Below are positions 1 to 64,000 of a stretch of 64,000 bases of DNA, piece after piece. Each line of letters begins with the position of its first letter. Within the stretch, counting starts at the first letter, position 1. Origin of the DNA: a virus (taxonomy: Duplodnaviria > Heunggongvirae > Uroviricota > Caudoviricetes); IMG/VR virus record IMGVR_UViG_3300031712_000052, positions 30,666 through 94,665 of that record; one strand, 5' to 3'. The position numbers and the translations under genes were made by a program. The notes beneath the pieces are model-generated. The model saw only the letters and a program-made list of their open reading frames with translations. It did not search any database and had not been told where the DNA came from.

Positions 1-222
1 TTGGGAAGACATCGCAGTATCTGTCATCAACGTCGCTGCTGTTCGTAAGCTGGAGCTCTACTCCGCTGATGCAACGGTCAATAATGCTGACAGCTTGCTG
101 TCGAATCTGATCCCGAAAGCAGAAGAAGACCTGGGTGCTGAGAACAACAGGGTCGACGAGGGACTCGTGTTCCCACAGCTGGAGATCTTCTAACTCCTGC
201 GTAGGGCCTTCGTAGTTCGGTC

Positions 223-259
223 CAACGGGGGCTTGGCTTTCATGGGCCAGCCCCCGTTG
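223..259 (+). terminator. GC-rich hairpin (CAACGGGGGCTTGGC / GCCAGCCCCCGTTG) followed by a T-rich tract. It sits after the end of an upstream ORF that stops at about 192.
   Basis: Near-perfect 14-15 bp inverted repeat read directly, followed by TCTTATCT. Confidence 0.55.
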
Positions 260-284
260 TCTTATCTAACCTATTTAGATCAAT

Positions 285-317
285 TTGACACAACGCAATT
301 AGACGCAGTCTAATTGC
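285..317 (+). promoter_or_regulatory. Sigma70-like promoter TTGACA-N18-TCTAAT with an embedded perfect palindrome, GCAATTAGAC-GCA-GTCTAATTGC. This is a candidate operator site.
   Basis: The -35 box is at 285-290 and the -10 box at 309-314. The palindrome at 295-317 overlaps the spacer and -10 box. A GGAGAG RBS and the ATG at 348 follow. A near-identical copy lies at 33522-33554. Confidence 0.6.
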
Positions 318-347
318 ACCGCATCACAGATTTAGGAGAGAGATCAA

Positions 348-1082
348 ATGGCTGAAGAGAAGATGTTTACGATTCACAACATGTGCCGTGCCCAGAGCTC
401 CAGGGCTCAGAGGGCAGTGTCAGTTACTTCCCACAAGGCGTCACTGTGGGTAGATGGTAGAAAGGTTTTGCCGAAGAGACCTATCAAGATCTCTGTAGAG
501 ACTTTCAGTAAACTAGAGTCTGAGATCTTAAAGAAGCTGCGTGAAGGTCGCCTTGCCATCACTACGCCGGAACAGTACTACATAGACTCGAGACCGGATG
601 GTAGAATTTACGTAGTTCGTCCAGGCCATCAGATCGTAGAGGAGAAGGCAATAACCGAGGATTCTTTAAGGCTCCTGTTCGAGAAGCCTGCAGCTCCTGA
701 TTGGCATGACTTGCCTGTTCCCTTGAAGGATTGGGTAGGGCCTGGCCCAACTGATGATGCTCCTCTGGGAACTGATCAAGGTGCACCTCTGGGTGAGGCT
801 GCGGGTCCTGAAGGTCCAGTAGGCATGACTGGAACTGACTGTGGTGAGCAATCTCTAGGCCCACAAGGTCTTCCTGGTGTTGTTCCAATCGCAGATGAAG
901 TACCTCCTGTAGTTGATGGTGTGACGGTAGAGGTGAAGCCGGAAGAGTCGGCCCCAACTGCTGCCGCTTCTGAAGAAGTGACTGCAGAACTTCCAGACCC
1001 AAACACAGTACTGACTCTCGATACTCCTACCTCGACGCCGGTAGAAGAGCAATCAGTGAAGAGTAAGAAGCGGCGTCGTTAG
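348..1082 (+). CDS. Hypothetical protein. It has a low-complexity Pro/Gly/Glu-rich C-terminal half with short Gly-X-Y runs and a KKRRR tail.
   Basis: First ORF downstream of the promoter/operator. It starts with ATG. Antisense ORFs inside it are composition artefacts. Confidence 0.6.
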   Translation: MAEEKMFTIHNMCRAQSSRAQRAVSVTSHKASLWVDGRKVLPKRPIKISVETFSKLESEILKKLREGRLAITTPEQYYIDSRPDGRIYVVRPGHQIVEEKAITEDSLRLLFEKPAAPDWHDLPVPLKDWVGPGPTDDAPLGTDQGAPLGEAAGPEGPVGMTGTDCGEQSLGPQGLPGVVPIADEVPPVVDGVTVEVKPEESAPTAAASEEVTAELPDPNTVLTLDTPTSTPVEEQSVKSKKRRR

Positions 1083-1091
1083 GAGGATCTA

Positions 1092-1364
1092 GTGAAAGTC
1101 TTCAACAATACCGATAGAGCCCTTCCAGTAGACAGATGGACCATCTTCCCTAAGTCTACTAGGTGCGTGAATAATCAAGGTAAGGTCTTAGAGGAGCTTC
1201 CAGACGGTGTAGGGTATGGTTCAGTCATCAGGAGACTAGAAGCACAGGGAGTAGTTGTGCTTCCTAGCTTCGGCAAGGCGAAAAATGCTACACCTAGCAA
1301 GGAATCGGCAAGGGTTGCGCCATCAGCGTCTCCCACGTCTAGACGTGGGAAAGCCAAAAACTGA
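1092..1364 (+). CDS. Hypothetical small basic protein with a GTG start.
   Basis: An AGGAGGA RBS lies 6 nt upstream of GTG 1092. Confidence 0.4.
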   Translation: MKVFNNTDRALPVDRWTIFPKSTRCVNNQGKVLEELPDGVGYGSVIRRLEAQGVVVLPSFGKAKNATPSKESARVAPSASPTSRRGKAKN

Positions 1365-1409
1365 AGAGCCAAAGAAGACACCCAAGAAACGGAAGAAAGG
1401 TAAATCCTG

Positions 1410-1925
1410 ATGGCTCAGGAACTACAAGGTCTGGATGGAGTTGCCGGGGTAAGCCCCATCTTCAATGCCTTCATCCAGACTGTACGCTTCTTCATGAGGG
1501 ACCACCCTCAGTTGAATCGTTTGATCAAAGGTCAAGAGCACTCAGACCGTATGATTGCTTGGGCCATCATGGACTTCCTGTCTGACTTCGCTGGTACCCC
1601 GCCAGACCTGGGGTACCACTCTCTTGAAGAGCTATTCCGTATGCACTTTCAGTCCTTCGCTCTCCGTGGAACTGCTGTAGCACTCATGCAGTCTGTAGGT
1701 ATCCTACAGACCAGAAACTTCTTGCAGTTCTCTGATGGCGGAATAAGTGTGGCGGTAAGTGACAAAGCTCCAATGTGGATGCAATGGATCAGAGACTTCC
1801 AGACTAAGTACGAACAAGAGAAGATACAACGTAAAGTCGCCATGAACATCAAACAGGTCATGGGCGTCTTCTCTGGTGTCCATACCGAGTACTTCTTTGT
1901 GAACGGATGGTACGGGGTGTATTGA
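1410..1925 (+). CDS. Hypothetical protein.
   Basis: 171-aa ORF with protein-like composition. Confidence 0.5.
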   Translation: MAQELQGLDGVAGVSPIFNAFIQTVRFFMRDHPQLNRLIKGQEHSDRMIAWAIMDFLSDFAGTPPDLGYHSLEELFRMHFQSFALRGTAVALMQSVGILQTRNFLQFSDGGISVAVSDKAPMWMQWIRDFQTKYEQEKIQRKVAMNIKQVMGVFSGVHTEYFFVNGWYGVY

Positions 1926-1969
1926 CAGTGTATGGCGTACACCTGCTTTGAAATAGGAGACAGAACAAC

Positions 1970-2779
1970 ATGTACACTTACCACACATTCAGCAGCCCAG
2001 CTGAGTTGATCGATTTTTTGAATGGGGCTATTGTAGGACTCCCTCTTCCGTCGCTTGTATTTGGTCTACATGGCTTGACCCTTGTTGTGAATGATGGTTT
2101 GGCAGACAGGACAGTTACGTTCTCGGACCCCTCAGGTTTTGGTCTGTCTCCATTCGTTATATTGACTCAGGTTCAAGTAGTGCATGCCAACTTGGCCAAT
2201 GTGAAGTTGCGGAGTTATGGTCTATCTCCACAGAACTGGCAGCTAGTGTTAGATGCACAGGGGTATGCAGTCAAGGCCGGGACGGCAAATGTGGTTTTGG
2301 GATGGCCTGCTGGTGCTACTACGGTCAATCAGATCAGCAGTACTGACATCATACATGTAACTACATCTATAGCTAGCGGACCAAAGTACGCAGTCATAAT
2401 CAACTCAGATCAAGTGACGGCAGAAGAGATAGTAGCCGCATTCCCAGTAGGTTGGGATATGCATACTGCTGGCAGGACACCTTGGTACCGCGTAAGTCAC
2501 AAGAATATATCAATACAGATCAAATGGCCTGGCACTGGTAGTCCTTCTGGTGCTTTTGCTGTAGAAGTGACTGACAACCCCACAGATGTTACAGGCGATG
2601 CCATTCCGGGTGAGTACTTTGACGGAATAGATGATGCTCAACCTGCTGGCAGTGCAGGTGAGATCTTTGTGGATGATATAGAAACGGATGCTCTGTACAT
2701 CGCTGGTACATATACTCCAGCGCCGGGTGGTAGCGGAGTTGGGGCAGTTCCAACTATGTTATTTGTGTTCAAGGAGTAA
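1970..2779 (+). CDS. Hypothetical protein, possibly a virion component.
   Basis: 269-aa ORF with a GGAGA RBS upstream. It is beta-rich and Thr/Gly-rich. Confidence 0.5.
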   Translation: MYTYHTFSSPAELIDFLNGAIVGLPLPSLVFGLHGLTLVVNDGLADRTVTFSDPSGFGLSPFVILTQVQVVHANLANVKLRSYGLSPQNWQLVLDAQGYAVKAGTANVVLGWPAGATTVNQISSTDIIHVTTSIASGPKYAVIINSDQVTAEEIVAAFPVGWDMHTAGRTPWYRVSHKNISIQIKWPGTGSPSGAFAVEVTDNPTDVTGDAIPGEYFDGIDDAQPAGSAGEIFVDDIETDALYIAGTYTPAPGGSGVGAVPTMLFVFKE

Positions 2780-2783
2780 AGCT

Positions 2784-3383
2784 ATGGCCTATGTAACAGA
2801 GGGACATTCAGGATCAAGTGGACCCGCAGGACCATCAGGGCCATCTGGACCAGCAGGAGCACAAGGGCCATCAGGAGTACAGGGACCGTCAGGAGTGTCT
2901 GGACCTTCGGGACCGTCTGTATCAGGACCGTCAGGACCAGCAGGAGCACAAGGACCGTCAGGAGTGTCTGGACCTTCGGGACCGTCTGTATCAGGACCGT
3001 CAGGACCAGCAGGAGCACAAGGACCGTCAGGACCAGCAGGAGCATCCTCAACTGAGGCATTGGTACAGGGGCCCAATTTGGGGAATGCCGATGTAACATT
3101 TCATCCCGGTATAGACTGTGCCAGTCTATACGAGATACCTGCTGGCACTATGACGGGACCTCACAATTACAAAGCAGGTAATGATGGTACTATACCAAAC
3201 AACTTAGATGTATTTATCGTGTGTCGCGATCTGAGTACGAATGTCCCTACCATACTAAATGGTGGGGAAGGACTAGGGGTGTTATCAGCTTTTCCGGGCA
3301 CTAGACCAAGTCCTATGGGTATGTGGATACACTGGGATGGGACCAATTGGTACTGTGATAGTATTGTATGGATTAAGCCATGA
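2784..3383 (+). CDS. Collagen-like repeat protein. It has Gly-Pro-Ser/Gly-Pro-Ala triplets and a C-terminal globular domain, and is tail-fibre or decoration-like.
   Basis: AAGGAG RBS, then ATG 2784. About 30 uninterrupted G-X-Y triplets. Two tandem 69-bp DNA repeat units span 2886-3023, and partial upstream copies extend the motif toward about 2835. Confidence 0.7.
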   Translation: MAYVTEGHSGSSGPAGPSGPSGPAGAQGPSGVQGPSGVSGPSGPSVSGPSGPAGAQGPSGVSGPSGPSVSGPSGPAGAQGPSGPAGASSTEALVQGPNLGNADVTFHPGIDCASLYEIPAGTMTGPHNYKAGNDGTIPNNLDVFIVCRDLSTNVPTILNGGEGLGVLSAFPGTRPSPMGMWIHWDGTNWYCDSIVWIKP

Positions 3384-4141
3384 TGCCCTTTCCAGGAGGC
3401 AAGCGGTTCACTACAATACCTGGACTAGTCTTGGACATCAATGCCGATGTCGGCGTGAGCCAGTCGGGAGGCTTCATAACGGGGGTAGCAGACCAAAGCT
3501 CGATGGGAAACAACGTGGTGCCTTTTGTCAATGGGGGCCACCAGGCCCCAATCTTGACACCAAATGCACTGAACGGCAGGGATGCAATAGTCTTCTCGGG
3601 AGGTGCGAGCCTGGGAAACACAGGCTCAACTACTATCTCCTGCCTCGGCCCCCTGCACCTGTTTGCTGTGGTGAAGGCGATGGCAGCCTCAGGAGATATA
3701 TGGGCAAATGGAGGAGTACTATTCTTTGCTCCATACGCTACAGCGAGTGTCTACGGATTTGGGCTGCAGTGGGGGTACTCGGGAACCTACACAAACAACT
3801 ATGGATACAACCAACAATCCGGAGGCAACTCTGATTGGTTCCAGCATGACCAAACGTACACTCTTCCCCATGTGGTGGAAGTGCATATTCCGTATGGAGT
3901 AAACGAAAAGCCGCTTGTCAAGGTTGACGGCACACTTCAACCATTCACTGCTAACATAGCCAGCAATTCCTCTACCGGCAGCGGATTCACGATAGGTGGT
4001 TACGGACTGGGACTTTCTACTGGATGGGATTACACGGGGGCCCTGCGGAGATTTATGGCTTATAACAGGGAACTTTCCGACTACGAGGCAAGTGCTGTCA
4101 GACATATGCTAGGACTCCGGAATGGAATCTCAGTGGCATAG
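3380..4141 (+). CDS. Hypothetical Gly/Asn/Thr-rich protein, beta-structure-like and possibly a fibre or receptor-binding component.
   Basis: Its ATGA overlaps the upstream stop. It is 253 aa. Confidence 0.5.
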   Translation: MMPFPGGKRFTTIPGLVLDINADVGVSQSGGFITGVADQSSMGNNVVPFVNGGHQAPILTPNALNGRDAIVFSGGASLGNTGSTTISCLGPLHLFAVVKAMAASGDIWANGGVLFFAPYATASVYGFGLQWGYSGTYTNNYGYNQQSGGNSDWFQHDQTYTLPHVVEVHIPYGVNEKPLVKVDGTLQPFTANIASNSSTGSGFTIGGYGLGLSTGWDYTGALRRFMAYNRELSDYEASAVRHMLGLRNGISVA

Positions 4142-4211
4142 ATTGTAGGTGCACACGTGATGTATCCACGTACTGAACGTCCGTGTTAATATCTATTTCT
4201 AAGGAGCTCCA

Positions 4212-6110
4212 ATGAGCGAAGAAACTCTATACAACCTGTTGGCCCCATCCCAGAGCATCCCTTGGGATAAGGCTGCCGAGCACTTCATGATCATGAAGCT
4301 GGCTTCTGGTGGTCTACTGACCGAAGAGGTGGACTTGTTGAAGGTGGCTGCTGATATGTCTGTCAGCCAGGAAGACTTCGACAAGGCCATGCAGGCTGGA
4401 ACTCTTTCCGGCATTCGAAATACTGCTGCTCAAGATATTGCTCAGCATGCAAAGCAGAGGCGTTCACGTGGTGAACGGATCGGAAAGGGAGTAGGCACTG
4501 CTGCTGGTATCGGTGCTGGTCTTCTTGCTTCCCGTGGTGGGCACAGCATAGGTGAGAAGGCGTTCAGGACAGCTGTGGGTGCTGCTCTAGGGAATGTGGC
4601 GGGGAAGACAGTGGGTCAGGAGATTGATACACACAGGTCTGCCAAGCACGGAGAGATCGAAAAGGGTGGTTCAGTAAAAGAGGCTGCCAATGTGGCTGCT
4701 CTAGGCCAGAAGCTTATGGGTATCGGTTCACGTATCGGAACTGGCGCTATGGAACTGGCTGCTAAACATCCCAAGATGGTTGCACCAGCTATCGGTGCTG
4801 GTGTGGGTGCTCTCGCAGGAGGTGCTGGTGCTCAACCGGGAAATAGAATCGGTGGAGCCCTTACAGGAGCTGCAGTAGGTGGTGGGGCAATGGCAATTGG
4901 TCAGTCTCTACGTAACTCTGGCGCTCTCAAGGGTCTGATGACCCCCAAGGTAGCAGCAGCTGTAGCTAAGATCAAACTGGCGTGGAGCCTTCGTAACTTC
5001 TTCCGTGCTGCTCAGGGCGCGATGCCACCAGAAGACATTGGTGATGCAGCGGCATCAGGTGCTATGCAGGAAGGGCCCACTGGAGCACTCAATGAGGTCA
5101 TAGGTCAGGCTGGAGGTATGGCTGGACATGCACTAGGTGAACGCATCCATATGCCCGGTATAGGAGCTATGGTCGGTAACCTTGGTGCCAAAGCAGGTGC
5201 TGAACAGCTTACAGAGCCTAAGATTGCTGCAGCCAAAGATGTGATGAAGTCCGCTATCAAGCGCCTGCATGCTATGCACAAGAAGGCGGAGCAGGGTAGA
5301 GATGGTCTGTCTACTAACGATGATGATGTGGACGCCGGCCAAGGGGAAAGGTCTGCTAATCCATTCCCAGCAGAAGCTCGTGATGGGAATGATGCTGCTC
5401 CAGAAACCGACCCAGTAGTACAGGTGCCCCAAGACTTGAAGCCCAGCCCCATGGATGAGGTTATGGAATTGATCCAGAGAGGAAATGAGGCTGACTTCCA
5501 TCAGACTCGCGCTGATGAGGCTACTCGAGCCCTTGATGCTGCTGAAGAACGGGCTTCTATGCTTGAGGGTCAGCTACAACAGCTTATTCAAGAGCTGGAT
5601 GCCGCAAAGTCGGAAGGTATGGGGCAGGCTCAGATGTCTGGTGAACAAGCTGCCTCCTCAGCTCAAGAAGCTATGATGGCGAGAAATGAGTCACTTGCTG
5701 CTCAGCAACAAGCTCTTGCTCTTCGCCAGGCCATCACATCCTATCGACAAGGTTTGATGGATATGTTGGCCCAAGACCCTACGGCTGCTGTTGGACCACC
5801 TCCAGTTCCGGTGGCTCCTCTCCCTGGCCAAGACCCCAACGCGGGCGCAGCAGGCCCCCCAGGAGCAGCCCAACCAGGTGGGATGGCTCCTACTACAGAA
5901 GCACAGGCTGCACCACCTCCTGAAGCGGCTGGAAGCCCTTCAGGAGGCCCGTCAGCGGCTCCTGATGCAGGAGCCGGAGCCGGAGGACCACCAGCACCAG
6001 GGGGTGCTGCAGGTGGAGGCAGTGGGGGCCCTGTGAATATTCATATTCAGCAGCCCAAGGCATCAGCGCCAAAGGCAGCTAAGCCACCGTCTGCCGGTAG
6101 CAAGGAGTAG
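4212..6110 (+). CDS. Large Gly/Ala-rich protein with small-residue GxxxG-type repeats, a central coiled coil and a Pro/Ala/Gly-rich C-terminus. It may be an internal virion or ejection protein, or tape-measure-like.
   Basis: 632-aa ORF preceded by an AAGGAG RBS. Its composition was read from the translation. Confidence 0.55.
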   Translation: MSEETLYNLLAPSQSIPWDKAAEHFMIMKLASGGLLTEEVDLLKVAADMSVSQEDFDKAMQAGTLSGIRNTAAQDIAQHAKQRRSRGERIGKGVGTAAGIGAGLLASRGGHSIGEKAFRTAVGAALGNVAGKTVGQEIDTHRSAKHGEIEKGGSVKEAANVAALGQKLMGIGSRIGTGAMELAAKHPKMVAPAIGAGVGALAGGAGAQPGNRIGGALTGAAVGGGAMAIGQSLRNSGALKGLMTPKVAAAVAKIKLAWSLRNFFRAAQGAMPPEDIGDAAASGAMQEGPTGALNEVIGQAGGMAGHALGERIHMPGIGAMVGNLGAKAGAEQLTEPKIAAAKDVMKSAIKRLHAMHKKAEQGRDGLSTNDDDVDAGQGERSANPFPAEARDGNDAAPETDPVVQVPQDLKPSPMDEVMELIQRGNEADFHQTRADEATRALDAAEERASMLEGQLQQLIQELDAAKSEGMGQAQMSGEQAASSAQEAMMARNESLAAQQQALALRQAITSYRQGLMDMLAQDPTAAVGPPPVPVAPLPGQDPNAGAAGPPGAAQPGGMAPTTEAQAAPPPEAAGSPSGGPSAAPDAGAGAGGPPAPGGAAGGGSGGPVNIHIQQPKASAPKAAKPPSAGSKE

Positions 6111-6115
6111 ATTCC

Positions 6116-7360
6116 TTGACTGCCGGGCAGATCAAAGCCGCAGCATTCGTGGATGAGTTAAGCAAAGAGTCAGCCTCTTTGCTATCTCGCATTGGGCAAT
6201 GGACTGGCCGCAATCCTAAATCTACTGGCGCTGCTATTACAGGTGGTCTTGGCGCTTATGGCTTTGCTAAGCATGGCCCGTGGGGAGCAGGTGGAAGATC
6301 TAAAGGAGAGGCAAAGGCGTATCAGTCTGTTCAGAAGTTAGAGGACCAAGATCAACAGGACCCACAAGTTCAAGAAGAGTTGAGAAGGGCTTTAACTAAT
6401 CAGAGAAAAGCTGCTCGTGGAGCAGAAGGAGCTGGAGGTTGGTTAGGTGCAGCTGGTCTTGGAGGTGCTGCAATACATGCCAGTCGTAGGTTGTTTGATA
6501 GTCCTATGATCAAGGACGATATGGGTACAGTTACAACTTATGGGGATCTTAAAGCGCTGCACTCAGATCTAACGAACCAACTGGGTTATGATATACCCGT
6601 TTCTGCTTTGCCGGAAGGGCAGTTTGAGGATGCTCTGAGTATTCCGAAGGGCGGTTTCCTACCCAAGTTCCTGAGGAAGTGGGAAGCAGGAAAACACGTG
6701 CCTGCATTCGCTGCACGCAATATGAGTGATCTCAAATGGCACTTAGATCAGTTGAAAGTTGAAGACCCAGAGCTGTACGAAGAATTCATGCATAATAACC
6801 CCATCGATATCGGTGCGTCTAACTTGGCTGCGTCTAAGAAGGATGCTCTACAAGCTCTGGAAACTGGGCATGTTATGGCTCCCATGAAAGCTGGCCCGCA
6901 CTTTACTGCTCACGAGTTTGGTCATGCGATGTTTGGCAATTCCACTCTTGGTAAGCTGACCCATATGGCACGTACGCCAACCGCCTATGCGGGCGGCCTT
7001 GCTGCTTTGACTGCTGCTACTGCGACAGACCCCGATAGTACTGCCTCCAAGCTCTCTCCACTGATGGCTGCTGCTGGTGTAGCACCCATTTTGGGAGAAG
7101 AAGCTATGGCCTCGATCAACGCTATCAAAGCCATGAAACGTACTGGCTTTTCTCCTCAGCAGCTGAGTATGGGTAAAAAGCAATTGGGCAGAGCTTTTGG
7201 TACTTATGCTCTAGGACTGGGTTTGCCATCCATAGCTGCTCCGTACATCATTAGGAAGGTTAAGCAGTACAACCAAGGCCGACGGGAAAGACAGGGAATA
7301 GAAAGCCCCGGTCAGCTACAACAAAGAATCAACAGCCTACCACAAGCTACAGGAGATTGA
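6116..7360 (+). CDS. Hypothetical protein with a TTG start.
   Basis: An AAGGAG RBS lies 7 nt upstream of TTG 6116. It is 414 aa. Confidence 0.45.
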   Translation: MTAGQIKAAAFVDELSKESASLLSRIGQWTGRNPKSTGAAITGGLGAYGFAKHGPWGAGGRSKGEAKAYQSVQKLEDQDQQDPQVQEELRRALTNQRKAARGAEGAGGWLGAAGLGGAAIHASRRLFDSPMIKDDMGTVTTYGDLKALHSDLTNQLGYDIPVSALPEGQFEDALSIPKGGFLPKFLRKWEAGKHVPAFAARNMSDLKWHLDQLKVEDPELYEEFMHNNPIDIGASNLAASKKDALQALETGHVMAPMKAGPHFTAHEFGHAMFGNSTLGKLTHMARTPTAYAGGLAALTAATATDPDSTASKLSPLMAAAGVAPILGEEAMASINAIKAMKRTGFSPQQLSMGKKQLGRAFGTYALGLGLPSIAAPYIIRKVKQYNQGRRERQGIESPGQLQQRINSLPQATGD

Positions 7361-7364
7361 TCAA

Positions 7365-7937
7365 ATGGACTCATTCTTGAGTGACCTATACAGAGAGCGC
7401 ATGGAAAAGAGAGCCGGTGTGGAACTGATGGAGCTTTTTGACTCTATCCCCATAGAGCAGTTGGAACGGTTCCTCGGTCTTACCAAGGTGGCTGTGGAAG
7501 GGCCTACAACACCTGAGTTACCTGATGGCGGGCCGGTGAAGAAGTACTTGGATGTTGCGGAAAAAGCACCAGCCAAGAAGACTACACCTCCAGAACTTCC
7601 TACCGCAGCCTCACCTACAGCAAAGACTGCAGGAGTTGTCAAAGACTTGTTGTCTGCAGCGGCCAATAGGGTACAGAAGAGTGCTACTCCCGCTATTGAT
7701 AAGATGGTTGATCAACAGATAAACAGGAAGATCAAAGACCTCGGTCCCAAAGCCATGCTGGCTGGGGGTGGTCTGTTGGGTGGGGGCATAGCAACGGGTG
7801 GGGTGGGTGGCTATGTAGCAGGGAAGCACTCTGGGGAAAAGAGAGCAGAGCTTTTGATTACAGCTCTTAGAGCAGTCAAGGATGCTCCTGAGTATGTGAA
7901 GCATGCAGCGGCCAAGTATGTGGGGGAGAGACTCTAA
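7365..7937 (+). CDS. Hypothetical protein with a Gly-rich C-terminal segment.
   Basis: 190-aa ORF. Confidence 0.45.
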   Translation: MDSFLSDLYRERMEKRAGVELMELFDSIPIEQLERFLGLTKVAVEGPTTPELPDGGPVKKYLDVAEKAPAKKTTPPELPTAASPTAKTAGVVKDLLSAAANRVQKSATPAIDKMVDQQINRKIKDLGPKAMLAGGGLLGGGIATGGVGGYVAGKHSGEKRAELLITALRAVKDAPEYVKHAAAKYVGERL

Positions 7938-8167
7938 TGATTTCCGTGCCTGCATTCTTCGATGAGCTTGAGAAGATTGCTATACAAGTAGGCACCATAG
8001 AGAAGGGACTAGATGCTACCTTGGGCCACATCAAGCAGCTTAGGGGGTCGCAGGAGGTCAGTGGTAAGCTTTTCGAAAGACGGGTGAGACAGAAGTACAA
8101 GCTTATGGATGCTCTCCATAGTAAGACGAATCCAGGGGCTGGCTTGCATGAGTCTTGGGCACAGTAG
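7937..8167 (+). CDS. Small hypothetical protein. Its N-terminus, MISVPAFFDELEKIA, resembles the N-terminus of the 9076 ORF.
   Basis: 76-aa ORF whose start overlaps the upstream stop. Confidence 0.4.
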   Translation: MISVPAFFDELEKIAIQVGTIEKGLDATLGHIKQLRGSQEVSGKLFERRVRQKYKLMDALHSKTNPGAGLHESWAQ

Positions 8168-9079
8168 ATGGCACAGAACCTCACATTCATGAACACCAAA
8201 GTCCGGAGCTTCTCTTTGGACTTTTTGGAAGTCCTTTGGGAGATCAAGGAGACCGAACTTGATCCTATGGACTTCTTGTTCTATGTCCTTCGCTCTGAAT
8301 CTCCTATGGGCCCGTTCGATGTTATCGCTGGCCCGTTCGATGATCATTATCGATTTGTAGACAACAAGGTCAACCTGCTGCACCGTTGGAGGCAGATATA
8401 CTACAAGATCAGAAGCGTGCAGAAGGTAGATAGCTCCAATGTGGCGGAGTCCGAAGCTTTTACCTTCGCAAATGATCCCGACCTCATCGCTGAAGAGATT
8501 CAAAGACTAGAGCGACTGCTGTGGAATGAATTGGCTGGCACTAAGTGTTACGTCTTCCCTGTGCGTACCTTTGGTAAGAGATGCCAGAATTGCTACGACG
8601 GCCCGGAGAAGGGTAAGGGCTTTACAGGTCAAAGGAGAAGGTCCCACTGCGTGACTTGCTACGATACTAGCTTCGTGCGTGGCTATTACTCACCTATCGA
8701 AATCTATATCCAGATTGATCCATCTGCTGTTTCTGTGCAGAACTTGCCCGTCACAGAACGCGGTCAGAAGGATACCACCGCTAGGATGCCCAACTTCCCC
8801 ATCATGAAGCCCAGGGACATCATAGTGGAGATGACTAACAAACGGTGGAGGGTAGTGAAGGTAACACCGACAGAAAGATTGAGGTCAATCGTACACCAGG
8901 AGTTAGTTCTGCACGAGATTATCAGAGGCGATGTGGAGTACGAGCTTCCCATCAGGATAGATAACCTGAGAGACTTTGAGCCTAGCCCTATTCGAAATTT
9001 CCTGAATCCGCAGGACCTACAGGCATTTGAGACTCAGGCCATCCATGACATCTTTGCTGTCTACGGACCATTCCCATGA
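8168..9079 (+). CDS. Hypothetical protein with a C4 zinc-binding motif, CQNCYDG...CVTCYD.
   Basis: 303-aa ORF. Confidence 0.5.
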   Translation: MAQNLTFMNTKVRSFSLDFLEVLWEIKETELDPMDFLFYVLRSESPMGPFDVIAGPFDDHYRFVDNKVNLLHRWRQIYYKIRSVQKVDSSNVAESEAFTFANDPDLIAEEIQRLERLLWNELAGTKCYVFPVRTFGKRCQNCYDGPEKGKGFTGQRRRSHCVTCYDTSFVRGYYSPIEIYIQIDPSAVSVQNLPVTERGQKDTTARMPNFPIMKPRDIIVEMTNKRWRVVKVTPTERLRSIVHQELVLHEIIRGDVEYELPIRIDNLRDFEPSPIRNFLNPQDLQAFETQAIHDIFAVYGPFP

Positions 9080-9414
9080 TCTATAGCTCATTCTTTGACG
9101 AACTAGCTAAAATTGGAGAAGCCTCAGCCAATCAGGCTCCTAGTGAGGTTCCTGGGGAGGGTCCAGGTGGTCCATTTGTAACTAAGGACAGACTGAAGAG
9201 GTTGGCATATGCCGCTCTAGTGGGAGCTGCTGGTGCTGGTATAGGTACGGCAGCAGGCTATGCAACCAGGGATTACCTGCACAAGCATCACCCAGGTGCT
9301 GTAGCCAAGTATGCTCCAATGGCTCTGCCTTTGTTGGGTGGGGCAGTTGGCATACTTCAAGGTATGCATCGGCCACACGTTGATAAGTACATTCGGTACG
9401 GTAAAGATGAGTAA
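9076..9414 (+). CDS. Small hypothetical protein with an N-terminal MIYSSFFDELAKIG and a Gly/Ala-rich C-terminus.
   Basis: Its ATGA overlaps the upstream gene. Confidence 0.4.
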   Translation: MIYSSFFDELAKIGEASANQAPSEVPGEGPGGPFVTKDRLKRLAYAALVGAAGAGIGTAAGYATRDYLHKHHPGAVAKYAPMALPLLGGAVGILQGMHRPHVDKYIRYGKDE

Positions 9415-10210
9415 CGCTCAAGATCCTAGTAGCCGTGTCTTTGCCGCCTCGGAGCTTACGTCTTCGTGGGGGAATGACCCATTAAACTACCTGGTCAGGG
9501 TGTTCGTGGCCTTCCTGCAAACCATCTGGGAGACAGCCCCAAAAGGAAGCTTCCATTGGACCCCCCTTTCGGAGGAAACTGAACTAGTCATAACCGAAGA
9601 GAATCCTGTGCACGTGGAAACGATGGAAAAACGCCCAGCCATAGCAGTTACCCTTGGACCTACACGGTTCAATGGTAGCTCGTTGGACGATCTTGTAATG
9701 CGAGATGCCAGGAATGCTGCGGAGAAGCATACAGACCTGCTGCCTACCAACGTCACCATCAACTGCTTGTCTAGGGTACCATCTGAAGCTCGATTTCTGG
9801 CTTGGCAGAACGCTCGTATGATCTGGAGTCTTCGTAAGTTATTCATCGCAGAAAAGGGTATCCAGGAGTGCGGTCGTAAAAATGAGGTAGGATCAGTCAC
9901 CCCAGCTGGAGCTCTAGTGCTAGGAGATACAGAGGCGGAGTGGACAGTGTGTCCAGTAACCGTGCCTGTGTACTTGCAATACACAGATTTAGTCACACCA
10001 TTGAAGAGCGAATTCAATGGGCATCCAATTCACACTCTCGAGCACATCACAACCAGTTTTCGTACAAGAACGAGTGCGATTAGATCTAGCATGAATCTAC
10101 CAGAAGCATACAACCGAGTACCTGTGATGGTAGACCGTGGACTAGATACAATGAGAGGTGGACCACGACCACCTCTTAGAGGACAAATAATTCAGGAACG
10201 TAAGATCTAA
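9407..10210 (+). CDS. Hypothetical protein.
   Basis: ATG 9407 (MSNAQDPSS) overlaps the upstream stop by 8 nt. The longer ORF from 9311 is probably an artefact. Confidence 0.5.
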   Translation: MSNAQDPSSRVFAASELTSSWGNDPLNYLVRVFVAFLQTIWETAPKGSFHWTPLSEETELVITEENPVHVETMEKRPAIAVTLGPTRFNGSSLDDLVMRDARNAAEKHTDLLPTNVTINCLSRVPSEARFLAWQNARMIWSLRKLFIAEKGIQECGRKNEVGSVTPAGALVLGDTEAEWTVCPVTVPVYLQYTDLVTPLKSEFNGHPIHTLEHITTSFRTRTSAIRSSMNLPEAYNRVPVMVDRGLDTMRGGPRPPLRGQIIQERKI

Positions 10211-10226
10211 GCCCAAGGAGATCATT

Positions 10227-13200
10227 ATGGCTAGTGAACAGCTGCTTCAACCTGGCGTTACCGTCATTCAAGAGTTTCGTACTGTCAGCCCAACCATAGT
10301 GACCCCTACACTGGTTCCGTGTGCCATCGCCCCCGGATTCCAGGTAGTGCCAGCCATGGTTCTCAATGCTGCTGGCAATGATGTATTGAACTCACAAGCT
10401 GTTGTCTCTGTACCTGCAATCTTGGTAGCCGCTCTTCCGGCACCGTACACGGGTATGGACAATCTAGAGCTGAATGTGAGCATCAACAACGGACCAACTC
10501 AATCGTTCACATTCACTGCTCCTGCAGGTGCAAACCTGGACGCGGGGCAGGTGGCAGATCAAATTGAGTCCCAGTCTCCACAAGGCTTTGGCGCTTACGT
10601 GGTGGACGTCAATGGTACGTACTTCTTGCAGCTGCGTACCACCGCTACTGGTGGTGGCCAGAGCCTAAAGGTGTTGAGTGGCTCTGCAAATGCCGCTCTT
10701 GGCTTTGCGAATGACTACCAGGCATCCGGGGTCACCAACTACGACCAGACTAAGCTGCGCCTGGAGCAGCTGAACTTCCCTGATCCTCGTGGCATTATCG
10801 ACGAACTGGTTGTGGATGATGCTTCTATCAGAGCTTTCGTGAACACCGGTAAGACCTTGCTGGAGTTCCTCCGTACTCAGAGCTTCCTGCGAAACAAGAG
10901 GGACACCGTTTACACCTCTTTGGCAGATGTCTCTTCAATCCCAGTCACTGTATCGGGTCTTCAGTTTTCCTTCCAGCAAGGACAACAGGGCTCTGTGGAG
11001 CTGTACACATTCACTACTAACCCAACTACGGTGTCTGCCGTAGCTGCAGCTATGCAGGCCCTGCTGCCTGTAGGTTCTCAAGCACACATCACTGCGGTAG
11101 GAAACAAAGTTCAGATCGAAAGCGGTGCTGGTTACATCAAGATCGTAGCAGTTCCAACATCTGCAAACAGCGCTCACACCTTCTTGCACTTCGAAGATGG
11201 TGACGAAGCTTGGACACTCACAGTTGCAGATGATGGTGATGGAGATGCGACCAGTCCTCTTATAGTGGTTGGACAGGAAGTCTTTTCAGCACCTGCCGGC
11301 CATGCCGGTATTACTGGCTCTGTAGACATCAATACAGAGCTGGCCATCCACAACAAGAGCTTCCAGGTAGGGCTTGACGGTGGGCCGGAGCAGACTCTGG
11401 CCTTTGATGCTGGTCCTATCGTAGGGACGGTTGATCTAGCTATCACTGATCTGAATGGTCTTTCCATTCACTTCACCGTGAATGGATCTAACAAGACAGC
11501 CACACTTACTACACCGGCCAATATCGGTGATGTGGTATCCCAGATCAACGTACAGGCTGGGGCTGTAGTTTGCTACAAGTCTCTAAGTGATGGTGTTCCA
11601 AGTGATACGGGTACTAGACTTGCATTCCAGGTGGGTGGTGGGGTTGTAGCACCTGGTGGTGTAATCTCACTGACCTATGCTGGAGCAAGTGATGACGTAC
11701 TTTTCGATGGTTTGGGCTTTGCTTCCTATGTCACCACACCCAATGCCTCGGTGGTTTACCAGACCATCAGTCTTGCTGAGATCGTAGCACTGCTCAATGC
11801 AACTATGGGTGCTGGCTTTGCTGCCTTCAACCTATCGAATGATTTGGTGCTGTCATCCTCAATCTATGGGACAGAGTCCGAGGTACGCATTGGTCGTGGT
11901 TCTGCAAACACAGATTTAGGCTTCACGAATGACTTTGTGGCGAATGGTAACCCATTCCCACCAAAGGCCGGAGATCAAGTCTACGCCGATGGTGTGTTCA
12001 TTGGTAATGTCTCCTCTGTGGCACCAAGTGGTTACTCGACACGACTCAAGCTGGACAGAGAACTCTCATTGGGGTTCACTGCCCAGGCCATGTACATCGA
12101 GGCTATGAATATCCCAGCAACCTTGCCGGCCGATAGACCAACACCAGACTTGGTCATCGATCCCTCAGGTGCTGTTCTTATCAAGATGGAGGTCTTGCGG
12201 GATACTGAAGGATTCCCACTTACCAACGCAAGTGGAGCCTTGGTGGTCGCCTACAACGCTCTTCGTTTGGACGTTACACCACAAGCAAAGAGACCATCTC
12301 TGCTTACCTTCAGTGATATTTCTGTGCTGGAAGATGCACTGGACCCACTGACCCTGGATAACCCACTTGGCCTCATGTTCTACTTCATGATGACCAATGC
12401 TCCTGGTATCTCGGTTACTGGTATCGGTGTCAGTGCTGTAGGTGCCAATGATCCTGATGGTACCCCAGAAGCCTACACAGAAGCATTCAGCTTCTTGGAG
12501 GCCCAAGAGGTCTATGCTCTAGCTCCTGCTTCTCAGAATCCACTGGTGCACCAGTCTGGTATGGCTCACGTGCTTGCTATGTCAGAGCCTGATGCTGGCG
12601 GGGAAAGAGTGCTTCTGATTAACCCCAAGATGCCAAGTGAAGACTTGCCTGCCTTGGTGACAAGTGGTGAAGGAGATACCCTGGCAACAGCTCCTTCCGG
12701 GCACTGGTTCGATACCAAGATAGCAGCCTTGAATGCGGATGTTCTGGCACAACAGATCAACCCAACTGGTACCATTCCAGCAAGTGTGGGTCTGTACCTG
12801 CAACTAGCAACTAGTGCTCAGCACTACAACATTGCTCAGATCTCAGGAACCCGTGTGTTGATCAGGGATGCCTTTGCTCCTGGGGAAAATGATGATGGGT
12901 TCTACTCACAGAACTCTCCCCCATTTTCGGAGGAGTTGATTGGAGTCGGATTCACCGTCTATGTTCGTGGAACACCACTGCTGACCACAACTGGGCTGCC
13001 GGACTTCGATAGGATTGCAGCCGCTTACCAGAAGCTGGGTCAGACCTACGGCAATCGTCGTGTGGTTATGACGGCCCCTGAGAAGACTGCATCCATCTTG
13101 GATGGCGTGGAGATAGAGATTCCTGGTTACTACATCAATGCGGCAATCGCCGGAATGGTGGGACAGTTGCCTCCGCAACAGGGCTTCACCAACTACCCAA

Positions 13201-13643
13201 TCGCGGGATTCACAAGAGTCCTGGGTTCGAATGATGTCTTCAGCCGCTCTCAGATGAACGTAGGCGCGGCTGGAGGTACCTACTGGGTGGTACAAGAAAC
13301 AGCAGGTGCTCCACTCACAACCAGAATGCAGGTCACAACCGACCTGACAAGCATCGAGACTCGTGAGTTCTCTATCACAAGAATCGTGGACTTCGTAGCA
13401 AAGTTCATGCGGGTTGGACTTAGGAACTTCATTGGTCGCTTCAACATCACTCAGCCATTCCTGGATACCCTCTCCACCGTGGTCCAAGGACAACTTGGAT
13501 TCCTACGTGAGGCAGGTATCTTGGTGGGCGGAGATTTGAACAACGTGGTGCAGGACTCAAGTGCTCCTGATAGCGTGTTGATCGATGTCACTCTGGATGT
13601 TCCGTATCCCTGCAACTACATCCGACTGACGCTTGTGATTTAG
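10227..13643 (+). CDS. Very large 1138-aa putative virion structural protein.
   Basis: AAGGAG RBS. Composition is Thr/Ser/Gly/Ala-rich and beta-like with no repeats. No recognisable enzymatic motif. Confidence 0.6.
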   Translation: MASEQLLQPGVTVIQEFRTVSPTIVTPTLVPCAIAPGFQVVPAMVLNAAGNDVLNSQAVVSVPAILVAALPAPYTGMDNLELNVSINNGPTQSFTFTAPAGANLDAGQVADQIESQSPQGFGAYVVDVNGTYFLQLRTTATGGGQSLKVLSGSANAALGFANDYQASGVTNYDQTKLRLEQLNFPDPRGIIDELVVDDASIRAFVNTGKTLLEFLRTQSFLRNKRDTVYTSLADVSSIPVTVSGLQFSFQQGQQGSVELYTFTTNPTTVSAVAAAMQALLPVGSQAHITAVGNKVQIESGAGYIKIVAVPTSANSAHTFLHFEDGDEAWTLTVADDGDGDATSPLIVVGQEVFSAPAGHAGITGSVDINTELAIHNKSFQVGLDGGPEQTLAFDAGPIVGTVDLAITDLNGLSIHFTVNGSNKTATLTTPANIGDVVSQINVQAGAVVCYKSLSDGVPSDTGTRLAFQVGGGVVAPGGVISLTYAGASDDVLFDGLGFASYVTTPNASVVYQTISLAEIVALLNATMGAGFAAFNLSNDLVLSSSIYGTESEVRIGRGSANTDLGFTNDFVANGNPFPPKAGDQVYADGVFIGNVSSVAPSGYSTRLKLDRELSLGFTAQAMYIEAMNIPATLPADRPTPDLVIDPSGAVLIKMEVLRDTEGFPLTNASGALVVAYNALRLDVTPQAKRPSLLTFSDISVLEDALDPLTLDNPLGLMFYFMMTNAPGISVTGIGVSAVGANDPDGTPEAYTEAFSFLEAQEVYALAPASQNPLVHQSGMAHVLAMSEPDAGGERVLLINPKMPSEDLPALVTSGEGDTLATAPSGHWFDTKIAALNADVLAQQINPTGTIPASVGLYLQLATSAQHYNIAQISGTRVLIRDAFAPGENDDGFYSQNSPPFSEELIGVGFTVYVRGTPLLTTTGLPDFDRIAAAYQKLGQTYGNRRVVMTAPEKTASILDGVEIEIPGYYINAAIAGMVGQLPPQQGFTNYPIAGFTRVLGSNDVFSRSQMNVGAAGGTYWVVQETAGAPLTTRMQVTTDLTSIETREFSITRIVDFVAKFMRVGLRNFIGRFNITQPFLDTLSTVVQGQLGFLREAGILVGGDLNNVVQDSSAPDSVLIDVTLDVPYPCNYIRLTLVI

Positions 13644-13703
13644 TTAGTGTGAACTGATCCTTTCACATCACAAAACAGTATCAACTACTAACAGGAGTCA
13701 ATT

Positions 13704-14447
13704 ATGAGCTCTTCATTCTCCGACTGGTCGCCTTACGAGAAGTTCGTCCAAGATGGCATGGTGGACGGGAAGTTCCTGAATGCAGGATTCACCCTTCTTT
13801 GTGCCGGCCCACCTAGATTGGCAGCTTTGGGTGGTGGTAGCACCGCTACTGGTACAGCTGCGCTAGGTACAGCACTAACTACTGGTAGTGGGGCTGCCGC
13901 AGATCAATTGGTCTACCCAATTGGTGTCATCCAGAACGTCAACCTGTCTCATAACCGACAGTTCAACCGGGTGTTCGAAGTGGGTTCCGAGAGATCTTAC
14001 TTCATCTCCGGTCGTACTATCGGTCAGCTTGCTATCAGCCGCATCCTGTACCATGGGCCTAGCTTGCTGCGCGTACTGATGGCCTACTACTCGGATAAGA
14101 TTGGATCAACCACTCTTCCAGCCTTGTTCCCTAATGCAGGTGTAGAGGCCCTGGCAAACCCACACGATGTCATCATACCACCTGGGTATGACTACCTGTT
14201 CTTGAACCTGGCTTCGGACTTGTTCAACCAGCCTATGGGTCTGCTCATGTACGTACGTGACTCTGATCAAAAGACCTACGGTGCGGTATATCTGGAGGGT
14301 TGCTACATCCCGAACCACACATGGGCTACTGATGCTCAAGGTGTTTTGATACAGGAGTCTGCAGCTATTCAGTTTGAGCGTGCAGTACCTGTGTCAGTCA
14401 CCAACCTGACCATCCTCGGAGGAGTTGGCGGAGTACTTGGTTCATAG
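13704..14447 (+). CDS. Hypothetical protein, possibly structural.
   Basis: An AGGAG RBS lies 6 nt upstream. Confidence 0.5.
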   Translation: MSSSFSDWSPYEKFVQDGMVDGKFLNAGFTLLCAGPPRLAALGGGSTATGTAALGTALTTGSGAAADQLVYPIGVIQNVNLSHNRQFNRVFEVGSERSYFISGRTIGQLAISRILYHGPSLLRVLMAYYSDKIGSTTLPALFPNAGVEALANPHDVIIPPGYDYLFLNLASDLFNQPMGLLMYVRDSDQKTYGAVYLEGCYIPNHTWATDAQGVLIQESAAIQFERAVPVSVTNLTILGGVGGVLGS

Positions 14448-14459
14448 TAGTGTGTAGGT

Positions 14460-15968
14460 ATGCGTCTTCTTCAGCCGGCCGAAGTGCTTGAGAAGAAAGC
14501 AGCCCTACAGGCTGCTGACAAATCAGGCAGGATTCTAGCCCACAAATTCAGCAAGGTCTCTGCGGACAACTCTGGTGAGGAGCCTGCACGCAGAGACCTT
14601 GCTGGTATCATGGCGCACAAGTGGCAAGAGCACATACCTGGTGGGTTAGCGGCGGGGAAGAAGCCCTCAGATTTTCCAATTGAGGATTTGATCAAGGGCA
14701 TCACAGTAGAGATGGAACACACCAATGACCCAGCGGTGGCTTGTGAAATTGCCATGGACCACTTGGTGGAAAAAACTGATTACTACGATAAAGGTGACAT
14801 GGCTAAAGAAGTAGCAGAAAGCCTTGGCAAGGTGGAGGATGGAGCCATCACCTTGGCTAAGAAAGCAGGAGCCTTGGTCGCCCAGATGTACAAGGAGGCC
14901 GGAAACCCACTAGCCGCCATAAAGGGAGCGACAATGCCCCTACTTGGTAGGTTGGCTAAACCAATCGAGGGAGCAGCTGTAAAGGGGGTAGTTGGTGGTG
15001 CAGAGCACACTATGGGTAAGGTATTGCCCATGCGCGGTTCTGTCTCTACGCTAGAAAGCGCCAGGACTATGGCGAGTCCAGGAACCCTACGTCAGGGGCA
15101 GATACCTTCTGCGCACACCGTTGCAGACCCACAAAGGGGAGCACCTGTGCATCAACTGCTGCAAGGTGGCCAGGCTGCTCCTCAAGTGGCTGCAAGACAG
15201 GCTACAAAAGGTTTCGATCAACACCCGCTGGTTGGAAGAGTAGAACAGGCCACAAGGCCGCCGGGGAACCCTACGAGGCCACTTAACATTCCAGAGGGTA
15301 GATACGATCCAGAGACAAGACGAATTGGGGCGGATGAGTGGTTGGCTGCTAATCCTGAGAAGGCATCAGCCAATCTACGCTTGGCTAAGCAAAGAGACGC
15401 ACTGGCGGCTAAAGCAAAATCTCCAGCCACTACAGAACCATCAAAGACTTCTCCAGGAACTCTAGGACCAGCTCCTGCAGCCTCACCAGTCTACGATGCT
15501 CGAGCCCAACACCTCCTAGAGACCGGGGAGGCAATGCCAGCCGGTGCGGTGGCTCCCAATGCTCCTGGTTGGTCGGCAAGAGCACATCAGGACATTTCAC
15601 TAGCAAAGCATGTGACTCCACCTATACCCACATCCCCACATACTGGGGCTAGCATGGGTGGCAACGTAGGCTTCCGTGGAGGTTCTCCTGGAGCTGTAAC
15701 CCCTCCTGCAGGCACTCCGCCATCAGTAGGGTCTGTAGGCTCTCCAGGACCCTCTGTAAAGCGTTTTAGCATGGGTAAGGCTCTTGGGGTTGGAGCTCTT
15801 GGGGCAGGGATTTACGGGGCTACCAAGGCCATCCCATGGGCAGCAAATCAAGTAGCTGACACCAGTAGCATGCCACTGGCTTATGGTGGTGGCTGGTCAG
15901 CAACACCTTACGGTTATGGGAGCACACCATATGGGTCTGGCGTACAAACCATGGGCCCAGGTGCCTAA
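14460..15968 (+). CDS. Hypothetical protein with a Pro/Gly/Ala-rich C-terminal half ending in GY/GS repeats.
   Basis: 502-aa ORF. Confidence 0.5.
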   Translation: MRLLQPAEVLEKKAALQAADKSGRILAHKFSKVSADNSGEEPARRDLAGIMAHKWQEHIPGGLAAGKKPSDFPIEDLIKGITVEMEHTNDPAVACEIAMDHLVEKTDYYDKGDMAKEVAESLGKVEDGAITLAKKAGALVAQMYKEAGNPLAAIKGATMPLLGRLAKPIEGAAVKGVVGGAEHTMGKVLPMRGSVSTLESARTMASPGTLRQGQIPSAHTVADPQRGAPVHQLLQGGQAAPQVAARQATKGFDQHPLVGRVEQATRPPGNPTRPLNIPEGRYDPETRRIGADEWLAANPEKASANLRLAKQRDALAAKAKSPATTEPSKTSPGTLGPAPAASPVYDARAQHLLETGEAMPAGAVAPNAPGWSARAHQDISLAKHVTPPIPTSPHTGASMGGNVGFRGGSPGAVTPPAGTPPSVGSVGSPGPSVKRFSMGKALGVGALGAGIYGATKAIPWAANQVADTSSMPLAYGGGWSATPYGYGSTPYGSGVQTMGPGA

Positions 15969-16048
15969 CGATTCCTTCTTGGGCAGCCTCCACGTACTCA
16001 GCCACGTGAAGAATCTCTCCCTTCACAGGAAGAACTCAAGAGGGCCAT

Positions 16049-16092
16049 CCTCAACATCGGGATTCGGCCCCTGATGTTGAGGGTTTCTTTTG
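16049..16092 (+). terminator. Hairpin CCTCAACATC...GATGTTGAGG followed by GTTTCTTTTG.
   Basis: 10-bp perfect stem read directly, followed by a T-rich tract. Confidence 0.5.
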
Positions 16093-16416
16093 ATCAGGTG
16101 CTTCATGATGTTCTTATGGCTCTTCTGTTCCGTGTTCCTGTTTGGAACGGGGGAGTACATGTCGAAGCGTTGGTCTTTGACTCCCAGCTACTCGTTAGGT
16201 GCACTGACTTTGATCCCGTATTTAGTCAGCTCTCTCGTATGGCTACTGGCTCTTCGTGAGGGTAAAAGTCTTGTGATCGTAGGAATGTTGTGGTCTCTAT
16301 TAGCATCCCTAGCAACGGCTGTATTAGGATTGATCGTATTCCATGAACAGCTGACCAGCTACAACTACTATGGCCTTATCCTGGCCATGTTAGCTTTGAT
16401 CTTGCTAGTACGCTAA
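16090..16416 (+). CDS. Small 4-TM membrane protein, SMR/DMT-like or holin-like.
   Basis: 108 aa with four hydrophobic segments. It is the last gene of the plus block. Confidence 0.45.
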   Translation: MIRCFMMFLWLFCSVFLFGTGEYMSKRWSLTPSYSLGALTLIPYLVSSLVWLLALREGKSLVIVGMLWSLLASLATAVLGLIVFHEQLTSYNYYGLILAMLALILLVR

Positions 16417-16679
16417 AGAGAAACTGAGCACTATTGCTCAATCCCTCTGAGCTCCTACCCTCTTTATCCACATCTTGCTCACCAGGCAGCGTGGGTAAAA
16501 GCTCTATTCCTCCGTTTGACCGTACACCTCTTGAGCCATCGGAACAGCTGGTATCTTTTGTGTCCGAGTCAACTCTGGGTCTAGTTTCCTTCGCCTATCG
16601 CTCTCCTCCATCTGAGCGAGTCTGGGGTTAGAGAAGTCCTTATGCTGGACTAGTCGGCCTTGAGTTTCCTGTACTGGCT

Positions 16680-17015
16680 TCATGTCTTCACCGCAACATG
16701 CTCTTGCGAGCATTTTATGTTGGGGCAGCCGCCATTCATATCTAGCGATTGTCCACACCCTGGGCACTTTTCTAGTGGTGGTGGTATAGGCCCGGCAAAG
16801 GCTACCAGGCATTCATCGGTGATGGACACATTTTCACCATCCCAGAACACCACATTTGGATTAGGGTGTTCTGGCTGATTGGTACAGCCGATTTCTCCAC
16901 AGTAGTATGCATGTACTACTGTCATATGCATGTTCCGTTTTCCAAGACCCATACTGGTGTCGAACTTCATGAAATAGAACCCAGGCTCTCTGGGTCGATC
17001 TGTAGTAAATCTCAT
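16680..17015 (-). CDS. Cys-rich putative zinc-binding protein.
   Basis: AAGGAG RBS. It has CPGCGQ...CPNIKC motifs. Confidence 0.5.
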   Translation of the reverse strand: MRFTTDRPREPGFYFMKFDTSMGLGKRNMHMTVVHAYYCGEIGCTNQPEHPNPNVVFWDGENVSITDECLVAFAGPIPPPLEKCPGCGQSLDMNGGCPNIKCSQEHVAVKT

Positions 17016-17104
17016 CAGGTATTCTCCTTGTAGGGGTTAGATCTGGGGTTAGATTTCCCTGATCTAATATCCTTATACCCGTTTGGAGTGCTTGATTTTC
17101 GGAC

Positions 17105-17135
17105 AAAAAAAGAGAGGGGCCATCGGCCCCTCTCT
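17105..17135 (-). terminator. Rho-independent terminator, AGAGAGGGGCC-ATC-GGCCCCTCTCT, with a downstream T7 run on the minus strand.
   Basis: Perfect 11-bp stem. The plus-strand A7 tract at 17104-17110 becomes a U-run for minus-strand transcripts leaving gene 17174-17932. Confidence 0.7.
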
Positions 17136-17173
17136 AGTGTGCTTTGTGCTGGTTACCTAACTAAAGCGTATGG

Positions 17174-17932
17174 CTACCCCGTAACGAGGAACCACCCTTC
17201 TGTACAGAACAAAGTCAGCCCAAAGATCCCTTGGGAAGCTTTCCAGGCTTGGCAGTCCGCAAATGTCACGAACGCTGCTTGGTACCCGGTCATACCTCCG
17301 ACCAAAGCGGCATAGAACAGTTTGTTGATGTCCCAAGTCGGCGAGCAGTACTGCGCGCCCATGTAGCACACAGCGGGCCGCAAAAGCGGTGAACTTCCAG
17401 TAGCGGACCACTGCCCCGCGTACCCGTAGTTGTACTGGTTGTTGGGAAGCACAGTAACTGCCTGGGCAGCCGCAGCCTGCGAGAGTGCAACTCCTCGAAC
17501 CACCATCGGCGAGACGGACTGATCAATGATGAGGCCAGGCAAGGTCGGCACGGGAACTTGCATGTGGTTGGCGTTGTTTATCACAAAGACCATCCCGGAA
17601 GAACTAGCCTTCAGCGGAACAGGCTTAATAAGGGCTTTGGCTTCATCGTAGGCTGGGCACTTGGTCTTGCCGGCGGATGCAGCAGTGAAGCATTGCAGAA
17701 TGTCTTTGGGCCACTGGGTACCTGCAATAGCCTCTACGCATGGGAGGATCGTAGCTGCGCTAGAGATACCTGAGCAATCCAATATGATCTTAATGAGAGC
17801 TGGTGCGTCCGCTACTACACCTATCGCCGTGCAATCTATGGCTGGCTCATGCTTTTGCCACCAAGAACAGTTTAGTGATGGCAACAGGAATGCCATCACA
17901 ATGAGAATGCGACTCAGAAGTTTTCTCGTCAT
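17174..17932 (-). CDS. Secreted or lipoprotein-like protein with an N-terminal signal peptide. Function unknown.
   Basis: N-terminal MTRKLLSRILIVMAFLLPSLNC, with Cys-rich Gln/Ala-rich mature sequence. Confidence 0.5.
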   Translation of the reverse strand: MTRKLLSRILIVMAFLLPSLNCSWWQKHEPAIDCTAIGVVADAPALIKIILDCSGISSAATILPCVEAIAGTQWPKDILQCFTAASAGKTKCPAYDEAKALIKPVPLKASSSGMVFVINNANHMQVPVPTLPGLIIDQSVSPMVVRGVALSQAAAAQAVTVLPNNQYNYGYAGQWSATGSSPLLRPAVCYMGAQYCSPTWDINKLFYAALVGGMTGYQAAFVTFADCQAWKASQGIFGLTLFCTEGWFLVTG

Positions 17933-18048
17933 ATTGATCTTCTCCTAGGTTGAAACACACAGAGTGTGCGACTGACTCTGCAGCAGGTGCCTTAGGATAC
18001 CATGGCGGTTGGCCGTACAGAAGTAGTTTGGACCTGTAGTGTCAAGAC

Positions 18049-18543
18049 CTACTTGTTAACAGAGCTGTAGAAGTCCTCAGCGTCGGTATTCTCAAGTGTC
18101 CGTTTTTCTTCAGGATACAGACCTGATTCCATCTCTTCCTGGGTTCTGACGAAGGATGGTCTCATATCCCTTTGTACAGCTTTTTGCGACCTGGTTTTTG
18201 CCGTACCGCCAGAGACCAGGTGATGTGTCATCTGCTCGAGTAGCAGCTTGTCATCTCTGTCTAGCTTGCTGAGGGTCTTGGTTCCGATCAAAAGTTCGGT
18301 AGCTAAAATTCGTTCATCAGGTGTGATCCCCTCATCTTCCATCAGTTCCCCTAGCGCATTCTCATCATGACCATATAGGTCTTCGAAGAGTGTGCGGGAA
18401 ATGGGGTCTGACTTTTCCTTCACCAGCTCCTCCGGGGATTGAGGAGCTGGTGCCATAGCTGCTAGGTACTCACTGGTGGTGCCAAAGAGTGGGCACTTTT
18501 GCCAGGAGTGACCTAGGTTGGAGCAGAGCAAGCATTTAGTCAT
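18049..18543 (-). CDS. Hypothetical protein.
   Basis: 164-aa ORF. Confidence 0.45.
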   Translation of the reverse strand: MTKCLLCSNLGHSWQKCPLFGTTSEYLAAMAPAPQSPEELVKEKSDPISRTLFEDLYGHDENALGELMEDEGITPDERILATELLIGTKTLSKLDRDDKLLLEQMTHHLVSGGTAKTRSQKAVQRDMRPSFVRTQEEMESGLYPEEKRTLENTDAEDFYSSVNK

Positions 18544-18778
18544 CGGGGTTCACAGGTAATCCTATCATATGCTTATCGTAGTAGGATGCCACCAAAGCAC
18601 GAATTATGTCTTGGACTCTGACTCTCCTGGCACCTACTTTGATCTGGCGTCTCTTGTCTGTCAAACGTAGGGCCTCCATGTCCAGGAAGTGTCGCATCTG
18701 AGGAGGCAGGAACACCCTGAGGCCCTTGCTTATGCTTTCTATCCGTTCTTCTTCAGACCTATGTGTTCGTCGGGGCAT
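18536..18778 (-). CDS. Hypothetical small basic protein.
   Basis: 80-aa ORF overlapping its neighbours by a few nt. Confidence 0.35.
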   Translation of the reverse strand: MPRRTHRSEEERIESISKGLRVFLPPQMRHFLDMEALRLTDKRRQIKVGARRVRVQDIIRALVASYYDKHMIGLPVNPDD

Positions 18779-19361
18779 TGGAAGAATACCCTAGAATGGT
18801 ATTTGAGATTGCACCTATTTTGACACCGTCTTCATACAAGATCAGACAGTTTCGTTCTCCATCAGTAGTGTAGATCTTAAACGATATGCTACCATTACAA
18901 GCTTCAGTAAGTATCTGCCAGTACGCTACGCGATAGGCAAAACGAACACCATCCGCCTTGAAGATCATACAAGGACTGGGGTGTTTCTTGTCCTCGAACA
19001 TCATATCACGCTCTTCGTCTGTAGGGTCTACCTCATCGGCTTCCAGATACCTGGTTTTGTCTGGTGCTATGATCTTTGACCATGCCTCATCTACAAGTTT
19101 TTGTATGGTCTCAGACTTTTCCATCCTGCTTCGGTCTAGTATTCTCTTGACCTCTGTGCTGTCTAGATCAACCAACTCTAGCGGCCACGCAACTATGAAG
19201 TGTCTGTTGAGCATAACCAGTTGTGTATCCTTCTTTATGGCGAAAGGTATTTTAACTGTCGCACACTGCTCACACAGCCGTTCTATTCGTCTGGCTTGTC
19301 CCTCATCGAGCTTACGCATTTTCCTCCATGCTGTGGGGTTATGTAATCTGTTGGCGAACAT
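18759..19361 (-). CDS. Hypothetical protein.
   Basis: 200-aa ORF. Confidence 0.45.
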   Translation of the reverse strand: MFANRLHNPTAWRKMRKLDEGQARRIERLCEQCATVKIPFAIKKDTQLVMLNRHFIVAWPLELVDLDSTEVKRILDRSRMEKSETIQKLVDEAWSKIIAPDKTRYLEADEVDPTDEERDMMFEDKKHPSPCMIFKADGVRFAYRVAYWQILTEACNGSISFKIYTTDGERNCLILYEDGVKIGAISNTILGYSSNAPTNT

Positions 19362-19449
19362 ACTCCTTATGCCGTGTTTTCAGGCTTTTTTGTACAGGCA
19401 AAAGAAAGGGCCTGACGATAGTCGTCAGGCCCTTCTTATCAAACGACGG

Positions 19450-19728
19450 CTATAGGATTCTTCCTGCTTGACGCTGTCGTTTGGCAGCTCGGCACTTGGC
19501 ACAGCGCCTTGGGAGCTTGTAGTCTGCTCCTATCTTCTCTTTGAAGAACTCATGATCTACTGATGTGAAGTCGAACTCATTCCCGCAGTCCACGCACAAG
19601 ATCTTCAGGTCCTTGAAGTCGGAAACTGCTACTGGAGTTACTTCTGGAGGAAACTTGGGGTCTGGATACCTCTCGGCGTCCCAAGTCTCATCAAACTCTT
19701 CTGGTTTTCTTCGCTCACGTTCGGACAT
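19450..19728 (-). CDS. Small zinc-ribbon protein.
   Basis: Motifs CVDCGNEF...CAKC. Confidence 0.45.
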   Translation of the reverse strand: MSERERRKPEEFDETWDAERYPDPKFPPEVTPVAVSDFKDLKILCVDCGNEFDFTSVDHEFFKEKIGADYKLPRRCAKCRAAKRQRQAGRIL

Positions 19729-19803
19729 TGATACCTCGATGTATGTTGAAAGACCTGAATGTGTGTTGGAGGATGACCAGATGTAGGTCTTCCAGAAATC
19801 TGG

Positions 19804-21207
19804 TCATCCTCGTATTGGTGGTAATGTTAGCAGAGATGTGGCCACCTTGTCATATGCTGCTGGACCGAAAGATTTGATCCAAACTTTCTGGCCGTCAGAG
19901 AAGCGCTCGATAGTCTGCGCCACATTCTCTGGCGTGGCATGGCCTAGGTCTGTATAGTGTGGACTGTAGCCGTTGAGTACTCTTGTTCTGCTGTACATAT
20001 CTTCGTTCATGAGTGTACGTGCTACCACATCTGCATGCTTGGAATAGCCAGCATCCAAGTACTCGTCTGAGTAGGTCCACACACTCCCCCTATCTACTTG
20101 ATCTAAGTGCGTGATGGCCAGGCCATCTATGGGTAGGTCTTCGTAGCACCTATCTAGTGCATACTTGTGTAGGCTCATGTCAAAGAATCCAGTACGTAGA
20201 GCACCCTGCCATCTATTTTCCGGGTTATGCTTATCTGCAAATCTGTTTGTCTGGACACTGCTGAATGTGGGAAAGGGGCCAGGTCCGTGTCTTGTGGGGT
20301 AGGCTCGTACTACCCCTATCATGTGTAGCTTGAGCTTCATGAACGGGGCTACATTCATGATGTTCGTACCGGTGGTCTTGCTCCACGTGTTGTACGGAGC
20401 AAAGCCCCAGTCCTCATCTATCAGCACACCTTGAGCTCCTTCAAAGATGACAGCATCTGTTTCGTTGATCAATGGATCAATCATGCTCGTAGACCAGATG
20501 TTGTTGGGATTGATGGCGGAGCTCATCAGGTCAGCTATCACATCTACATTCTTGTCCATGGCCAGTACTGTGAGCCACTTGTTGTGGGTTATACGATCTT
20601 CAAAAGGCATGGGCTCAAGGATAGGTATTCTAGAGACCTCGATTCTTATCACATCCCGCAGAATTTGTAGCTTCATCCTCAGAAGGGGCGAAGATCCCAT
20701 GTGCCCCAGCAGATCTTTGGCCCGTATAGTCGTCATCTCAGAAACAACATCTCCACCCCATTCAGCCTGGGAAAGTCGTATGGTCTCTCCAAAACCTACT
20801 CCGCAGCTTCCATTTCTACTACTTCCCCTAGATAGCTCACGGATGCAATTCAAAGCTTGGTGATATGGAGTAGTGACCAAGCAGTTCTCATGTATGATCA
20901 GATTCTCCATTGGGTTTTCTACACCCAAGCTTTCCAGGTGCTTTGCTTCCGCCTGAAGGGCTATTGGGTGTATGGCTACATCCTGAGACAGGACTGTTTT
21001 AACTCCCGGCACAAGAGAGCCGCTACCGAACTGAGAGAATGTGTGGTGTCTACCATCAGGGGTCACCACATTGTGACCAGCTTGAGCTCCGCCATTGAAG
21101 CGGACCACAAGTTTGGCACCAGTATGTCGGGTAAGGAAATCAACGATGGTACCCTTACCAGAGTCGCCGAATCCTAGATCTACTACGCCGTATGCAATAC
21201 GACTCAT
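19804..21207 (-). CDS. purA-like: Adenylosuccinate synthetase family protein. This is a PurA homologue and a candidate PurZ-type enzyme.
   Basis: GFGDSGKGTIVD matches the PurA P-loop GDEGKGK, and FNGGAQAGHNVV matches GGxNAGHT. ATG 21207 overlaps the upstream stop as ATGA. Confidence 0.75.
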   Translation of the reverse strand: MSRIAYGVVDLGFGDSGKGTIVDFLTRHTGAKLVVRFNGGAQAGHNVVTPDGRHHTFSQFGSGSLVPGVKTVLSQDVAIHPIALQAEAKHLESLGVENPMENLIIHENCLVTTPYHQALNCIRELSRGSSRNGSCGVGFGETIRLSQAEWGGDVVSEMTTIRAKDLLGHMGSSPLLRMKLQILRDVIRIEVSRIPILEPMPFEDRITHNKWLTVLAMDKNVDVIADLMSSAINPNNIWSTSMIDPLINETDAVIFEGAQGVLIDEDWGFAPYNTWSKTTGTNIMNVAPFMKLKLHMIGVVRAYPTRHGPGPFPTFSSVQTNRFADKHNPENRWQGALRTGFFDMSLHKYALDRCYEDLPIDGLAITHLDQVDRGSVWTYSDEYLDAGYSKHADVVARTLMNEDMYSRTRVLNGYSPHYTDLGHATPENVAQTIERFSDGQKVWIKSFGPAAYDKVATSLLTLPPIRG

Positions 21208-21731
21208 TGATCTTTCCTTCCTGTCATAGCAAATCCCCATTTCTTCCGTTCTGCTTGTGTTTGTTGCGGGTAGAAGGAGAAGCAGTCTCTGAATGCTTCC
21301 TTCATTGCTTTCGCAGCTCTGTTATCTGGGCAATACGAGCAGATTGCAAATAGTGGTTCAGTGCAGTTGACTCCGTAGTTCAAACCCATCAGATACGCAG
21401 ATGATTTTATCAATAACTCATGGTGAATAGAGTTGGGGGTTTGGAATCGATCTTCCTTTGGTGTTGGGTCAATACCTACATAGAACCTGTGGTTTCGGAA
21501 GTAGTAGGCTTGAAACGCATAAGCGCACCCAATGTCTACTATGACCCTGTTGCGCGGAATGATGTTGGATAGGTGTCTGTAGATATCTATGAAACCTACA
21601 AAGGTGGGGTCTATGTCTCCATGATCTTCGATTTGGGCCCACACCCTTTTGAACTCCTTCGGGTATGCTTTGCATATCTTCTTCAGAAGAGTAGCAGTCA
21701 TTACATCGTGTCTGTGTTGCTTTTTTGACAT
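21204..21731 (-). CDS. Hypothetical protein with a possible Rossmann-like VIVDIGCAYA motif.
   Basis: 175-aa ORF. The motif match is weak. Confidence 0.4.
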   Translation of the reverse strand: MSKKQHRHDVMTATLLKKICKAYPKEFKRVWAQIEDHGDIDPTFVGFIDIYRHLSNIIPRNRVIVDIGCAYAFQAYYFRNHRFYVGIDPTPKEDRFQTPNSIHHELLIKSSAYLMGLNYGVNCTEPLFAICSYCPDNRAAKAMKEAFRDCFSFYPQQTQAERKKWGFAMTGRKDQ

Positions 21732-21844
21732 AGGTATTCTTTCTGAATTGAAAATGCCGGCCTAGACAATCAGCCGGCATGGTGGGACAGGTCTTTAACC
21801 CACTTTGGAGATTTTAGTCTCCCTGTTCAGGTGTAGCCGAGTCT

Positions 21845-22825
21845 TTACAGACGCTCAGCCTTACCAGCTTTGCCGGAGACTACCGGAAGCCTACCTGTTA
21901 CAGTACCTGCCTTTGTGATTCCTGCGTTGGCGGAAGAGAGGGTCACTAGGCTCTTCTCGATTGTGTTGAAGGACCCAGGGGCCATTCCAGCTGCCTTGAG
22001 GCCAGCCCGGATGCCTGCGCTGTCTACACCTTCCATGGCTGCAATTTGAGAAGCCATGAGCTCACACACCAGTTCTGGATCTGGCAACCAAAGTGCGTTC
22101 TGACCCATCAGTGCCTTCCATCGGTCATGGTTGCCGTCGGGGTATGAGCCGCTGCGAACGCAGATACGGAATACCTCGAAGCTCTCCTTGGCCATTTCAA
22201 TGACCTCCTCAATAGTGAGGTCACATTGGAGCTTGTCTCCTATGATCTCCTTGACCTGGTCTGCCTCCAGTTTGGGGTAGTATGCTTCATCACCAATGCT
22301 GAAGAGGTACCCTTTCTTTCCTCGCTTGCTCAGGCAATCCAGCTTCGTGTGCCTGGCTGCCCAGTACATACCAAGTTCGTAGGATTCGTGGTTGCCACCT
22401 CCACCACCACCCTCCAGGTACATCTTTGTCAGCCAGTCATCCATCTCCAGCCCTGACTCGAACTGCCCGACTTGAAGAGGTGTACTGTCAGAGTAGGCAT
22501 CCCCGATAGCACTGAACAATACCTGCGGATGGGGGATGGTGTTCTGAGAGAGCAGCATCTTCATGAAGCTTGGGAACTTCTTCTGTGCAAACAACACGGG
22601 AATGCTCCCCATGCTGCCGGTGACATCGAACTGCACCACGATTGCATTGCTCTCGGGGTGTGCATCACTGTCGCATGACTCACGGAATTTCACTCCTTTT
22701 GGATCAAGGAGCGGGTCCAATCCATGTGATGTGAAGACCTTTGCATGAACCTCATTCGAAGGCATTGCAGACCTGGTGGCTGCAATCCTATCTGCTGTGT
22801 CATGGCTCCAACTTGAACCACCCAT
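21845..22825 (-). CDS. vWA-like domain protein with a MIDAS-like FDVTGSMGS motif.
   Basis: 326 aa. Has the DxTGS motif, a GGGGGG loop and an AGIRAGLKAAG segment. Confidence 0.45.
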   Translation of the reverse strand: MGGSSWSHDTADRIAATRSAMPSNEVHAKVFTSHGLDPLLDPKGVKFRESCDSDAHPESNAIVVQFDVTGSMGSIPVLFAQKKFPSFMKMLLSQNTIPHPQVLFSAIGDAYSDSTPLQVGQFESGLEMDDWLTKMYLEGGGGGGNHESYELGMYWAARHTKLDCLSKRGKKGYLFSIGDEAYYPKLEADQVKEIIGDKLQCDLTIEEVIEMAKESFEVFRICVRSGSYPDGNHDRWKALMGQNALWLPDPELVCELMASQIAAMEGVDSAGIRAGLKAAGMAPGSFNTIEKSLVTLSSANAGITKAGTVTGRLPVVSGKAGKAERL

Positions 22826-22836
22826 CGTTAGCCTTC

Positions 22837-23010
22837 TTTCTTTTCCGTGTTGACTGGCTCTGCTGGTGTGTCTGCCACCAGTACTACGTCGGTATGCGGG
22901 TCGATCTTTGGTGCTGCTGCTGCAACCTTGACAGGGTTGGCTGCATCGATTGCTGCGTTGGCCTTTTCAATTGCCTCGAGTGTAACTACGTCTGCTGGTT
23001 GTCCCATGAT
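22837..23010 (-). CDS. Small Ala/Pro-rich protein.
   Basis: A GGAGAAAAAATC sequence sits upstream of the ATG. It is 57 aa and not in the ORF track. Confidence 0.3.
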
Positions 23011-23019
23011 TTTTTCTCC

Positions 23020-24105
23020 TTACGCTGGTAGTTCGAATGGAATGAATTTCGGTGGACCGTACATCTTCTCTACGTTCTTTCTCAGTTGATCATACACCTC
23101 CTGCGCCAAGTGATAGCGCATGTTTGGATTTGGGATTAGGCATGCTGCTACCATGCCTGTGAAGTAGCTTGGAGCTTTGGGGGTCCACCCTACTTTCTTG
23201 GCCCCTTCTACACCTTCGATCATGTTTCTCACACACTTTGCAATCATGAAGAGATCGAATCCCCCACGTGCAATTTTCTTTAGTCTGGCTTCTGGAGGAA
23301 AGAACTCCTCGTACTCTGGCACTATTGCTTTTGCATTGCTTGCCAAGGGAACCGAATAGCACCAATCGAGCAGCTTGATGCCATGGTTGGCAGGCAAGAT
23401 CAATATGTTGCTGGGGATGATGGCTGCGTGAATGTGTCCGTTTAGATGTGCCCAGATGGAGACCTCAAGTAGTCGTCTCCATATCCAAGCTATGTGCTTC
23501 CCCTCCATCCCATCTGGGAATAGGGACAACACCTTTGACAATGTGTGTGAGCCTTCCACGAATTCAAAGATGTTGGCTTGCTTGCCGTCAAGCTTGATCG
23601 AATCAATGAGTTTGGGAAGGTATTTCATGAAGTGGTCTGCATCAGGTGCTTCAGCTAGCTTCCCGAGCACAGTGGCCTCGTTCTTGATGAGGTCGGAGTC
23701 TCTTGCATCGCTCGCTATCTTGAGCACCACCTTCTTGCCGTCAAGTCGGCCGGTGTACAAGTCGGCAATGTCACCCTTTGCCAGAGGCTCAAGTTCTTCA
23801 ATGGTCTTACTTGTCTTGCGGTCCTTGAATGTGATGGTTGCCAAGTTCTTGCCGAATGTACCATCAGCTATTTTTCTTACCGCTTCTTCATGAAGTATGT
23901 TGAGGGCGGCCAATACAAGATTGGCTTCTTCTACTCCTGGATTAAGATCTGGGTGGACCATCTTGGCCATACCCTGGTACCTCTTCTTCAGCATCCTCTC
24001 TTGCGTGGCTCGAGTTGTGCCTATGCTGATGAAGAAGTCTTCGGCTCTCTTGGCTTCTTTGATCTTGTCAACGAACGGTTGTTTTGCTTTGGTCCATTTT
24101 GTCAT
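23020..24105 (-). CDS. J-domain (HPD) fused to a protein-kinase-like domain. The kinase catalytic loop is atypical.
   Basis: KRYQGMAKMVHPDLNPG is a J-domain HPD motif. VVLKI, the glutamate in IKNEATVL and the DFG-like LLDWC are present. The catalytic loop reads HAAIIPSNIL instead of HRDLKPxN. The start is uncertain at 24183, 24105 or 23997. Confidence 0.55.
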   Translation of the reverse strand: MTKWTKAKQPFVDKIKEAKRAEDFFISIGTTRATQERMLKKRYQGMAKMVHPDLNPGVEEANLVLAALNILHEEAVRKIADGTFGKNLATITFKDRKTSKTIEELEPLAKGDIADLYTGRLDGKKVVLKIASDARDSDLIKNEATVLGKLAEAPDADHFMKYLPKLIDSIKLDGKQANIFEFVEGSHTLSKVLSLFPDGMEGKHIAWIWRRLLEVSIWAHLNGHIHAAIIPSNILILPANHGIKLLDWCYSVPLASNAKAIVPEYEEFFPPEARLKKIARGGFDLFMIAKCVRNMIEGVEGAKKVGWTPKAPSYFTGMVAACLIPNPNMRYHLAQEVYDQLRKNVEKMYGPPKFIPFELPA

Positions 24106-24439
24106 GTTTACCTTGTTTCTTGGTTTCTTTCCATACTCGAGGGAAGGCAAACCATTTGTGGAACTGTCGGGCAGTGAAGTCAATCCTCCACTCTCCTGCA
24201 GCTACTGCCCAATGACCTGTCTTATCGCAGCAGTACCTCTTGTAGCACTGTGTATCTCCTACACCAACTACCTTCAGTTCCGCTTGGCCTTGGCCTTGGG
24301 CGTACAATACGAACTTGGTGGAAGCATCCCAACATTCATCTTTGGCGTAGTATGGTTCTTCGAACCTGCTATGCATTTTGGCGAATTGTTGGATGCATTG
24401 AAGAAGCTCAGGAGGAGGAAGCTCTGGGCATATCCTCAT
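24068..24439 (-). CDS. Hypothetical protein.
   Basis: 123-aa ORF. Confidence 0.4.
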   Translation of the reverse strand: MRICPELPPPELLQCIQQFAKMHSRFEEPYYAKDECWDASTKFVLYAQGQGQAELKVVGVGDTQCYKRYCCDKTGHWAVAAGEWRIDFTARQFHKWFAFPRVWKETKKQGKHDKMDQSKTTVR

Positions 24440-24441
24440 GA

Positions 24442-24690
24442 TTAGTCCTCCTCCACCTCACGTTCTTTCTGTTTGGCAATCCACTTGGTCACTATCATGG
24501 TGCCCTGATCTCCTATAGGACTCTCATCCCAAATTTCACTATCTTCATGAATTTGACTGTGTGGCCACCATTCCTCCGTACCATCCTCTTCCCTCACCAG
24601 AATGGCCTTACCTCCCTTTGCAATGACTTTCACAAAGCCCAGTTCGTGACCAGGCTTTTCGGGTATTGGGCTCATAAATTGTGCCTCCAC
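24442..24690 (-). CDS. Hypothetical small acidic protein.
   Basis: 82 aa. Confidence 0.4.
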   Translation of the reverse strand: MEAQFMSPIPEKPGHELGFVKVIAKGGKAILVREEDGTEEWWPHSQIHEDSEIWDESPIGDQGTMIVTKWIAKQKEREVEED

Positions 24691-25321
24691 ACTGATGTAC
24701 GGTCAGTAAAATCAGCAGCCTTCTTGCCGGAGAAATACCTGGACTCAACAAATTCGCCACAATCCAGGCAGTACATCTTCTCTGTAGTACCTGATGCATC
24801 ATCTACGTACGTTCTGTTCACTCTTCTGTGTTGACAGGACTTGTTGAGGTTATGATCTAATGATGGTACATGCTGATGGGTGAGACTCATCGCCAAGTAC
24901 CAGTCTTCTTCAGTTTTGCATTCAAGGATTTGATCATTGCAGGTATTAGTATGCCCATATCGGTGTTGTCCAATGTTGAGTGTATTTGAAGATAGCTACG
25001 CATAGCCGTCTTCAACTGCATGGTGTAGAATTTCTTCAAAACTGCTTTCAACCTGGTTTCATAGGACTTCTTAGTTTTCATTGTGGTTGTCTTTGTTTGG
25101 TTCTGAGGGTGGAATTAGCAGCTCGTACGGGCTACCATCAAACATCATTGCTAGTGGCACAACCTCCATTTTGTCATCCGGTCCTACGCCACTGATTGCC
25201 GCTAGTACGTATGCAGGTTTGCCTGTATCCTTATTCGTGCATTCGACCAAGGCTAGGTCTTCGTTTCTAGCTGCTCTAAGTATGGTTTCGAAGTTAGCTT
25301 TATAACCTTCTGGGATAGCCA

Positions 25322-25933
25322 TTAAGGCACTATCAGTGAATTGCCGACTGTGTTCATACGCATGAACATTTGTCCTTGAGCAACGGCATCATCGACTGCT
25401 CTGTGTTTGTGTTTGTTGGTTACCAACCACTCTTTGGGGTATGCACTTTGCCGGCTGTTCTTCACAAACGGGCTACCCAACATGGACCAAGCTAATGTTT
25501 GTAGGTCAATAGCCCGGTGAGTGAGGAACACTTTACCCAAGAATCGTTGAGAGTAGTAGCTGATGAATGGAAGGTCATAGCCGGAAGGGTAGTACACAGG
25601 TACCACATTAGGTCCCAGAGATTCGATCCAGAGCCTGAAGCTGTTCATGACTGCTTCAATCTCTTCCGGGTCTTTCCTTGCCTCGCCCCACGCTTCCATG
25701 TGATTGGCCCACCAATCCATGGTTTCATCATCTCTATGGCTGCCATCATCTGCTTCCGGCAATTCCATTAGATTCGCACTGAAGGTAGATAATGGGTATT
25801 GACCACTCTCTTTAGTGAAGTGGGCTGCACCAAGGGAGATCATAGAGTAGAGCCCAGGCACAGGTCCTGTAGTCTCAATGTCTATGCTCACAAAGATCTC
25901 AGGGTAGATAGATACATCTTCTGGTTTTGGCAT
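25322..25933 (-). CDS. DEDDh-type 3'-5' exonuclease, DnaQ or RNase T-like.
   Basis: Exo I motif VSIDIETTG and Exo III motif HKHRAVDDAVA. Confidence 0.7.
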   Translation of the reverse strand: MPKPEDVSIYPEIFVSIDIETTGPVPGLYSMISLGAAHFTKESGQYPLSTFSANLMELPEADDGSHRDDETMDWWANHMEAWGEARKDPEEIEAVMNSFRLWIESLGPNVVPVYYPSGYDLPFISYYSQRFLGKVFLTHRAIDLQTLAWSMLGSPFVKNSRQSAYPKEWLVTNKHKHRAVDDAVAQGQMFMRMNTVGNSLIVP

Positions 25934-26456
25934 TGATCAGCAATCTTTCTCTTTTGGAAAATCTAGAAGCACTTGTAGCACCACGTCTTTTGCTTCATCA
26001 GTCAACTTCTCGTGGTTGGCCCTACGTACTAGTGTCACTGCGGCGGCAGAACTGTTGATACAGTCTTCCACTGTGCAGCTCCTACTGTTCTTCAACATGT
26101 GGGCTAGGTGTGCTGCAAAGATCATCTTTTCCCCGTCACTCATCTTCATTGGTTGGACTCCTTCCGGTCCCTGAGAACTTCTCGAGTTGGTACATGAACC
26201 CGCGTAGTAGGGTCCTAGCTGGAAACTCCAGCTTCATTAAGGGCATGAGTGTCTTGATCCCACCGAGCGCCCATGCAAAGACTTGCTTCCTACCATCTAC
26301 GATGCCCTCCGCTACTCCCCGCTGGTACGCCTGGTGAACTTGGAGGGAACCTATATTACCATTTGCGTTAGTACAGATTTCACACAAAGCTATCCCCTTT
26401 CTCTTGGTACCCGCAATTCGTTCGCTAAGGCCCCTAGGAGCCCCTGAGCAGTGCGT

Positions 26457-27302
26457 TTAGGTATCTGCCGTCCCGCCGGCCCATTGTGGTAGCTCTTTCT
26501 CGTTGAGGCGAGTCTCTACGCCTCTGATGTACCCAGCCATGTAGGTCTTGGCCAACGCTTTGCGTGGTCCGTCTGGATATCTTCCTGCCAGACCCCTCAT
26601 GAAGCCCGTGGCATATGGAAGCACATCTCCGGGTACATCTTTATACACAAGGTGTCCATCCTCTAGCACAGTGCCTGAGAATCCTCCACAGAGTGCTACC
26701 AACTCTTTGTTGCCCAGTTTCATCTGAAGCTGTACTGAGTGGCCGCCAGGTTGGCCCTTAGCTCGATCTATTTCTTCCTGTTTGACCCCATACATCTTTG
26801 CGAAGATACCTGCTACCATCTCACCCTTACTCAAGCCTCTTGCTACTGCGGTAAAGGTATCGCCCTGCATGTACTCAAGTCTTGTATTGCCCAAGCCATT
26901 GCACGTACCCATCATGAGCTCCTGATGCTCGATGGGATCATCTAGCCTTATGCTTTCCTTGGCACACAGCCTGTAGGCGTCTCTTTTCACGTTGGTGGAA
27001 ACGGAGAAGAGAGGAGCTTTGATTCCATATTGCTGGCACACATCAGCCAAATCCTCGGAGCGGGTCTGCACATCCTGAGGCCAATCACATGACTTCAAGG
27101 CTTCTTTTTTTCGCTTCTCTGTGATGAGGTCCAGGTCTACCTCACCCAGTTCACCCACATACCTTGGGTGTCCTTCGTTGTCTTTCCCACAAGCCTTAAC
27201 CATATCTATGACCTGGATGAAGTGGAATCGATCTACACCTTTTTCTGGTTGTCTCATGTACAGCTGATCTTCGTCCTCATACAGAAGCTTGAACCTCTTC
27301 AT
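26457..27302 (-). CDS. Hypothetical protein.
   Basis: 281 aa. Confidence 0.45.
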   Translation of the reverse strand: MKRFKLLYEDEDQLYMRQPEKGVDRFHFIQVIDMVKACGKDNEGHPRYVGELGEVDLDLITEKRKKEALKSCDWPQDVQTRSEDLADVCQQYGIKAPLFSVSTNVKRDAYRLCAKESIRLDDPIEHQELMMGTCNGLGNTRLEYMQGDTFTAVARGLSKGEMVAGIFAKMYGVKQEEIDRAKGQPGGHSVQLQMKLGNKELVALCGGFSGTVLEDGHLVYKDVPGDVLPYATGFMRGLAGRYPDGPRKALAKTYMAGYIRGVETRLNEKELPQWAGGTADT

Positions 27303-27318
27303 CTTGTTGTCCTTTGAT

Positions 27319-27774
27319 CTATTTGAAGTTGTTCTTCAGCTTGTCCAATTCCTCTTTCCATTTCCTGGTCTTCTCATCATCACACAACGGGCAACCATCA
27401 CTAGTTGCTCCATCGCAAGCGCAACACCCACAATGGCCAAAACTTGTCAACAGAAGATGGTACTCTTCTTGGGTCATCAATACTTGGTGGTAGACAACGC
27501 TGTGTTTTCCGTTGTCGGTGATGATCAAGGACCTTACCTTCCAATCAAAATGATCCATGTGCCCAGGAATACGAAGTAGGTCACTGAGGTCACGGTATCT
27601 ATGTGGGATATTATGCTCATGCTTTTTTGGTACGCATAAGAAAACTCCTGGACTTAGGTGCTCGCCTAGGCGGAATAGACTACTTAGTACGTTGTGATCA
27701 TCTATCTCTGTTTCTAGCTTGCCATCTGCTGTGATTTCTATAGTTACCTTAGCCATTCGAGTTACTCCGTACAT
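27319..27774 (-). CDS. Hypothetical Cys-rich protein with a CGCCACDG...CPLCDD motif.
   Basis: 151 aa. Confidence 0.4.
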   Translation of the reverse strand: MYGVTRMAKVTIEITADGKLETEIDDHNVLSSLFRLGEHLSPGVFLCVPKKHEHNIPHRYRDLSDLLRIPGHMDHFDWKVRSLIITDNGKHSVVYHQVLMTQEEYHLLLTSFGHCGCCACDGATSDGCPLCDDEKTRKWKEELDKLKNNFK

Positions 27775-28327
27775 GCACAGTACCTTCAGCCGTTGTTACT
27801 CTCACTAGATCTCCTGCAATGAGTACCTGTGTCTTACCGGCTAAGATACTCACCACACATCCTTTCTCAGGATTCAGCTTGTACTCTTTCTCTGCTGTGT
27901 GGAGAAGTACGGGCTCCATCCAATCGATGGTTGGATAGACCACCTTAGATCTAACGCCATCAAACACGTACCTCCATAAGCACATGTCCTCACCCTCAAA
28001 CTCCAAGTAGCTTCCAGCATCTACATATGGTGCTAGAGCTATGAGTGTGTTCTCGAGAGCATCTGACATATGCTCACCATTGTATTGCATGCCCACAATG
28101 TCCCCAGCACCACGAGTCTTCTTGTACTTGCCCTTCTTGCACTTCTTCTGCAGTATCACGTCTGGTGACCAACCTAGCTCCTCCAGTGCATCCACAAGTG
28201 TTGTAGTTTCTTTAGCCACTGAAATATATGATGGCGATTTGGAATGCTTCAAAGCATGTAATGCATCTGACTTTCTGTTTGCCGGGATTCGAAATTGCTG
28301 TGCCTTGGAATAGATGTTGTAGCTCAT
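27749..28327 (-). CDS. Hypothetical protein.
   Basis: 192 aa. Confidence 0.45.
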   Translation of the reverse strand: MSYNIYSKAQQFRIPANRKSDALHALKHSKSPSYISVAKETTTLVDALEELGWSPDVILQKKCKKGKYKKTRGAGDIVGMQYNGEHMSDALENTLIALAPYVDAGSYLEFEGEDMCLWRYVFDGVRSKVVYPTIDWMEPVLLHTAEKEYKLNPEKGCVVSILAGKTQVLIAGDLVRVTTAEGTVHVRSNSNG

Positions 28328-28339
28328 ATGACAGCTTTC

Positions 28340-28642
28340 CTATGCAGTTGTTCGTAATCTCTCATCCCAACAACAGGGCCCTACCCATTTGCCTTGGTGG
28401 AGATGCGCATCATTGGTGGACACTTGATTGTGGCAGAACACGCAGGTAACTCGTGCCAGCTTTCCAGACTGATATTGTTGTGCGTGATTTAAGATCTGAA
28501 GAAGTGCAGCCATCCTTCGGCCATGCATTTGCATGCATGGTACACATCCGTGGCTAGCACAAGGCATATCTCTCTTGCTGCCCTTCTCCCACAAGGCATC
28601 TAGCTCTTCAGCTGTTGGTTGGTACAGATTCGGATTGTCCAT
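28340..28642 (-). CDS. Hypothetical Cys/His-rich protein.
   Basis: 100 aa. Confidence 0.35.
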   Translation of the reverse strand: MDNPNLYQPTAEELDALWEKGSKRDMPCASHGCVPCMQMHGRRMAALLQILNHAQQYQSGKLARVTCVFCHNQVSTNDAHLHQGKWVGPCCWDERLRTTA

Positions 28643-29042
28643 CTTTTATCTCTCCCCGTGGCAAACCAATTTTGTCCCATGTTTCATCAACTATGAATGC
28701 AACTCTCATTCGTAACGTGGCTTCTAGTAATTGCTTGTTCTTTCCCAATACCCGTTTAACCATGTCTTCTTTAACCACACACCAACCACCAGACCGATAT
28801 GGATTCTGGTGGTCTGTGCTTTTTGAATCATCAACGGAGATAAGGATGATACCCTTTGCCATAAAGCCTTTGCACTTGTCACATGGGCGCGTATCCCATA
28901 CTGCATTTCTGGGAGCCTCCATGTCGTTCTTCATTTTGCCGGCAAGAATGATTTCGTTCTTTGGTTTCGTGCAGAAGAAGCAGAGTGGGATGACTGGATT
29001 CACTCCATGCTTCTCGGACAATACGATGCTACCACTCATCAT
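28608..29042 (-). CDS. Hypothetical protein.
   Basis: 144 aa. Confidence 0.4.
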   Translation of the reverse strand: MMSGSIVLSEKHGVNPVIPLCFFCTKPKNEIILAGKMKNDMEAPRNAVWDTRPCDKCKGFMAKGIILISVDDSKSTDHQNPYRSGGWCVVKEDMVKRVLGKNKQLLEATLRMRVAFIVDETWDKIGLPRGEIKDGQSESVPTNS

Positions 29043-29399
29043 AACTCCTTTGTGACGACTTCTACTTCTATAGGGGCAACCATGGTTGTAGTGCCTGTTA
29101 GGTCAAAGCGTACTATTGGGCAAAGGTCAGGCGACATATAGGTGCGTATGATCGTGCCCAGGTCTCCTACCTGGGCATGAACATGTCTCTTCTGTTGACA
29201 TATATCAAAATCCGCTATCTCAGTTTTGGCCTTTATACGATCTCCTACCTTCATATTTGATCCTTTGTGTTAAAGCAAGATCAGTGGTGGTATATTACTT
29301 ATCACATACATGTTCGAACTATTGCAGCCCATTATATGGCTAAAGAAAGGGGGACCATCCCCCTCCCCCGACCTTACCCGCGTTCTAAGAAGGTTCGGT

Positions 29400-30881
29400 C
29401 TATGACTTCTCTGCGTGCTCTGAAGAGTTCAGTACGCTGAACAGTGGGCCATGGAAGATTGGGATACCTACAGGAGCCTCAAATGGGCCCAGCTCACGAT
29501 CTCCCTCCGTTTCTGGTATCTTCGCCAACCACACATCAGATGGCATACCCCTACGCTCCCATGAGATCATAACGTAGTTCTCTTCATGATGACCTGTCAT
29601 CAATTCTGAGATCACAATTAGCTCATTGGCCTTTGTCCGATTGGCTACTAGGTGGCCTACATGAGCAAACATGCTCTCGCTGTCATCGGACTGGGTACTT
29701 TGGGAACTGAGTACTATGATCTCATTTGGCTCTGGAGCACTTCCATCCTCCATCACTGTGGGCACTATGATTATTTTCGTGGGCACATGCCCAGTCTCAC
29801 TGAAGCAGTTAGTGGTGCCCATGAACACGTAGTCCCTGACAGTATACCCACTCTTTAGCCTCTCCACATTGTGCTCCATACTCAGCATCCCTCCCACTGT
29901 TGCTCCCGCTGCCTCTGCTATAGCAATTAGCCGTGGAGGAGTGATTTCCGCTTTCAGTAGTGCCTTGTTGATGGCGTGCTTGAGGTATTCTATGTCTGAC
30001 TTATCAAATAGATCCTCCCTCTCCTCATCAGTTGTGGAGTCTGAATTCCACAGTCTAATGGCCTCACCCCACACACTAGCTGCTGTGGCTGGCTCCACAG
30101 TATCCCTGCACACACCTATTGGCAGGTTTCTGTCTTTTGTGTGAAGTAGAATGCCTACCCCCCGCCCATTCTGGTCTACCACTGTGGCCATGTCTGGTTT
30201 GTCGAATCCCAGTACCAAGAGATACGATCTTGCTGCTAGAACCGCCTTGGCCCACTTTGGCAAATCAGACAGCCTCTTTATGTTGCTGCTCCCATCACTA
30301 GACTCACTTGGAATGGGTATTATTTGTACGTTTCCAATACCCTTTGTGATTCTGGCCAATTCTTCGTGCACATGAGTACCTACAGCCATTGGTGCCTTCA
30401 GTGCCCCACTCTCACTCTCTAGCTTGTCAAAGGCTTCTCTGAGTGCAGCAGGCATGCTCATGAGCTCTTCCGACGTGGGATGACGTATCTTGCCCTCCTG
30501 AAGGGCCTTTACTGTGGCTGGTGGAATGAAACCATTACTGTATAAGCAGGATATTAGTGATAGTGTGTCTAGGCTGGTAATAGAGGAGCGGTTCACTAGG
30601 TACTCCTTCTCCTCATCAGACAGGTCAGCCAGGACCTTGCCTAGGTTTGTTAGTGCTGGCAAGATCAGATGCATGTCCTCTGGATCACTCAGTTCGATAA
30701 TGGGAATGTCGATGGTTTTTCCATCATGTTCGAGTGTTATGCCGAATCTACCCTCGTCCAGTAGTAGCTTTGTTTCTTTGGTCTCGAACCCCATACTATG
30801 CAATTCCTCCCGAACGACTATTGCATCTATTATGTGAACTGGAATTTGATCTAGAACCTCTTTGAAGGCATCTCTAATCAT
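29400..30881 (-). CDS. Large hypothetical protein of about 493 aa.
   Basis: A GGAGG RBS lies 6 nt upstream of ATG 30881 (MIRDAF). The longer ORF-track start is unlikely. Confidence 0.5.
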   Translation of the reverse strand: MIRDAFKEVLDQIPVHIIDAIVVREELHSMGFETKETKLLLDEGRFGITLEHDGKTIDIPIIELSDPEDMHLILPALTNLGKVLADLSDEEKEYLVNRSSITSLDTLSLISCLYSNGFIPPATVKALQEGKIRHPTSEELMSMPAALREAFDKLESESGALKAPMAVGTHVHEELARITKGIGNVQIIPIPSESSDGSSNIKRLSDLPKWAKAVLAARSYLLVLGFDKPDMATVVDQNGRGVGILLHTKDRNLPIGVCRDTVEPATAASVWGEAIRLWNSDSTTDEEREDLFDKSDIEYLKHAINKALLKAEITPPRLIAIAEAAGATVGGMLSMEHNVERLKSGYTVRDYVFMGTTNCFSETGHVPTKIIIVPTVMEDGSAPEPNEIIVLSSQSTQSDDSESMFAHVGHLVANRTKANELIVISELMTGHHEENYVMISWERRGMPSDVWLAKIPETEGDRELGPFEAPVGIPIFHGPLFSVLNSSEHAEKS

Positions 30882-31155
30882 TGTCATCCTCCACAGATTC
30901 ATTCTTTTCTTCCTCTTGAGGGAAGTAGGTATCGAGATCATCTTGAGTTGGTGCTATCCAACCCTTAATCTTGCCAGTAGCTAGCTCCACACTGAAACGT
31001 ACATAGTCTCCACTTCCCTCGGAAATGAAGGTAGGAGGATAGCCCATGTACTCTGGGCCTATTTGATGCCCGTCCTTTGTGTAGAGCTTTGCACGGAACA
31101 GGTCTGAACACTTCGCACTGATTCGAAGAGTATCCGCTTGTTGTTTGTTGGCCAT
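30874..31155 (-). CDS. Hypothetical acidic protein.
   Basis: 93 aa. Confidence 0.4.
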   Translation of the reverse strand: MANKQQADTLRISAKCSDLFRAKLYTKDGHQIGPEYMGYPPTFISEGSGDYVRFSVELATGKIKGWIAPTQDDLDTYFPQEEEKNESVEDDND

Positions 31156-31301
31156 TTGACATTTCTCCGTTGTGGGGGTTGTAGTAATACTCTCTACTAC
31201 TTACTTATCCCACATACTGGGCATATATTTGTAGGCATAGAGGTGGGAAAGCTGAGATAGCCCCCGATATAACACGGGGGCTATTCTCTACAAACACGGT
31301 T

Positions 31302-32576
31302 CTACTTCTTGGCTACTATGGCTGTTGTTGCAAGCCCAACCTGCTTCATCGCGGAAAGAGTCATCAACTGAATCATGTCATTCATGGCTGTAGCCCCATT
31401 TGGAACAGACCCACCTCCCATGACAACCTCAGGAACTAGCCTTTGCTTCCCCAGCTCAGCAAATCCTGCTGTAGCAATCCTCACTGCAGCTGCCAGCCTT
31501 TCTTCCAAGGCCCCATTGGCCAGCATGGCTGCTTTCTTCCTAGCTCCCTCGCCCTCACCCAGAAGCGTTTGTTCTTGCTTGGTGAACTCAGCTGTCTCCT
31601 TGGCTAGACGTGCTACTTCCTTCTTCTGCTCTGCTTCAGTAACTGCTTGAGCTTTGATGGTCTCTTGCTTCCACTTAGCTGTAGCTGCAGCAGCCTCTCC
31701 ATCCTTAGCTGCTGTGAGTGCATTCTGTTCAGCTTGACGGGCCCTAGCAGCTGAAGTTTGTACTGCTGCGAAAGCTGCTTGTTGGTCTGTGATCTGCTTG
31801 TTCACTGCATCGTCGTATTTCAATTCGTTGATGGATAGGTTGGATAACACGATGCCGTATGTCTCAATAGGGGATTGGTCTTCTACACGTAGCAGCTTAC
31901 CTGTCTTGGGGTCTTTATCAATCTGAGTGACACACACGGTTCTCTTGCCTTTGGTAACTGGGTCATCCTCTTGTGAGCAGTGAGAGGATGACTTGTACAC
32001 ACCGTGAGCTGCTTGGTCTTCTATGAAAAACAACAGGTCATTTCGTCTGACAGAGTACGATTCAGTAGATGTCATTTGCTGACCCGACAAATAGACAGCC
32101 TTCTGAATGATGGTTTCTATAAGAGAGTGCTCAAGTCCCTCTTGACCTCCGAATGTCGTATGGATCTTAGTAAGGTGCTCCACATCCATTGGAAGTGTGT
32201 ACCTCACTGAACCACTCAGCTTTGCATGGCCACCATCATTGAAACGTATCTGAATAGACCTGTCTTCTGTGGACCCTTGATCAGGTTTGTTGCTGAACCA
32301 GAAAGGTGATGACTTCTTGTAGTGAGTAGCCTTGCCCCACCACAATGATTTGATACCTGCATCTGTCCAAAATGTCAGCGCTCCTGTGATCCAAGCCTGC
32401 TTGGCTACAATTTCGTCTGAGTTGACCTTCTCGTAGGTGCCGCTGACTGTGGTGAAGAAGATGATCAGCCCCAGTATCAGCACCGCGAATACTCCAATCA
32501 GTTTGAGCGGTGTTGAACCAGATGATCTCTTGCCACCACCTCGAGGTCCGTAGTCTGTGTCTCCTGCGTAGCTCAT
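31302..32576 (-). CDS. SPFH/band-7 protein, flotillin or YqiK-like, with an N-terminal TM helix.
   Basis: An N-terminal TM segment is followed by a band-7-like core. The C-terminal half is a long Ala/Glu/Lys-rich coiled coil. This assignment is by pattern only. Confidence 0.6.
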   Translation of the reverse strand: MSYAGDTDYGPRGGGKRSSGSTPLKLIGVFAVLILGLIIFFTTVSGTYEKVNSDEIVAKQAWITGALTFWTDAGIKSLWWGKATHYKKSSPFWFSNKPDQGSTEDRSIQIRFNDGGHAKLSGSVRYTLPMDVEHLTKIHTTFGGQEGLEHSLIETIIQKAVYLSGQQMTSTESYSVRRNDLLFFIEDQAAHGVYKSSSHCSQEDDPVTKGKRTVCVTQIDKDPKTGKLLRVEDQSPIETYGIVLSNLSINELKYDDAVNKQITDQQAAFAAVQTSAARARQAEQNALTAAKDGEAAAATAKWKQETIKAQAVTEAEQKKEVARLAKETAEFTKQEQTLLGEGEGARKKAAMLANGALEERLAAAVRIATAGFAELGKQRLVPEVVMGGGSVPNGATAMNDMIQLMTLSAMKQVGLATTAIVAKK

Positions 32577-32884
32577 GGTATTTCTCCTCTGATGTCGTTT
32601 GTTTTCTCTTCCAATTCCGCTGCTACCTTCTCTGTCTTTGCTGCTTTCAAATCTCTCTCCGCTGCTTGTAGTCGAACCTGTGCCTCCTTCTCTCGTCTAG
32701 CTGCTGATGACAACATGCTCTCTGTTGGTGTCCGGCTGAGTAGTGGGGCCAATGTCTTCCTCAGTACCCACCTGGACATCGGGAACATTGGCTTGCTTCT
32801 GGCTAGTGGTATCCCCAGCTCTAGGATCGCCCACAGTGGTATCAGTAACTCTGCTTCAAGCAATACTTTGATCAGCCACATCAC
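32573..32884 (-). CDS. Small membrane protein, a possible NfeD-like partner of the SPFH protein.
   Basis: Hydrophobic N-terminus. Its ATGA overlaps the SPFH gene start. Confidence 0.35.
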   Translation of the reverse strand: MMWLIKVLLEAELLIPLWAILELGIPLARSKPMFPMSRWVLRKTLAPLLSRTPTESMLSSAARREKEAQVRLQAAERDLKAAKTEKVAAELEEKTNDIRGEIP

Positions 32885-33126
32885 TTGTGCCCTACTGGAT
32901 TGAATAGGGAGAAGCCGAAGAAGTAGACAGGTGCTGCTATTGTCCCTATTAGCGCGATACCCCAAATGATGTTCCCCAAAGAAGGCTCATACCTGATGTT
33001 GGGGTCTTTGACATTGTCCGCATTGAGCAGACCATAGGTCTCATACTGCTTGCCATTGATCACCTTTGGGGAACCACAGCCGGCCACTAGCATTGCTACC
33101 AAAACAAGAGCACATACGTATTTCAT
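32881..33126 (-). CDS. Small lipoprotein with signal peptide and a LVAGC lipobox.
   Basis: N-terminal MKYVCALVLVAMLVAGCGS, plus a C-terminal TM segment. Confidence 0.55.
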   Translation of the reverse strand: MKYVCALVLVAMLVAGCGSPKVINGKQYETYGLLNADNVKDPNIRYEPSLGNIIWGIALIGTIAAPVYFFGFSLFNPVGHK

Positions 33127-33137
33127 TTGATCCCTCT

Positions 33138-33506
33138 CTACATCGAATAGATCTTTCCGTCATCGCCCACATAAAACCATACTTCACCCATGGCTTCTGC
33201 AGACCGGGTGAGGAGTAGTTCATTATCTTCAGTAGTGAATTTCTGGCACCTATCCCAGAAGCCACAGCCGTGCCCGCACCTGGTCAAGAACAAATCGTGC
33301 CCAGCTTGTGCGTCTGGATAGCCTTTTAGTTCTTCCGCATTTTCTTCTCTGAACTTCTTGCAGTCTTCAGTAGCCTGCAGTACTGCCTCTGGTGCTATGT
33401 CTTTGATGCTGTGTAACTTCTCTAGGGGTTCACCCTCATGCTCCTCTCTTTCGTCAATGCTGGCCCACAAGGCACACGTCAGGTATGCCTGCAAGAATTC
33501 GTGCAT
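33138..33506 (-). CDS. Hypothetical protein.
   Basis: A GGAGGA RBS lies upstream of ATG 33506. Confidence 0.5.
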   Translation of the reverse strand: MHEFLQAYLTCALWASIDEREEHEGEPLEKLHSIKDIAPEAVLQATEDCKKFREENAEELKGYPDAQAGHDLFLTRCGHGCGFWDRCQKFTTEDNELLLTRSAEAMGEVWFYVGDDGKIYSM

Positions 33507-33521
33507 TCGATCTGTCCTCCA

Positions 33522-33554
33522 TTGACACAGTGCAATTAGACTGCGTCTAATTGC
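33522..33554 (+). promoter_or_regulatory. Second copy of the TTGACA-N18-TCTAAT promoter with the GCAATTAGAC-TGC-GTCTAATTGC palindrome. It is plus-oriented inside the minus-strand gene block.
   Basis: About 40/45 nt identical to 282-325. It would fire antisense into 33565-33885. Confidence 0.5.
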
Positions 33555-33564
33555 ACTGCATCAT

Positions 33565-33885
33565 CTAACCAATACGTTGGGTCACATACTGGTACACGTT
33601 GATCAGTTTCTTGGCACGCTCGGCGGCACAAGCTAATGCCCACATCTCATCATCGTAGCAAGCCGCCATACGGCAGACCTTCATGAGCTTGTGTGCTGCT
33701 TCGATCTTCTCTTTCTCTGTTACTGCTTCAAGTGACCCAGATCTTTCGATAGCTGGTCGTAATGCAGTGAGCTTGTGTTCCAAGCCCATAACTATTACCA
33801 ACCTCTTGAACTCTTGTGCAGCTTTTTCGAACTCCAGATCAAAGATGAACTGGTCAATTTCATTTTCCTGATCATCCCTGAACAC
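33565..33885 (-). CDS. Hypothetical protein.
   Basis: 106 aa. Confidence 0.45.
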   Translation of the reverse strand: MFRDDQENEIDQFIFDLEFEKAAQEFKRLVIVMGLEHKLTALRPAIERSGSLEAVTEKEKIEAAHKLMKVCRMAACYDDEMWALACAAERAKKLINVYQYVTQRIG

Positions 33886-33917
33886 TCTTACGGTGGTGCT
33901 ACCGTCTGGGTTTCTTC

Positions 33918-34274
33918 TTAGAACTTCGAATATTGGCCCTCATTTCCGCTATTGGAGTTTCTTTCCAGCTCTTCGTCCCACTTTCGTATTTTTCTTGCCC
34001 ATGATATCTCCTGGTCTTCGTCTGGGTGACAATCCTCACAATGTGGTGGTGAGTCGGAAGGCAATAGCAGACCACTACACACTACACAGCTCTGCAGGTC
34101 TACGATATGCTGATCTAACTCTTCCACCCGTTCCTGCAGTAGTTTGTACGCATGGTAGATTATTGCTGCAGCATCTATACCTGCCTGTGTAATACGTTCA
34201 CCTTCACGCATACAGGCCACATTACGAAGTGTCTCCAATGCCTTAGGCATATCCATATATGTATGCGTGCCCAT
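33918..34274 (-). CDS. Hypothetical Cys-rich protein.
   Basis: 118 aa. Confidence 0.45.
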   Translation of the reverse strand: MGTHTYMDMPKALETLRNVACMREGERITQAGIDAAAIIYHAYKLLQERVEELDQHIVDLQSCVVCSGLLLPSDSPPHCEDCHPDEDQEISWARKIRKWDEELERNSNSGNEGQYSKF

Positions 34275-34276
34275 TA

Positions 34277-34933
34277 CTACTCCTTTTGTGTGGTGGCTGC
34301 TTTCAACTCGCCTGCTTGGTGAGCGATGATGCGGCTGATTATTGTATGCTTGGCCCTATACTCTGCATCTTCCCTATTCGGAGCAACACCATCTGGAGTG
34401 TCTGTGGGTATCTTGAGACAGCGCATTAGCTTCTCCAGCTGATCAGGGTTACAACTCCACAAATAGGGCTCAGTGTGATGAAGCTTGAGCACTGCCAGGG
34501 ATTCTTGATCTGTCCTGTCACTCTCCAGTATCTGCAGCATCTTATTCCAGCAATACACGTCATCTTCTTGCCACAGATTGACAACCTTCCCTTGTGCGCC
34601 AGTTAGGTACCCATTAAGAGCCAATCTACCATCCAACTTGAGTACTTCTAAGTGCAGCCTGCGAAACTGTACCAAAGCCTCTCCAACTTCATGCCAAGCG
34701 ACCGACATTGTTCTGGCTACCTTAACGGCGTACTGGGCCGAGTCTAGGGTCATCGCCACAGTTCGAGCTGCGCTGCCTAGGTCATAAAAGGTGTATTGAA
34801 TTTCATGAAAGCTGGCCAGAAGCTCCTCCAGTTGGTGGAAGTTCTGTACAGCCTTGAACAGTGCCTCTATGAGCACACGCATAAGCTTCTCACGCCAGAC
34901 ATCTCCTACTCTCTTTTCCACTTTACTGGGCAT
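34277..34933 (-). CDS. Hypothetical protein.
   Basis: 218 aa. Confidence 0.5.
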   Translation of the reverse strand: MPSKVEKRVGDVWREKLMRVLIEALFKAVQNFHQLEELLASFHEIQYTFYDLGSAARTVAMTLDSAQYAVKVARTMSVAWHEVGEALVQFRRLHLEVLKLDGRLALNGYLTGAQGKVVNLWQEDDVYCWNKMLQILESDRTDQESLAVLKLHHTEPYLWSCNPDQLEKLMRCLKIPTDTPDGVAPNREDAEYRAKHTIISRIIAHQAGELKAATTQKE

Positions 34934-34936
34934 GTG

Positions 34937-35431
34937 TTATTTCCTTTTGTTTTTCTTTGTTCCTGGCATCTTGAGTTGTTGTGATGTTACGAGATTCGAC
35001 AAGGCTTGGAAGCACAGGCGGTCTGACTCTAGCCTGGTACTGGTGTAGTGATCGTATGCGCACCAAGATACATCAGTAGTGTTGGATGATCTAAATTCTG
35101 ACGGCCATACGCATAGTTGTTCGCAGTCGGTGCGAACATGGATTCCCAATGCGGGTTTTGATCCCTCACCCAATGCGATAATGTTCCCAAAGATTAGGTA
35201 AGTGCACTCCCTTTTGATCGCTTCTAGCTGTTTCTCATTGATGCCGTAGAATTGGATACTAGACCAAAAGCACAGCTTCAGAAGACTCTTATCTGTGCTT
35301 TTGATCTTACAGGCTGCAGTAACACGTTTGCCTATCAGAGCCAGTGCTTCCTTACCTATGTGAACGACTACGAAGTTGCACTCGTCGTAGTGCTCATCGC
35401 TACTTGTGATCGGCAGCAATAATGTGGTCAT
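34937..35431 (-). CDS. Hypothetical protein.
   Basis: 164 aa. Confidence 0.45.
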   Translation of the reverse strand: MTTLLLPITSSDEHYDECNFVVVHIGKEALALIGKRVTAACKIKSTDKSLLKLCFWSSIQFYGINEKQLEAIKRECTYLIFGNIIALGEGSKPALGIHVRTDCEQLCVWPSEFRSSNTTDVSWCAYDHYTSTRLESDRLCFQALSNLVTSQQLKMPGTKKNKRK

Positions 35432-35624
35432 TGACAGTCTTCTCCGAGTTCGCGAGTCTGCTCTGTTCTTTGTTCCAAGATGTCACTGCATCCTCCAAGC
35501 TATACTCCACAACACTGTTAGCCTTGGTGCAGCTACTGCACACTACGATGACAGCATTCTTGTTTCCGTATGGTTCTGCTTTAGCACTTTTGCCACAGTA
35601 GAAGCAAGATACAGCATTATCCAT
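35400..35624 (-). CDS. Small zinc-ribbon protein.
   Basis: Motifs CFYCGK...CSSC. Confidence 0.4.
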   Translation of the reverse strand: MDNAVSCFYCGKSAKAEPYGNKNAVIVVCSSCTKANSVVEYSLEDAVTSWNKEQSRLANSEKTVNDHIIAADHK

Positions 35625-35841
35625 ATTTGATGCTCGGTTGTGTAGTACGCCCGAACAAGCCTACTGAATGTAGGGCACATTCGGCGGAAGCGATACCAGC
35701 CCTGCACCTATTCAGTTCTTCTAGCCAATTGGCCAGCTTGATTCTTGATTCCACATCATCCAACAAAATGGATTCACTACCATGCCTCAGTTCTTTTGCT
35801 ACTTCGAGTGGTGTGTAAACCTGACAATGAAGATTTATCAT

Positions 35842-36174
35842 CTAGCCTCCGTCTCTTTTGATCTCAATTGGGCCTCTACCACAGCTGGCACATTGAGAGA
35901 CCACAATGCTTGGGCCGGGGTCGTTACATATGCGCCTATAGAGACTTTTGGCCAAATCATTCATGGATAGCACTAGCTGCTTGATCATGGCCTCTGCAAA
36001 CTCTCTGTCTCCGATCTTATTCGCTTGTGCCCACCTAACCACACTAAGGGCGGTGAAGAGGCCATTCTTGCATACTGGTCGCTCTTTTCGGTCTTCCTCT
36101 AGTAACCACCTGAATATAGTCTCTACTAGTGGTAGCTTCGCACTCGTAGCACTGTTCTCGCAATAGACCCGGCA
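35842..36174 (-). CDS. Hypothetical protein.
   Basis: Start set at the internal Met to avoid an 82-nt overlap. Confidence 0.4.
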   Translation of the reverse strand, partial: CRVYCENSATSAKLPLVETIFRWLLEEDRKERPVCKNGLFTALSVVRWAQANKIGDREFAEAMIKQLVLSMNDLAKSLYRRICNDPGPSIVVSQCASCGRGPIEIKRDGG

Positions 36175-36179
36175 CATCT

Positions 36180-36842
36180 TTAGCAACCTCCCATCAAGAG
36201 GCCACGGGGAAGAACAGGATTCCACATAGGTAGTTCTCCTACTCCCTCGCACTTGGTGCACGTATAGCAGTCAATGTACTTGCCCTTCACCAACATGAGC
36301 CCATGGCATGTCTGGCATCTATTCGTCCAGCTCCTTTCCACATGCCAGCCTGTACCCTTGCATGGGTAGCACACTCCGATCTTTTTGCCATTCTTCGAGA
36401 ACTCCCCAGTACCTCCACATTTGCGGCACTTGTACTCGTACCTACCACCTATGCGGGCGTGGTGGAAGAGAACAGAAGACCCAAAGTTAGTTCGGCAATC
36501 GGGACAAGGTTTATACAGCTGGTGGACAGTTCTGTACCCTACTCCATGGCATTCACCGCAAGCAATGCCGTTGGTTGTAGGCCCTAGACCTTTGCCTAGC
36601 TTTGCTAGCTCATCGCCCTCTTCGGTGTGGGTGACTGTTGCTATCTCTTGCTCAACTATGGTGGTGTCGTCCTTGAGCAAGGTATAGGCTTCATTCACCC
36701 TAGCAAAGCGTTCTTTGGCTTGTGGGTGTTTGCTTATGTCTGGGTGTTCAAGCTTAGAGAAACGGCGGTAGGCAGTCTTTAGAGCATTAGCTGTTGTGGG
36801 TGTTGTCAGTTGCAGTAACTTCAGTGCTTCTACTACGTTCAT
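36180..36842 (-). CDS. dnaJ-like: DnaJ-like co-chaperone. It has a J-domain HPD motif and CxxCxGxG zinc-finger repeats.
   Basis: J-domain KLEHPDISKHPQAKERF. Zinc-finger repeats CGECHGVGY, CPDC, CRKCGGTGE, CYPCKGTGW, CQTCHG and CTKCEGVGE. Confidence 0.7.
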   Translation of the reverse strand: MNVVEALKLLQLTTPTTANALKTAYRRFSKLEHPDISKHPQAKERFARVNEAYTLLKDDTTIVEQEIATVTHTEEGDELAKLGKGLGPTTNGIACGECHGVGYRTVHQLYKPCPDCRTNFGSSVLFHHARIGGRYEYKCRKCGGTGEFSKNGKKIGVCYPCKGTGWHVERSWTNRCQTCHGLMLVKGKYIDCYTCTKCEGVGELPMWNPVLPRGLLMGGC

Positions 36843-37056
36843 GTTTCTCCTTATGTGCTTCTATGATTGTGGGAAGAATGGAGGGGTCTTGTACCCACTT
36901 GCCATACTCTTCCCACGTCATACCTAGGTAGTCATGCAGTGCCAGTGGAATGGCGACCTCCTCAGTGTTGTGCCACCTTTCAACATCAGCACTGATGTCT
37001 TCTGGCTTGGCCTTGCCCTCTATGCACAGCTGGATGAAGCTTTTGAACTCAGCCAT
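36787..37056 (-). CDS. Hypothetical protein.
   Basis: 89 aa. Confidence 0.4.
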   Translation of the reverse strand: MAEFKSFIQLCIEGKAKPEDISADVERWHNTEEVAIPLALHDYLGMTWEEYGKWVQDPSILPTIIEAHKEKHERSRSTEVTATDNTHNS

Positions 37057-37336
37057 TTATGTCCTCCGGCCTGGGCCCTGTTGGGCCTACAGGTTCATCA
37101 CTTACAACGGCGGCAGCAATGAAGTCGTATGCCAACCTTGTCAGTTTGTTGGTTAGGCTCATAGCCTCTAAACGAGGGCTTGCACTAGACTTCAGTGGTT
37201 TGGTGATGCCTAGTTCTGCCGAAACATTGTTGTGATACGCCGATATCTTACCTAGCATCGTACCATCCGTCATGATGGTGATATCGACAGTGGCTGAGTA
37301 CTTTAGGTCCTTTTCATGAGTGAAAGTCTTGATCAT
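37049..37336 (-). CDS. Hypothetical protein.
   Basis: 95 aa. Confidence 0.4.
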   Translation of the reverse strand: MIKTFTHEKDLKYSATVDITIMTDGTMLGKISAYHNNVSAELGITKPLKSSASPRLEAMSLTNKLTRLAYDFIAAAVVSDEPVGPTGPRPEDING

Positions 37337-37345
37337 GGTGTGCTC

Positions 37346-37777
37346 CTACTTGCAGTGGCAAACTGTTGGAGACTGTGGCTTGATCTTCTGACACTGCTTG
37401 CAGTGTTGATCAGCCTTTTTCTTTTCCAGCCGTTTGGCTTTCTCTTGATCTCGAAGAGCATGGTACTTGTTTGCCAATTCGGCTACTCTGGAGCCCAAAC
37501 TATACACATCCTTGTATAGTTTCGATTCCGCAGAATCAAGTATATTGTAATCCTTGTAGATTTCGGTTTTAGCTTCCTGCTGTTCCTTCTCTAGTGCTCT
37601 CCAACGTCGATCAAATACGTTGTCTGCAATCCTTTCAACCTTGTTAGCCCGCTTGCACTCTGCCCTGCACTTTACACGCAACTCCTTGAGTCCAATCTTC
37701 ATATTCTTGAGGTCTATCTTAGCCGCAGCTAGCTTGTCACGTATCGTCTGAATCTGAGCAGCAATCTTGGTGTTCAT
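37346..37777 (-). CDS. Coiled-coil protein with a C-terminal Cys cluster.
   Basis: 143 aa, Lys/Glu/Ala-rich. Confidence 0.45.
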   Translation of the reverse strand: MNTKIAAQIQTIRDKLAAAKIDLKNMKIGLKELRVKCRAECKRANKVERIADNVFDRRWRALEKEQQEAKTEIYKDYNILDSAESKLYKDVYSLGSRVAELANKYHALRDQEKAKRLEKKKADQHCKQCQKIKPQSPTVCHCK

Positions 37778-37908
37778 TGAATACTCCTTGGTTGGCGGAG
37801 AAATAGGGGATTGGTACCTACTCTAATCCTTATGCCATTAACTGGCTTCGTATTGCAAGGCTAGAGAAGAACATGGTTGGTGTTCTTCTTTAGCGATTGA
37901 TCTCTCAG

Positions 37909-38910
37909 CTGTACCTACTTCTTTGTGTCTTTAGCTATTGTTACACAGTGAATCTAGATATAACCCGAGAGCGTTTTTCACTGTACCTACTTCTTTGCTT
38001 CTCTACTCATTGTTACGTATCTTGAACCCCAGCGTGGACACTCGGCCTGAAACTGTACCTACTTCTTTGTTTCTCTACTCATTGTTGATTCTTGCGGTGG
38101 CTTGCTGTACCTACTTCTTTGCTTACGTGTACGCGAACCCAGTTAGCTATCTGTACCTACTTCTTTGCTTCTTCTAACCCGTCGATTTTGCTGTACCTAC
38201 TTCTTTGTTTCTACATTAGTTGTTACGGCGTCGTGTCCAACCCGAAAGGTGACTGTACCTACTTCTTTGCTTCTCTACGCATTGTTACTCGGGCACCGAA
38301 CTCTTCTCATCCTGTACCTACTTCTTTGCTTCTATACCCATTGTTACGACCCATGCAGCTTTCTTCGGGGTGAACCCGTGGACTGTACCTACTTCCTTGT
38401 TTCTCTACTCATTGTTACAGGGTGACCAACCTGTGTTTCCTTTGCCGCCGTCTTCTGTACCTACTTCTTTGTTTCTTGGTTATCCCGTTTGTGGCACTTG
38501 TATGTCTTCTGCCTGTACCTACTTTTTTGCTTCTTTAGCCATTGTTACTTGTCCGACGGTCACACGGCAGAAAGCAGGAAATCATCTGTACCTACTTCTT
38601 TGTTTCTCGACTCATTGTTACATCCCCAAAGGCCGTTCCCAAGCGCACCAACACTCTGTACCTACTTCCTTGTTTCTCGACTCATTGTTACGTGGCCGTA
38701 ACAATGACAGCGGCACCGAGCCGGGCTGCTGTACCTACTTCTTTGTTTCTCTACTCATTGTTACCTGGGCGTGCCGCTGGTGGCCCTGTTCAGAAAGCCA
38801 CCTGTACCTACTTCTTTGTTTCTCTACTCATTGTTACCTAGTTGCCTTTGATTCTTTGGGTAGACTGCAGTCGACTGTACCTACTTCTTTGTTTCTCTAC
38901 TCATTGTTAC
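37909..38910 (-). CRISPR. CRISPR array. It has a 36-nt repeat, 13 full copies, 3 truncated copies and 15 unique spacers of roughly 16-37 nt.
   Basis: Repeats start at 37909 (degenerate), 37981, 38053, 38105 (20-nt fragment), 38151 (20-nt fragment), 38191, 38253, 38312, 38383, 38455 (22-nt fragment), 38513, 38586, 38656, 38729, 38802 and 38875. The three copies at the high-coordinate end are identical. The strand is inferred from the polymorphism gradient and the cas operon direction. Confidence 0.9.
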
Positions 38911-38959
38911 AGCAGCGTCTAAAAGGTAAGCACTTTCGGTAAGTTAATAGGGCAATTAC

Positions 38960-39011
38960 GAGCACCTCAGATTTGCTGGTAATGAAGCCAGTTATCAAAT
39001 CTGAGGTGCTC
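38960..39011. terminator. Long perfect hairpin, GAGCACCTCAGATTTG...CAAATCTGAGGTGCTC, between the 194-aa gene stop and the array.
   Basis: 16-bp inverted repeat with a 20-nt loop. It could be a terminator or a processing element. Confidence 0.45.
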
Positions 39012-39017
39012 GCTATG

Positions 39018-39602
39018 TTACTGCTTGCTCAACTTCTCTTTGAACTTCTCCACCTTCTCCTCGGCCACCTCGGCTCTCTTCTCTGCCGCGAGCCTCTTTC
39101 TCTTCTCTTCCTTGAGCTGTTTCTCAAGGTCCTTGATGATTTCGTGTAGCCTCGCGGTCTCTGACTGCTTCCCACCCACTCCAACCTTAGGAGCCACTAC
39201 CTTTGACACCATCCTGGTGACTGCCTCTGTGGATGGTTTCCTACCCCTTTCCTCATACCACTGCTCAAGCTGGGTCATCATGTCCTTCTCTACACGCGAG
39301 TCGGGCGGTAGACGAATACATGTGATAGCCGACTCCACCCCATACTTCAGCACCCACTCTCTCCCAAAGCGTTCGAGGGCTGTGCCTAGCCGCTTGAACT
39401 TTGCTGGGGACCAAGAGAACTCAGTCTCCAAGCAGTCTCCAAAGGTGCCGTACTTGACTTTCCAGAGCTCATTGTCCCTGAGATTCTCACAGACGTAGTC
39501 GTAGAACTTCAGGATGAACTCATCTGGCTTGAGGAGGAAAGACCTTGCAGTGGTGATGACTGCTATGAACTTCTCTACCAATCTGTCTCCTACATTACTC
39601 AT
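39018..39602 (-). CDS. Unknown 194-aa protein, translationally coupled to the Cas12-like gene. It has a C-terminal Lys/Glu coiled-coil tail.
   Basis: Its ATG overlaps the stop of the upstream gene by 4 nt. It lies between the effector gene and the array. Confidence 0.55.
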   Translation of the reverse strand: MSNVGDRLVEKFIAVITTARSFLLKPDEFILKFYDYVCENLRDNELWKVKYGTFGDCLETEFSWSPAKFKRLGTALERFGREWVLKYGVESAITCIRLPPDSRVEKDMMTQLEQWYEERGRKPSTEAVTRMVSKVVAPKVGVGGKQSETARLHEIIKDLEKQLKEEKRKRLAAEKRAEVAEEKVEKFKEKLSKQ

Positions 39603-41275
39603 CGTGTGTCCCTTTCAGCTTTAGTCTTTGGGGGTTTCTTCCCTTTCATCTTTCCTTTGGATGCCTCGTTCAATGTCTGTTGCAACTCTTCACGTACCAG
39701 CCAATACCTGCTGTTCTGGGGCAGGTCTACCTTTTTGGCCAGGCTCAAGTCTATGATCGCATTTTCAATTGCGATGCGATCTATGTGGCCACTGTAGGTG
39801 CACTTGACACAGTTGAAGCGCCAATTCTTGAAGTCCAAGGCAGCCTCATTGAGGCTGCCACAGCTAGGGCATCGGCGGGTGTGGTAGAAGGTCTTGAACT
39901 TCTCAACCTCCACACCATGTTTGGCTGCGTCCTGGGTGACGTAGTCAACAATCTTGAACCAAGGTGCTTGGTGCACCGCCACCTTGATCCACGGGTCAAG
40001 GTCTGACTCCTCAGCTCTCTTTCGGATGTTCCTGAGCTCAGGAAGCCAGATCTTACTGCGTGTGTTTATCGCCTTGCCCACAATGCGAGCCGCTACCTTC
40101 CTGCAGAAACTGTCCACCACCTCGGCCTCATCATTGTCTAGCTTGAACCTGTTGACTTGATACATGTGCCCTTTACCAGGCACTCGAAGCTGGCTGCATC
40201 TCTGAATCTCTTTCCGTCTGGCACGAATACGCCCTCTCCTCGCAGCGAAACCATCACCAAACACCCAGAACCCCTGGCTCCTATTGAGAGCCTCCTCCAC
40301 TGTGAGAGCCACTGTGAATACCTTCAACCCACAGTGAACTATGATGTTGTTCTTCACTGCTAGCACTGGTGGCTTGGGTCGGCGGTACTGAAGGAGGACA
40401 AACCACTTATTGTCCTCACGATACAGACCCATAGTGCCTGGAGCCCAGACATCCTGAGTGGGTACAGCAGTGGCTAGGTCTTTCCTGAGGTATTCTCCCG
40501 CTGCAACTCTACTCAGAACTCCACGCACGTAGTTGTCTTGCTTGGCTTTCCTCAACCTCAAGGCCAAGTTCCACCATGTCCCATCCAAGTTCACCGATAT
40601 GTTCATGCCATCTCTGCGTGAGAACCTCCAGCCGGTAGGACGAAGCCACACAGGCCAGCTGTCCTTGATGTTCATTACCGACTCTTCACCTATGGCGACT
40701 TTCTTGAGACTCTTGGTGAATGCCTCCGCAAGTCGGCGTGACATTGCACCAGTGACGGAGGAGCTGACTTGTGGCACACGTTCCTCATCCATCCCTCCCA
40801 CCAGTTCTCTGCCCACGACCCTATAGGCGAGTGTGCCCAGCACCTCTCGCTCATCCGCTCTTGGCTCCAGCCTCACTCTCTTCTTCTTTTCAGGGTCTTG
40901 CTGGGTTGTGTCCAGGGCTGGAAGCGGCTTGTCCAGGTTGAGCCACATGCTTCGTATGGCGGCATTGCCAGCTATCCTCACCCTCTTCTGGATGAGGGTA
41001 AGTACACGAAAAAACGCTCTAGCGATTGTCCTTGGTTCTTCGAGAACCGGGGGTGCGTTTTCGATCTTCTTGCCGTTCTTGTCTTTGGGTGATACCCAAA
41101 CCTTGGGTAGCCAGGCATGCTTGCCACCTGCTACCGGAATAAAGTGTTCTCTCTTTTCCGGTACGTCACTGAGGAAAGAGATGGGATCTTTGCACCTGTC
41201 CAATGCTGTAGCTACCTCGAGTTTGAGGATGCCCAGCATCTCATGCTTTCTCTTCTCACGAGTTGCTTTGTTCAT
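39599..41275 (-). CDS. cas12-like: Compact 558-aa type V Cas12/TnpB-like RuvC nuclease with a zinc ribbon.
   Basis: RuvC-II IWLPELRNI. Zinc ribbon CPSCG...CVKC. RuvC-III GHIDRIAIENAI matches the TnpB/Cas12 HADxNAAxNI motif. The candidate RuvC-I is ISVNLDGTWWNLAL. AAGGAA RBS. Confidence 0.75.
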   Translation of the reverse strand: MNKATREKRKHEMLGILKLEVATALDRCKDPISFLSDVPEKREHFIPVAGGKHAWLPKVWVSPKDKNGKKIENAPPVLEEPRTIARAFFRVLTLIQKRVRIAGNAAIRSMWLNLDKPLPALDTTQQDPEKKKRVRLEPRADEREVLGTLAYRVVGRELVGGMDEERVPQVSSSVTGAMSRRLAEAFTKSLKKVAIGEESVMNIKDSWPVWLRPTGWRFSRRDGMNISVNLDGTWWNLALRLRKAKQDNYVRGVLSRVAAGEYLRKDLATAVPTQDVWAPGTMGLYREDNKWFVLLQYRRPKPPVLAVKNNIIVHCGLKVFTVALTVEEALNRSQGFWVFGDGFAARRGRIRARRKEIQRCSQLRVPGKGHMYQVNRFKLDNDEAEVVDSFCRKVAARIVGKAINTRSKIWLPELRNIRKRAEESDLDPWIKVAVHQAPWFKIVDYVTQDAAKHGVEVEKFKTFYHTRRCPSCGSLNEAALDFKNWRFNCVKCTYSGHIDRIAIENAIIDLSLAKKVDLPQNSRYWLVREELQQTLNEASKGKMKGKKPPKTKAERDTR

Positions 41276-41298
41276 GGCAGTTCCTTCGGTTAGTAGTT

Positions 41299-41560
41299 TG
41301 TTGATCTAAATGAATGGCTGCATGTAAGATGAGGTTACCAAAGAAGTAGGTAGTCCCTGAACTAGTCAGGAACGCATGGTAGCTAGCTTGCGCTAGTACC
41401 TCAGCAGAGCGGCTCGCGGGAGTGAAATCCGGCGACTTCTCCGCTATTGGGCCGTGCCATCGACCCCTCACGCTTTAGATCATAGCTGAACTAGTCAACC
41501 AGACCCTAGGCATGGGTGGTGCCTCACCCCTCACATGCAGCCATTCATTCAGATCAACAG
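41299..41560 (-). ncRNA. Candidate structured ncRNA, tracrRNA-like, or a MITE-like element. It is bounded by about 38-bp imperfect inverted repeats and contains a 14-nt anti-repeat at 41339-41352.
   Basis: The segment at 41299-41336 is the inverse complement of 41522-41560. CAAAGAAGTAGGTA at 41339-41352 is the inverse complement of repeat nucleotides 4-17. Internal direct repeats are CTGAACTAGTCA x2 and CCCCTCAC x2. Confidence 0.35.
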
Positions 41561-41620
41561 ATAGGGAAAAGTAATCTTCTCTATCTATATTCCTTATACC
41601 GCTAGCACAACACAATTTGC

Positions 41621-41648
41621 GGGCAAAAGAAAGGCCAATGCCTTTCTC
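41621..41648 (-). terminator. Minus-strand rho-independent terminator, AGAAAGGC-ATTG-GCCTTTCT followed by TTTT.
   Basis: 8-bp stem followed by a T-run on the minus strand. It is flanked by a second hairpin at 41651-41681. Confidence 0.5.
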
Positions 41649-41705
41649 CTGAATCACTGGCTTCGCGACTGTCAGTGATTCAGCCTAGCCACATTATGCA
41701 TGTTT

Positions 41706-42179
41706 CTACAACTGTACCTTTCTACTCTTACGTGGCCGGGGAGAGTAAGAGGTATGCGATGCTCTCCTACTGATGTCCATGAGCTGTCTGAGCCTTTCAG
41801 GTGTGATGTCCCTATCATTGATCAGGCCAGCTCTCCTCAAGCCTTTAGCTACCTTGGCCACAGCATTGACCTCGAGTTGTCTAACACGTTCGCGGGTGAC
41901 ACCAAGAGTGATACCTACTTCATTCAAGGTATGGTCTCTGGTGGTCAGCTTCAGTACGCATGGCTGCCCCCGCTGCTTGGTTAGGGCTGTATCCCTGGCA
42001 TCATGTGCTATGTGATACCTGCAATACTTGAGTGGGCAGATACCACTCTTGCTGAGACATTGACCATCGGTGACTTCGAAGATGTTCTCAGGGTCTATGT
42101 GGTCTGGTACTGAGTCCAGGCGTTCATTCTCTTCCACTCTATTGGCTGCAGCCAATAGACCTACTTCATCATCAATCAT
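41706..42179 (-). CDS. Sigma-70 region-4-like HTH protein, a small sigma factor or transcription regulator.
   Basis: TLNEVGITLGVTRERVRQLEVNAVAKV matches the sigma r4.2 consensus TLEEVG..GVTRERIRQIE.KAL.KL. Confidence 0.6.
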   Translation of the reverse strand: MIDDEVGLLAAANRVEENERLDSVPDHIDPENIFEVTDGQCLSKSGICPLKYCRYHIAHDARDTALTKQRGQPCVLKLTTRDHTLNEVGITLGVTRERVRQLEVNAVAKVAKGLRRAGLINDRDITPERLRQLMDISRRASHTSYSPRPRKSRKVQL

Positions 42180-42430
42180 GGTTTACCTTTCTTCCGGCGG
42201 TCTTTGCAGATTAAACCTGCCTTCTCCAAGCCGTATTGAACTGTTATATATGCAGAGTCCACCACATCTGCTTCCGTGCTCACCTTTGTTTGCATTTCAG
42301 TCCAGAGTTGAAAACAAGAGTCACAGGATGCCCCAGTCTCTTTTTCACAGCTGTAACCGCCTTGTACAGTAGCCCACAAATCATTTGCTGATGCTGCGGC
42401 AAAATACCAATCCTTTGAGTGCCGTTTCAT
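42176..42430 (-). CDS. Hypothetical small protein.
   Basis: Its ATGA overlaps the downstream gene. Confidence 0.4.
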   Translation of the reverse strand: MKRHSKDWYFAAASANDLWATVQGGYSCEKETGASCDSCFQLWTEMQTKVSTEADVVDSAYITVQYGLEKAGLICKDRRKKGKP

Positions 42431-42440
42431 GTGAGCCCTC

Positions 42441-42677
42441 CTACTGTTGTGTATTCGCGGAAGAGGGCAGAGATTGATCTTTACCGTTCCACACCTCCTC
42501 CAGTACTGGTTTCAATCCATGCTTCTCTACGTGTATAGTCGCCTTTACCATGACGTAGATGAGGCTTGCCCCACCGATGAACACGCACAGGAAGATAAAG
42601 GCAACTAGTAATTTGATTGCCTTGAATCGTACTTCGAACTTGGCATGTTCCCCATCCGTATCGAACATCTTATTCAT
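42441..42677 (-). CDS. Small membrane protein with one TM helix.
   Basis: AGGAG RBS, then ATG 42677. Confidence 0.4.
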   Translation of the reverse strand: MNKMFDTDGEHAKFEVRFKAIKLLVAFIFLCVFIGGASLIYVMVKATIHVEKHGLKPVLEEVWNGKDQSLPSSANTQQ

Positions 42678-43015
42678 TTTGAATCTCCTGACCATCTTAT
42701 GCCTGCCCTGTGCAAGGTCTGGCAAGTAAGCAACACATCATTGTCGGTGTCTTTGATGTGCCACCCCTCTTCCTTCAGTGCATCTAGTGTAGCTGAGGTA
42801 AGCCCTTTCTTTAGCATGATGTTGATATGCGGGATTAGCTCTGAACCCAACAATATCCATATGCTCACAGCCCCTGTGCTGCCTTCGATGCGACCAGCAT
42901 TCATACCCATCCATGCCAATGCGATTGTTGTGTCTGGCTGAGGAATGGTGTGGATTGTGTCTAGCGCCTTGACTAATTTGATCTGCAGGTCTGAAAGGAT
43001 GAGTATGGCTTTCAT
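42674..43015 (-). CDS. Hypothetical protein.
   Basis: 113 aa. Confidence 0.4.
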   Translation of the reverse strand: MKAILILSDLQIKLVKALDTIHTIPQPDTTIALAWMGMNAGRIEGSTGAVSIWILLGSELIPHINIMLKKGLTSATLDALKEEGWHIKDTDNDVLLTCQTLHRAGIRWSGDSK

Positions 43016-43028
43016 AGCTCACCTGCGA

Positions 43029-43235
43029 TCATGGCTTGTTTCTCCATGGGAGTAAACCGAGACTCTTGAATACCCACACTAGGAGAAATACTTCCCATAT
43101 GGGTGCAAGAAAGAATACCAACGCTCCCCTCCTACGCTCTATAGGCTTGATGGCCTCCTCCCAAGCAGTTAAACCAATTAGCAAAAACACCAGTGTCAAG
43201 AACAGATGTACTACTATGAGAACTGTCTTAGTCAT
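43029..43235 (-). CDS. Small membrane protein.
   Basis: Two hydrophobic segments. Start set at the internal Met. Confidence 0.35.
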   Translation of the reverse strand: MTKTVLIVVHLFLTLVFLLIGLTAWEEAIKPIERRRGALVFFLAPIWEVFLLVWVFKSLGLLPWRNKP

Positions 43236-43249
43236 TACTGAACCTGCTT

Positions 43250-43570
43250 TCAAGGTTGTGTGTTGTCTGTCTTTGTCCCAGTACTGACCACGGGAGTACG
43301 ATGGCACCTGCATATGCATATACTACTGGAACATCCAGGGTCTCCAGTCGTAGCCACATCAATGTGTTGCCCTGGGTAAGGACATATGTGGTCGAAGCCA
43401 CAGCTTATGATCTTGTCTGTGCATCCGTTTTCTGTTGCTTGTAGGTTTTCTAGCTGTGCTTGAGCCGCTGCTTGTTCGTGTTTCCGTACGCACTCTTGGT
43501 CTGTGCAGGTCACGGTAAGGGCTGTGATCAAGCCTATCAATAGCCAGGCTGCTATCATTCTTGTGCTCAT
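43250..43570 (-). CDS. Secreted Cys-rich small protein.
   Basis: Signal-peptide-like N-terminus. Confidence 0.4.
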   Translation of the reverse strand: MSTRMIAAWLLIGLITALTVTCTDQECVRKHEQAAAQAQLENLQATENGCTDKIISCGFDHICPYPGQHIDVATTGDPGCSSSICICRCHRTPVVSTGTKTDNTQP

Positions 43571-44157
43571 GCTTGCTCCTCGTTGTATTTCAGAAACTCA
43601 GTTTGCCAATCACCCATCCAGCCTTTGGGTGATAGCATTGGTTGGTAGTGTTCATACAGCCTCTCTATAGCTTCATGGTTGCCCTTACTTACGTTTGGCC
43701 ATATGTCCATATAGATCGTATTGAACTTGGGGTCGAGCCTTCTACTCTTCCACGTGAATACGTCAGCGTCTATGACTGACAAGCGTGGGTCCTTTGGTAA
43801 GTGCCGGCAGACTAACTCCATTACGTCTGGGTTGTACTCAAGAACAGTCAAACTGTGTATCTTTGGCCTTTTGGCCAATAGAGCAAACGCAACCATACCC
43901 AACCCTAGCCCACCAACCAATACGTGCCCTCTAGCCTGCTCGATCAGTTCGAGATTCGTCGCTCTCTCCATATCAGTGTCGGTCATCATTATCCCACCAT
44001 GAATGCGCAGTCTTGCGTACTTGCCAGGACTGACACACTCACTAGCGCGGCGATTGATGAAAGCTCGGACCTTACAGAGTGTAGATTGCTCTTCTGTGAT
44101 GGTGAAGTGCTCTATATGTGCAGAGCCACAATGGCTTTCTGGTATCTTCTCAATCAT
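43567..44157 (-). CDS. Class I SAM-dependent methyltransferase-fold protein, spermidine-synthase-like.
   Basis: Motifs VLVGGLGLG, LEYNPDV and VIDADVF. The start is uncertain. Confidence 0.4.
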   Translation of the reverse strand: MIEKIPESHCGSAHIEHFTITEEQSTLCKVRAFINRRASECVSPGKYARLRIHGGIMMTDTDMERATNLELIEQARGHVLVGGLGLGMVAFALLAKRPKIHSLTVLEYNPDVMELVCRHLPKDPRLSVIDADVFTWKSRRLDPKFNTIYMDIWPNVSKGNHEAIERLYEHYQPMLSPKGWMGDWQTEFLKYNEEQA

Positions 44158-44656
44158 TCTCGGAAAGATGCTTGGGTTGTACATGCTCACGTTTGTATGC
44201 TCTAACAGTGAAGGGTCCGATTGTGTCAATGGGATACGACTCAGTTTCGTAGCTGCACCTTGCGCACCTTTTCTTTCGGAAGACTGGGTCGTGTCCCTCA
44301 TCTACCTGGTACAGCTTGTGCCCAATGCACACACAGACCAAAAACCACAGTATCTGCATTGCTTCTCTCCTAGTTCTCTTGGAATAGTCCACGGGCAACC
44401 CACTCATCGTGCTCAGGGCTGCTTCTGATCTTGAGTGAGGTGGACTCCCCAAAGCACCTCACACCAGCTCCAGGCCCTTCCCCACCAAAGATTCTGATGA
44501 GCCCAGCTGATGTGATGTTCCCGAAGTTCTTGAATTGTGCGTGCGACATAGTGGGTGGGAAGATGATCATGTCGTTGTCATCAATGACAACGTACTTCCA
44601 GTAGTCTGGCATTTCGTATCTCCTTATGATTGGTTCGCGGAAGAAAGCCAGTTAGA

Positions 44657-45229
44657 TCATATCTTGGCTTCACACAGCGTAACTAGCTTCTTCAGGTGTG
44701 CCACTTGCTTTTTTGGTTTACCCGCGTTGCAGAGGCACAAGATGGAGAAGGCTACGTTAGTATCGGTGAATGCATTCCTATTGCGCAATAGGAGTGCTAC
44801 CTCTGACCTGTAGCTACTAGCCTCAAGTTCTAGCGGCCTCCTGTACAAATCAAATTTGATCTTAGCTGTATCGCCCTCTCCGGTCTTGAGAAACTGAACT
44901 ACCGACTTTGGTATATCCTTCCAGTGCTTCTTTGTTTCACGCAATAGCTCTTTGATGACGAGGTTCTCAATGACCTTAGCTTTCAAGCCAAAAGCATAGA
45001 GAAGGCACCAGATTCTGTCATCTATGCTTATGCGCCTGCTCATGCAGTATGAGCAGGCGCATCCCAGGCCACTTGGTGTCAGCCTTATCTCACTGCCAAT
45101 ACTGAGGTCTCCTACCATCTTGGTAGTGAGTGACCTTACTCCTAGTTGGTGGAAGAGTGATCGAATCTGATTGCGGCTGTAGCATGGACCTGCCTTCAAG
45201 ATGCTTTTAATTGTGGCTTTGTATCTCAT
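44657..45229 (-). CDS. Member 1 of a tandem paralog pair, with a conserved CxCxxC motif. Function unknown.
   Basis: KATIKSILKAGPCYSRNQIRSLF and GCACSYCMSRRISIDDRIWCLLYAFGLKA are shared with 45271-45852. Confidence 0.5.
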   Translation of the reverse strand: MRYKATIKSILKAGPCYSRNQIRSLFHQLGVRSLTTKMVGDLSIGSEIRLTPSGLGCACSYCMSRRISIDDRIWCLLYAFGLKAKVIENLVIKELLRETKKHWKDIPKSVVQFLKTGEGDTAKIKFDLYRRPLELEASSYRSEVALLLRNRNAFTDTNVAFSILCLCNAGKPKKQVAHLKKLVTLCEAKI

Positions 45230-45270
45230 TACTGTTCCTCTTGTTTAATGTGTTCGCGGAGGTTATGAGA

Positions 45271-45852
45271 CTACTTTTGGGATTCGCATACCTCAGCCAG
45301 CTTCTTCACATACCATGCTACCGAGTGTATCCTGTAGTCAGCGCACATCTTCAAGATGACATAGGCTGAGTGGTGTACATCCTCGGCATTACCCGTGATG
45401 AGTCTGTGAACTAGCCCAGACAGGAATCTCTGATCTGAAGTCAAAGTTGTTACGTCTGCAATCGCAATGAGCTCATCACCTGCCTGCACCACTTTCCCTC
45501 TCCCTGTCTTGAGATATTGAATGACCAAGTCTGGGGCATCAGGCCAGAACTTCTTCAACAGCTGCAGTATCGCCGGGAACATGAAGCGTCTGATGGATTG
45601 AGCTTTCAGCCCGAAGCAATTGAGAAGGCCCCACAGTCTATCATCTGTCCTGATGCAGGCTTTCATACAGTAAGAGCAGCCACACTGGCCGACAGCTCTG
45701 TCCATTTTTACCCTGTTGCCGAGATTCAAGTTGGCAACCATCTTAGGAGTGATGACTTTGACTTTGAGTTTGCGGAAGAGTGATTTGATCTGAGTGCTAG
45801 AGTAGCAAGGGCGTGCCTTCATGATGCTTCGAACTGTGGCTTTGCATTTCAT
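45271..45852 (-). CDS. Member 2 of the tandem paralog pair, with a conserved CxCxxC motif.
   Basis: An AAAGGAAAA RBS lies upstream of ATG 45852. The protein begins MKCKATVRSIMKARPCY and contains CGCSYCMKACIRTDDRLWGLLNCFGLKA. Confidence 0.5.
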   Translation of the reverse strand: MKCKATVRSIMKARPCYSSTQIKSLFRKLKVKVITPKMVANLNLGNRVKMDRAVGQCGCSYCMKACIRTDDRLWGLLNCFGLKAQSIRRFMFPAILQLLKKFWPDAPDLVIQYLKTGRGKVVQAGDELIAIADVTTLTSDQRFLSGLVHRLITGNAEDVHHSAYVILKMCADYRIHSVAWYVKKLAEVCESQK

Positions 45853-46130
45853 CGTTGTTTTCCTTTGATCTTGTTGATCTGAGTTATCGTAGCGAAACCA
45901 GCACCCTTCTGACGTACGAATACACCCAAACAGTCGATGCATAGGGACATGGACCCCCTCTTGCCATCCTTGCCAGGACGGTTCTCCTTGGCCACTACAT
46001 TGGGCTTGTTCGTGCAACGCTCTAGCCCTGGACGTCCTCCTAGTGTCATGAAGGTGTTGCCGTTGGGCTTCATTACCTGACACCTCTTCAAGTCTGCGGG
46101 AATCAACTTGGGCATGATAGCCTCTCCCAT
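45849..46130 (-). CDS. Small Cys-containing protein.
   Basis: 93 aa. Confidence 0.4.
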   Translation of the reverse strand: MGEAIMPKLIPADLKRCQVMKPNGNTFMTLGGRPGLERCTNKPNVVAKENRPGKDGKRGSMSLCIDCLGVFVRQKGAGFATITQINKIKGKQR

Positions 46131-46202
46131 CCATGAGCAAGAAGTTGAGCTTCTTGATTCTCAACGGCTAGGCTGAAAAACACAGCATTCTCTACGTTAC
46201 CG

Positions 46203-46547
46203 TTAGGTATGTAGACTGTCATGTATGCCAACATCAGCTACCTCCACAACAGTTCCAACGTCCTTTACAAGGAAAACCAGTGTGAGGCCATGTTCTCTCA
46301 AGATCAAAATCTCATTTACAGCCATGGTGCGGGACATGTTTAAGATCTTACGATACCATTGCTCGCCATGCCTCATACCTAACTCGATTGCATGTTGAAT
46401 CGTCTTCGTGGGCATTGTGTGCTCCTTGTAGCAAAAGATTGATCTGAATAAACTAGAAGAAGTGGTGTTGTACATTGGGTGCGAGTCACCAAAGGATTGA
46501 TCATTACAACACCACTTCTTCATAGTTCTTATACCTGCACTACCCAT
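46203..46547 (-). CDS. Hypothetical protein.
   Basis: 114 aa. Confidence 0.4.
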   Translation of the reverse strand: MGSAGIRTMKKWCCNDQSFGDSHPMYNTTSSSLFRSIFCYKEHTMPTKTIQHAIELGMRHGEQWYRKILNMSRTMAVNEILILREHGLTLVFLVKDVGTVVEVADVGIHDSLHT

Positions 46548-46553
46548 TCTTTG

Positions 46554-46883
46554 TCACTTGATTTGCGCAAGGCCGGGAGGGCTGAAGATGTGATCTGTTT
46601 TCTCTGCAATCCAACCATACTTGAGCATCATGTCTGCCTCTCCTTCATCTTCATAGAAGATGCCCATTAGAACGGTCAGGAATGGAACCATCTGACCGCC
46701 CGGCAGTAGATGCCAGTCTACAGTGTGTACTTTGCCCTCCCAGTCAATATCCCCACCTACACCTTTGAGCTCCATCCCACGTATGAAGAAATCATCACCT
46801 TCTCGCGGGAGGAACTTCAGATCAATAGCTTTGGTGAATCGTTTGTCGGTGTTTTGGTACTCGGTTCTTATGATGGCATTCAT
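46554..46883 (-). CDS. Hypothetical protein.
   Basis: 109 aa. Confidence 0.45.
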   Translation of the reverse strand: MNAIIRTEYQNTDKRFTKAIDLKFLPREGDDFFIRGMELKGVGGDIDWEGKVHTVDWHLLPGGQMVPFLTVLMGIFYEDEGEADMMLKYGWIAEKTDHIFSPPGLAQIK

Positions 46884-46909
46884 CTAGCTCTTCCTCTCAT
46901 GTTGCTTTG

Positions 46910-47230
46910 TCAGTTGGTAGCGGCCGGGAAGGGATTGATCAACTGTGTGCTTTCTACATCATCAGTTGATGCCACCATGGTTGCTCCTGTTCCCTGAAGG
47001 ATGAATAGCCAGCTTCGCTCTGTCACCTCTGCCTTGTGCCCCTTCAGCTTGCAGCATATCTCTGTGACCTGCGGAAGCCAGGAGCATAGCTGTGGGGCCC
47101 ACTTGCCCTCATAGGTGCCCTCATCAATCATGTGGGCCAGGAGAGCACTGAACTGCTGTAGGAAGGTCTCAACATCCTTGCAGTCTGTGCCTATGCCCAT
47201 ACTGTCTCCACTCTTGTAGAGCCTTACCAT
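46910..47230 (-). CDS. Hypothetical protein.
   Basis: 106 aa. Confidence 0.45.
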   Translation of the reverse strand: MVRLYKSGDSMGIGTDCKDVETFLQQFSALLAHMIDEGTYEGKWAPQLCSWLPQVTEICCKLKGHKAEVTERSWLFILQGTGATMVASTDDVESTQLINPFPAATN

Positions 47231-47247
47231 GTGCCTTGTCCTCTCTT

Positions 47248-47532
47248 CTATGGCATAGGTGCCATGTACGTCGGGACTACTGATACCTCTTGAGTGACAT
47301 TACCCTCCATGATGCTCAGTATGGCCTCTTCCCACTTCTCCAGTGGCGGGACGTTTAGCCATAGAACTAGTGCCTCTCTTATCCCTTTCCATGCCGGTGT
47401 GTAGTACTCCGGCGGAAGATAAGTTGCATCACGCCGTACCATCAAGAGCTTCTCTCGTAATGCCCACATCCCTTCGGGTACGTACTTGAGTATTTGATCA
47501 ATTACATTGGCTGGCTTTCTAGTGCTTTGCAT
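47248..47532 (-). CDS. Hypothetical protein, paralogous to 47581-47865.
   Basis: Shared AYLPPEY..PAW..L core. Confidence 0.45.
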   Translation of the reverse strand: MQSTRKPANVIDQILKYVPEGMWALREKLLMVRRDATYLPPEYYTPAWKGIREALVLWLNVPPLEKWEEAILSIMEGNVTQEVSVVPTYMAPMP

Positions 47533-47580
47533 CTAGTGCTTGTCCTTTCTTCAAACAGTGTGGCCGGTAAAGAGATCAAG

Positions 47581-47865
47581 TCACGTATAGTGTGACCATG
47601 AGTACCGTATCACCATGCTTATGGCCTTCTCCCAGTCATGAACCGGCGGGATGTGAAGAGACTTCTCTAGTGCCCTGGTCAGGTTAAACCATGCTGGATG
47701 CTTGTACTCCGGCGGAAGATAGGCTGAGTCGTCTCGTATGGTCTCTAGCTCCTTACGTAGAGCCGCCAACGGTTGAAAGTGAATATTCCCCTCCTCTGCG
47801 GGTATGTGTATAAGAATGTCATTGATCACATCGAATGGGTCTCTAGACATAGATTTGTCCTCCAC
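47581..47865 (-). CDS. Hypothetical protein, paralogous to 47248-47532. It is the first gene of the minus block.
   Basis: 94 aa. Confidence 0.45.
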   Translation of the reverse strand: MEDKSMSRDPFDVINDILIHIPAEEGNIHFQPLAALRKELETIRDDSAYLPPEYKHPAWFNLTRALEKSLHIPPVHDWEKAISMVIRYSWSHYT

Positions 47866-48223
47866 CCTACTTATACCTGCTCTACCCCACTCTCTTGCCC
47901 TTCCTTACCTTTCCTCAAACAAAACGACCGGCGGAAGAAGAGTCACTCTATCCCTCACTTTCAGTAACCCCCTCACCTACTACCCTGGCTACTACAGATG
48001 TGAGACTGATTGCATAGAGGCACTGATTGCATGGGTATGTGTACTCTCTAGCGTTACATTGTAAGTGGCTTATGATCTGTTTTTAATAGATCGAGCTAAT
48101 TCCTTAATGATGTCGTGTAGTTACGTGACTAGGTCGTATTGATAGACCCCTATGTCGTGTAAGTGCGTAAAAGTACTTGCAATATGGGTGTTCTTGGTCA
48201 ATTATTAGATCTTATGAGCACCC

Positions 48224-48300
48224 ATCCTCAGTAGCCTGAGACCTTCTCACTAGCCTCTCCTCAGTAGCCTCTCCTCAGTAGCCTCTCCTCAGTAGCCTGG
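48224..48300. repeat. Tandem 14-bp repeat TAGCCTCTCCTCAG, three full copies plus partial copies, in the strand-switch intergenic region.
   Basis: Full copies at 48251-48292. Partial copies at 48226-48250 and 48293-48300. Confidence 0.7.
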
Positions 48301-48326
48301 GTAGCGCATATGCAAGGAGCCTGAAA

Positions 48327-48557
48327 ATGTACGAAGAGTCGACACAACGCATGGTGAAGTCTAGAGCTGAAGGATGTCCTAGGTGTGATGGTGAGCTAGC
48401 CACAGTTCTTCCCGGCTCTGTTGATATAGAGCGGGTATGCATCTGCAGGTCTTGTGCAGCTGTGGTGACCTACAGTGATGTAGACGTAAACGGGATGGCG
48501 GAGGCACAGGCTCTATCTTCAGCACCTCTATCCCATAGGCGTACAGCTTCAGCCTAA
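48327..48557 (+). CDS. Small zinc-ribbon protein, the first gene of the second plus block.
   Basis: GGAG RBS. Motifs CPRCDG...CICRSC. Confidence 0.45.
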   Translation: MYEESTQRMVKSRAEGCPRCDGELATVLPGSVDIERVCICRSCAAVVTYSDVDVNGMAEAQALSSAPLSHRRTASA

Positions 48558-48947
48558 GACCCGCCAGGCTCATTCTAGTGGCCGGCAAGGGTGTTGTAGA
48601 GCAGTGCTTGCTCACTCAGTTAGCTATGTCTTTATGAATTGCTAGCCCCCTAGTGCCCCTGGGTCACGCATATGGTAGGGGTAGGGGTACCCATCCAAAC
48701 AGATCAAGGTACCCTGGTTCACGCATATGGCATAGTGAGTAGGGTCTGATCAATTTGGTCCTGGTACTCTGTGTTGTGTGTATGGTGGGGGGTACACTGG
48801 GGACTTTGATCTAATTGGCTCTAGAACCATAGGGAATGCCTATGGGGTGGGGTAGGGGTATGGGGCAAGGGCTAGGTAATTTGCGGGTATAAGTATAGTG
48901 AGGCTGATATCACGTTTTTAGATCAACAACTTACCAAGAGAGGCACC

Positions 48948-49181
48948 ATGAAGACCACGACGGGAATCATTGCTAAGGGAGACTTAGATCTAGGGCATCG
49001 AGAAGAACATCACCAAGTAGAAAGGATGGAAAGACCCAACATAGTTGAAGACAGGACTAACCTGAGGGGAGCGATAGCTCTTGATGAGGAGCTTCTACAG
49101 CAAGAAGCGGAGGAAAGGGAGGCATCCCTAATGGACGACGAGAAGGCAAAGCCACCCTACAGGAGGGAGCACCATGATTAG
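48948..49181 (+). CDS. Small hypothetical protein.
   Basis: 77 aa. Confidence 0.4.
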   Translation: MKTTTGIIAKGDLDLGHREEHHQVERMERPNIVEDRTNLRGAIALDEELLQQEAEEREASLMDDEKAKPPYRREHHD

Positions 49182-50301
49182 GGAACTCACTGAAGAGGAG
49201 AAGCCTATAGTTGAGCGAATGTTGAGGAAGGCACCAGATGGAGAAAAGAGGGACAAGGCGAGGGCTGCGATCTCAGGTCTGCTGGGAATAGGGTACACCT
49301 GGATTGAGTTAGATAGGTCGAACATAGTAGAGATGGTATTCGTACAAGATTTTCTTTCCAGCAAGCAACACTACCTAGGGAATCCAGAAGCGGTTCGGCG
49401 TATATGGGAGGTACTGCGGTTGCAATTCGGCATGAGTGATAAGCAGGTGATGCAAAGGCTCGATGATGTATCTACAGAGAAGCTAGATGGGAACGAAGAT
49501 TTAGTTATGGCATTTCATCGGGCACTGGTTGGTATACGGTGGATGGATTGTGGATTCCCGGCCATTAAGATCAGTCCAAAGTGGGCAGCAGCAGCACTAT
49601 GTACGAGGGTCACCAAAGACGTACTAGAAGGAATCAAACCACCGTGGGAGTCCTTTAAGATCTTAATGCCGAAAGATCCTATAGTGTACTGGAAGCACCC
49701 CAGTCTGGAACACCCTGAAACAAAGCCAAATGCATTGAGTGAGATATGTGTCAAGTACAACCCAGACTCTGGCATTTGGGTCTTACTATTTCATAGTGCT
49801 CCTGGCAATCAAGCTGCCATGCTGACTGTGTCTAAGACTACCAGTCTACTGAATGACATCGATGTTTGGGATCTCGATGGGGGAAATGTTTGGGAAAACA
49901 ACGTGGCCAAGTTGTCCTGTAGATTGGTTGTCTCTATACTCTGTACCTTCTCTGGGAACCATCTCACTCAGATCAATAGGGAGGTCCATGAGCAGTACGA
50001 GCGTGTGGGCAAAAAACGAGCATGTACACACCCAGTAGTTCGTGAGTTCCAACTGACCGAACCTGTGACGGTAGACCTGACAGAACATGTGCAAAGCTTC
50101 CAGCTAGGAGACCACCACAAGGGTAAGAAACTCGAGGTCCAGTTCATGGTCGCTGGACATAGGAAACGCCAACCCTATGGCCCTGGCCTCTCCCTACGTA
50201 AGCAGATATGGGTCCAGCCCTATTGGCGTGGCCCAGAAGATGCCCCTATTGCATTACGACCACATGTGATCAAAGGCCCTGCACCAGTTCCAGCTGCTTG
50301 A
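49174..50301 (+). CDS. Hypothetical 375-aa protein.
   Basis: Overlaps the upstream gene by 8 nt. Confidence 0.5.
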   Translation: MIRELTEEEKPIVERMLRKAPDGEKRDKARAAISGLLGIGYTWIELDRSNIVEMVFVQDFLSSKQHYLGNPEAVRRIWEVLRLQFGMSDKQVMQRLDDVSTEKLDGNEDLVMAFHRALVGIRWMDCGFPAIKISPKWAAAALCTRVTKDVLEGIKPPWESFKILMPKDPIVYWKHPSLEHPETKPNALSEICVKYNPDSGIWVLLFHSAPGNQAAMLTVSKTTSLLNDIDVWDLDGGNVWENNVAKLSCRLVVSILCTFSGNHLTQINREVHEQYERVGKKRACTHPVVREFQLTEPVTVDLTEHVQSFQLGDHHKGKKLEVQFMVAGHRKRQPYGPGLSLRKQIWVQPYWRGPEDAPIALRPHVIKGPAPVPAA

Positions 50302-50507
50302 TCGAAGTCAGTGTGATTGAGCCATTGGGCTCTTTCACTTTAGCCGTGGAACCTACTAGACCTGAGTACCTACTGGTCTATTGAGCTACTGCGTCACGTA
50401 CACTTATGTTTTAGTGCGCGCTATTTGATCTAAGCACTCTGTCATTGCAGAAGTAGGAGAAAAGGCGGTATAAGGACCCTGACCCCTACTAATGCTATGA
50501 AGGAGGC

Positions 50508-50756
50508 ATGATGAACACGAAACCGCTAGAACGATTACAGAAGCAAAAAATCCAGGTACTACTGAGTCTGAACTACTTAGATCTAATAGAGAAGGTGCTG
50601 GGAGAAGCTGATGGCGCTGGGTGGGCCGCTGGCCGTACAGGTTCTGTGAGACATGACTTGGAAAGCTTGCTGAGTAGAGTAGAGGTGGCTCGACTAGCAG
50701 AAGCCAAACGTGTAGTGCATGTTTCCCTTAAGCGGGCAAATAAAAGGATCAAGTGA
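50508..50756 (+). CDS. Hypothetical protein.
   Basis: 82 aa. Confidence 0.4.
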   Translation: MMNTKPLERLQKQKIQVLLSLNYLDLIEKVLGEADGAGWAAGRTGSVRHDLESLLSRVEVARLAEAKRVVHVSLKRANKRIK

Positions 50757-50992
50757 ACCTTCTCCGCCGGCTGTTTCGAAAGAAGGCCAAATGCTACACG
50801 TATACTATAGCTAGGGATGAAGAGGAGGCAGTGCACGACACCGAGCGTGTTGGTGGCACACTAGATTTGAGCGAGGCTCTACTGGAGCTGATGCATTTAA
50901 GGGAGGACAGGGAGGTCCAGGGACCTTGGAAGCTCTACCATATCGAAGTCTCAGTACACCACGAAGTTCAAGTAGACATCCTGGAGGACTAG
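50753..50992 (+). CDS. Hypothetical protein.
   Basis: ATGA overlap. Confidence 0.4.
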   Translation: MNLLRRLFRKKAKCYTYTIARDEEEAVHDTERVGGTLDLSEALLELMHLREDREVQGPWKLYHIEVSVHHEVQVDILED

Positions 50993-51634
50993 ATGGAATT
51001 GATCAAGAAAGTACGTCGATGGCTTGAGAGCTGGCACAAGTGGCCTTTCCGCCACATCAGTAAGGCACTGTACTGGCTCCGGACCCACACCTACAACCGG
51101 TACCATATGTTAGACATGCGTAGTCCAGTTAACGGATACTCGTGGGGATACAGTGACAAGAGCTATTTGATCTTATTTGCCAACATGGCTCTTCTCCGTG
51201 ACTTCATCGAGAAGGAGAAGGGATTCGAGTGCCATGTAGACTGGAGGTCAGCTGCAGAGGTAGCAGAGGCAAGAAAAGATGCTTGGAAACTGGAGGGGAA
51301 AGCTTCGGACTATGAGGAGGAGGATGATTGGGCTGCTGCCAACAGGGATGCACATGCGGTAGCCAGACTCGAGATGCTGACCATCTACGATTGGTGGACC
51401 AGGGGCAGGGCAGCAGAGCACAAGAAGGAGGACGAGCTTCTGGAGGCTGCCTATCCTAATCCTTTTGAGTTCGAGCCAATTCCAGGTTCCAACATGCTTC
51501 GATTGAAGAGTGATGAGACACCAGAGCTCAGGAAGTTACGGGACCAATGTCATGACATGGAGACGCTACTGGAGGAGAAGGACGAGGAGATGCTGATTCG
51601 TCTGATCAAAGTAAGTGGGTACATGTGGACCTAG
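50993..51634 (+). CDS. Hypothetical protein.
   Basis: 213 aa. Confidence 0.5.
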   Translation: MELIKKVRRWLESWHKWPFRHISKALYWLRTHTYNRYHMLDMRSPVNGYSWGYSDKSYLILFANMALLRDFIEKEKGFECHVDWRSAAEVAEARKDAWKLEGKASDYEEEDDWAAANRDAHAVARLEMLTIYDWWTRGRAAEHKKEDELLEAAYPNPFEFEPIPGSNMLRLKSDETPELRKLRDQCHDMETLLEEKDEEMLIRLIKVSGYMWT

Positions 51635-51813
51635 GGGCTTTTGATGTTTAACCTACTGCATCGTTGTGAATCAGTGATTCTGTGGGTCAGTGTTGGTCTA
51701 ATAGTCTTACTCACATGTGGTTGGTTCCTACTCATGGTGGTAGGAACCATTCACGATTATCGAGTACACAAGCGAATTGTACGAAGGATTAACCACATAA
51801 CTAGAGGGTCTAA

Positions 51814-52023
51814 ATGAGCATCACCAAGCTAGCCGACTGTTTGAATGGGCACGAGCCAATGCTCGATAGAAAGAGGGACGTCAAGACAGGGCGTATCGTT
51901 TATCAAGAGCACTGCACCTGTACAGGTGGGCCGAACAAGTACTCGATACCAGAAGCAGAGAGTGGATGGAACGCATTCATCAGGAAGCTAGTTGAGAGGG
52001 CAATACCAAGGGAGGCAAGGTAG
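51814..52023 (+). CDS. Hypothetical small protein.
   Basis: 69 aa. Confidence 0.35.
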   Translation: MSITKLADCLNGHEPMLDRKRDVKTGRIVYQEHCTCTGGPNKYSIPEAESGWNAFIRKLVERAIPREAR

Positions 52024-52025
52024 CC

Positions 52026-52268
52026 ATGGACATGTCGCAATTGCAGGGATTGAATCTACAGGAGACGAAGGAGGCTATTCTCATGTTGGCGCATTTGGCT
52101 GACGTGAAGATGGTACGTTACAGTGAACCAAGGAACTATCATGAGAAGGGTTTGTGGATACACTGGAAGGGTCTCAGAGATGGTTTATTTGAATTGGTGA
52201 CCCGTCAAGTGGGGGTACTAGAGGCAACCGAGATGCAGTATCACTGCGAGATGGGAAAGGACAAGTAA
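52026..52268 (+). CDS. Hypothetical small protein.
   Basis: 80 aa. Confidence 0.4.
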   Translation: MDMSQLQGLNLQETKEAILMLAHLADVKMVRYSEPRNYHEKGLWIHWKGLRDGLFELVTRQVGVLEATEMQYHCEMGKDK

Positions 52269-52432
52269 TTGGATCAGCCAAAGATAGAAGAGAAGTGCAT
52301 TCGTCTAGACAATCTACAATACATCATGCCTGGCTGGGGTTGTTGTCAGTGCCGAGTGTACAATGACTACAGCCGTCCAGTCTGTAAGAACTGTGGTCAC
52401 ACGCCTTGTTACCCACTACCGGAGGGAACCAC

Positions 52433-52600
52433 ATGACTATGTACCAGTGGTTGATGAAGGCATACAACGAGCATGCTGGCATTTCATTAACCCCAATCGA
52501 GACCAAGGAGCTAGCGCACGTGATGAGGAAGCTAGTCCAGTACAAGCGCACCCACAATGCACACGTAACATTCAGCAAGAAGCGCAAAAGGATCAAGTGA
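52433..52600 (+). CDS. Small basic protein.
   Basis: A GGAGGG RBS lies upstream of ATG 52433. Its stop overlaps the next gene's start as ATGA. Confidence 0.4.
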   Translation: MTMYQWLMKAYNEHAGISLTPIETKELAHVMRKLVQYKRTHNAHVTFSKKRKRIK

Positions 52601-53136
52601 TGGGTATAGACCATAAGTACAATGACAGGGACGCTCCCATTCTAGGGTTCAGAGGTCCTACCAAGTGGCTTTCCAACTTCTGGCCAGCTGACATCAAATT
52701 TGAGGGTCTCATATACCCTGCCAATGAGAACGCATTCCAGGCAGCCAAATTCCCGCAGGAGGAAAGGCTCAAGTTCACTGTATGCAATCCCAGGGAAGCC
52801 AAGGAGATGGGCAAGACTACGCCAATGAGCGAGCTTCGACTGAAGGAGTGGATGGGTGGTCTTCGGGACATGGTTATGCTCCAGGTTAACATGGAGAAGT
52901 ACCGAGCTCATGAGATACTGAGAAACACACTCATTGCTACTGGGAATGCCTATCTAGAAGAGACCAACAACTGGGGGGACAGGTACTGGGGAGTATGCGG
53001 TGGCGAGGGAGAGAACATGTTGGGTAGAATCCTCATGGAGCTCAGAACGCACCTGAAGCTAGACTGGAAAACGCACTTGTATGCATACGATGAGCGTATG
53101 ATGGACAACATTAAACAATGCAGGAGGGTTGCCTAA
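52600..53136 (+). CDS. NADAR domain protein of the YbiA/DUF1768 family.
   Basis: Motifs GFRGPTKWLSNFWPA, YPANENAFQAAKF, WGDRYWGVCGG and GENMLGRILMELR. The start is set at ATG 52600, not at the longer track ORF. Confidence 0.65.
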   Translation: MGIDHKYNDRDAPILGFRGPTKWLSNFWPADIKFEGLIYPANENAFQAAKFPQEERLKFTVCNPREAKEMGKTTPMSELRLKEWMGGLRDMVMLQVNMEKYRAHEILRNTLIATGNAYLEETNNWGDRYWGVCGGEGENMLGRILMELRTHLKLDWKTHLYAYDERMMDNIKQCRRVA

Positions 53137-53340
53137 TGACGGTACGACGACTGAAAAAAATGCTGGCCTTGTCCAAATTGTCAGATGATTCTGAGGTTGC
53201 AGTTCACACAGACTCAAACTTTAGAGACCATACAGTGAGTGGCTGTCGCTGTGAACCCCTCCGGTCACGCTACTTTGCTGGTCATGAACCTAAGTCCAAA
53301 GAAACAGACTGCCTGATTTTGGATGTTGACTGAGTAGCCA

Positions 53341-53622
53341 ATGCCTAAATGCACTCACAGATGGCAGCGAGTACCCCATCTAGGTAGATTCAAGTTCAAG
53401 TGTGATTGGTGTGAGTTGTTTGGTTTTTGTACTGAGTGGGGTAAGAACGGGAAGATACTTCCGCACTCCCAGGAAGTATCAAATGATTTGAGAGAGCAGT
53501 ACATTCAGTTGACTCTACGGAGGAACGGTAAGGTACCTCCTTCCAAGAGCAGCATATATGCTCCACCTCTTCCTTGCATATTACCTAGAGTTAGAAGTCA
53601 TGAAGAGCACCGCGAGGATTAA
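53341..53622 (+). CDS. Zn-ribbon module protein of the CxHxW...CxxC...GF type.
   Basis: CTHRWQRVPHLGRFKFKCDWCELFGF. Confidence 0.45.
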   Translation: MPKCTHRWQRVPHLGRFKFKCDWCELFGFCTEWGKNGKILPHSQEVSNDLREQYIQLTLRRNGKVPPSKSSIYAPPLPCILPRVRSHEEHRED

Positions 53623-54328
53623 GATACCTACATTCTGTCTACACCATTGGAAGCCTATTCCTGCAATAGGTGTACGCAAGTACATGTGCACCGAATGTTT
53701 GATGTTTGGGTTCAGGTTGAAGTGCGATCTTGTGTCCAGAACACACGAGCACTCAGTTGAAGTGTCTAATGACCTGTTAGACCAGTACTTGGCCCTAGTA
53801 CCCGTAGCTACGTATAAGGAGCCGGAGAAGAGGTCTGGACCTAGACCTGGTCCATTCAGAATGCTCGAGTACGATGGCTGTGAGCATAAGTGGGTTCCAG
53901 CTCCAGAGTATAGTGACTGCCGTCACTCACGGTTGCAATGTACCAAGTGTAAAAGGTTGGGGAGAAAGCTGGCAACTGGTGAGATAACTCCCTTTGTCAA
54001 AGAGTACGACGATAGCTTGCGGAGAAGTCATAAGGTCCAGCAGCGCCTTAATCAGGAGCCAGCATGTGCCCATGAGTGGAAGCCAGTACCACAACTAGAT
54101 ACTAAGTGCGTGAAGCGCTACGAGTGTAGTAAGTGTAGATGGTTGGGGTATAGAGTGGGTGTAAGGGTTCCGATCAAAACACACACTGTATATTCTACTG
54201 ACAGAATAAGATCTGAATATGAGCTGAACAGAAAGGACTCCAATGGTAAAGAAGAACAAAAAGACGGCGTCTTGCCCGAAGAACCCAAAGTGGCGCTCAA
54301 TATTCAAGAGTGCGGTGGGGAATCATAA
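53603..54328 (+). CDS. Protein carrying three copies of the same Zn-ribbon module.
   Basis: Copies are CLHHWKPIP...MCTECLMFGF, CEHKWVPAP...CTKCKRLG and CAHEWKPVP...CSKCRWLGY. Confidence 0.5.
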   Translation, partial: KSTARIKIPTFCLHHWKPIPAIGVRKYMCTECLMFGFRLKCDLVSRTHEHSVEVSNDLLDQYLALVPVATYKEPEKRSGPRPGPFRMLEYDGCEHKWVPAPEYSDCRHSRLQCTKCKRLGRKLATGEITPFVKEYDDSLRRSHKVQQRLNQEPACAHEWKPVPQLDTKCVKRYECSKCRWLGYRVGVRVPIKTHTVYSTDRIRSEYELNRKDSNGKEEQKDGVLPEEPKVALNIQECGGES

Positions 54329-54797
54329 GGGTAAAAGGAACTGTGTGTCCCCTCCACAAAAGACAATACCACCATATGAGATACATACAGACGGGAGAAC
54401 AGTGTGGGTGAATAACCCTACATGCGTAGCTAGGTTCTGCAGACTTTCATATGAGTTTGTGAATTTCGATAAGCTAGAATGCGTAGGCTTCGTTGCCAAA
54501 GGGTCCACAATCGAGGACTGGAGGACTTTTGTACTTGCTGTCTTCACAAGATTTGGAATCGCCATTCCAGATAAGTTCATGCCTAGCTACGTAGGAAAGC
54601 CCAGCCTGACCAAGGCGGAGTGGGCACTGCTGGAGGCGACAGATGGTATGTCACGTGGATCAGACCTGCGAGACTCAACAGGAATGTCAGACACTGAGGG
54701 TAATGCCATCATAACTTATGTCAAGAGGTTACGGTTGGAGCATGATGATGAATGGCGGAAGACAACGTGGGTAGAAATCATGTCTAAGGCGGATTAG
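54243..54797 (+). CDS. Hypothetical protein.
   Basis: The start is uncertain. It overlaps the upstream gene, and the GTG at 54312 is an alternative start. Confidence 0.4.
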   Translation: MVKKNKKTASCPKNPKWRSIFKSAVGNHKGKRNCVSPPQKTIPPYEIHTDGRTVWVNNPTCVARFCRLSYEFVNFDKLECVGFVAKGSTIEDWRTFVLAVFTRFGIAIPDKFMPSYVGKPSLTKAEWALLEATDGMSRGSDLRDSTGMSDTEGNAIITYVKRLRLEHDDEWRKTTWVEIMSKAD

Positions 54798-55059
54798 ATC
54801 AATGGGCAAGAGACGTACTTACAGATTGATAGCTGAAGACCAATGGCTACCCAGTGGCTTCGTGACTAGAGACATGAATCGGTATAACAGAGCCTGGACA
54901 AAGCTAGGTCGTACTTTGTCCAGCTTCTTTGATAAGAGATGCTTCGGTTGTAACCCAGGGTTCGTATTCGAGGGCCCAAGGGAACCCACTAGACTGGCAT
55001 CAGAGGATGCGATCAAAATCTGGGAACTCATCAACAAGAGGAAGTGGAAGGACTAGCGC

Positions 55060-55473
55060 ATGATCAGACCCAGTAATGGTGCGGCCCCATTCGAACTACC
55101 AGATGCGCCTGTGGATGGCTACAAGGTCACCTGGTGGAGAGTTGAGGGTTTTGATGACAATGTCCACGTGATCGAATGCCATGCCACGTACTATGTACAC
55201 AAGAAGTGGAATGAGTACTGTCCAGATAGACCGGGTGGTGCAGACATCATAGATTCGTGGATGATACAGGACATAATGAGGTGTAGGGGTGCTGGTTGGT
55301 CTAGCGCCTGGGATCTTGATGACTGGAAGAGGGACAAGTATTTCAGCACCAAGAAAGAGGCACTAGAGGAGGTCATACGGCAGTTAAGAATGAGCAGAGA
55401 GGAGTTTGTCAGTCTGAGCATACGGTGTGCTGACAACATCCACAAGCTGTTAGCAGAGCTGGGAGGTTTGTAA
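55060..55473 (+). CDS. Hypothetical protein.
   Basis: 137 aa. Confidence 0.45.
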   Translation: MIRPSNGAAPFELPDAPVDGYKVTWWRVEGFDDNVHVIECHATYYVHKKWNEYCPDRPGGADIIDSWMIQDIMRCRGAGWSSAWDLDDWKRDKYFSTKKEALEEVIRQLRMSREEFVSLSIRCADNIHKLLAELGGL

Positions 55474-55879
55474 ATGTGGACTTCACTAGTGTGTTTGTTC
55501 TTGGGGGCACTTACCTCTAACCAAGTTAGAGGTTGTCGTACACGCACCTCGGGATACGGGGCACTTTGAGGCCAGTGGGCCGTGTGCTTCACAAATCATG
55601 TCCCAGGCACTTCGTGCTGCACAGGGATTCACTACAGTGTCTTTGCTGTGCCCTAGATGCAGTAAGATCAAAGTAATCGAACAATGAACTGCTTTGCATG
55701 CGGTGGCCCGTACCATCCAGCTACGGGCCACTTGTTCCGTGAGTATGAGGGCGTCGCTTATTGTGGGCCTTGTATCCGACACTTCATCAACGAGTTCGTT
55801 AAGAATATGATGCAAGGTAGGAGATGGGGAGGAGTGAACTTCTATGAAGAGGCCGCAAAGAAACAAACAGGAGAAACCA

Positions 55880-56281
55880 ATGACTCAAATCAAAAAGCCA
55901 TATGACAGCCTATTGAACTATCGAGATTTTGTCCTCGATCTACTTCCCTATATTCACTGCACCAGTCGTGGTTCTGGTATTGGTAATAGAGCAACATTTC
56001 GTGTTGAGCTCAAGACAACACTACCTCCGGAACTAGTACAAAGGGCTATCTCTTTCAGTATGGCCTGTGTGGCGTGTGGCAAGAACATCAACCCATTCCG
56101 GTCCAGGGGGGAGAACCTACGTGGGAGGGCTGTTGGTATCTACTACTCAGCCACCTGTCCTACTGTGGTGAATAATCGGTGCTGCAGGACCACGCTAGCT
56201 ACAGCAGAGTTTGAATTGGTTGCTCACGCAGTACTAAGGGTAAAAGGAACTGTGTGTCCCCTACTAACAGCACAGAGATAG
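55880..56281 (+). CDS. Hypothetical Cys-rich protein.
   Basis: A CAGGAG RBS lies upstream of ATG 55880. Confidence 0.4.
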   Translation: MTQIKKPYDSLLNYRDFVLDLLPYIHCTSRGSGIGNRATFRVELKTTLPPELVQRAISFSMACVACGKNINPFRSRGENLRGRAVGIYYSATCPTVVNNRCCRTTLATAEFELVAHAVLRVKGTVCPLLTAQR

Positions 56282-56283
56282 CC

Positions 56284-56679
56284 ATGAATACGCTCAATAA
56301 TGGGCCATGTATTGGCGGGCACGCTTGGAGAAATATACGTTGTTGGTTCAGAGTGGGCGAGTACTTGTGTGCCAAATGTGGTTTCTTTGGTTTCAAGCGT
56401 GACAATGCCATAGTGCAATCGAAAGCACACATCGAGTGTGCTTGGTTCGAGTCAAATGAGATAGTCTTTGATTTGGATATGCCAGATGTCCTAACAGTAT
56501 CGTTGGACGGTTTGAAGTACTACACGTCTATGGCGGAGCCAGAACTGGACTACAGGATTAGTCAGTTCGAGCGTGGCACACGTATGTATCGTTTTCATGA
56601 AAGGAACAAATGGCATACATCATTGGGTATCTTACCCCAGGACAGGAGCAGGAACTTGCGCGTAGAGGCTGGGAGCTAG
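56284..56679 (+). CDS. Zn-ribbon module protein with CIGGHAWRNIRC...LCAKCGFFGF.
   Basis: Same module family as 53341 and 53603. Confidence 0.45.
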   Translation: MNTLNNGPCIGGHAWRNIRCWFRVGEYLCAKCGFFGFKRDNAIVQSKAHIECAWFESNEIVFDLDMPDVLTVSLDGLKYYTSMAEPELDYRISQFERGTRMYRFHERNKWHTSLGILPQDRSRNLRVEAGS

Positions 56680-57831
56680 AGGATGCTCCTTTTCCATTGA
56701 TTCCTGTCAATTGCGCCAGAGATGCGCGTACACGGTACAAGATGGTATGGGTAGATAATGACATGCTCAGCATCATGTCAGGGCCGGACTGGGACAAGGG
56801 CCCACCCAAAGAGACTGAGAGGAGGATACGCCGTGGGACATAAACGAGATATTCTGTGCGGTGAATCAGGTTGCCTAATAAGTACAGCATTCTGGAGGCA
56901 GTGCCCTATGTCATTGTGTGCACTAGATATAGGGTTCTGCCCAGAGCATGGTGGCGAAAAGAGGGCCGAGACCGAGATGCGGAAGCATTTGGAGCACCAC
57001 CCAGCTCAGGATGCCAGATGAGTACGAAGGTAACGAAGAGAGCACTTTGTGGTCAATGTACTAGTGGTTGGGTACCTGAAACACCGAAGACCTTTGATCC
57101 AGGTTGCCGTGGGTGCAAGAAGAAGCTAGCCAGTGGTCTCAGGACTGGCAAAGAGCCCTTACCACCCAAACGCGGTGGATGGGCAGTAAAGAAGCCCCAC
57201 ATGTCACCGGAGCGTTTCAAAGCAGCTGTGACAGGGCTGAAGCAAGTACGGCTAGGAAAACTAGGACCAGTAAGGTAAAAGGAGAGTCATGCTCGAGAGC
57301 GTACCGCCGGATGTCCATGACATCTACAAGAGAGTTTTGATCATGTTAGCCGTAATAGTGGCACTGATTTCAGCTAGGAAACTGTTCCCAGAATTCTTCC
57401 AGTGCCAGAATCCCGAATGTCAACGAACACACGTGGGGGAACCATGAAAGAGTATCTACCACTTATGGGAGGCATAGCTCTGATCTTAATTGCACACAGT
57501 CTTCGCTCCATGGAGCGAAGGGTGGCAGAGCTAGAGACTTGGATCAAGAGGCACAAGGCAATATTCAAAGGTAAGGATGAAGCATGAAGATCAAGAAGGC
57601 GAAGCGACCACCGACTTCTAGGTGGTCGATGCGGGTGGAAGAGTCATACAAGGGTTGCCGGGAGAGTGATAGGTACGTTCAGATCTTATTTGATGGTAAG
57701 GTCGTAGTGTACATGAACTACGCTCTGGGCAAGTACAGGGACGCAGTTGCAAAGAGGTTGGTGAGTGCTCTCAAGAAGGCTGGTGTAGTTGTGAAGCTTC
57801 CAGAGTTCAATGATGGTACGGAGCCGACAAC

Positions 57832-58371
57832 ATGAGCCAGCTGGAGTTTCCAAAGGGGCATCCTATTCACGAAGTGCCCCTACACGGCAAAGATCAGTTT
57901 GGGCATTTGCCCAAGAAACGGAAGAAAGGAGCTGCCAGCGTGAATAAACCTTTCCTCGGAGAAGCTGACTACCAGGCAGATTTGAATAAGGCCAAGAAAG
58001 AGCGGAGCAAAGAAGAAACACCACTGTGTGCGGGTTCCAAGAAGAGCCCCTACTGCAACCATTCTAAGAAACTGCACAGCGGCAAGTGGGGAAGTTGTAC
58101 ATGGCAGCAAGGTAGTCAGTTTTGCTGGTGCAAGAAGTACATGCCCCCCAAGCATCGGGAGAAGAAGAAAAAGCCGGCTTGGGCGCTCAAGCATCGGAAG
58201 ACCAAGAAGATCAAGTACTGGTACATCGACTATCACGATGGAGTGGTGTTTGTGATCTTAGGAGCAACTCTGACACCGTGGATGGATATGTTCTGGAGGG
58301 CAGCAGTGTCTGCTCTGAATACCTGCAATGCTACTGCATCAGCAGATCTAAGTGTATATGGGATCAAATGA
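57832..58371 (+). CDS. Lys-rich basic Cys-containing protein, possibly nucleic-acid binding.
   Basis: 179 aa with KKRKKG and KKKKP tracts. Confidence 0.45.
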   Translation: MSQLEFPKGHPIHEVPLHGKDQFGHLPKKRKKGAASVNKPFLGEADYQADLNKAKKERSKEETPLCAGSKKSPYCNHSKKLHSGKWGSCTWQQGSQFCWCKKYMPPKHREKKKKPAWALKHRKTKKIKYWYIDYHDGVVFVILGATLTPWMDMFWRAAVSALNTCNATASADLSVYGIK

Positions 58372-58609
58372 AAAACAAGAAAAAGATCGAATATAAGATA
58401 TCACTATCCTACCCAGTAGAAGAGTACCCAACATTAGACAAATTCTATGAGGGGTTGGTGGGTCGGAAGCGTGGAAGTTCTGGTTTGGGTTTCGGAAGAA
58501 GGGACATAGAGTGGTACACCAAGTCCAAAGACATGCGTACCAGGATATTCAACAAGCTGAAGAAGAATCTACGTCCGGGTGTAGAAGTTGATGTTATGGA
58601 GGTAGGAGT

Positions 58610-58900
58610 ATGAGTGAGATCAATATACATCTATCGAAGGCTACGAAGAAGCTTACTGCTGGTCTTTCATCAGGTGTGATGGCAGAGTTGACGTCGGATG
58701 AAAGCACTGCTCTATTGAAGGCTATAGAGGCCAAGGAAGAGATGGCAGCTCCCAAGACTCCGGTAGTCTTGGGAGTGCCAGGAATTTTCGTATCAAAGGG
58801 TAGTGTGTCGGTATTCCTTTCCTATGATCGAGAGCATGGTTTCTCGATGATTGCAATTGCACATCAGGCAAAGAAGCTACTGATGGAAATACTAGAATGA
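58610..58900 (+). CDS. Hypothetical protein.
   Basis: 96 aa. Confidence 0.4.
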   Translation: MSEINIHLSKATKKLTAGLSSGVMAELTSDESTALLKAIEAKEEMAAPKTPVVLGVPGIFVSKGSVSVFLSYDREHGFSMIAIAHQAKKLLMEILE

Positions 58901-59154
58901 CACTCATAGAGATGTGCAAGAGGCACGATTTTCTGGTGGGTGAGATCAAAAAGCGTTCGACAGCGCAGGGCTGCCCACCAGATATGCTCGAGCTCTCTGA
59001 CGCACGTAGAGCGTTGGCTAAAGACATGACCGAACTTGTGAAGAAGTATCTGAGTGCAATAGCCGGTAGGTTTATTATCCCGGCTATGGAAGAGGGAGAA
59101 TTGCTCTACTTCAATACGTGGTATAACCTCCATAGATTCACGGAGGAAGCATGA
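58897..59154 (+). CDS. Hypothetical protein.
   Basis: ATGA overlap. Confidence 0.4.
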   Translation: MTLIEMCKRHDFLVGEIKKRSTAQGCPPDMLELSDARRALAKDMTELVKKYLSAIAGRFIIPAMEEGELLYFNTWYNLHRFTEEA

Positions 59155-59747
59155 GCAAAGAAGAACAAGAACTGGTAGCAGTAGTTGAAGAGATACTTCA
59201 GCATGACCCACTAGCTAACACTGGAGCATTCCCCTGTGGTCTGTGTGGCCGACGGCAGACCCAGGGGCACTACTCCACTTGTCCTTTCATCAAGGCACGA
59301 AAGGCACTGGAAGGCTGGATCAAATCACAACAGAATAAGGAGAGTGCAATGACAGAAGAGCAGGCTCGAGTAATCCAAGAAGTGGCCCAAGAGATGTACG
59401 CTATTTCAAAAGATCATGGATTCCATGATAACGAGGCCCCGATACGCCCAAATGTAGTAGAAGAGGCTATGGTAACTCATGTTACCCTAAAGCAGCACAT
59501 GGGGGAGTGGATTGCCAATCTGCATGGTGAAGTTTCAGAGCTTTGGGAAGCGTACAGGAATCGCAAGCTATTCGCGAAGACCGAGAAGGCAGTAGACATA
59601 TCGAATGCGGAAGAAGAGCTAGCTGACACTGCAATCAGGTGTATGGACACAGCTGTGTCGTTGGGGGTAGATCTAGGTAAGGCCATCAGACTGAAGTCTG
59701 GCTACAACCGGAACAGGCCACACAAACATGGCGGAAAGCTGGCTTAG
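59151..59747 (+). CDS. mazG-like: MazG-like nucleotide pyrophosphohydrolase with an N-terminal Cys cluster.
   Basis: GEVSELWEA and EEELADTAIRCMDTA match MazG EExxE / EELxD motifs. Confidence 0.6.
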   Translation: MSKEEQELVAVVEEILQHDPLANTGAFPCGLCGRRQTQGHYSTCPFIKARKALEGWIKSQQNKESAMTEEQARVIQEVAQEMYAISKDHGFHDNEAPIRPNVVEEAMVTHVTLKQHMGEWIANLHGEVSELWEAYRNRKLFAKTEKAVDISNAEEELADTAIRCMDTAVSLGVDLGKAIRLKSGYNRNRPHKHGGKLA

Positions 59748-60021
59748 GGTCATGATCAACTGTCCAAACCCAGATTGCATGGAGAGGCTAGATTCAGAGG
59801 ACCGCGATCTATTTGAGATTCACGGTCCTCTGGTGTGCCCGTCATGTGGAAAGAAAGGCTGTAGTCAGTGTATGCCCTCTGGCAGAGGCTGCTTATGCCT
59901 CGAGTGTGAGGAGGCACGTACCTCTTTGCAGAAAGTACAAGGATTAGTTGATGGCAGCACAGCCGGTAGTACGAACAGTAGTCGAATGCAAGTCCTGCGA
60001 GAGTGTAGGACCAGATCATAA
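59728..60021 (+). CDS. Zn-binding small protein.
   Basis: Motifs CPNPDC...CPSCGKKGCSQC...CLEC. Confidence 0.4.
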   Translation: MAESWLRVMINCPNPDCMERLDSEDRDLFEIHGPLVCPSCGKKGCSQCMPSGRGCLCLECEEARTSLQKVQGLVDGSTAGSTNSSRMQVLRECRTRS

Positions 60022-60256
60022 GAGCTTTTTCTCTCTACGATGGCTCATAGAACTGGTCCTTGACTGTGGTCACACTGCAAACTTGAGATTGCCGTCAGGT
60101 CTTCTTCCTGGTCTGGTACGTAGAGATCCTAGTAACCTCTCTCTGTGGAAGGGTGAGAAGGTGGCTTGTCACCTGTGCCATAAAGGAACGGGGTAGCCCT
60201 TGCCAATGGTAGTGCATGGTTGTATTGTCCAGACATAGGCCGAGGGCAATACAACC

Positions 60257-61234
60257 ATGCACCCAAGAACCGTCATATTTGGTGGTACGGGCTTCATAGG
60301 AAGTCATCTCGCGGAAGAGCTGATCAAGTACAAGTACCCAGTTACCATACTGGGTAGGGATAGTAGGCGTCTCAGTACCCTGCCCCCACTCGTACAGAGT
60401 GAGGCTAACTTCATTGCGGGTGATTACAGAGACTCGTGGACAGTCTCTGGAGCTCTAGATGGGTGTGACCTGGCTATTCACGCCATATCTAGTACAGACC
60501 CAGGGCTGGGAAATCTAAATCCAGCAATGGACGTAGAGAACAATCTTGTGCCTATGATCCGATTCCTGGAGCAGGTGAAGGCACACAGGGTTAAGCATGT
60601 GATGTTCCTCTCTTCTGGAGGTACTGTATATGGCCGCACGACATCTCAAGTTACAGAGGATGATCCCACCAATCCGATCTGTTCTTACGGTATAGTCAAG
60701 CTGGCCATGGAGAAGTATCTCCACATGTACAGCGAGACCTATGAGGTCAGAAGCACAATAGTACGTCTAGCTAACCCATATGGTGAACGGCAGAATCCAG
60801 AGCGGGGGCAGGGCATTATATCGGTGCTTTTAGATCGAGTGGGTAAAGGTCTTCCTGTTTACATATACGGTAAGGGCGAGATCAAAAGAGACTTCATCTA
60901 CATTACGGATGCAGTCAAAGCTATGCACGCCCTACTTGAGGATGCTTATGCCAGACCTGCTTGTTCCGTATTCAACGTAGGAACTGGTATGGGAACATCC
61001 ATAAGCAAGGTGTTGAGTCATGTAGAGGCAGTCACAGGTAAGATGGCAAACGTAGAGTACCGTGACGCCAGGTCTGTGGATGTGCCTGTGAATGTCTTGA
61101 GTGTCCTAAAACTGATCAAGACCACTGGATGGTGGCCGTACTATAGTCTGTTCGATGGTATCTGTAGAACGTGGAAAGCGATGCAAGATGGACAAAATAT
61201 TTGTTCTGGGACTGCCACACTCTCGCACGATTGA
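60257..61234 (+). CDS. NAD-dependent epimerase/dehydratase of the extended SDR family.
   Basis: GGTGFIGSHL Rossmann motif and the YxxxK catalytic motif SYGIVKLAMEKY. Confidence 0.8.
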   Translation: MHPRTVIFGGTGFIGSHLAEELIKYKYPVTILGRDSRRLSTLPPLVQSEANFIAGDYRDSWTVSGALDGCDLAIHAISSTDPGLGNLNPAMDVENNLVPMIRFLEQVKAHRVKHVMFLSSGGTVYGRTTSQVTEDDPTNPICSYGIVKLAMEKYLHMYSETYEVRSTIVRLANPYGERQNPERGQGIISVLLDRVGKGLPVYIYGKGEIKRDFIYITDAVKAMHALLEDAYARPACSVFNVGTGMGTSISKVLSHVEAVTGKMANVEYRDARSVDVPVNVLSVLKLIKTTGWWPYYSLFDGICRTWKAMQDGQNICSGTATLSHD

Positions 61235-62348
61235 TCCCAACAAGTACGCTGAATTCTCAACCTGTGCCTTCACTGCAGAGATATGGAACCTCTGCAGGAT
61301 GTTGAGTGCACAGGGGTACCATGTAGTTCATCTTGGTACTGAGGGCTCCAATCCAATTTGTGCTGAGCAGGTGGATGTAGCGAGCTACAAGGATTTGGGA
61401 GATCTGTATGGCAGCCGGAAGATGACAGAGGAGTATGAGGCGTTCAAAACCGATGAACGCCACCTGGCCCATAAGATCAAGTTCATGAGCAATTGCAAGG
61501 AGGCCATCAAGGCGCGATGTGGTGCGAACTACACCTCTGTCGTGTGCTGTCCACTAGGTCAGGTGCATAGCATGGCTATAGAGGGTGTGGAACAGCTCAT
61601 TGTGGAGAGCGGAATAGGGTACCAGCACCCCTTTGCCAAGTTCCGTGTTTACGAATCCTATGCTTGGTATCACTACACTATGGGTGTGGACAGGCAGATG
61701 GGCGATACCTGGTATCACACAGTAATACCTTGTGCATTTGATCCGGCAGCCTATGGACCAGTAGTTCCCACGGCAAAGAAACTGAACTACTTTGTGATGG
61801 CTTGCAGGCTACACGATGACAAGGGGGTCAACATTGGTGTCTCAATAGCGCGAGAGTTGGGGATACCCATTAAGATCATAGGCCAGGGTGATGCAGGCCC
61901 CTACCTAGGGCCTGGGGTTGAGTACCGTAAGCCTATGAGCGGGCCGGAGTTAAGAGAGCTGCTGAGGTATGCCAAAGGTCTTTTCCAGCCTACTAGGTAC
62001 GTCGAACCATTTGGGAAGGTGACGATAGATGCAGGGTTATCGGGGTGCCCTGTAATCACAACAGACTGGGGTGTATTCACAGAGACCATTCAGCACGGTA
62101 AGACTGGGTGGAGGTGCAGGACTTGGGAACAGTTCAAGTGGGCTGCTCAGCATGTAGGAGATATAGACCCCAACGTATGCCACGACTGGTGTGCAGAGAA
62201 CTACAGCTTAGATCGAGTGGGAAAGATGTACAAGGAGTACTTCGACTCACTCCTCGATCTCAACAAGAGTGATGGATGGCACACAGACCATCCAGAGCGT
62301 ACTCAACTAGACTGGTTGACATTAGATCACTCAATGCTTGGAGGATAG
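61188..62348 (+). CDS. GT-B glycosyltransferase, GT4-like.
   Basis: EPFGKVTIDAGLSGCPVITTDWGVFTETIQHGKTG matches the GT4 E-x7-E region. The N-terminus is MDKIFVLGL. Confidence 0.65.
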   Translation: MDKIFVLGLPHSRTIDPNKYAEFSTCAFTAEIWNLCRMLSAQGYHVVHLGTEGSNPICAEQVDVASYKDLGDLYGSRKMTEEYEAFKTDERHLAHKIKFMSNCKEAIKARCGANYTSVVCCPLGQVHSMAIEGVEQLIVESGIGYQHPFAKFRVYESYAWYHYTMGVDRQMGDTWYHTVIPCAFDPAAYGPVVPTAKKLNYFVMACRLHDDKGVNIGVSIARELGIPIKIIGQGDAGPYLGPGVEYRKPMSGPELRELLRYAKGLFQPTRYVEPFGKVTIDAGLSGCPVITTDWGVFTETIQHGKTGWRCRTWEQFKWAAQHVGDIDPNVCHDWCAENYSLDRVGKMYKEYFDSLLDLNKSDGWHTDHPERTQLDWLTLDHSMLGG

Positions 62349-62664
62349 AAATGAAGAGTATATTCGCGTACAGCGTTTGCATGGTACTGATACTGGCGAT
62401 GATTCCCGTAGACCTTGTACGGCTGGGGCTAGGGAAGCTGTTGTACGGTGGAGAGGTCAAATGAGGCTGTTCGGGTTATTCTATGATCCAGACAGGTTGA
62501 TTTTAGATACTGAAAGAGGTCCTAGGCGTACACACAAAATCGAGGTTCACTTCAAGTGGGTAGACATGTGGGTGGGTGCATTCTGGGATCGTGATTTGCG
62601 GACGTTGTGGGTGTGTCCTTTTCCCATGCTAGCAATTCGTATTCTGTTTGGGAGGGCCGAATGA
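62338..62664 (+). CDS. Hypothetical protein.
   Basis: 108 aa. Confidence 0.35.
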   Translation: MEDRNEEYIRVQRLHGTDTGDDSRRPCTAGAREAVVRWRGQMRLFGLFYDPDRLILDTERGPRRTHKIEVHFKWVDMWVGAFWDRDLRTLWVCPFPMLAIRILFGRAE

Positions 62665-62870
62665 TCAATTTTGTACTAGGTATGCTTACTGGAGCTACGG
62701 CTTTGTTTGTTGTCTCCTGTGTTATAAACCACCCGATGTATACCGCTGCCTGTAAGCACTTGGCTTTGTCCAAGAAAATGCTGGATGAGCAGCAGCGAAT
62801 TTTCCAAAGAGTGCAGCAGAAACTGGATACCGGCAGATGCTCATGTGGCCACTGTGACTGTGCTTCATGA
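62607..62870 (+). CDS. Small membrane protein with a C-terminal Cys cluster.
   Basis: 87 aa with one TM helix. Confidence 0.4.
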   Translation: MGVSFSHASNSYSVWEGRMINFVLGMLTGATALFVVSCVINHPMYTAACKHLALSKKMLDEQQRIFQRVQQKLDTGRCSCGHCDCAS

Positions 62871-63346
62871 GCATCGTCGCTACACACAAGTGTCCAGGAT
62901 GTGGGCTAGCTCAGGACTTCATAGTAGACAACGGGATGATCTTACGAATCCCCAGTCAAAAGGAAGAAGACGAGAGACGTAGAGCGGTTTTGTCCTGGAA
63001 ATCTGACATTGAAACACACAGAGAAAGAATGGCTAGGGTAAGCAAGGAAACGGAAGAGATACTGAAGGGATGGCCTTCAGAGCAGAAGTATCAGCTTATA
63101 GGTCTGCTCAGAGATTTGTGGGCATGGTTGACCGGGCATACGAATGTCACACCTGGAGGACCTACAGAACCTCCTACCGACCTTAGATCTGTGTGCCCCA
63201 GAACTGGTAAGGTACGAGATGGAGACCTGAAGTACGCAGGATCTTGTGGTGGGTGGCAGTGTACCCACCATACATGTACAGGGGCTTCCTGTAGTCATTG
63301 CGGTGGAACTGGTAGATGCCCTGAGAAGGTGGCGGAAAAGAAATAG
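62867..63346 (+). CDS. Cys-rich hypothetical protein.
   Basis: 159 aa. Confidence 0.45.
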   Translation: MSIVATHKCPGCGLAQDFIVDNGMILRIPSQKEEDERRRAVLSWKSDIETHRERMARVSKETEEILKGWPSEQKYQLIGLLRDLWAWLTGHTNVTPGGPTEPPTDLRSVCPRTGKVRDGDLKYAGSCGGWQCTHHTCTGASCSHCGGTGRCPEKVAEKK

Positions 63347-63560
63347 TTGACAGTTTCCAGATTCAGGTCCAACCTCAAGGTTGAACATGGTCACCTTACT
63401 GCATACGCCAGAACCCACAACCCGTTTGGGCTGGGCAATGGTGTATGCAATCGCCAATTCCCCATCATGCCCGAGCTTTCAAAAACACCTAAAGCTCGGG
63501 CAGAGAGATAGAGAAGGTGGCTCAAGATGATACGGTAAGTCAAGAAAGAATTCATCCTGA

Positions 63561-63591
63561 GCCACCACTTGAAAGAGTGGTGGCTTTTTTG
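63561..63591 (+). terminator. Rho-independent terminator, GCCACCAC...GTGGTGGC followed by TTTTTTG.
   Basis: 8-bp stem followed by T6. Confidence 0.7.
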
Positions 63592-63627
63592 TTATAAGGA
63601 GCTCACTATAGATCAATAGCCAATTTT

Positions 63628-63706
63628 GGGCAGGACGCGCTAAGGTAGCCATGGTGTCTGTAAAACACTTGCTTCGGCACAGTGGGTTCGATTCCCACCC
63701 GGCCCA
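63628..63706 (+). tRNA. tRNA-Tyr with anticodon GTA and a long variable arm. The D-arm and acceptor pairing are imperfect.
   Basis: Anticodon stem GGTGT/ACACT, loop CTGTAAA, T-arm GTGGG-TTCGATT-CCCAC. One A-G mismatch in the acceptor stem. Confidence 0.55.
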
Positions 63707-63717
63707 CATGATCGTAA

Positions 63718-63789
63718 GTCGCTCTAACTCAACGGCAGAGGGTCAGCCTTTTAAGCTGATGGTTGTGGGTTCAAATCCCACGGGCGACA
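63718..63789 (+). tRNA. tRNA-Lys with anticodon TTT.
   Basis: Acceptor GTCGCTC/GGGCGAC, anticodon stem TCAGC/GCTGA, loop CTTTTAA, T-loop TTCAAAT. Confidence 0.75.
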
Positions 63790-63805
63790 CGAAAACAGAA
63801 TATAT

Positions 63806-63878
63806 GCTGCTCTAACTCAATTGGAAGAGAGCCTGGCCCTTACCCAGGTGGTTGTGGGTTCGAGTCCCACGGGCAGCA
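63806..63878 (+). tRNA. tRNA with anticodon CTT, Lys-like and carrying C33.
   Basis: Acceptor GCTGCTC/GGGCAGC, anticodon stem CCTGG/CCAGG, loop CCCTTAC, T-loop TTCGAGT. Confidence 0.6.
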
Positions 63879-63936
63879 CGAATCTTTGACAATGTAATAG
63901 TTGATCATGCGGCGGAGGAAACCACCTCCGCATTAT

Positions 63937-64000
63937 GCCCCAGAAGCTTGTGTGGACTGAGCGCGGCCCTGAAGAGGCTGAGGACACGGTTCGACTCCGT
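63937..64000 (+). tRNA. tRNA-Phe with anticodon GAA. The 3' end is truncated by the window edge.
   Basis: Acceptor 5' GCCCCAG, D-arm GCTT/GAGC, anticodon stem CGGCC/GGCTG, loop CTGAAGA. The T-arm CACGG-TTCGACT-CCGT runs off the window. Confidence 0.6.

Follow-up and report, generated by a model that had tools for sequence, protein, structure and literature searches.

Organization of the locus

The window, i.e. the whole stretch of 64,000 nucleotides of phage DNA that was analysed, contains a module consisting of a tracrRNA-like RNA, an effector gene, a gene for a partner protein of about 200 aa and a CRISPR array; this module is conserved among phages. The features of the locus, with an adjacent sigma-like ORF, are the following:

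37909..38910, minus strand: CRISPR array of 16 units; repeat GTAACAATGAGTAGAGAAACAAAGAAGTAGGTACAG, spacers 34-37 nt
39018..39602, minus strand: partner gene (194 aa); the AlphaFold model consists of helices only and has a coiled coil at the C-terminus
39599..41275, minus strand: effector gene, a Cas12f-like ORF of 558 aa
41338..41353, minus strand: anti-repeat CTACCTACTTCTTTGG, then GTAAC, complementary to the 3' portion of the repeat
41399..41469, minus strand: structured RNA, tracrRNA-like, that precedes the effector gene; it comprises a hairpin and a stem of 7+2 bp
41706..42179, minus strand: sigma-like ORF, 157 aa, with sigma-70 region 4 only

Neither a transposase next to the effector gene nor adaptation genes in the vicinity of the locus were seen.

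Domain architecture and affiliation of the effector

A sequence-only reading had taken the ORF at 39599-41275, which is present as described, for a TnpB/Cas12-type RNA-guided effector, and the sequence, profile and fold matches to Cas12f bear this out. Its domains are arranged in the order WED, REC helices (residues 84-194), WED (209-300), RuvC (309 onward), zinc-finger TNB and RuvC-III. PF07282 matches residues 439-503 (Pfam, E 2.8e-8), the PADLOC models for Cas12f and Cas12u3 match with 1.7e-25 and 2.9e-25, and the profile of the effector family finds Cas12f structures among the PDB sequences with E-values from 2.4e-19 to 4e-9, in the register that puts His314 on the RuvC-I Asp. The fold is likewise that of Cas12f: for the AlphaFold model, which describes the monomer only (pLDDT 81.9), the best Foldseek matches are all Cas12f, with AsCas12f at the top (1e-18). 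Sequence, profile and fold thus agree on Cas12f (AsCas12f, SpCas12f1, CnCas12f1, Un1Cas12f1) as the best match.

The effector shares with Cas12f its sequence and fold homology (WED-REC-WED-RuvC-TNB layout, within the range of 400-700 aa), the CCCC zinc finger, the adjacent CRISPR array and a predicted tracrRNA whose anti-repeat pairs with the repeat, as well as a 5' T-containing flank at one protospacer. What sets it apart is the RuvC triad: Cas12f has an intact Asp-Glu-Asp and cleaves DNA, whereas the effector has His314, Pro412 and Asp499 (in the family His, Met/Pro/Ala/Gly and Asp/Glu). It further differs in a family-specific SDLP insertion, in the conserved partner gene and in its phage-genome context with no adaptation genes seen nearby.

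TnpB genes are accompanied by TnpA, by element ends and by a single omega RNA that overlaps the 3' end of the gene. Membership in the TnpB group (IS200/IS605, IS607) is rejected: there is no adjacent transposase, and what accompanies the gene is a CRISPR array together with a tracrRNA-like RNA upstream. The NCBIfam model guided_TnpB matches at 9e-12, which is under its curated cut-off, and IS200_TnpB reaches 17.5 bits against a cut-off of 425.

An exhaustive representative search yields full-length family proteins in twelve 50%-identity clusters, which have invariant motifs in common. Word-indexed homologue searches with the effector recovered the protein itself alone, and a scan of IMG/VR for its relatives found none.

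Identification of the RuvC-I motif

The RuvC-related elements of the effector, together with a second RuvC-I candidate, are located as follows:

residues 226-239, nt 40559..40600, minus strand: candidate 1 segment ISVNLDGTWWNLAL, a WED-domain beta-hairpin
residues 310-324, nt 40304..40348, minus strand: RuvC-I segment NIIVHCGLKVFTVAL, with His314 (nt 40334-40336) at the position of the catalytic Asp
residues 409-420, nt 40016..40051, minus strand: RuvC-II segment IWLPELRNIRKR, with Pro412 in the Glu column and Glu413 at +1
residues S424-D425-L426-D427, 39995..40006, minus strand: family-specific insertion (consensus SDLP)
Cys469, Cys472, Cys489 and Cys492, 39800..39871, minus strand: CCCC zinc finger of the TNB domain
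residues 497-507, nt 39755..39787, minus strand: RuvC-III, HIDRIAIENAI, with Asp499 kept

The sequence-only reading held that RuvC-I is one of two segments and that the choice bears on nuclease activity, and both points stand. Each segment is present in the sequence, the first at residues 226-239 as given, the second one residue further on (310-324) than the 309-323 assigned to it; the distances of 182 aa from 231 to 413 and of 99 aa from 314 to 413 are likewise correct.

The choice is resolved in favor of NIIVHCGLKVFTVAL by phmmer, profile matches, profile-profile alignment and the order of the predicted strands. In phmmer alignments to 8hr5 and 9nzq, His314 falls on the RuvC-I Asp, and phmmer and the family profile pair NIIVHCGLKVFTVAL with DLGLK, GVDMG and IDLG of Cas12f structures. 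The profile-profile alignment (hhalign) against nine canonical D-E-D relatives, with a probability of 99.85% and E 1.6e-30, sets VHCGL opposite vDLGv, in which the template Asp is invariant. A conserved 'KWF/KWY' strand precedes NIIVHCGLKVFTVAL, and the V-D-L-G of Cas12f lies opposite this segment in every alignment. In the AlphaFold model, the strands 309-314 and 321-325 come after the KWF hairpin and are succeeded by a strand at 336-338, helices, a strand at 407-412 and a helix from 498. Both checks proposed with the earlier reading, profile-profile alignment and structure prediction, thus place RuvC-I at 310-324, and its observation of a His in place of the catalytic Asp holds: the 'DL' of the GIDLG motif is replaced by His314 and Cys315. 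All 11 family members whose sequences extend over position 314 have His there.

Segment ISVNLDGTWWNLAL bears a superficial likeness to GIDLG...NLA, and Asp231 is kept in 10 of the 11 members, so that one could take Asp231 for the RuvC-I residue of a CasPhi-like enzyme with an insertion of about 180 aa and an intact Asp-Glu-Asp triad. The alignments refute this proposal, and we give it practically no credence. Every comparison of sequence, profile and fold puts 226-239 in the WED domain: AlphaFold predicts strands at 225-229 and 234-240, and phmmer and hhalign set the segment opposite WED strands of CnCas12f1 and of the canonical relatives. The region is kept across the family as NIAFNxDGTWWExGL. 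A loose 5-mer pattern for RuvC-I, which is found in 10.7% of shuffles of the effector protein, fits ISVNLDGTWWNLAL only when Asn229, not Asp231, is taken as the Asp; its resemblance to RuvC-I is no better than chance.

Because ISVNLDGTWWNLAL is a WED beta-hairpin, there is neither a CasPhi-like spacing nor a 190-aa insertion. The stretch that had been read as such an insertion, or as a REC/lid analogue, consists between 240 and 309 of strands and helices that are usual for a WED domain, and the REC helices are found at 84-194. The N-terminal region, thought to be very short at 225 aa, extends over 309 aa before the real RuvC-I, which is normal for the Cas12f group of 400-700 aa. The CasPhi-like reading also fails on homology, since the family profile gives E 2e-19 for Cas12f vs E 0.73 for CasPhi-3 (at 7odf) and Foldseek finds CasPhi structures at 1e-4 (7m5o) and 7e-6 (7odf), far below Cas12f. 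Membership in CasPhi / Cas12j is rejected on these grounds and on the I-to-II spacing, which is 98 aa with RuvC-I at 314 and the Glu column at 412, compared with about 180-210 aa.

Substitutions at RuvC-II and the state of the active site

The substitution at RuvC-II extends across the family. Glu413 had been proposed as the RuvC-II residue; in family-wide alignments, the catalytic Glu column is that of Pro412, with Met in seven members, Pro in two, and Ala and Gly in one each. Outside the family, this column contains Glu in 53 of 61 sequences in total (E44/D4 in a wider metagenomic clade of Cas12f-like proteins, E9 in the canonical relatives). The profile-profile alignment sets 'I~~m~l' opposite 'IqmE~L', and Glu413 is paired with the catalytic Glu only in the pairwise alignment to CnCas12f1. 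Column 413 varies between T, A, S, D and E in the family and is Asp elsewhere, and hence Glu413 is not under selection. The columns of the SDLP insertion, in which Asp425 is invariant, are gaps in the Cas12f-like relatives. The four Cys of the zinc finger are invariant or almost so, and column 499 is Asp or Glu throughout the family. Asp499 at RuvC-III is the only acidic residue kept among the three RuvC positions; with His314 for the RuvC-I Asp and Pro412 for the RuvC-II Glu, canonical two-metal DNA hydrolysis is predicted to be lost.

TnpB and Fanzor provide examples of rearranged RuvC sites, and the effector could in the same manner still be a nuclease that uses a site His314-Glu413-Asp499 or His314-Asp425-Asp499 and cuts DNA or its own pre-crRNA. 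The invariance of His314, the always acidic column 499, the invariant Asp425 within a family-specific insertion, and the position of Glu413 beside the Glu column speak for such a site; in principle, Glu413 or Asp425 could rebuild an acidic center, which we count against a purely binding function. In characterized Cas12 and Cas9 enzymes, on the other hand, a change from Asp to His or Asn at RuvC-I abolishes activity, and Glu413 is not maintained in the family. The His-Asp-Asp triad of Cas12m2 binds one Mg2+ and the non-target strand without cleavage and silences by binding, and restoration of Asp-Glu-Asp does not rescue cleavage (PMC10442227). A residual nuclease is for these reasons an improbable explanation.

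CRISPR array and guide RNAs

The repeat search finds 16 matches vs 0 expected, and several units of the array are reduced to the last 20-22 nt (3' end) of the repeat. In the loci L004, L006, L008 and L009, related arrays share the strand of the effector; overall, five loci possess a same-strand array. Four contigs of the same phage carry identical arrays, so that no spacer turnover is observed.

Spacer 1 is the only spacer with a target found: it matches 37/37 nt of contig L016 (Ga0265330_10000261, 38.9 kb), next to a 5'-TTC (flank 5'-GTTC) on the side that is expected for type V. The composition of this contig is foreign (GC 59% vs 49.5%, tetranucleotide r 0.04), and the protospacer sits within a coding region, not in a promoter. 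No spacer matches the window itself, and none matches the phages of INPHARED; seven spacers match nothing in IMG/VR, two nothing in GTDB genomes and one nothing in metagenomes.

The tracrRNA-like scaffold is found in 9/9 loci. RNAalifold predicts 14 pairs, 10 of which show compensatory changes, and 96.8% of the scaffold cells are paired, compared with 78% in shuffles (0/500 reach the observed value) and 30-42% when the partners are slid; Rfam contains no family that matches the structured RNA. The anti-repeat, 62 nt before the effector ATG, is the best non-array RNAduplex match in the window. In L004, L006 and L008, it recurs at the corresponding place on the same strand, each copy being complementary to its own repeat; in all four loci, the anti-repeat covaries with the repeat.

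With two of three catalytic residues gone, the gene might be regarded as a decaying remnant of TnpB/Cas12f without function. This is very hard to reconcile with full-length ORFs and invariant motifs in 12 divergent lineages, with an RNA scaffold, anti-repeat and arrays that co-vary, and with the conserved partner gene and the perfect protospacer match, and we deem it highly implausible.

The partner gene and the sigma-like ORF

The start of the partner gene overlaps the effector stop by 4 nt, and the two genes are translationally coupled here; homologues of the partner adjoin the effector in 7/7 loci that have downstream sequence. The AlphaFold model of the partner was built on a 4-sequence alignment (pLDDT 79.7). 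Searches against Pfam, PHROG, PADLOC and PDB folds give no match, including to any sigma factor, HTH domain or nuclease. The gene is missing from the one wider-clade locus examined, whose effector keeps the RuvC-II Glu. Because the fold is unrecognisable, the contribution of the partner is a guess; we would expect it to add to or modulate the output of the system.

The sigma-like ORF matches PF04545 (2.4e-8) and the sigma factor family phrog_351. It is followed by a terminator-like hairpin at 41624-41646, which separates it from the module, and no counterpart was found in the loci of the relatives. On these two grounds we exclude it as a conserved component of the module; its link to the module is uncertain.

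These neighbors give rise to a second explanation, according to which the effector serves mainly for targeting and the real output comes from the partner or, in this phage, from the neighboring protein with sigma-70 region 4. This output might consist in RNA-guided activation of transcription, as with dCas12f-sigmaE, in bringing in a host factor or in some other DNA transaction. The constant adjacency of the partner, its absence beside an effector with an intact RuvC-II Glu, the position of the sigma region-4 ORF directly upstream in the phage of the window, and the precedent of dCas12f-sigmaE for RNA-guided transcription (PMC13472631) are in line with it. However, the partner resembles no sigma factor, HTH domain, nuclease or other known fold, the sigma-like ORF is set off by the hairpin and not kept in relatives, and the sole protospacer, intragenic and foreign, is easier to explain by interference than by control over genes of the phage itself. 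We consider this explanation possible, though rather unlikely.

A model of guided binding

Based on the altered RuvC residues, binding without cutting is the most likely action of the effector on the DNA recognized by its guide RNAs. The whole reading, namely that the 558-aa protein is a divergent, phage-borne CRISPR effector of the Cas12f type (type V-F / V-U3-like), that its RuvC domain is degenerate and that it acts by guided binding without cleavage, is the one that we favor with some reservation. According to this model, the effector, which probably dimerizes as Cas12f does, would be guided by the crRNA:tracrRNA duplex to double-stranded DNA beside a PAM, where it would form a stable R-loop. 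Binding might then keep a competing element or a host locus from being transcribed or replicated. The conserved pair His314/Asp499 may bind a single metal ion and serve as a clamp on the displaced strand, comparable to His317/Asp579 of Cas12m2. Some observations count against the favored reading: a single protospacer was found and is intragenic rather than in a promoter, adaptation genes were not seen nearby, and the array shows no spacer turnover.

More tentatively, the family could represent a phage type V subtype undescribed before, in which a Cas12f-like protein that has lost two catalytic residues is guided by crRNA and tracrRNA and brings a dedicated coiled-coil partner of about 200 aa to foreign or host DNA, the former catalytic pocket being reused; we see this as a speculative extension. 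If true, phages would be able to control genes or shut out competitors in a programmable manner without cutting DNA, and the His314/Asp499 pocket, possibly with Asp425, would be a strand clamp or a new active site.

Relationship to known nuclease-inactive effectors

Similar to Cas12m2 (type V-M, formerly V-U1), the effector has a His at RuvC-I, an acidic residue kept at RuvC-III, a predicted loss of cleavage and a retained CRISPR array, and it is likely to silence by binding, as Cas12m2 does (PMC10442227). Membership in the Cas12m clade is nevertheless rejected, as sequence and fold matches are well below those to Cas12f: Foldseek finds Cas12m structures at 4e-7 to 2e-5 compared with 1e-18 for Cas12f, and the family profile matches UnCas12m4a with E 0.003 in the TNB domain only, Cas12m2 being absent at E<=1. 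Moreover, position II is Asp in Cas12m2 but hydrophobic or Pro in the effector family, and Cas12m uses crRNA alone, whereas the family has a conserved anti-repeat-bearing tracrRNA-like RNA upstream. The His at RuvC-I is a shared character, probably a convergent one.

A further parallel is offered by dCas12f-sigmaE and a CRISPR-associated cluster of dCas12f proteins (Hoffmann et al., PMC13472631). These Cas12f relatives are naturally nuclease-dead and have been co-opted to bind DNA; they have transcription-linked gene neighbors, and some of them are still CRISPR-associated. The dCas12f-sigmaE proteins are bacterial (Bacteroidota), co-evolve with sigmaE, have lost part of RuvC by C-terminal truncation and mostly lack arrays and tracrRNA, using single guide RNAs (PMC13472631). 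In contrast, members of the effector family are full length with zinc finger and RuvC-III, possess arrays and tracrRNA-like RNA, and occur on phage contigs with a different partner. Membership in dCas12f-sigmaE would call for a RuvC shortened at its C-terminus and for an ECF sigmaE that has a CTD extension, shares an operon with the effector and co-evolves with it; such membership is rejected, the sigma-like ORF here comprising region 4 only; the dCas12f structure 9n9c is a mid-rank Foldseek match (3e-11) with no sequence match to the effector.

TldR and Cas12k are likewise RNA-guided DNA binders of the TnpB/Cas12 lineage with an inactivated RuvC. TldR regulates host genes with a single omega-RNA-like guide and no array, and Cas12k works with Tn7-like transposition proteins; both contexts are absent at the effector locus. 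Each of these naturally nuclease-dead groups (Cas12m, Cas12k, TldR, dCas12f-sigmaE) has exposed a new use of RNA-guided DNA binding. The effector family would add a phage-encoded, array-bearing and tracrRNA-using version with predicted loss of cleavage, a conserved partner without recognisable fold, and a probably convergent acquisition of the Asp-to-His change of Cas12m2. A natural binding-only effector of 558 aa with a short minimal repeat could also serve as a compact CRISPRi scaffold.

In the wider metagenomic clade, whose members match Cas12f and not Cas12m, the RuvC-I position is His, Asn or Arg, while the Glu and Asp are retained. This pattern suggests a stepwise inactivation, which makes the evolution of binding-only effectors directly testable, and the Glu and Asp beside a His or Asn hint that some chemistry, e.g. 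RNA processing, is kept.

Assignment of the RuvC-I motif

The effector and the two candidate RuvC-I segments
39599-41275, minus strand: effector ORF, 558 aa
residues 226-239: candidate 1, ISVNLDGTWWNLAL, WED hairpin
residues 310-324: candidate 2, NIIVHCGLKVFTVAL, RuvC-I

The sequence-only reading had offered two segments of the Cas12f-like effector as RuvC-I; both exist as described, the second one residue away from its estimate, and the spacings to Glu413 (182 aa for candidate 1, 99 aa for candidate 2) are right. Candidate 1 is weak as a motif: the loose RuvC-I pentapeptide pattern occurs in about 11% of shuffles of the effector and fits here only with Asn229 in the place of the Asp. PADLOC models Cas12f and Cas12u3 match residues 88-505 (E ~1e-25), Pfam places a Cas12f1-like TNB domain at residues 439-503, and phmmer against PDB sequences sets His314 opposite the RuvC-I Asp of CnCas12f1 (DLGLK) and OsCas12f (GVDMG). 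Among 1.84 billion representatives, searched exhaustively, 12 proteins stand close to the effector (31-46% identity, 530-613 aa), and about 200 Cas12f/TnpB-like proteins follow beyond a gap. With the 12-protein profile, E values for Cas12f structures range from 2.4e-19 to 4e-9, with 'VHCGL' over 'VDLG' every time, against E 0.73 for CasPhi-3. A profile-profile alignment, proposed earlier as a check, matches nine Asp-Glu-Asp relatives over 372 columns (probability 99.85%, E 1.6e-30); it places His314 on the invariant Asp of the template and segment 226-239 among WED strands ahead of the 'GEY ... KWY' elements.

In the AlphaFold2 model (12-sequence alignment, pLDDT 81.9), strands and helices follow one another as expected: a long N-terminal strand, REC helices (84-194), WED strands (209-300, including a hairpin 225-229/234-240), RuvC beta1 (309-314) ending in His314, beta2 (321-325), long helices, a beta strand (407-412), a zinc finger and a helix starting at 498. 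Foldseek ranks AsCas12f, SpCas12f1, OsCas12f, CnCas12f1 and Un1Cas12f at the top (1e-18 to 1e-10), with lower scores for TnpB (~1e-9), Cas12m2 (~4e-7) and CasPhi (~1e-4). On the sequence, profile, profile-profile, model and Foldseek results, candidate 2 is therefore RuvC-I, and candidate 1 is a WED hairpin. The CasPhi-like site at Asp231 that the longer spacing had suggested has a negligible probability beside these placements, and the 190-aa insertion between motifs and the 'short' N-terminal region reported with it are artefacts of the wrong register.

Substitutions in the active site

Active-site columns were read from a 72-sequence alignment of the close family, a wider metagenomic clade and the canonical relatives. 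Column 314 is His in 11/11 members of the close family and His (24), Asn (23) or Arg (5) in the wider clade; Asp occurs in the canonical relatives only (n=9). The catalytic Glu column, occupied by Pro412 in the effector, holds Met (7), Pro (2), Ala (1) or Gly (1) in the close family, and Glu in 53 of the 61 other proteins. Glu413 lies opposite the Asp of the usual 'E-D-L', in a column that is not conserved in the close family (T/A/S/D/E); hhalign concurs, the sole exception being the pairwise CnCas12f1 alignment, which sets Glu413 on the catalytic Glu. The RuvC-III column (Asp499) is Asp or Glu in all sequences. These column states thus indicate that two of three carboxylates are gone from the effector by the family register, and at least one if the columns are read as generously as possible; DNA cleavage by the canonical two-metal route would not be expected. 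An invariant Asp425, 13 residues past the lost Glu, belongs to an 'SDLP' insertion specific to the family. We regard a non-canonical nuclease as unlikely. That the losses mark a pseudogene is very improbable.

Putative guide RNAs, array and partner gene

Elements around the effector
41706-42179, minus strand: sigma-like ORF, 157 aa, sigma-70 region 4 only (PF04545, 2.4e-8)
41469-41399, just 5' of the anti-repeat: structured scaffold element, in 9/9 loci
41353-41338, effector's strand, upstream of the effector: anti-repeat CTACCTACTTCTTTGG, then GTAAC
39018-39602, minus strand (the effector's), downstream: partner gene, 194 aa, start overlapping the effector stop
37909-38910, effector's strand, downstream: CRISPR array, 16 units

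The array has purine-rich 36-nt repeats and 34-37-nt spacers, and is identical across four near-identical contigs. The anti-repeat CTACCTACTTCTTTGG can base-pair with the 3' part of the repeat, which is conserved, and anti-repeats at the equivalent site in three relatives' loci (L004, L006, L008) each fit their own repeat. Across nine loci, the consensus structure of the scaffold comprises 14 pairs, of which 10 show compensatory changes; the share of paired cells is 96.8%, versus 78% in shuffles and 30-42% with partners slid. Rfam contains no similar family. This arrangement is that of a type V-F-like system with two RNAs, a tracrRNA and a crRNA.

Loci were obtained for eight close relatives, and downstream sequence is available for seven loci (the window and six relatives' contigs). 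Same-strand arrays with related repeats occur in 5/7 of these; the remaining two have no array within 8 kb. These two (L010 7288-8000, L011 7714-8000) carry effector, partner gene and a tracrRNA-like scaffold whose tail is rich in pyrimidines and resembles an anti-repeat; in L010 a hairpin and T-run follow this tail. In several array units the repeat is cut down to its 3' 20-22 nt (window 38105-38226 and 38455-38490, where spacers are shorter), which is precisely the stretch complementary to the anti-repeat; arrays of two relatives show the same irregularity (L006 2277-2962, L008 10271-10766).

The partner gene (about 175-217 aa) adjoins the effector in 7/7 loci and was not found in the one wider-clade locus examined. 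Its predicted structure consists entirely of helices and has a coiled coil at the C-terminus, and family and fold searches and PADLOC gave no match. Between its stop codon and the first repeat, within the presumed leader, lies a perfect 15-bp inverted repeat (AGCACCTCAGATTTG ... CAAATCTGAGGTGCT; window 38961-39010, minus strand) without a following T-run.

The sigma-like ORF directly upstream of the tracrRNA/effector unit is reminiscent of dCas12f-sigmaE RNA-guided transcription (PMC13472631). We set it aside as a component, since a terminator-like hairpin (41624-41646) follows it and it is not conserved in relatives' loci, and treat its position as coincidence.

Phage context and spacer targets

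The window is phage DNA, with a tail-sheath-like gene, a PurZ/PurA-like gene, tRNAs and many ORFan genes; the relatives lie on 80-130 kb contigs with phage-like content. The adenylosuccinate-synthetase homologue (19804-21240, minus strand; phrog_1211, annotated PurZ-type, 1.9e-67; PF00709, 3e-54) suggests that the phage may replace adenine by 2-aminoadenine ('Z' genome). Also encoded are a DnaJ-like protein with J domain and CXXCXGXG zinc repeats (36180-36842, minus strand) and, near the window end, three clustered tRNA genes (Tyr-GTA, Lys-TTT, Lys-CTT; 63628-63879, plus strand).

Most spacers had no target in the window itself, INPHARED phages, IMG/VR (seven spacers), GTDB genomes (two) or metagenomes (one). 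The spacer nearest the leader has a 37/37 match in L016, a 38.9-kb contig of a sister sample; the flanks of the site are not repeat sequence, and 5'-GTTC lies on the side typical of type V PAMs. The protospacer lies inside a 404-aa ORFan gene whose coding strand is complementary to the crRNA. GC content (59% versus 49.5%) and tetranucleotide r (0.04 versus 0.79-0.89 within the window) mark the contig as foreign. The array thus truly includes spacers of foreign origin, which fits a conflict with the host or another element. L016 also has paralogous ORFan genes (143-1357 and 2977-3306, both minus strand) sharing a C-terminal 'HTLVRT...LLWFRH...AAYVVP' region, neither with a Pfam or PHROG match.

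Proposed mode of action and relation to Cas12m

What is established is the fold, the register of the motifs, the substitutions throughout the family, the conservation of the RNA and gene partners and a single protospacer. We propose that crRNA:tracrRNA would guide the effector to a PAM-dependent R-loop without cleavage, the effect arising from target occupancy; His314 and Asp499 may clamp the strand through a single metal, with the partner perhaps modulating or supplying the output. A new function driven by the partner is a less likely alternative, for which the constant adjacency of the gene speaks. Cas12m2 sets a precedent for the conserved His: this protein, with the triad His317-Asp485-Asp579, binds one Mg2+ via His317 and Asp579, holds the non-target strand without cleavage and silences through tight binding; other Cas12m clades have HEK, HQK, NED or DND triads (PMC10442227).

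The effector family shares the conserved RuvC-I His with Cas12m2. The close family and the wider His/Asn clade match Cas12f structures (1e-13 to 1e-27), with no match to Cas12m in structure-sequence searches; judged by these matches they are not Cas12m, and the common His looks convergent. Nuclease-dead Cas12 relatives are already known (Cas12m, Cas12k, TldR, dCas12f, the CRISPR-linked dCas12f cluster), and such a protein is therefore, as a kind, not new. The searchable literature yielded no account of this family, and none of its database members carries a name. The family combines, in phages, a full-length Cas12f-like protein whose triad reads His, Met/Pro and Asp/Glu in that order with tracrRNA-like RNA, arrays and a coiled-coil partner that is conserved. 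Wider-clade proteins P0013-P0080 have His, Asn or Arg at RuvC-I (VHRG, INRG, LNFG, LRRG) and keep the RuvC-II Glu and RuvC-III Asp; one of them, P0021, has CRISPR arrays on either side (L012 5455-5711 and 7725-8327).

Follow-up and report, generated by a model that had tools for sequence, protein, structure and literature searches.

The window, by which we mean the whole 64-kb stretch of viral DNA analysed here, carries on its minus strand a CRISPR locus with a structured segment, closed by an unusual long end-stem, in front of the effector gene. The main features, in the order in which they are read on that strand, are as follows.

42179 to 41706, minus strand: Sigma70_r4 protein, 157 aa, upstream of the effector
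41299 to 41559, minus strand: candidate tracrRNA-like structured RNA; with its closing stem it measures 261 nt
39599 to 41275, minus strand: effector, 558 aa, Cas12f-like, with degenerate RuvC motifs
39018 to 39602, minus strand: partner protein, 194 aa here and ~200 aa in the family; conserved, all-helical, with a long C-terminal helix
37909 to 38910, minus strand: CRISPR array of 16 repeats; the minus-strand repeat, 36 nt, is GTAACAATGAGTAGAGAAACAAAGAAGTAGGTACAG

The effector gene (41275 to 39599) is thus followed by the 194-aa ORF (39602 to 39018) and then by the array. The block that the earlier note had flagged takes up most of the 430-nt gap between the Sigma70_r4 gene and the effector; it is separated by 23 nt from the effector ATG and by 2.4 kb from the array, and shares their strand. 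Fold searches with the ~200-aa partner protein gave no assignable fold. The Sigma70_r4 gene is followed by two terminator-like hairpins (41629-41683), the second with a U-run. The sigma Pfam domain had no match in the other nine loci compared below, and a Sigma70_r4 neighbour is found only in the window.

The effector contains a Cas12f1-like TNB domain (PF07282, 2.8e-8) and matches Cas12f chains among PDB sequences (CnCas12f1, 8hr5, 5e-8). Its 558 aa fit the small size of Cas12f proteins (about 400-700 aa), with a Cas12f/TnpB fold and a zinc-finger (TNB) domain. When an AlphaFold model (pLDDT 82.7) was compared with solved structures by Foldseek, the top matches were all Cas12f (E = 1e-19 to 1e-11): AsCas12f ranked first (1e-19), then Sp, Os, Cn and Al3Cas12f, a solved dCas12f (9n9c, 5e-12) and Un1Cas12f (1e-11), followed by TnpB (1e-10), with CasPhi only at about 1e-5. 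This ranking indicates that the system is Cas12f-like and not like CasPhi, with which the earlier note had compared it. Alignment of the family shows an invariant His (VHCGL) where RuvC-I would have its Asp; E, T, A, S or D stands at the RuvC-II Glu position, and D or E at that of RuvC-III. The C-terminal zinc-finger and RuvC-III region is intact. The intact RuvC triad (Asp, Glu, Asp) that characterizes type V-F is therefore missing from the family. We infer that canonical RuvC catalysis was lost and that the effector is apparently nuclease-dead.

This effector family (34-48% identity) is rare. A word-indexed protein search with the effector returned only the phage itself, scans of IMG/VR with the effector or the family alignment returned only the phage itself or nothing, and a search of a genome collection for the family returned nothing. 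An exhaustive phmmer search recovered about 11 further clusters at 34-46% identity, after which the scores fell to the generic TnpB/Cas12f level. A search of the literature found no description of this Cas12f-like phage effector family. The contigs compared with the window were nine family members (L006-L014), three copies of the same phage (L003-L005) and a 90%-identical relative (L015); two further contigs, L018 and L019, are without the upstream region and contribute no element. The related contigs look phage-like, with many small ORFs, a DNA polymerase and an SNF2 helicase. The array lies downstream of the effector in L006, L008, L010, L011 and L012; the L007 and L009 contigs end in the first repeat.

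The repeat of the window array is purine-rich and has a minimum free energy of 0 kcal/mol. Across the loci, the repeats range from 0 to -6 kcal/mol, none of them better than shuffles, unlike the structured repeats of Cas12a and CasPhi. Since the repeats are unstructured, a scaffold acting in trans would be needed, and Cas12f relatives of the effector work with a guide RNA of about 200 nt (PMC12255294). The spacers had no match in the rest of the 64-kb window, and ten concatenated spacers had none among GenBank phages by blastn.

The structured block upstream of the effector is made up of the following parts.

41522 to 41559, minus strand: 5' strand of the closing stem, an inverted-repeat arm that pairs with 41299-41336
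41517 to 41521, minus strand: CACCA linker, whose ACC pairs with the GGU of GGUAA as the junction helix
41399 to 41466, minus strand: conserved core, consisting of hairpin H2 and a three-part helix H3, with GAGAAGYC ... ACGCU ... CNAAGG
41339 to 41352, minus strand: anti-repeat, as RNA UACCUACUUCUUUG, then GUAAC (41334-41338)
41299 to 41336, minus strand: 3' strand of the closing stem, ending 23 nt before the effector ATG

The earlier note had singled out the anti-repeat as the exact inverse complement of repeat nucleotides 4-17, and this was confirmed. The 14-mer CAAAGAAGTAGGTA occurs once on the plus strand, at 41339-41352, and is unique outside the array. Its reverse complement is present in 16/16 repeats, exactly in 13 and with one mismatch in 3, and two of these three variant repeats are still compatible with the anti-repeat through G·U pairing. 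If up to two mismatches are allowed, the window contains 18 matches to CAAAGAAGTAGGTA, where shuffled sequences lead one to expect 0.4. Repeat nucleotides 4-17, counted on the plus strand, correspond to nucleotides 20-33 of 36 on the effector strand, and the cognate duplex between anti-repeat and repeat is worth -21.5 kcal/mol in the window. Truncated repeats in the arrays of the window, L008 and L010 retain exactly the part that pairs with the anti-repeat; in the window array only the 3' 18-21 nt are kept.

The inverted repeats that bound the block had been described as imperfect and about 38 bp long. Length and end coordinates were about right, since the stem folded as minus-strand RNA comprises 36 pairs (33 Watson-Crick and 3 G·U), and the string quoted for the arm is 36 nt, not 38. 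At its outer end, 41299-41328 is 93% complementary to 41530-41559 over 30 nt, with 201 nt between the arms; the two mismatches in these 30-nt arms become G·U on minus-strand RNA and A·C on plus-strand RNA. The internal direct repeats reported earlier, two copies of each, were also found, displaced by 1-2 nt at most: CTGAACTAGTCA at 41357-41368 and 41486-41497, and CCCCTCAC at 41464-41471 and 41527-41534. Within the element, each copy of CTGAACTAGTCA caps a hairpin of its own; CTGAACTAGTCA is also found a third time at 9579, within an ORF, probably by chance. The minus-strand fold of the whole element reaches -136.2 kcal/mol (z = -9.95 against shuffles) and the plus-strand fold -116.5 kcal/mol (z = -6.8 against shuffles). 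No Rfam family matched the element itself; in the 36-44 kb region, at E <= 1, the search returned one weak ctRNA match (E = 0.39), on the upstream terminator hairpin.

An element of this kind recurs upstream of the effector in every family member with a known repeat, namely eight divergent loci (window, L006-L012), whose effectors are 32-48% identical to one another, and L015. Across the eight loci it measures 219-265 nt and lies directly upstream of the effector on the effector strand, with 13-117 nt between the 3' arm and the annotated effector ATG. A long inverted repeat was found just upstream of the effector in all eight, in seven by one scan and in L012 by a second scan; the arms are 20-31 nt by the seed method and 24-36 bp as RNA, with 170-205 nt between them. 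In the seven loci measured, cognate arms pair at -46 to -65 kcal/mol (-58.3 kcal/mol in the window), against a cross-locus mean of -16.8, and each arm pairs only with its own partner.

These stems bear directly on the possibility that the block is a MITE-like mobile insertion which captured a repeat fragment, an alternative suggested by the 30-nt imperfect inverted repeats that flank the ~260-bp block. Inverted repeats of a mobile element would be shared between its copies, but the arms are unrelated between loci (~26% identity) and complementary within each; this pairing within the locus only speaks against a MITE. Moreover, the element occurs once in each locus, at a syntenic position in all related loci, and diverges less than the gene next to it. 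Elsewhere in the 64-kb window the arm sequence does not recur, the element had no blastn match in GenBank phages, and an arm 18-mer has only two matches in IMG/VR, both in unrelated coding DNA and attributable to chance. There is also no target-site duplication at the flanks, which read ...GTAGTT before TGTTGATC at one end and GATAGG... after GATCAACA at the other. We thus regard a mobile insertion as extremely improbable, and what the earlier note called terminal inverted repeats would instead form an RNA stem.

Plain MAFFT alignments of the full elements were too poor for covariation analysis, and we used module alignments (A4, A8) together with cross-locus energy matrices. Each locus RNA, folded alone, gives the same helix order. 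In the core alignment of nine loci, 96% of the cells are paired and compensatory changes are present in 9 of the 14 pairs, a result reached by none of 500 shuffles; when the partner columns were slid, pairing collapsed to 32-41%. A covariance model of the core, R1, scores 65 bits in the window (E = 2e-15) and was matched exactly once by each of ten sources, in every case upstream of the effector and on its strand. Among the ten are L014 (36.8 bits, E = 1e-7) and L015, both outside the seed. The junction alignment A8, which was hand-trimmed to the structure and hence leans towards it, has 98.6% of its cells paired, with changes on both sides in 7 of 9 pairs; the junction GGU:ACC becomes GCU:AGC in L007 and likewise, after a one-column shift, in L010. 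In L013 and L014 the core is present, but there are no arrays within 6 kb on either side and no anti-repeat was identified in either when we looked for one, so that the RNA may have another role there.

If the element pairs with the crRNA, the anti-repeat would be expected to follow the repeat as the latter diverges. Each locus has one long reverse-complement match to its own repeat outside the array, on the effector strand and upstream of the effector. The anti-repeats, 11-16 pairs long over the eight loci, are as follows.

Window: 14 nt, exact
L006: 1820-1832, 13 nt, exact
L008: 201-216, 16 nt, exact
L010: 5897-5912, 16 nt, exact
L007: AAACCGATCCG against CGGATCGGTTT (first repeat, at the contig end), 11 nt, exact
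L009: CCAACTCTCGG against CTGAGAGTTGG (first repeat, at the contig end), 11 pairs, one of them G·U
L011: duplex interrupted by a small internal loop
L012: duplex with one bulged nt

In all eight loci the pairing covers repeat nt 20 to 32-35, though the repeat sequences differ. Cognate duplexes reach -18 to -31 kcal/mol, against a mean of -11.5 for non-cognate combinations. The anti-repeat is followed by GUAA(C) or CUAA in every locus, and RGARA precedes the duplex on the crRNA side. Anti-repeat and repeat thus co-vary among the relatives.

Accessibility of the anti-repeat was judged from opening-energy and duplex calculations in place of RNAcofold. Co-folding of the element with a repeat-spacer unit was uninformative, the duplex being pseudoknotted relative to the closing stem: because the anti-repeat sits within a closed multiloop, co-folding cannot represent its duplex. 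In the window, the anti-repeat is the most accessible segment of the RNA, with an opening energy of 4.2 kcal/mol against a median of 12.4 and a pairing probability of 0.26 against 0.75. It is among the most open segments in all eight RNAs (opening cost of 2.7-7.5 kcal/mol against medians of 9-14; pairing probability of 0.13-0.56 against about 0.72). A 14-bp helix at the anti-repeat would need some rearrangement or opening of the stem.

The strand from which the RNA would be made is suggested by its wobble pairs. Folded as effector-strand RNA, the closing stems contain 18 G·U pairs, compared with 5 for the opposite strand, and the minimum free energy is lower on the effector strand in 7/8 loci. 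The comparison with L015 is informative in the same respect: its element is 97.3% identical to that of the window, against 86.5% for the effector gene, and far more divergence is seen in the intergenic DNA that adjoins the element on its upstream side. Three substitutions fall in stems of the L015 element (C:G to U·G, A:U to G·U and G·U to G:C), and pairing is kept only on effector-strand RNA; the two in the 3' arm (A to G and U to C) leave pairing intact on minus-strand RNA only. The G·U bias and the L015 substitutions point to the effector strand, and the proposal of a tracrRNA that shares its strand with the pre-crRNA is thus supported by comparison, through the eight loci, L015 and the covarying stems.

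The same evidence weighs on the reading of the anti-repeat as an inverted, degenerate solo repeat, which would be transcribed from the plus strand as an orphan guide (CreR- or tracr-L-like) and would autoregulate the effector promoter. The plus-strand 14-mer is indeed identical to the conserved 3' part of the repeat, and 5 nt after it begins a 12-nt sequence that recurs at 41486-41497, so that the adjacent "spacer", CCTGAACTAGTCAGG..., partially matches GCTGAACTAGTCAAC 129 nt away. However, the match ends 3 nt short of the repeat 3' end (GTC for CAG), leaving the handle incomplete, and the duplicated 12-mer is absent from the other loci, where the two sites are unrelated hairpins. The segment lies within a conserved effector-strand structure in all loci, and the minus strand is the one favoured by the G·U pairs and by the substitutions in L015. 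An orphan guide is therefore very unlikely in our opinion; the anti-repeat may have evolved from a degenerate solo repeat, but it is no longer one.

How the RNA would be transcribed is suggested by its surroundings. In the window, L010 and L011, no terminator-like site was found between the element and the start codon of the effector, and the upstream gene ends in a terminator-like hairpin; the RNA would for these reasons most simply be the 5' leader of the effector transcript. Scans for a sigma-70 consensus promoter near the element called none. A TATAAG hexamer at 41593-41598 is kept in L015; its surroundings are not.

A leader position raises the question of a purely cis-acting role, in which the anti-repeat would sense how abundant the pre-crRNA or crRNA is, or would be bound by the effector so that the latter regulates its own expression, with no part in the guide complex. 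The constant position directly upstream of the effector start (13-117 nt), without a terminator-like site between, is what such a leader would show. Several observations speak against this being its only function. The unstructured repeats and the ~200-nt guide RNA used by Cas12f relatives (PMC12255294) argue that a scaffold is needed, and the element is the only conserved structured RNA in the loci. Its conserved multi-helix core is more elaborate than a pairing sensor requires. The ribosome-binding site is outside the structure, so that pairing would not obviously control translation. We consider an exclusively cis-acting leader unlikely, and a cis-acting role and a scaffold role can in any case coexist.

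In two loci the parts of the element are joined in a different order. In the standard arrangement (window and L006-L010), the 5' arm is followed by CACCA, H1, H2 and the core, then by H4, H5, the anti-repeat, GGUAA and the 3' arm. In the permuted arrangement (L011 and L012), the 5' arm is followed by (H5), the anti-repeat, GGUAAC and a short 6-bp hairpin, then by CACCA, H1, H2, the core, (H4) and the 3' arm. The short hairpin of the permuted RNAs fits the columns of the inner long stem in the standard form. In the effector tree, L011 stands beside L007, and L012 beside L010 and L008, and the break points differ; from the different clades and different break points we read two independent permutation events. 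The long helix is always at the RNA ends, and the equivalent helix in the other topology is short. We therefore infer that the long stem would serve to form or process the RNA ends and lie outside the core that the protein binds. A literature search found no description of permuted tracrRNAs. These natural permutations separate the end-joining or processing helix from the core helices and may thus guide the design of single-guide RNAs.

Position in a CRISPR locus, an anti-repeat, and co-variation of anti-repeat and repeat, three of the features by which a tracrRNA is recognized, are present at this locus. We thus consider it likely that 41299-41559 encodes a minus-strand, trans-acting scaffold RNA of ~220-260 nt, a tracrRNA for the Cas12f-like effector. 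The RNA would be made as the 5' leader of the effector transcript and then excised at its 24-36 bp terminal stem, cleavage being most plausibly performed by the host RNase III. The excised molecule is predicted to consist of a long closing stem, the GGU:ACC junction helix, H1, H2, the three-part core, H4, H5 and an exposed anti-repeat. The single-stranded UACCUACUUCUUUG would pair with nt 20-33 of every repeat, 3 nt upstream of the spacer, and the tracrRNA would provide the structured scaffold that the repeat is without. The guide loaded into the effector would then be a dual RNA, the 3' handle and spacer of the crRNA being paired to the tracrRNA. Given that the effector family is without the RuvC-I Asp and does not conserve a Glu at RuvC-II, binding of targets without cleavage is the probable activity of the complex.

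A broader and more tentative reading, which we hold to be possible rather than probable, is that these loci represent an undescribed phage-borne type V subtype. It would combine a RuvC-dead Cas12f-like effector, a coiled-coil partner (~200 aa), an array whose units can be reduced to an 18-nt handle with a short spacer, and a leader-excised tracrRNA permuted at least twice. The system would act as a programmable DNA-binding silencer or regulator of genes of the host or of rival elements, not as a nuclease. If the tracrRNA assignment is true, the element supplies the missing guide component of a compact (~560 aa), naturally nuclease-dead, array-programmed phage DNA binder, and eight natural repeat/anti-repeat/scaffold variants are available for reconstitution. 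Phages would then be using array-guided binding, not cutting, together with a partner protein.

Among known RNAs, the tracrRNAs of type V-F systems (Un1Cas12f1, AsCas12f, SpCas12f1 and CnCas12f1) are the closest kind, and the effector is nearest to these proteins by sequence and fold. In both cases a long structured RNA lies beside the effector, its anti-repeat is directed to the spacer-adjacent segment of the repeat, and the repeat is unstructured. Visual inspection shows a resemblance of the core to part of the Un1Cas12f1 scaffold (hairpin - AAUG - UCGAGAAGUGC, hairpin, UAACCCUCGA - AAC; bioRxiv 10.1101/2022.10.20.513037). However, an nhmmer search with the core profile against that scaffold did not rise above shuffles and Rfam gave no match, and for these reasons homology to known Cas12f tracrRNAs is not demonstrable. 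Unlike the V-F RNAs, the window-type RNA is wholly enclosed by a 24-36 bp terminal stem, and its anti-repeat forms 11-16 pairs in one stretch, located within a multiloop. The element would moreover reside in the leader of the effector gene; it exists in circularly permuted versions, and its effector is without the RuvC-I Asp.

The proteins of the dCas12f-sigmaE systems, which carry out RNA-guided transcription (Hoffmann et al., Nature 2026, PMC13472631), are also Cas12f-derived and predicted to be nuclease-dead, and the window has a Sigma70_r4 gene upstream. In these systems of Bacteroidota, a C-terminal truncation inactivates the protein, a chimeric single gRNA of 85-105 nt is encoded downstream and no tracrRNA was found (PMC13472631). 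In contrast, the loci described here are phage-like, inactivation is by substitution, and a CRISPR array is accompanied by a separate upstream RNA of ~240 nt. An operonic, co-evolving ECF sigma factor is likewise absent: Sigma70_r4 is present only in the window, and the terminator-like hairpins separate it from the element. The solved dCas12f (9n9c) ranks below active Cas12f proteins in the Foldseek comparison. The same study mentions a separate dCas12f cluster adjacent to CRISPR arrays, upstream of which lie covarying RNAs (PMC13472631). Cas12r of Thermus phages, which we also considered, is a different, active system without a tracrRNA and is unrelated.

The closing stem has parallels outside CRISPR systems. 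Long stems processed by RNase III bracket functional RNAs in rRNA precursors and at the processing sites of phage early transcripts. Similarly, a helix of at least 24 bp joins the 5' and 3' ends of the element RNA, in standard and permuted forms alike; processing is a prediction here, and unlike those stems the closing stem may instead stabilise the RNA or bind a protein.

Two other classes of RNA accompany related effectors. A scoutRNA is a small non-coding RNA beside a type V effector, short and with only a few nt complementary to the repeat. The window-type RNA is likewise a small non-coding RNA with a type V neighbour, but it measures ~240 nt and forms 11-16 pairs with the repeat. The scoutRNA of types V-C and V-D is mentioned in bioRxiv 10.64898/2026.04.20.719267. 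Finally, the omegaRNAs (reRNAs) of TnpB and the guides of TldRs, the latter being nuclease-dead TnpB derivatives that act as repressors (PMC10705468), likewise combine a TnpB-fold protein with a structured scaffold of about 100-250 nt ending beside the guide. In an omegaRNA the guide is attached, in one molecule that overlaps the 3' end of the gene, whereas in the window system scaffold and guide are encoded by separate genes and would be held together through base pairing, and the scaffold lies upstream of the effector.

The catalytic residues of the effector family depart from those of its relatives. In A2, our alignment of the family, an invariant His (VHCGL) stands throughout in place of the RuvC-I Asp of Cas12f/TnpB proteins, and the RuvC-II Glu is not conserved (window member at 39599-41275 (-)). 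Because of these two changes, the family looks naturally nuclease-dead as judged from sequence, yet the CRISPR array is retained.

In the interior of the window array (38104-38320), several units are cut to a repeat of ~18-21 nt and a spacer of 17-26 nt, and shortened units are also present in the arrays of L008 and L010, two other contigs encoding family members. What remains of the repeat in these units is exactly the segment that pairs with the anti-repeat of the tracrRNA-like element, plus CAG. The array is flanked by the following structure:

38959-39012: hairpin whose 17-bp stem is perfectly paired and encloses a 20-nt loop; it sits in the gap that separates the partner gene from the first repeat.

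This hairpin is without a U-run and is conserved in L015, a 90%-identical relative; possible roles are processing or termination at the array leader.

The architecture of the RNA element itself varies across the family. In L011 (5642-5883) and L012 (961-1225), whose effectors belong to different clades, the element is circularly permuted: the core comes after the anti-repeat, and the position of hairpins H4 and H5 now holds the long stem. The conserved core was also found upstream of the effector in L013 (5861-5930) and L014 (5856-5927), both of which carry the partner gene. In these two loci, no CRISPR array lies within 6 kb in either direction and no recognisable anti-repeat was found; their guide may be located elsewhere or be differently organised.

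On the minus-strand RNA of the window element, the copies of UGACUAGUUCAG at 41357-41368 and 41486-41497 each cap a hairpin of their own, one H1 and the other H5, and since ACUAGU is self-complementary, the two loops could kiss. The duplication is retained in L015 and has no equivalent in more distant loci. UGACUAGUUCAG is present in the DNA a third time, at 9579-9590 within an ORF, probably by chance. Other repeats in the window are tandem arrays of CAGGACCAT-like units with periods of 9, 27 and 69 nt at 2819-3046, possibly a collagen-like coding repeat, and 3.8 tandem copies of a 14-nt unit at 48246-48298. L005, one assembly of the same phage, has a break at its position 1, which falls 10 nt ahead of the element's 5' arm; the assembly probably broke there at the long inverted repeat.

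Directly upstream in the window lie:

41706-42179, minus strand: gene whose 157-aa product contains a Sigma-70 region 4 domain.
41629-41683: two hairpins after the sigma-like gene, the second with a U-run and terminator-like.

By this upstream gene the window can be likened to the dCas12f-sigmaE systems, but the other loci of the effector family have no sigma-like gene.
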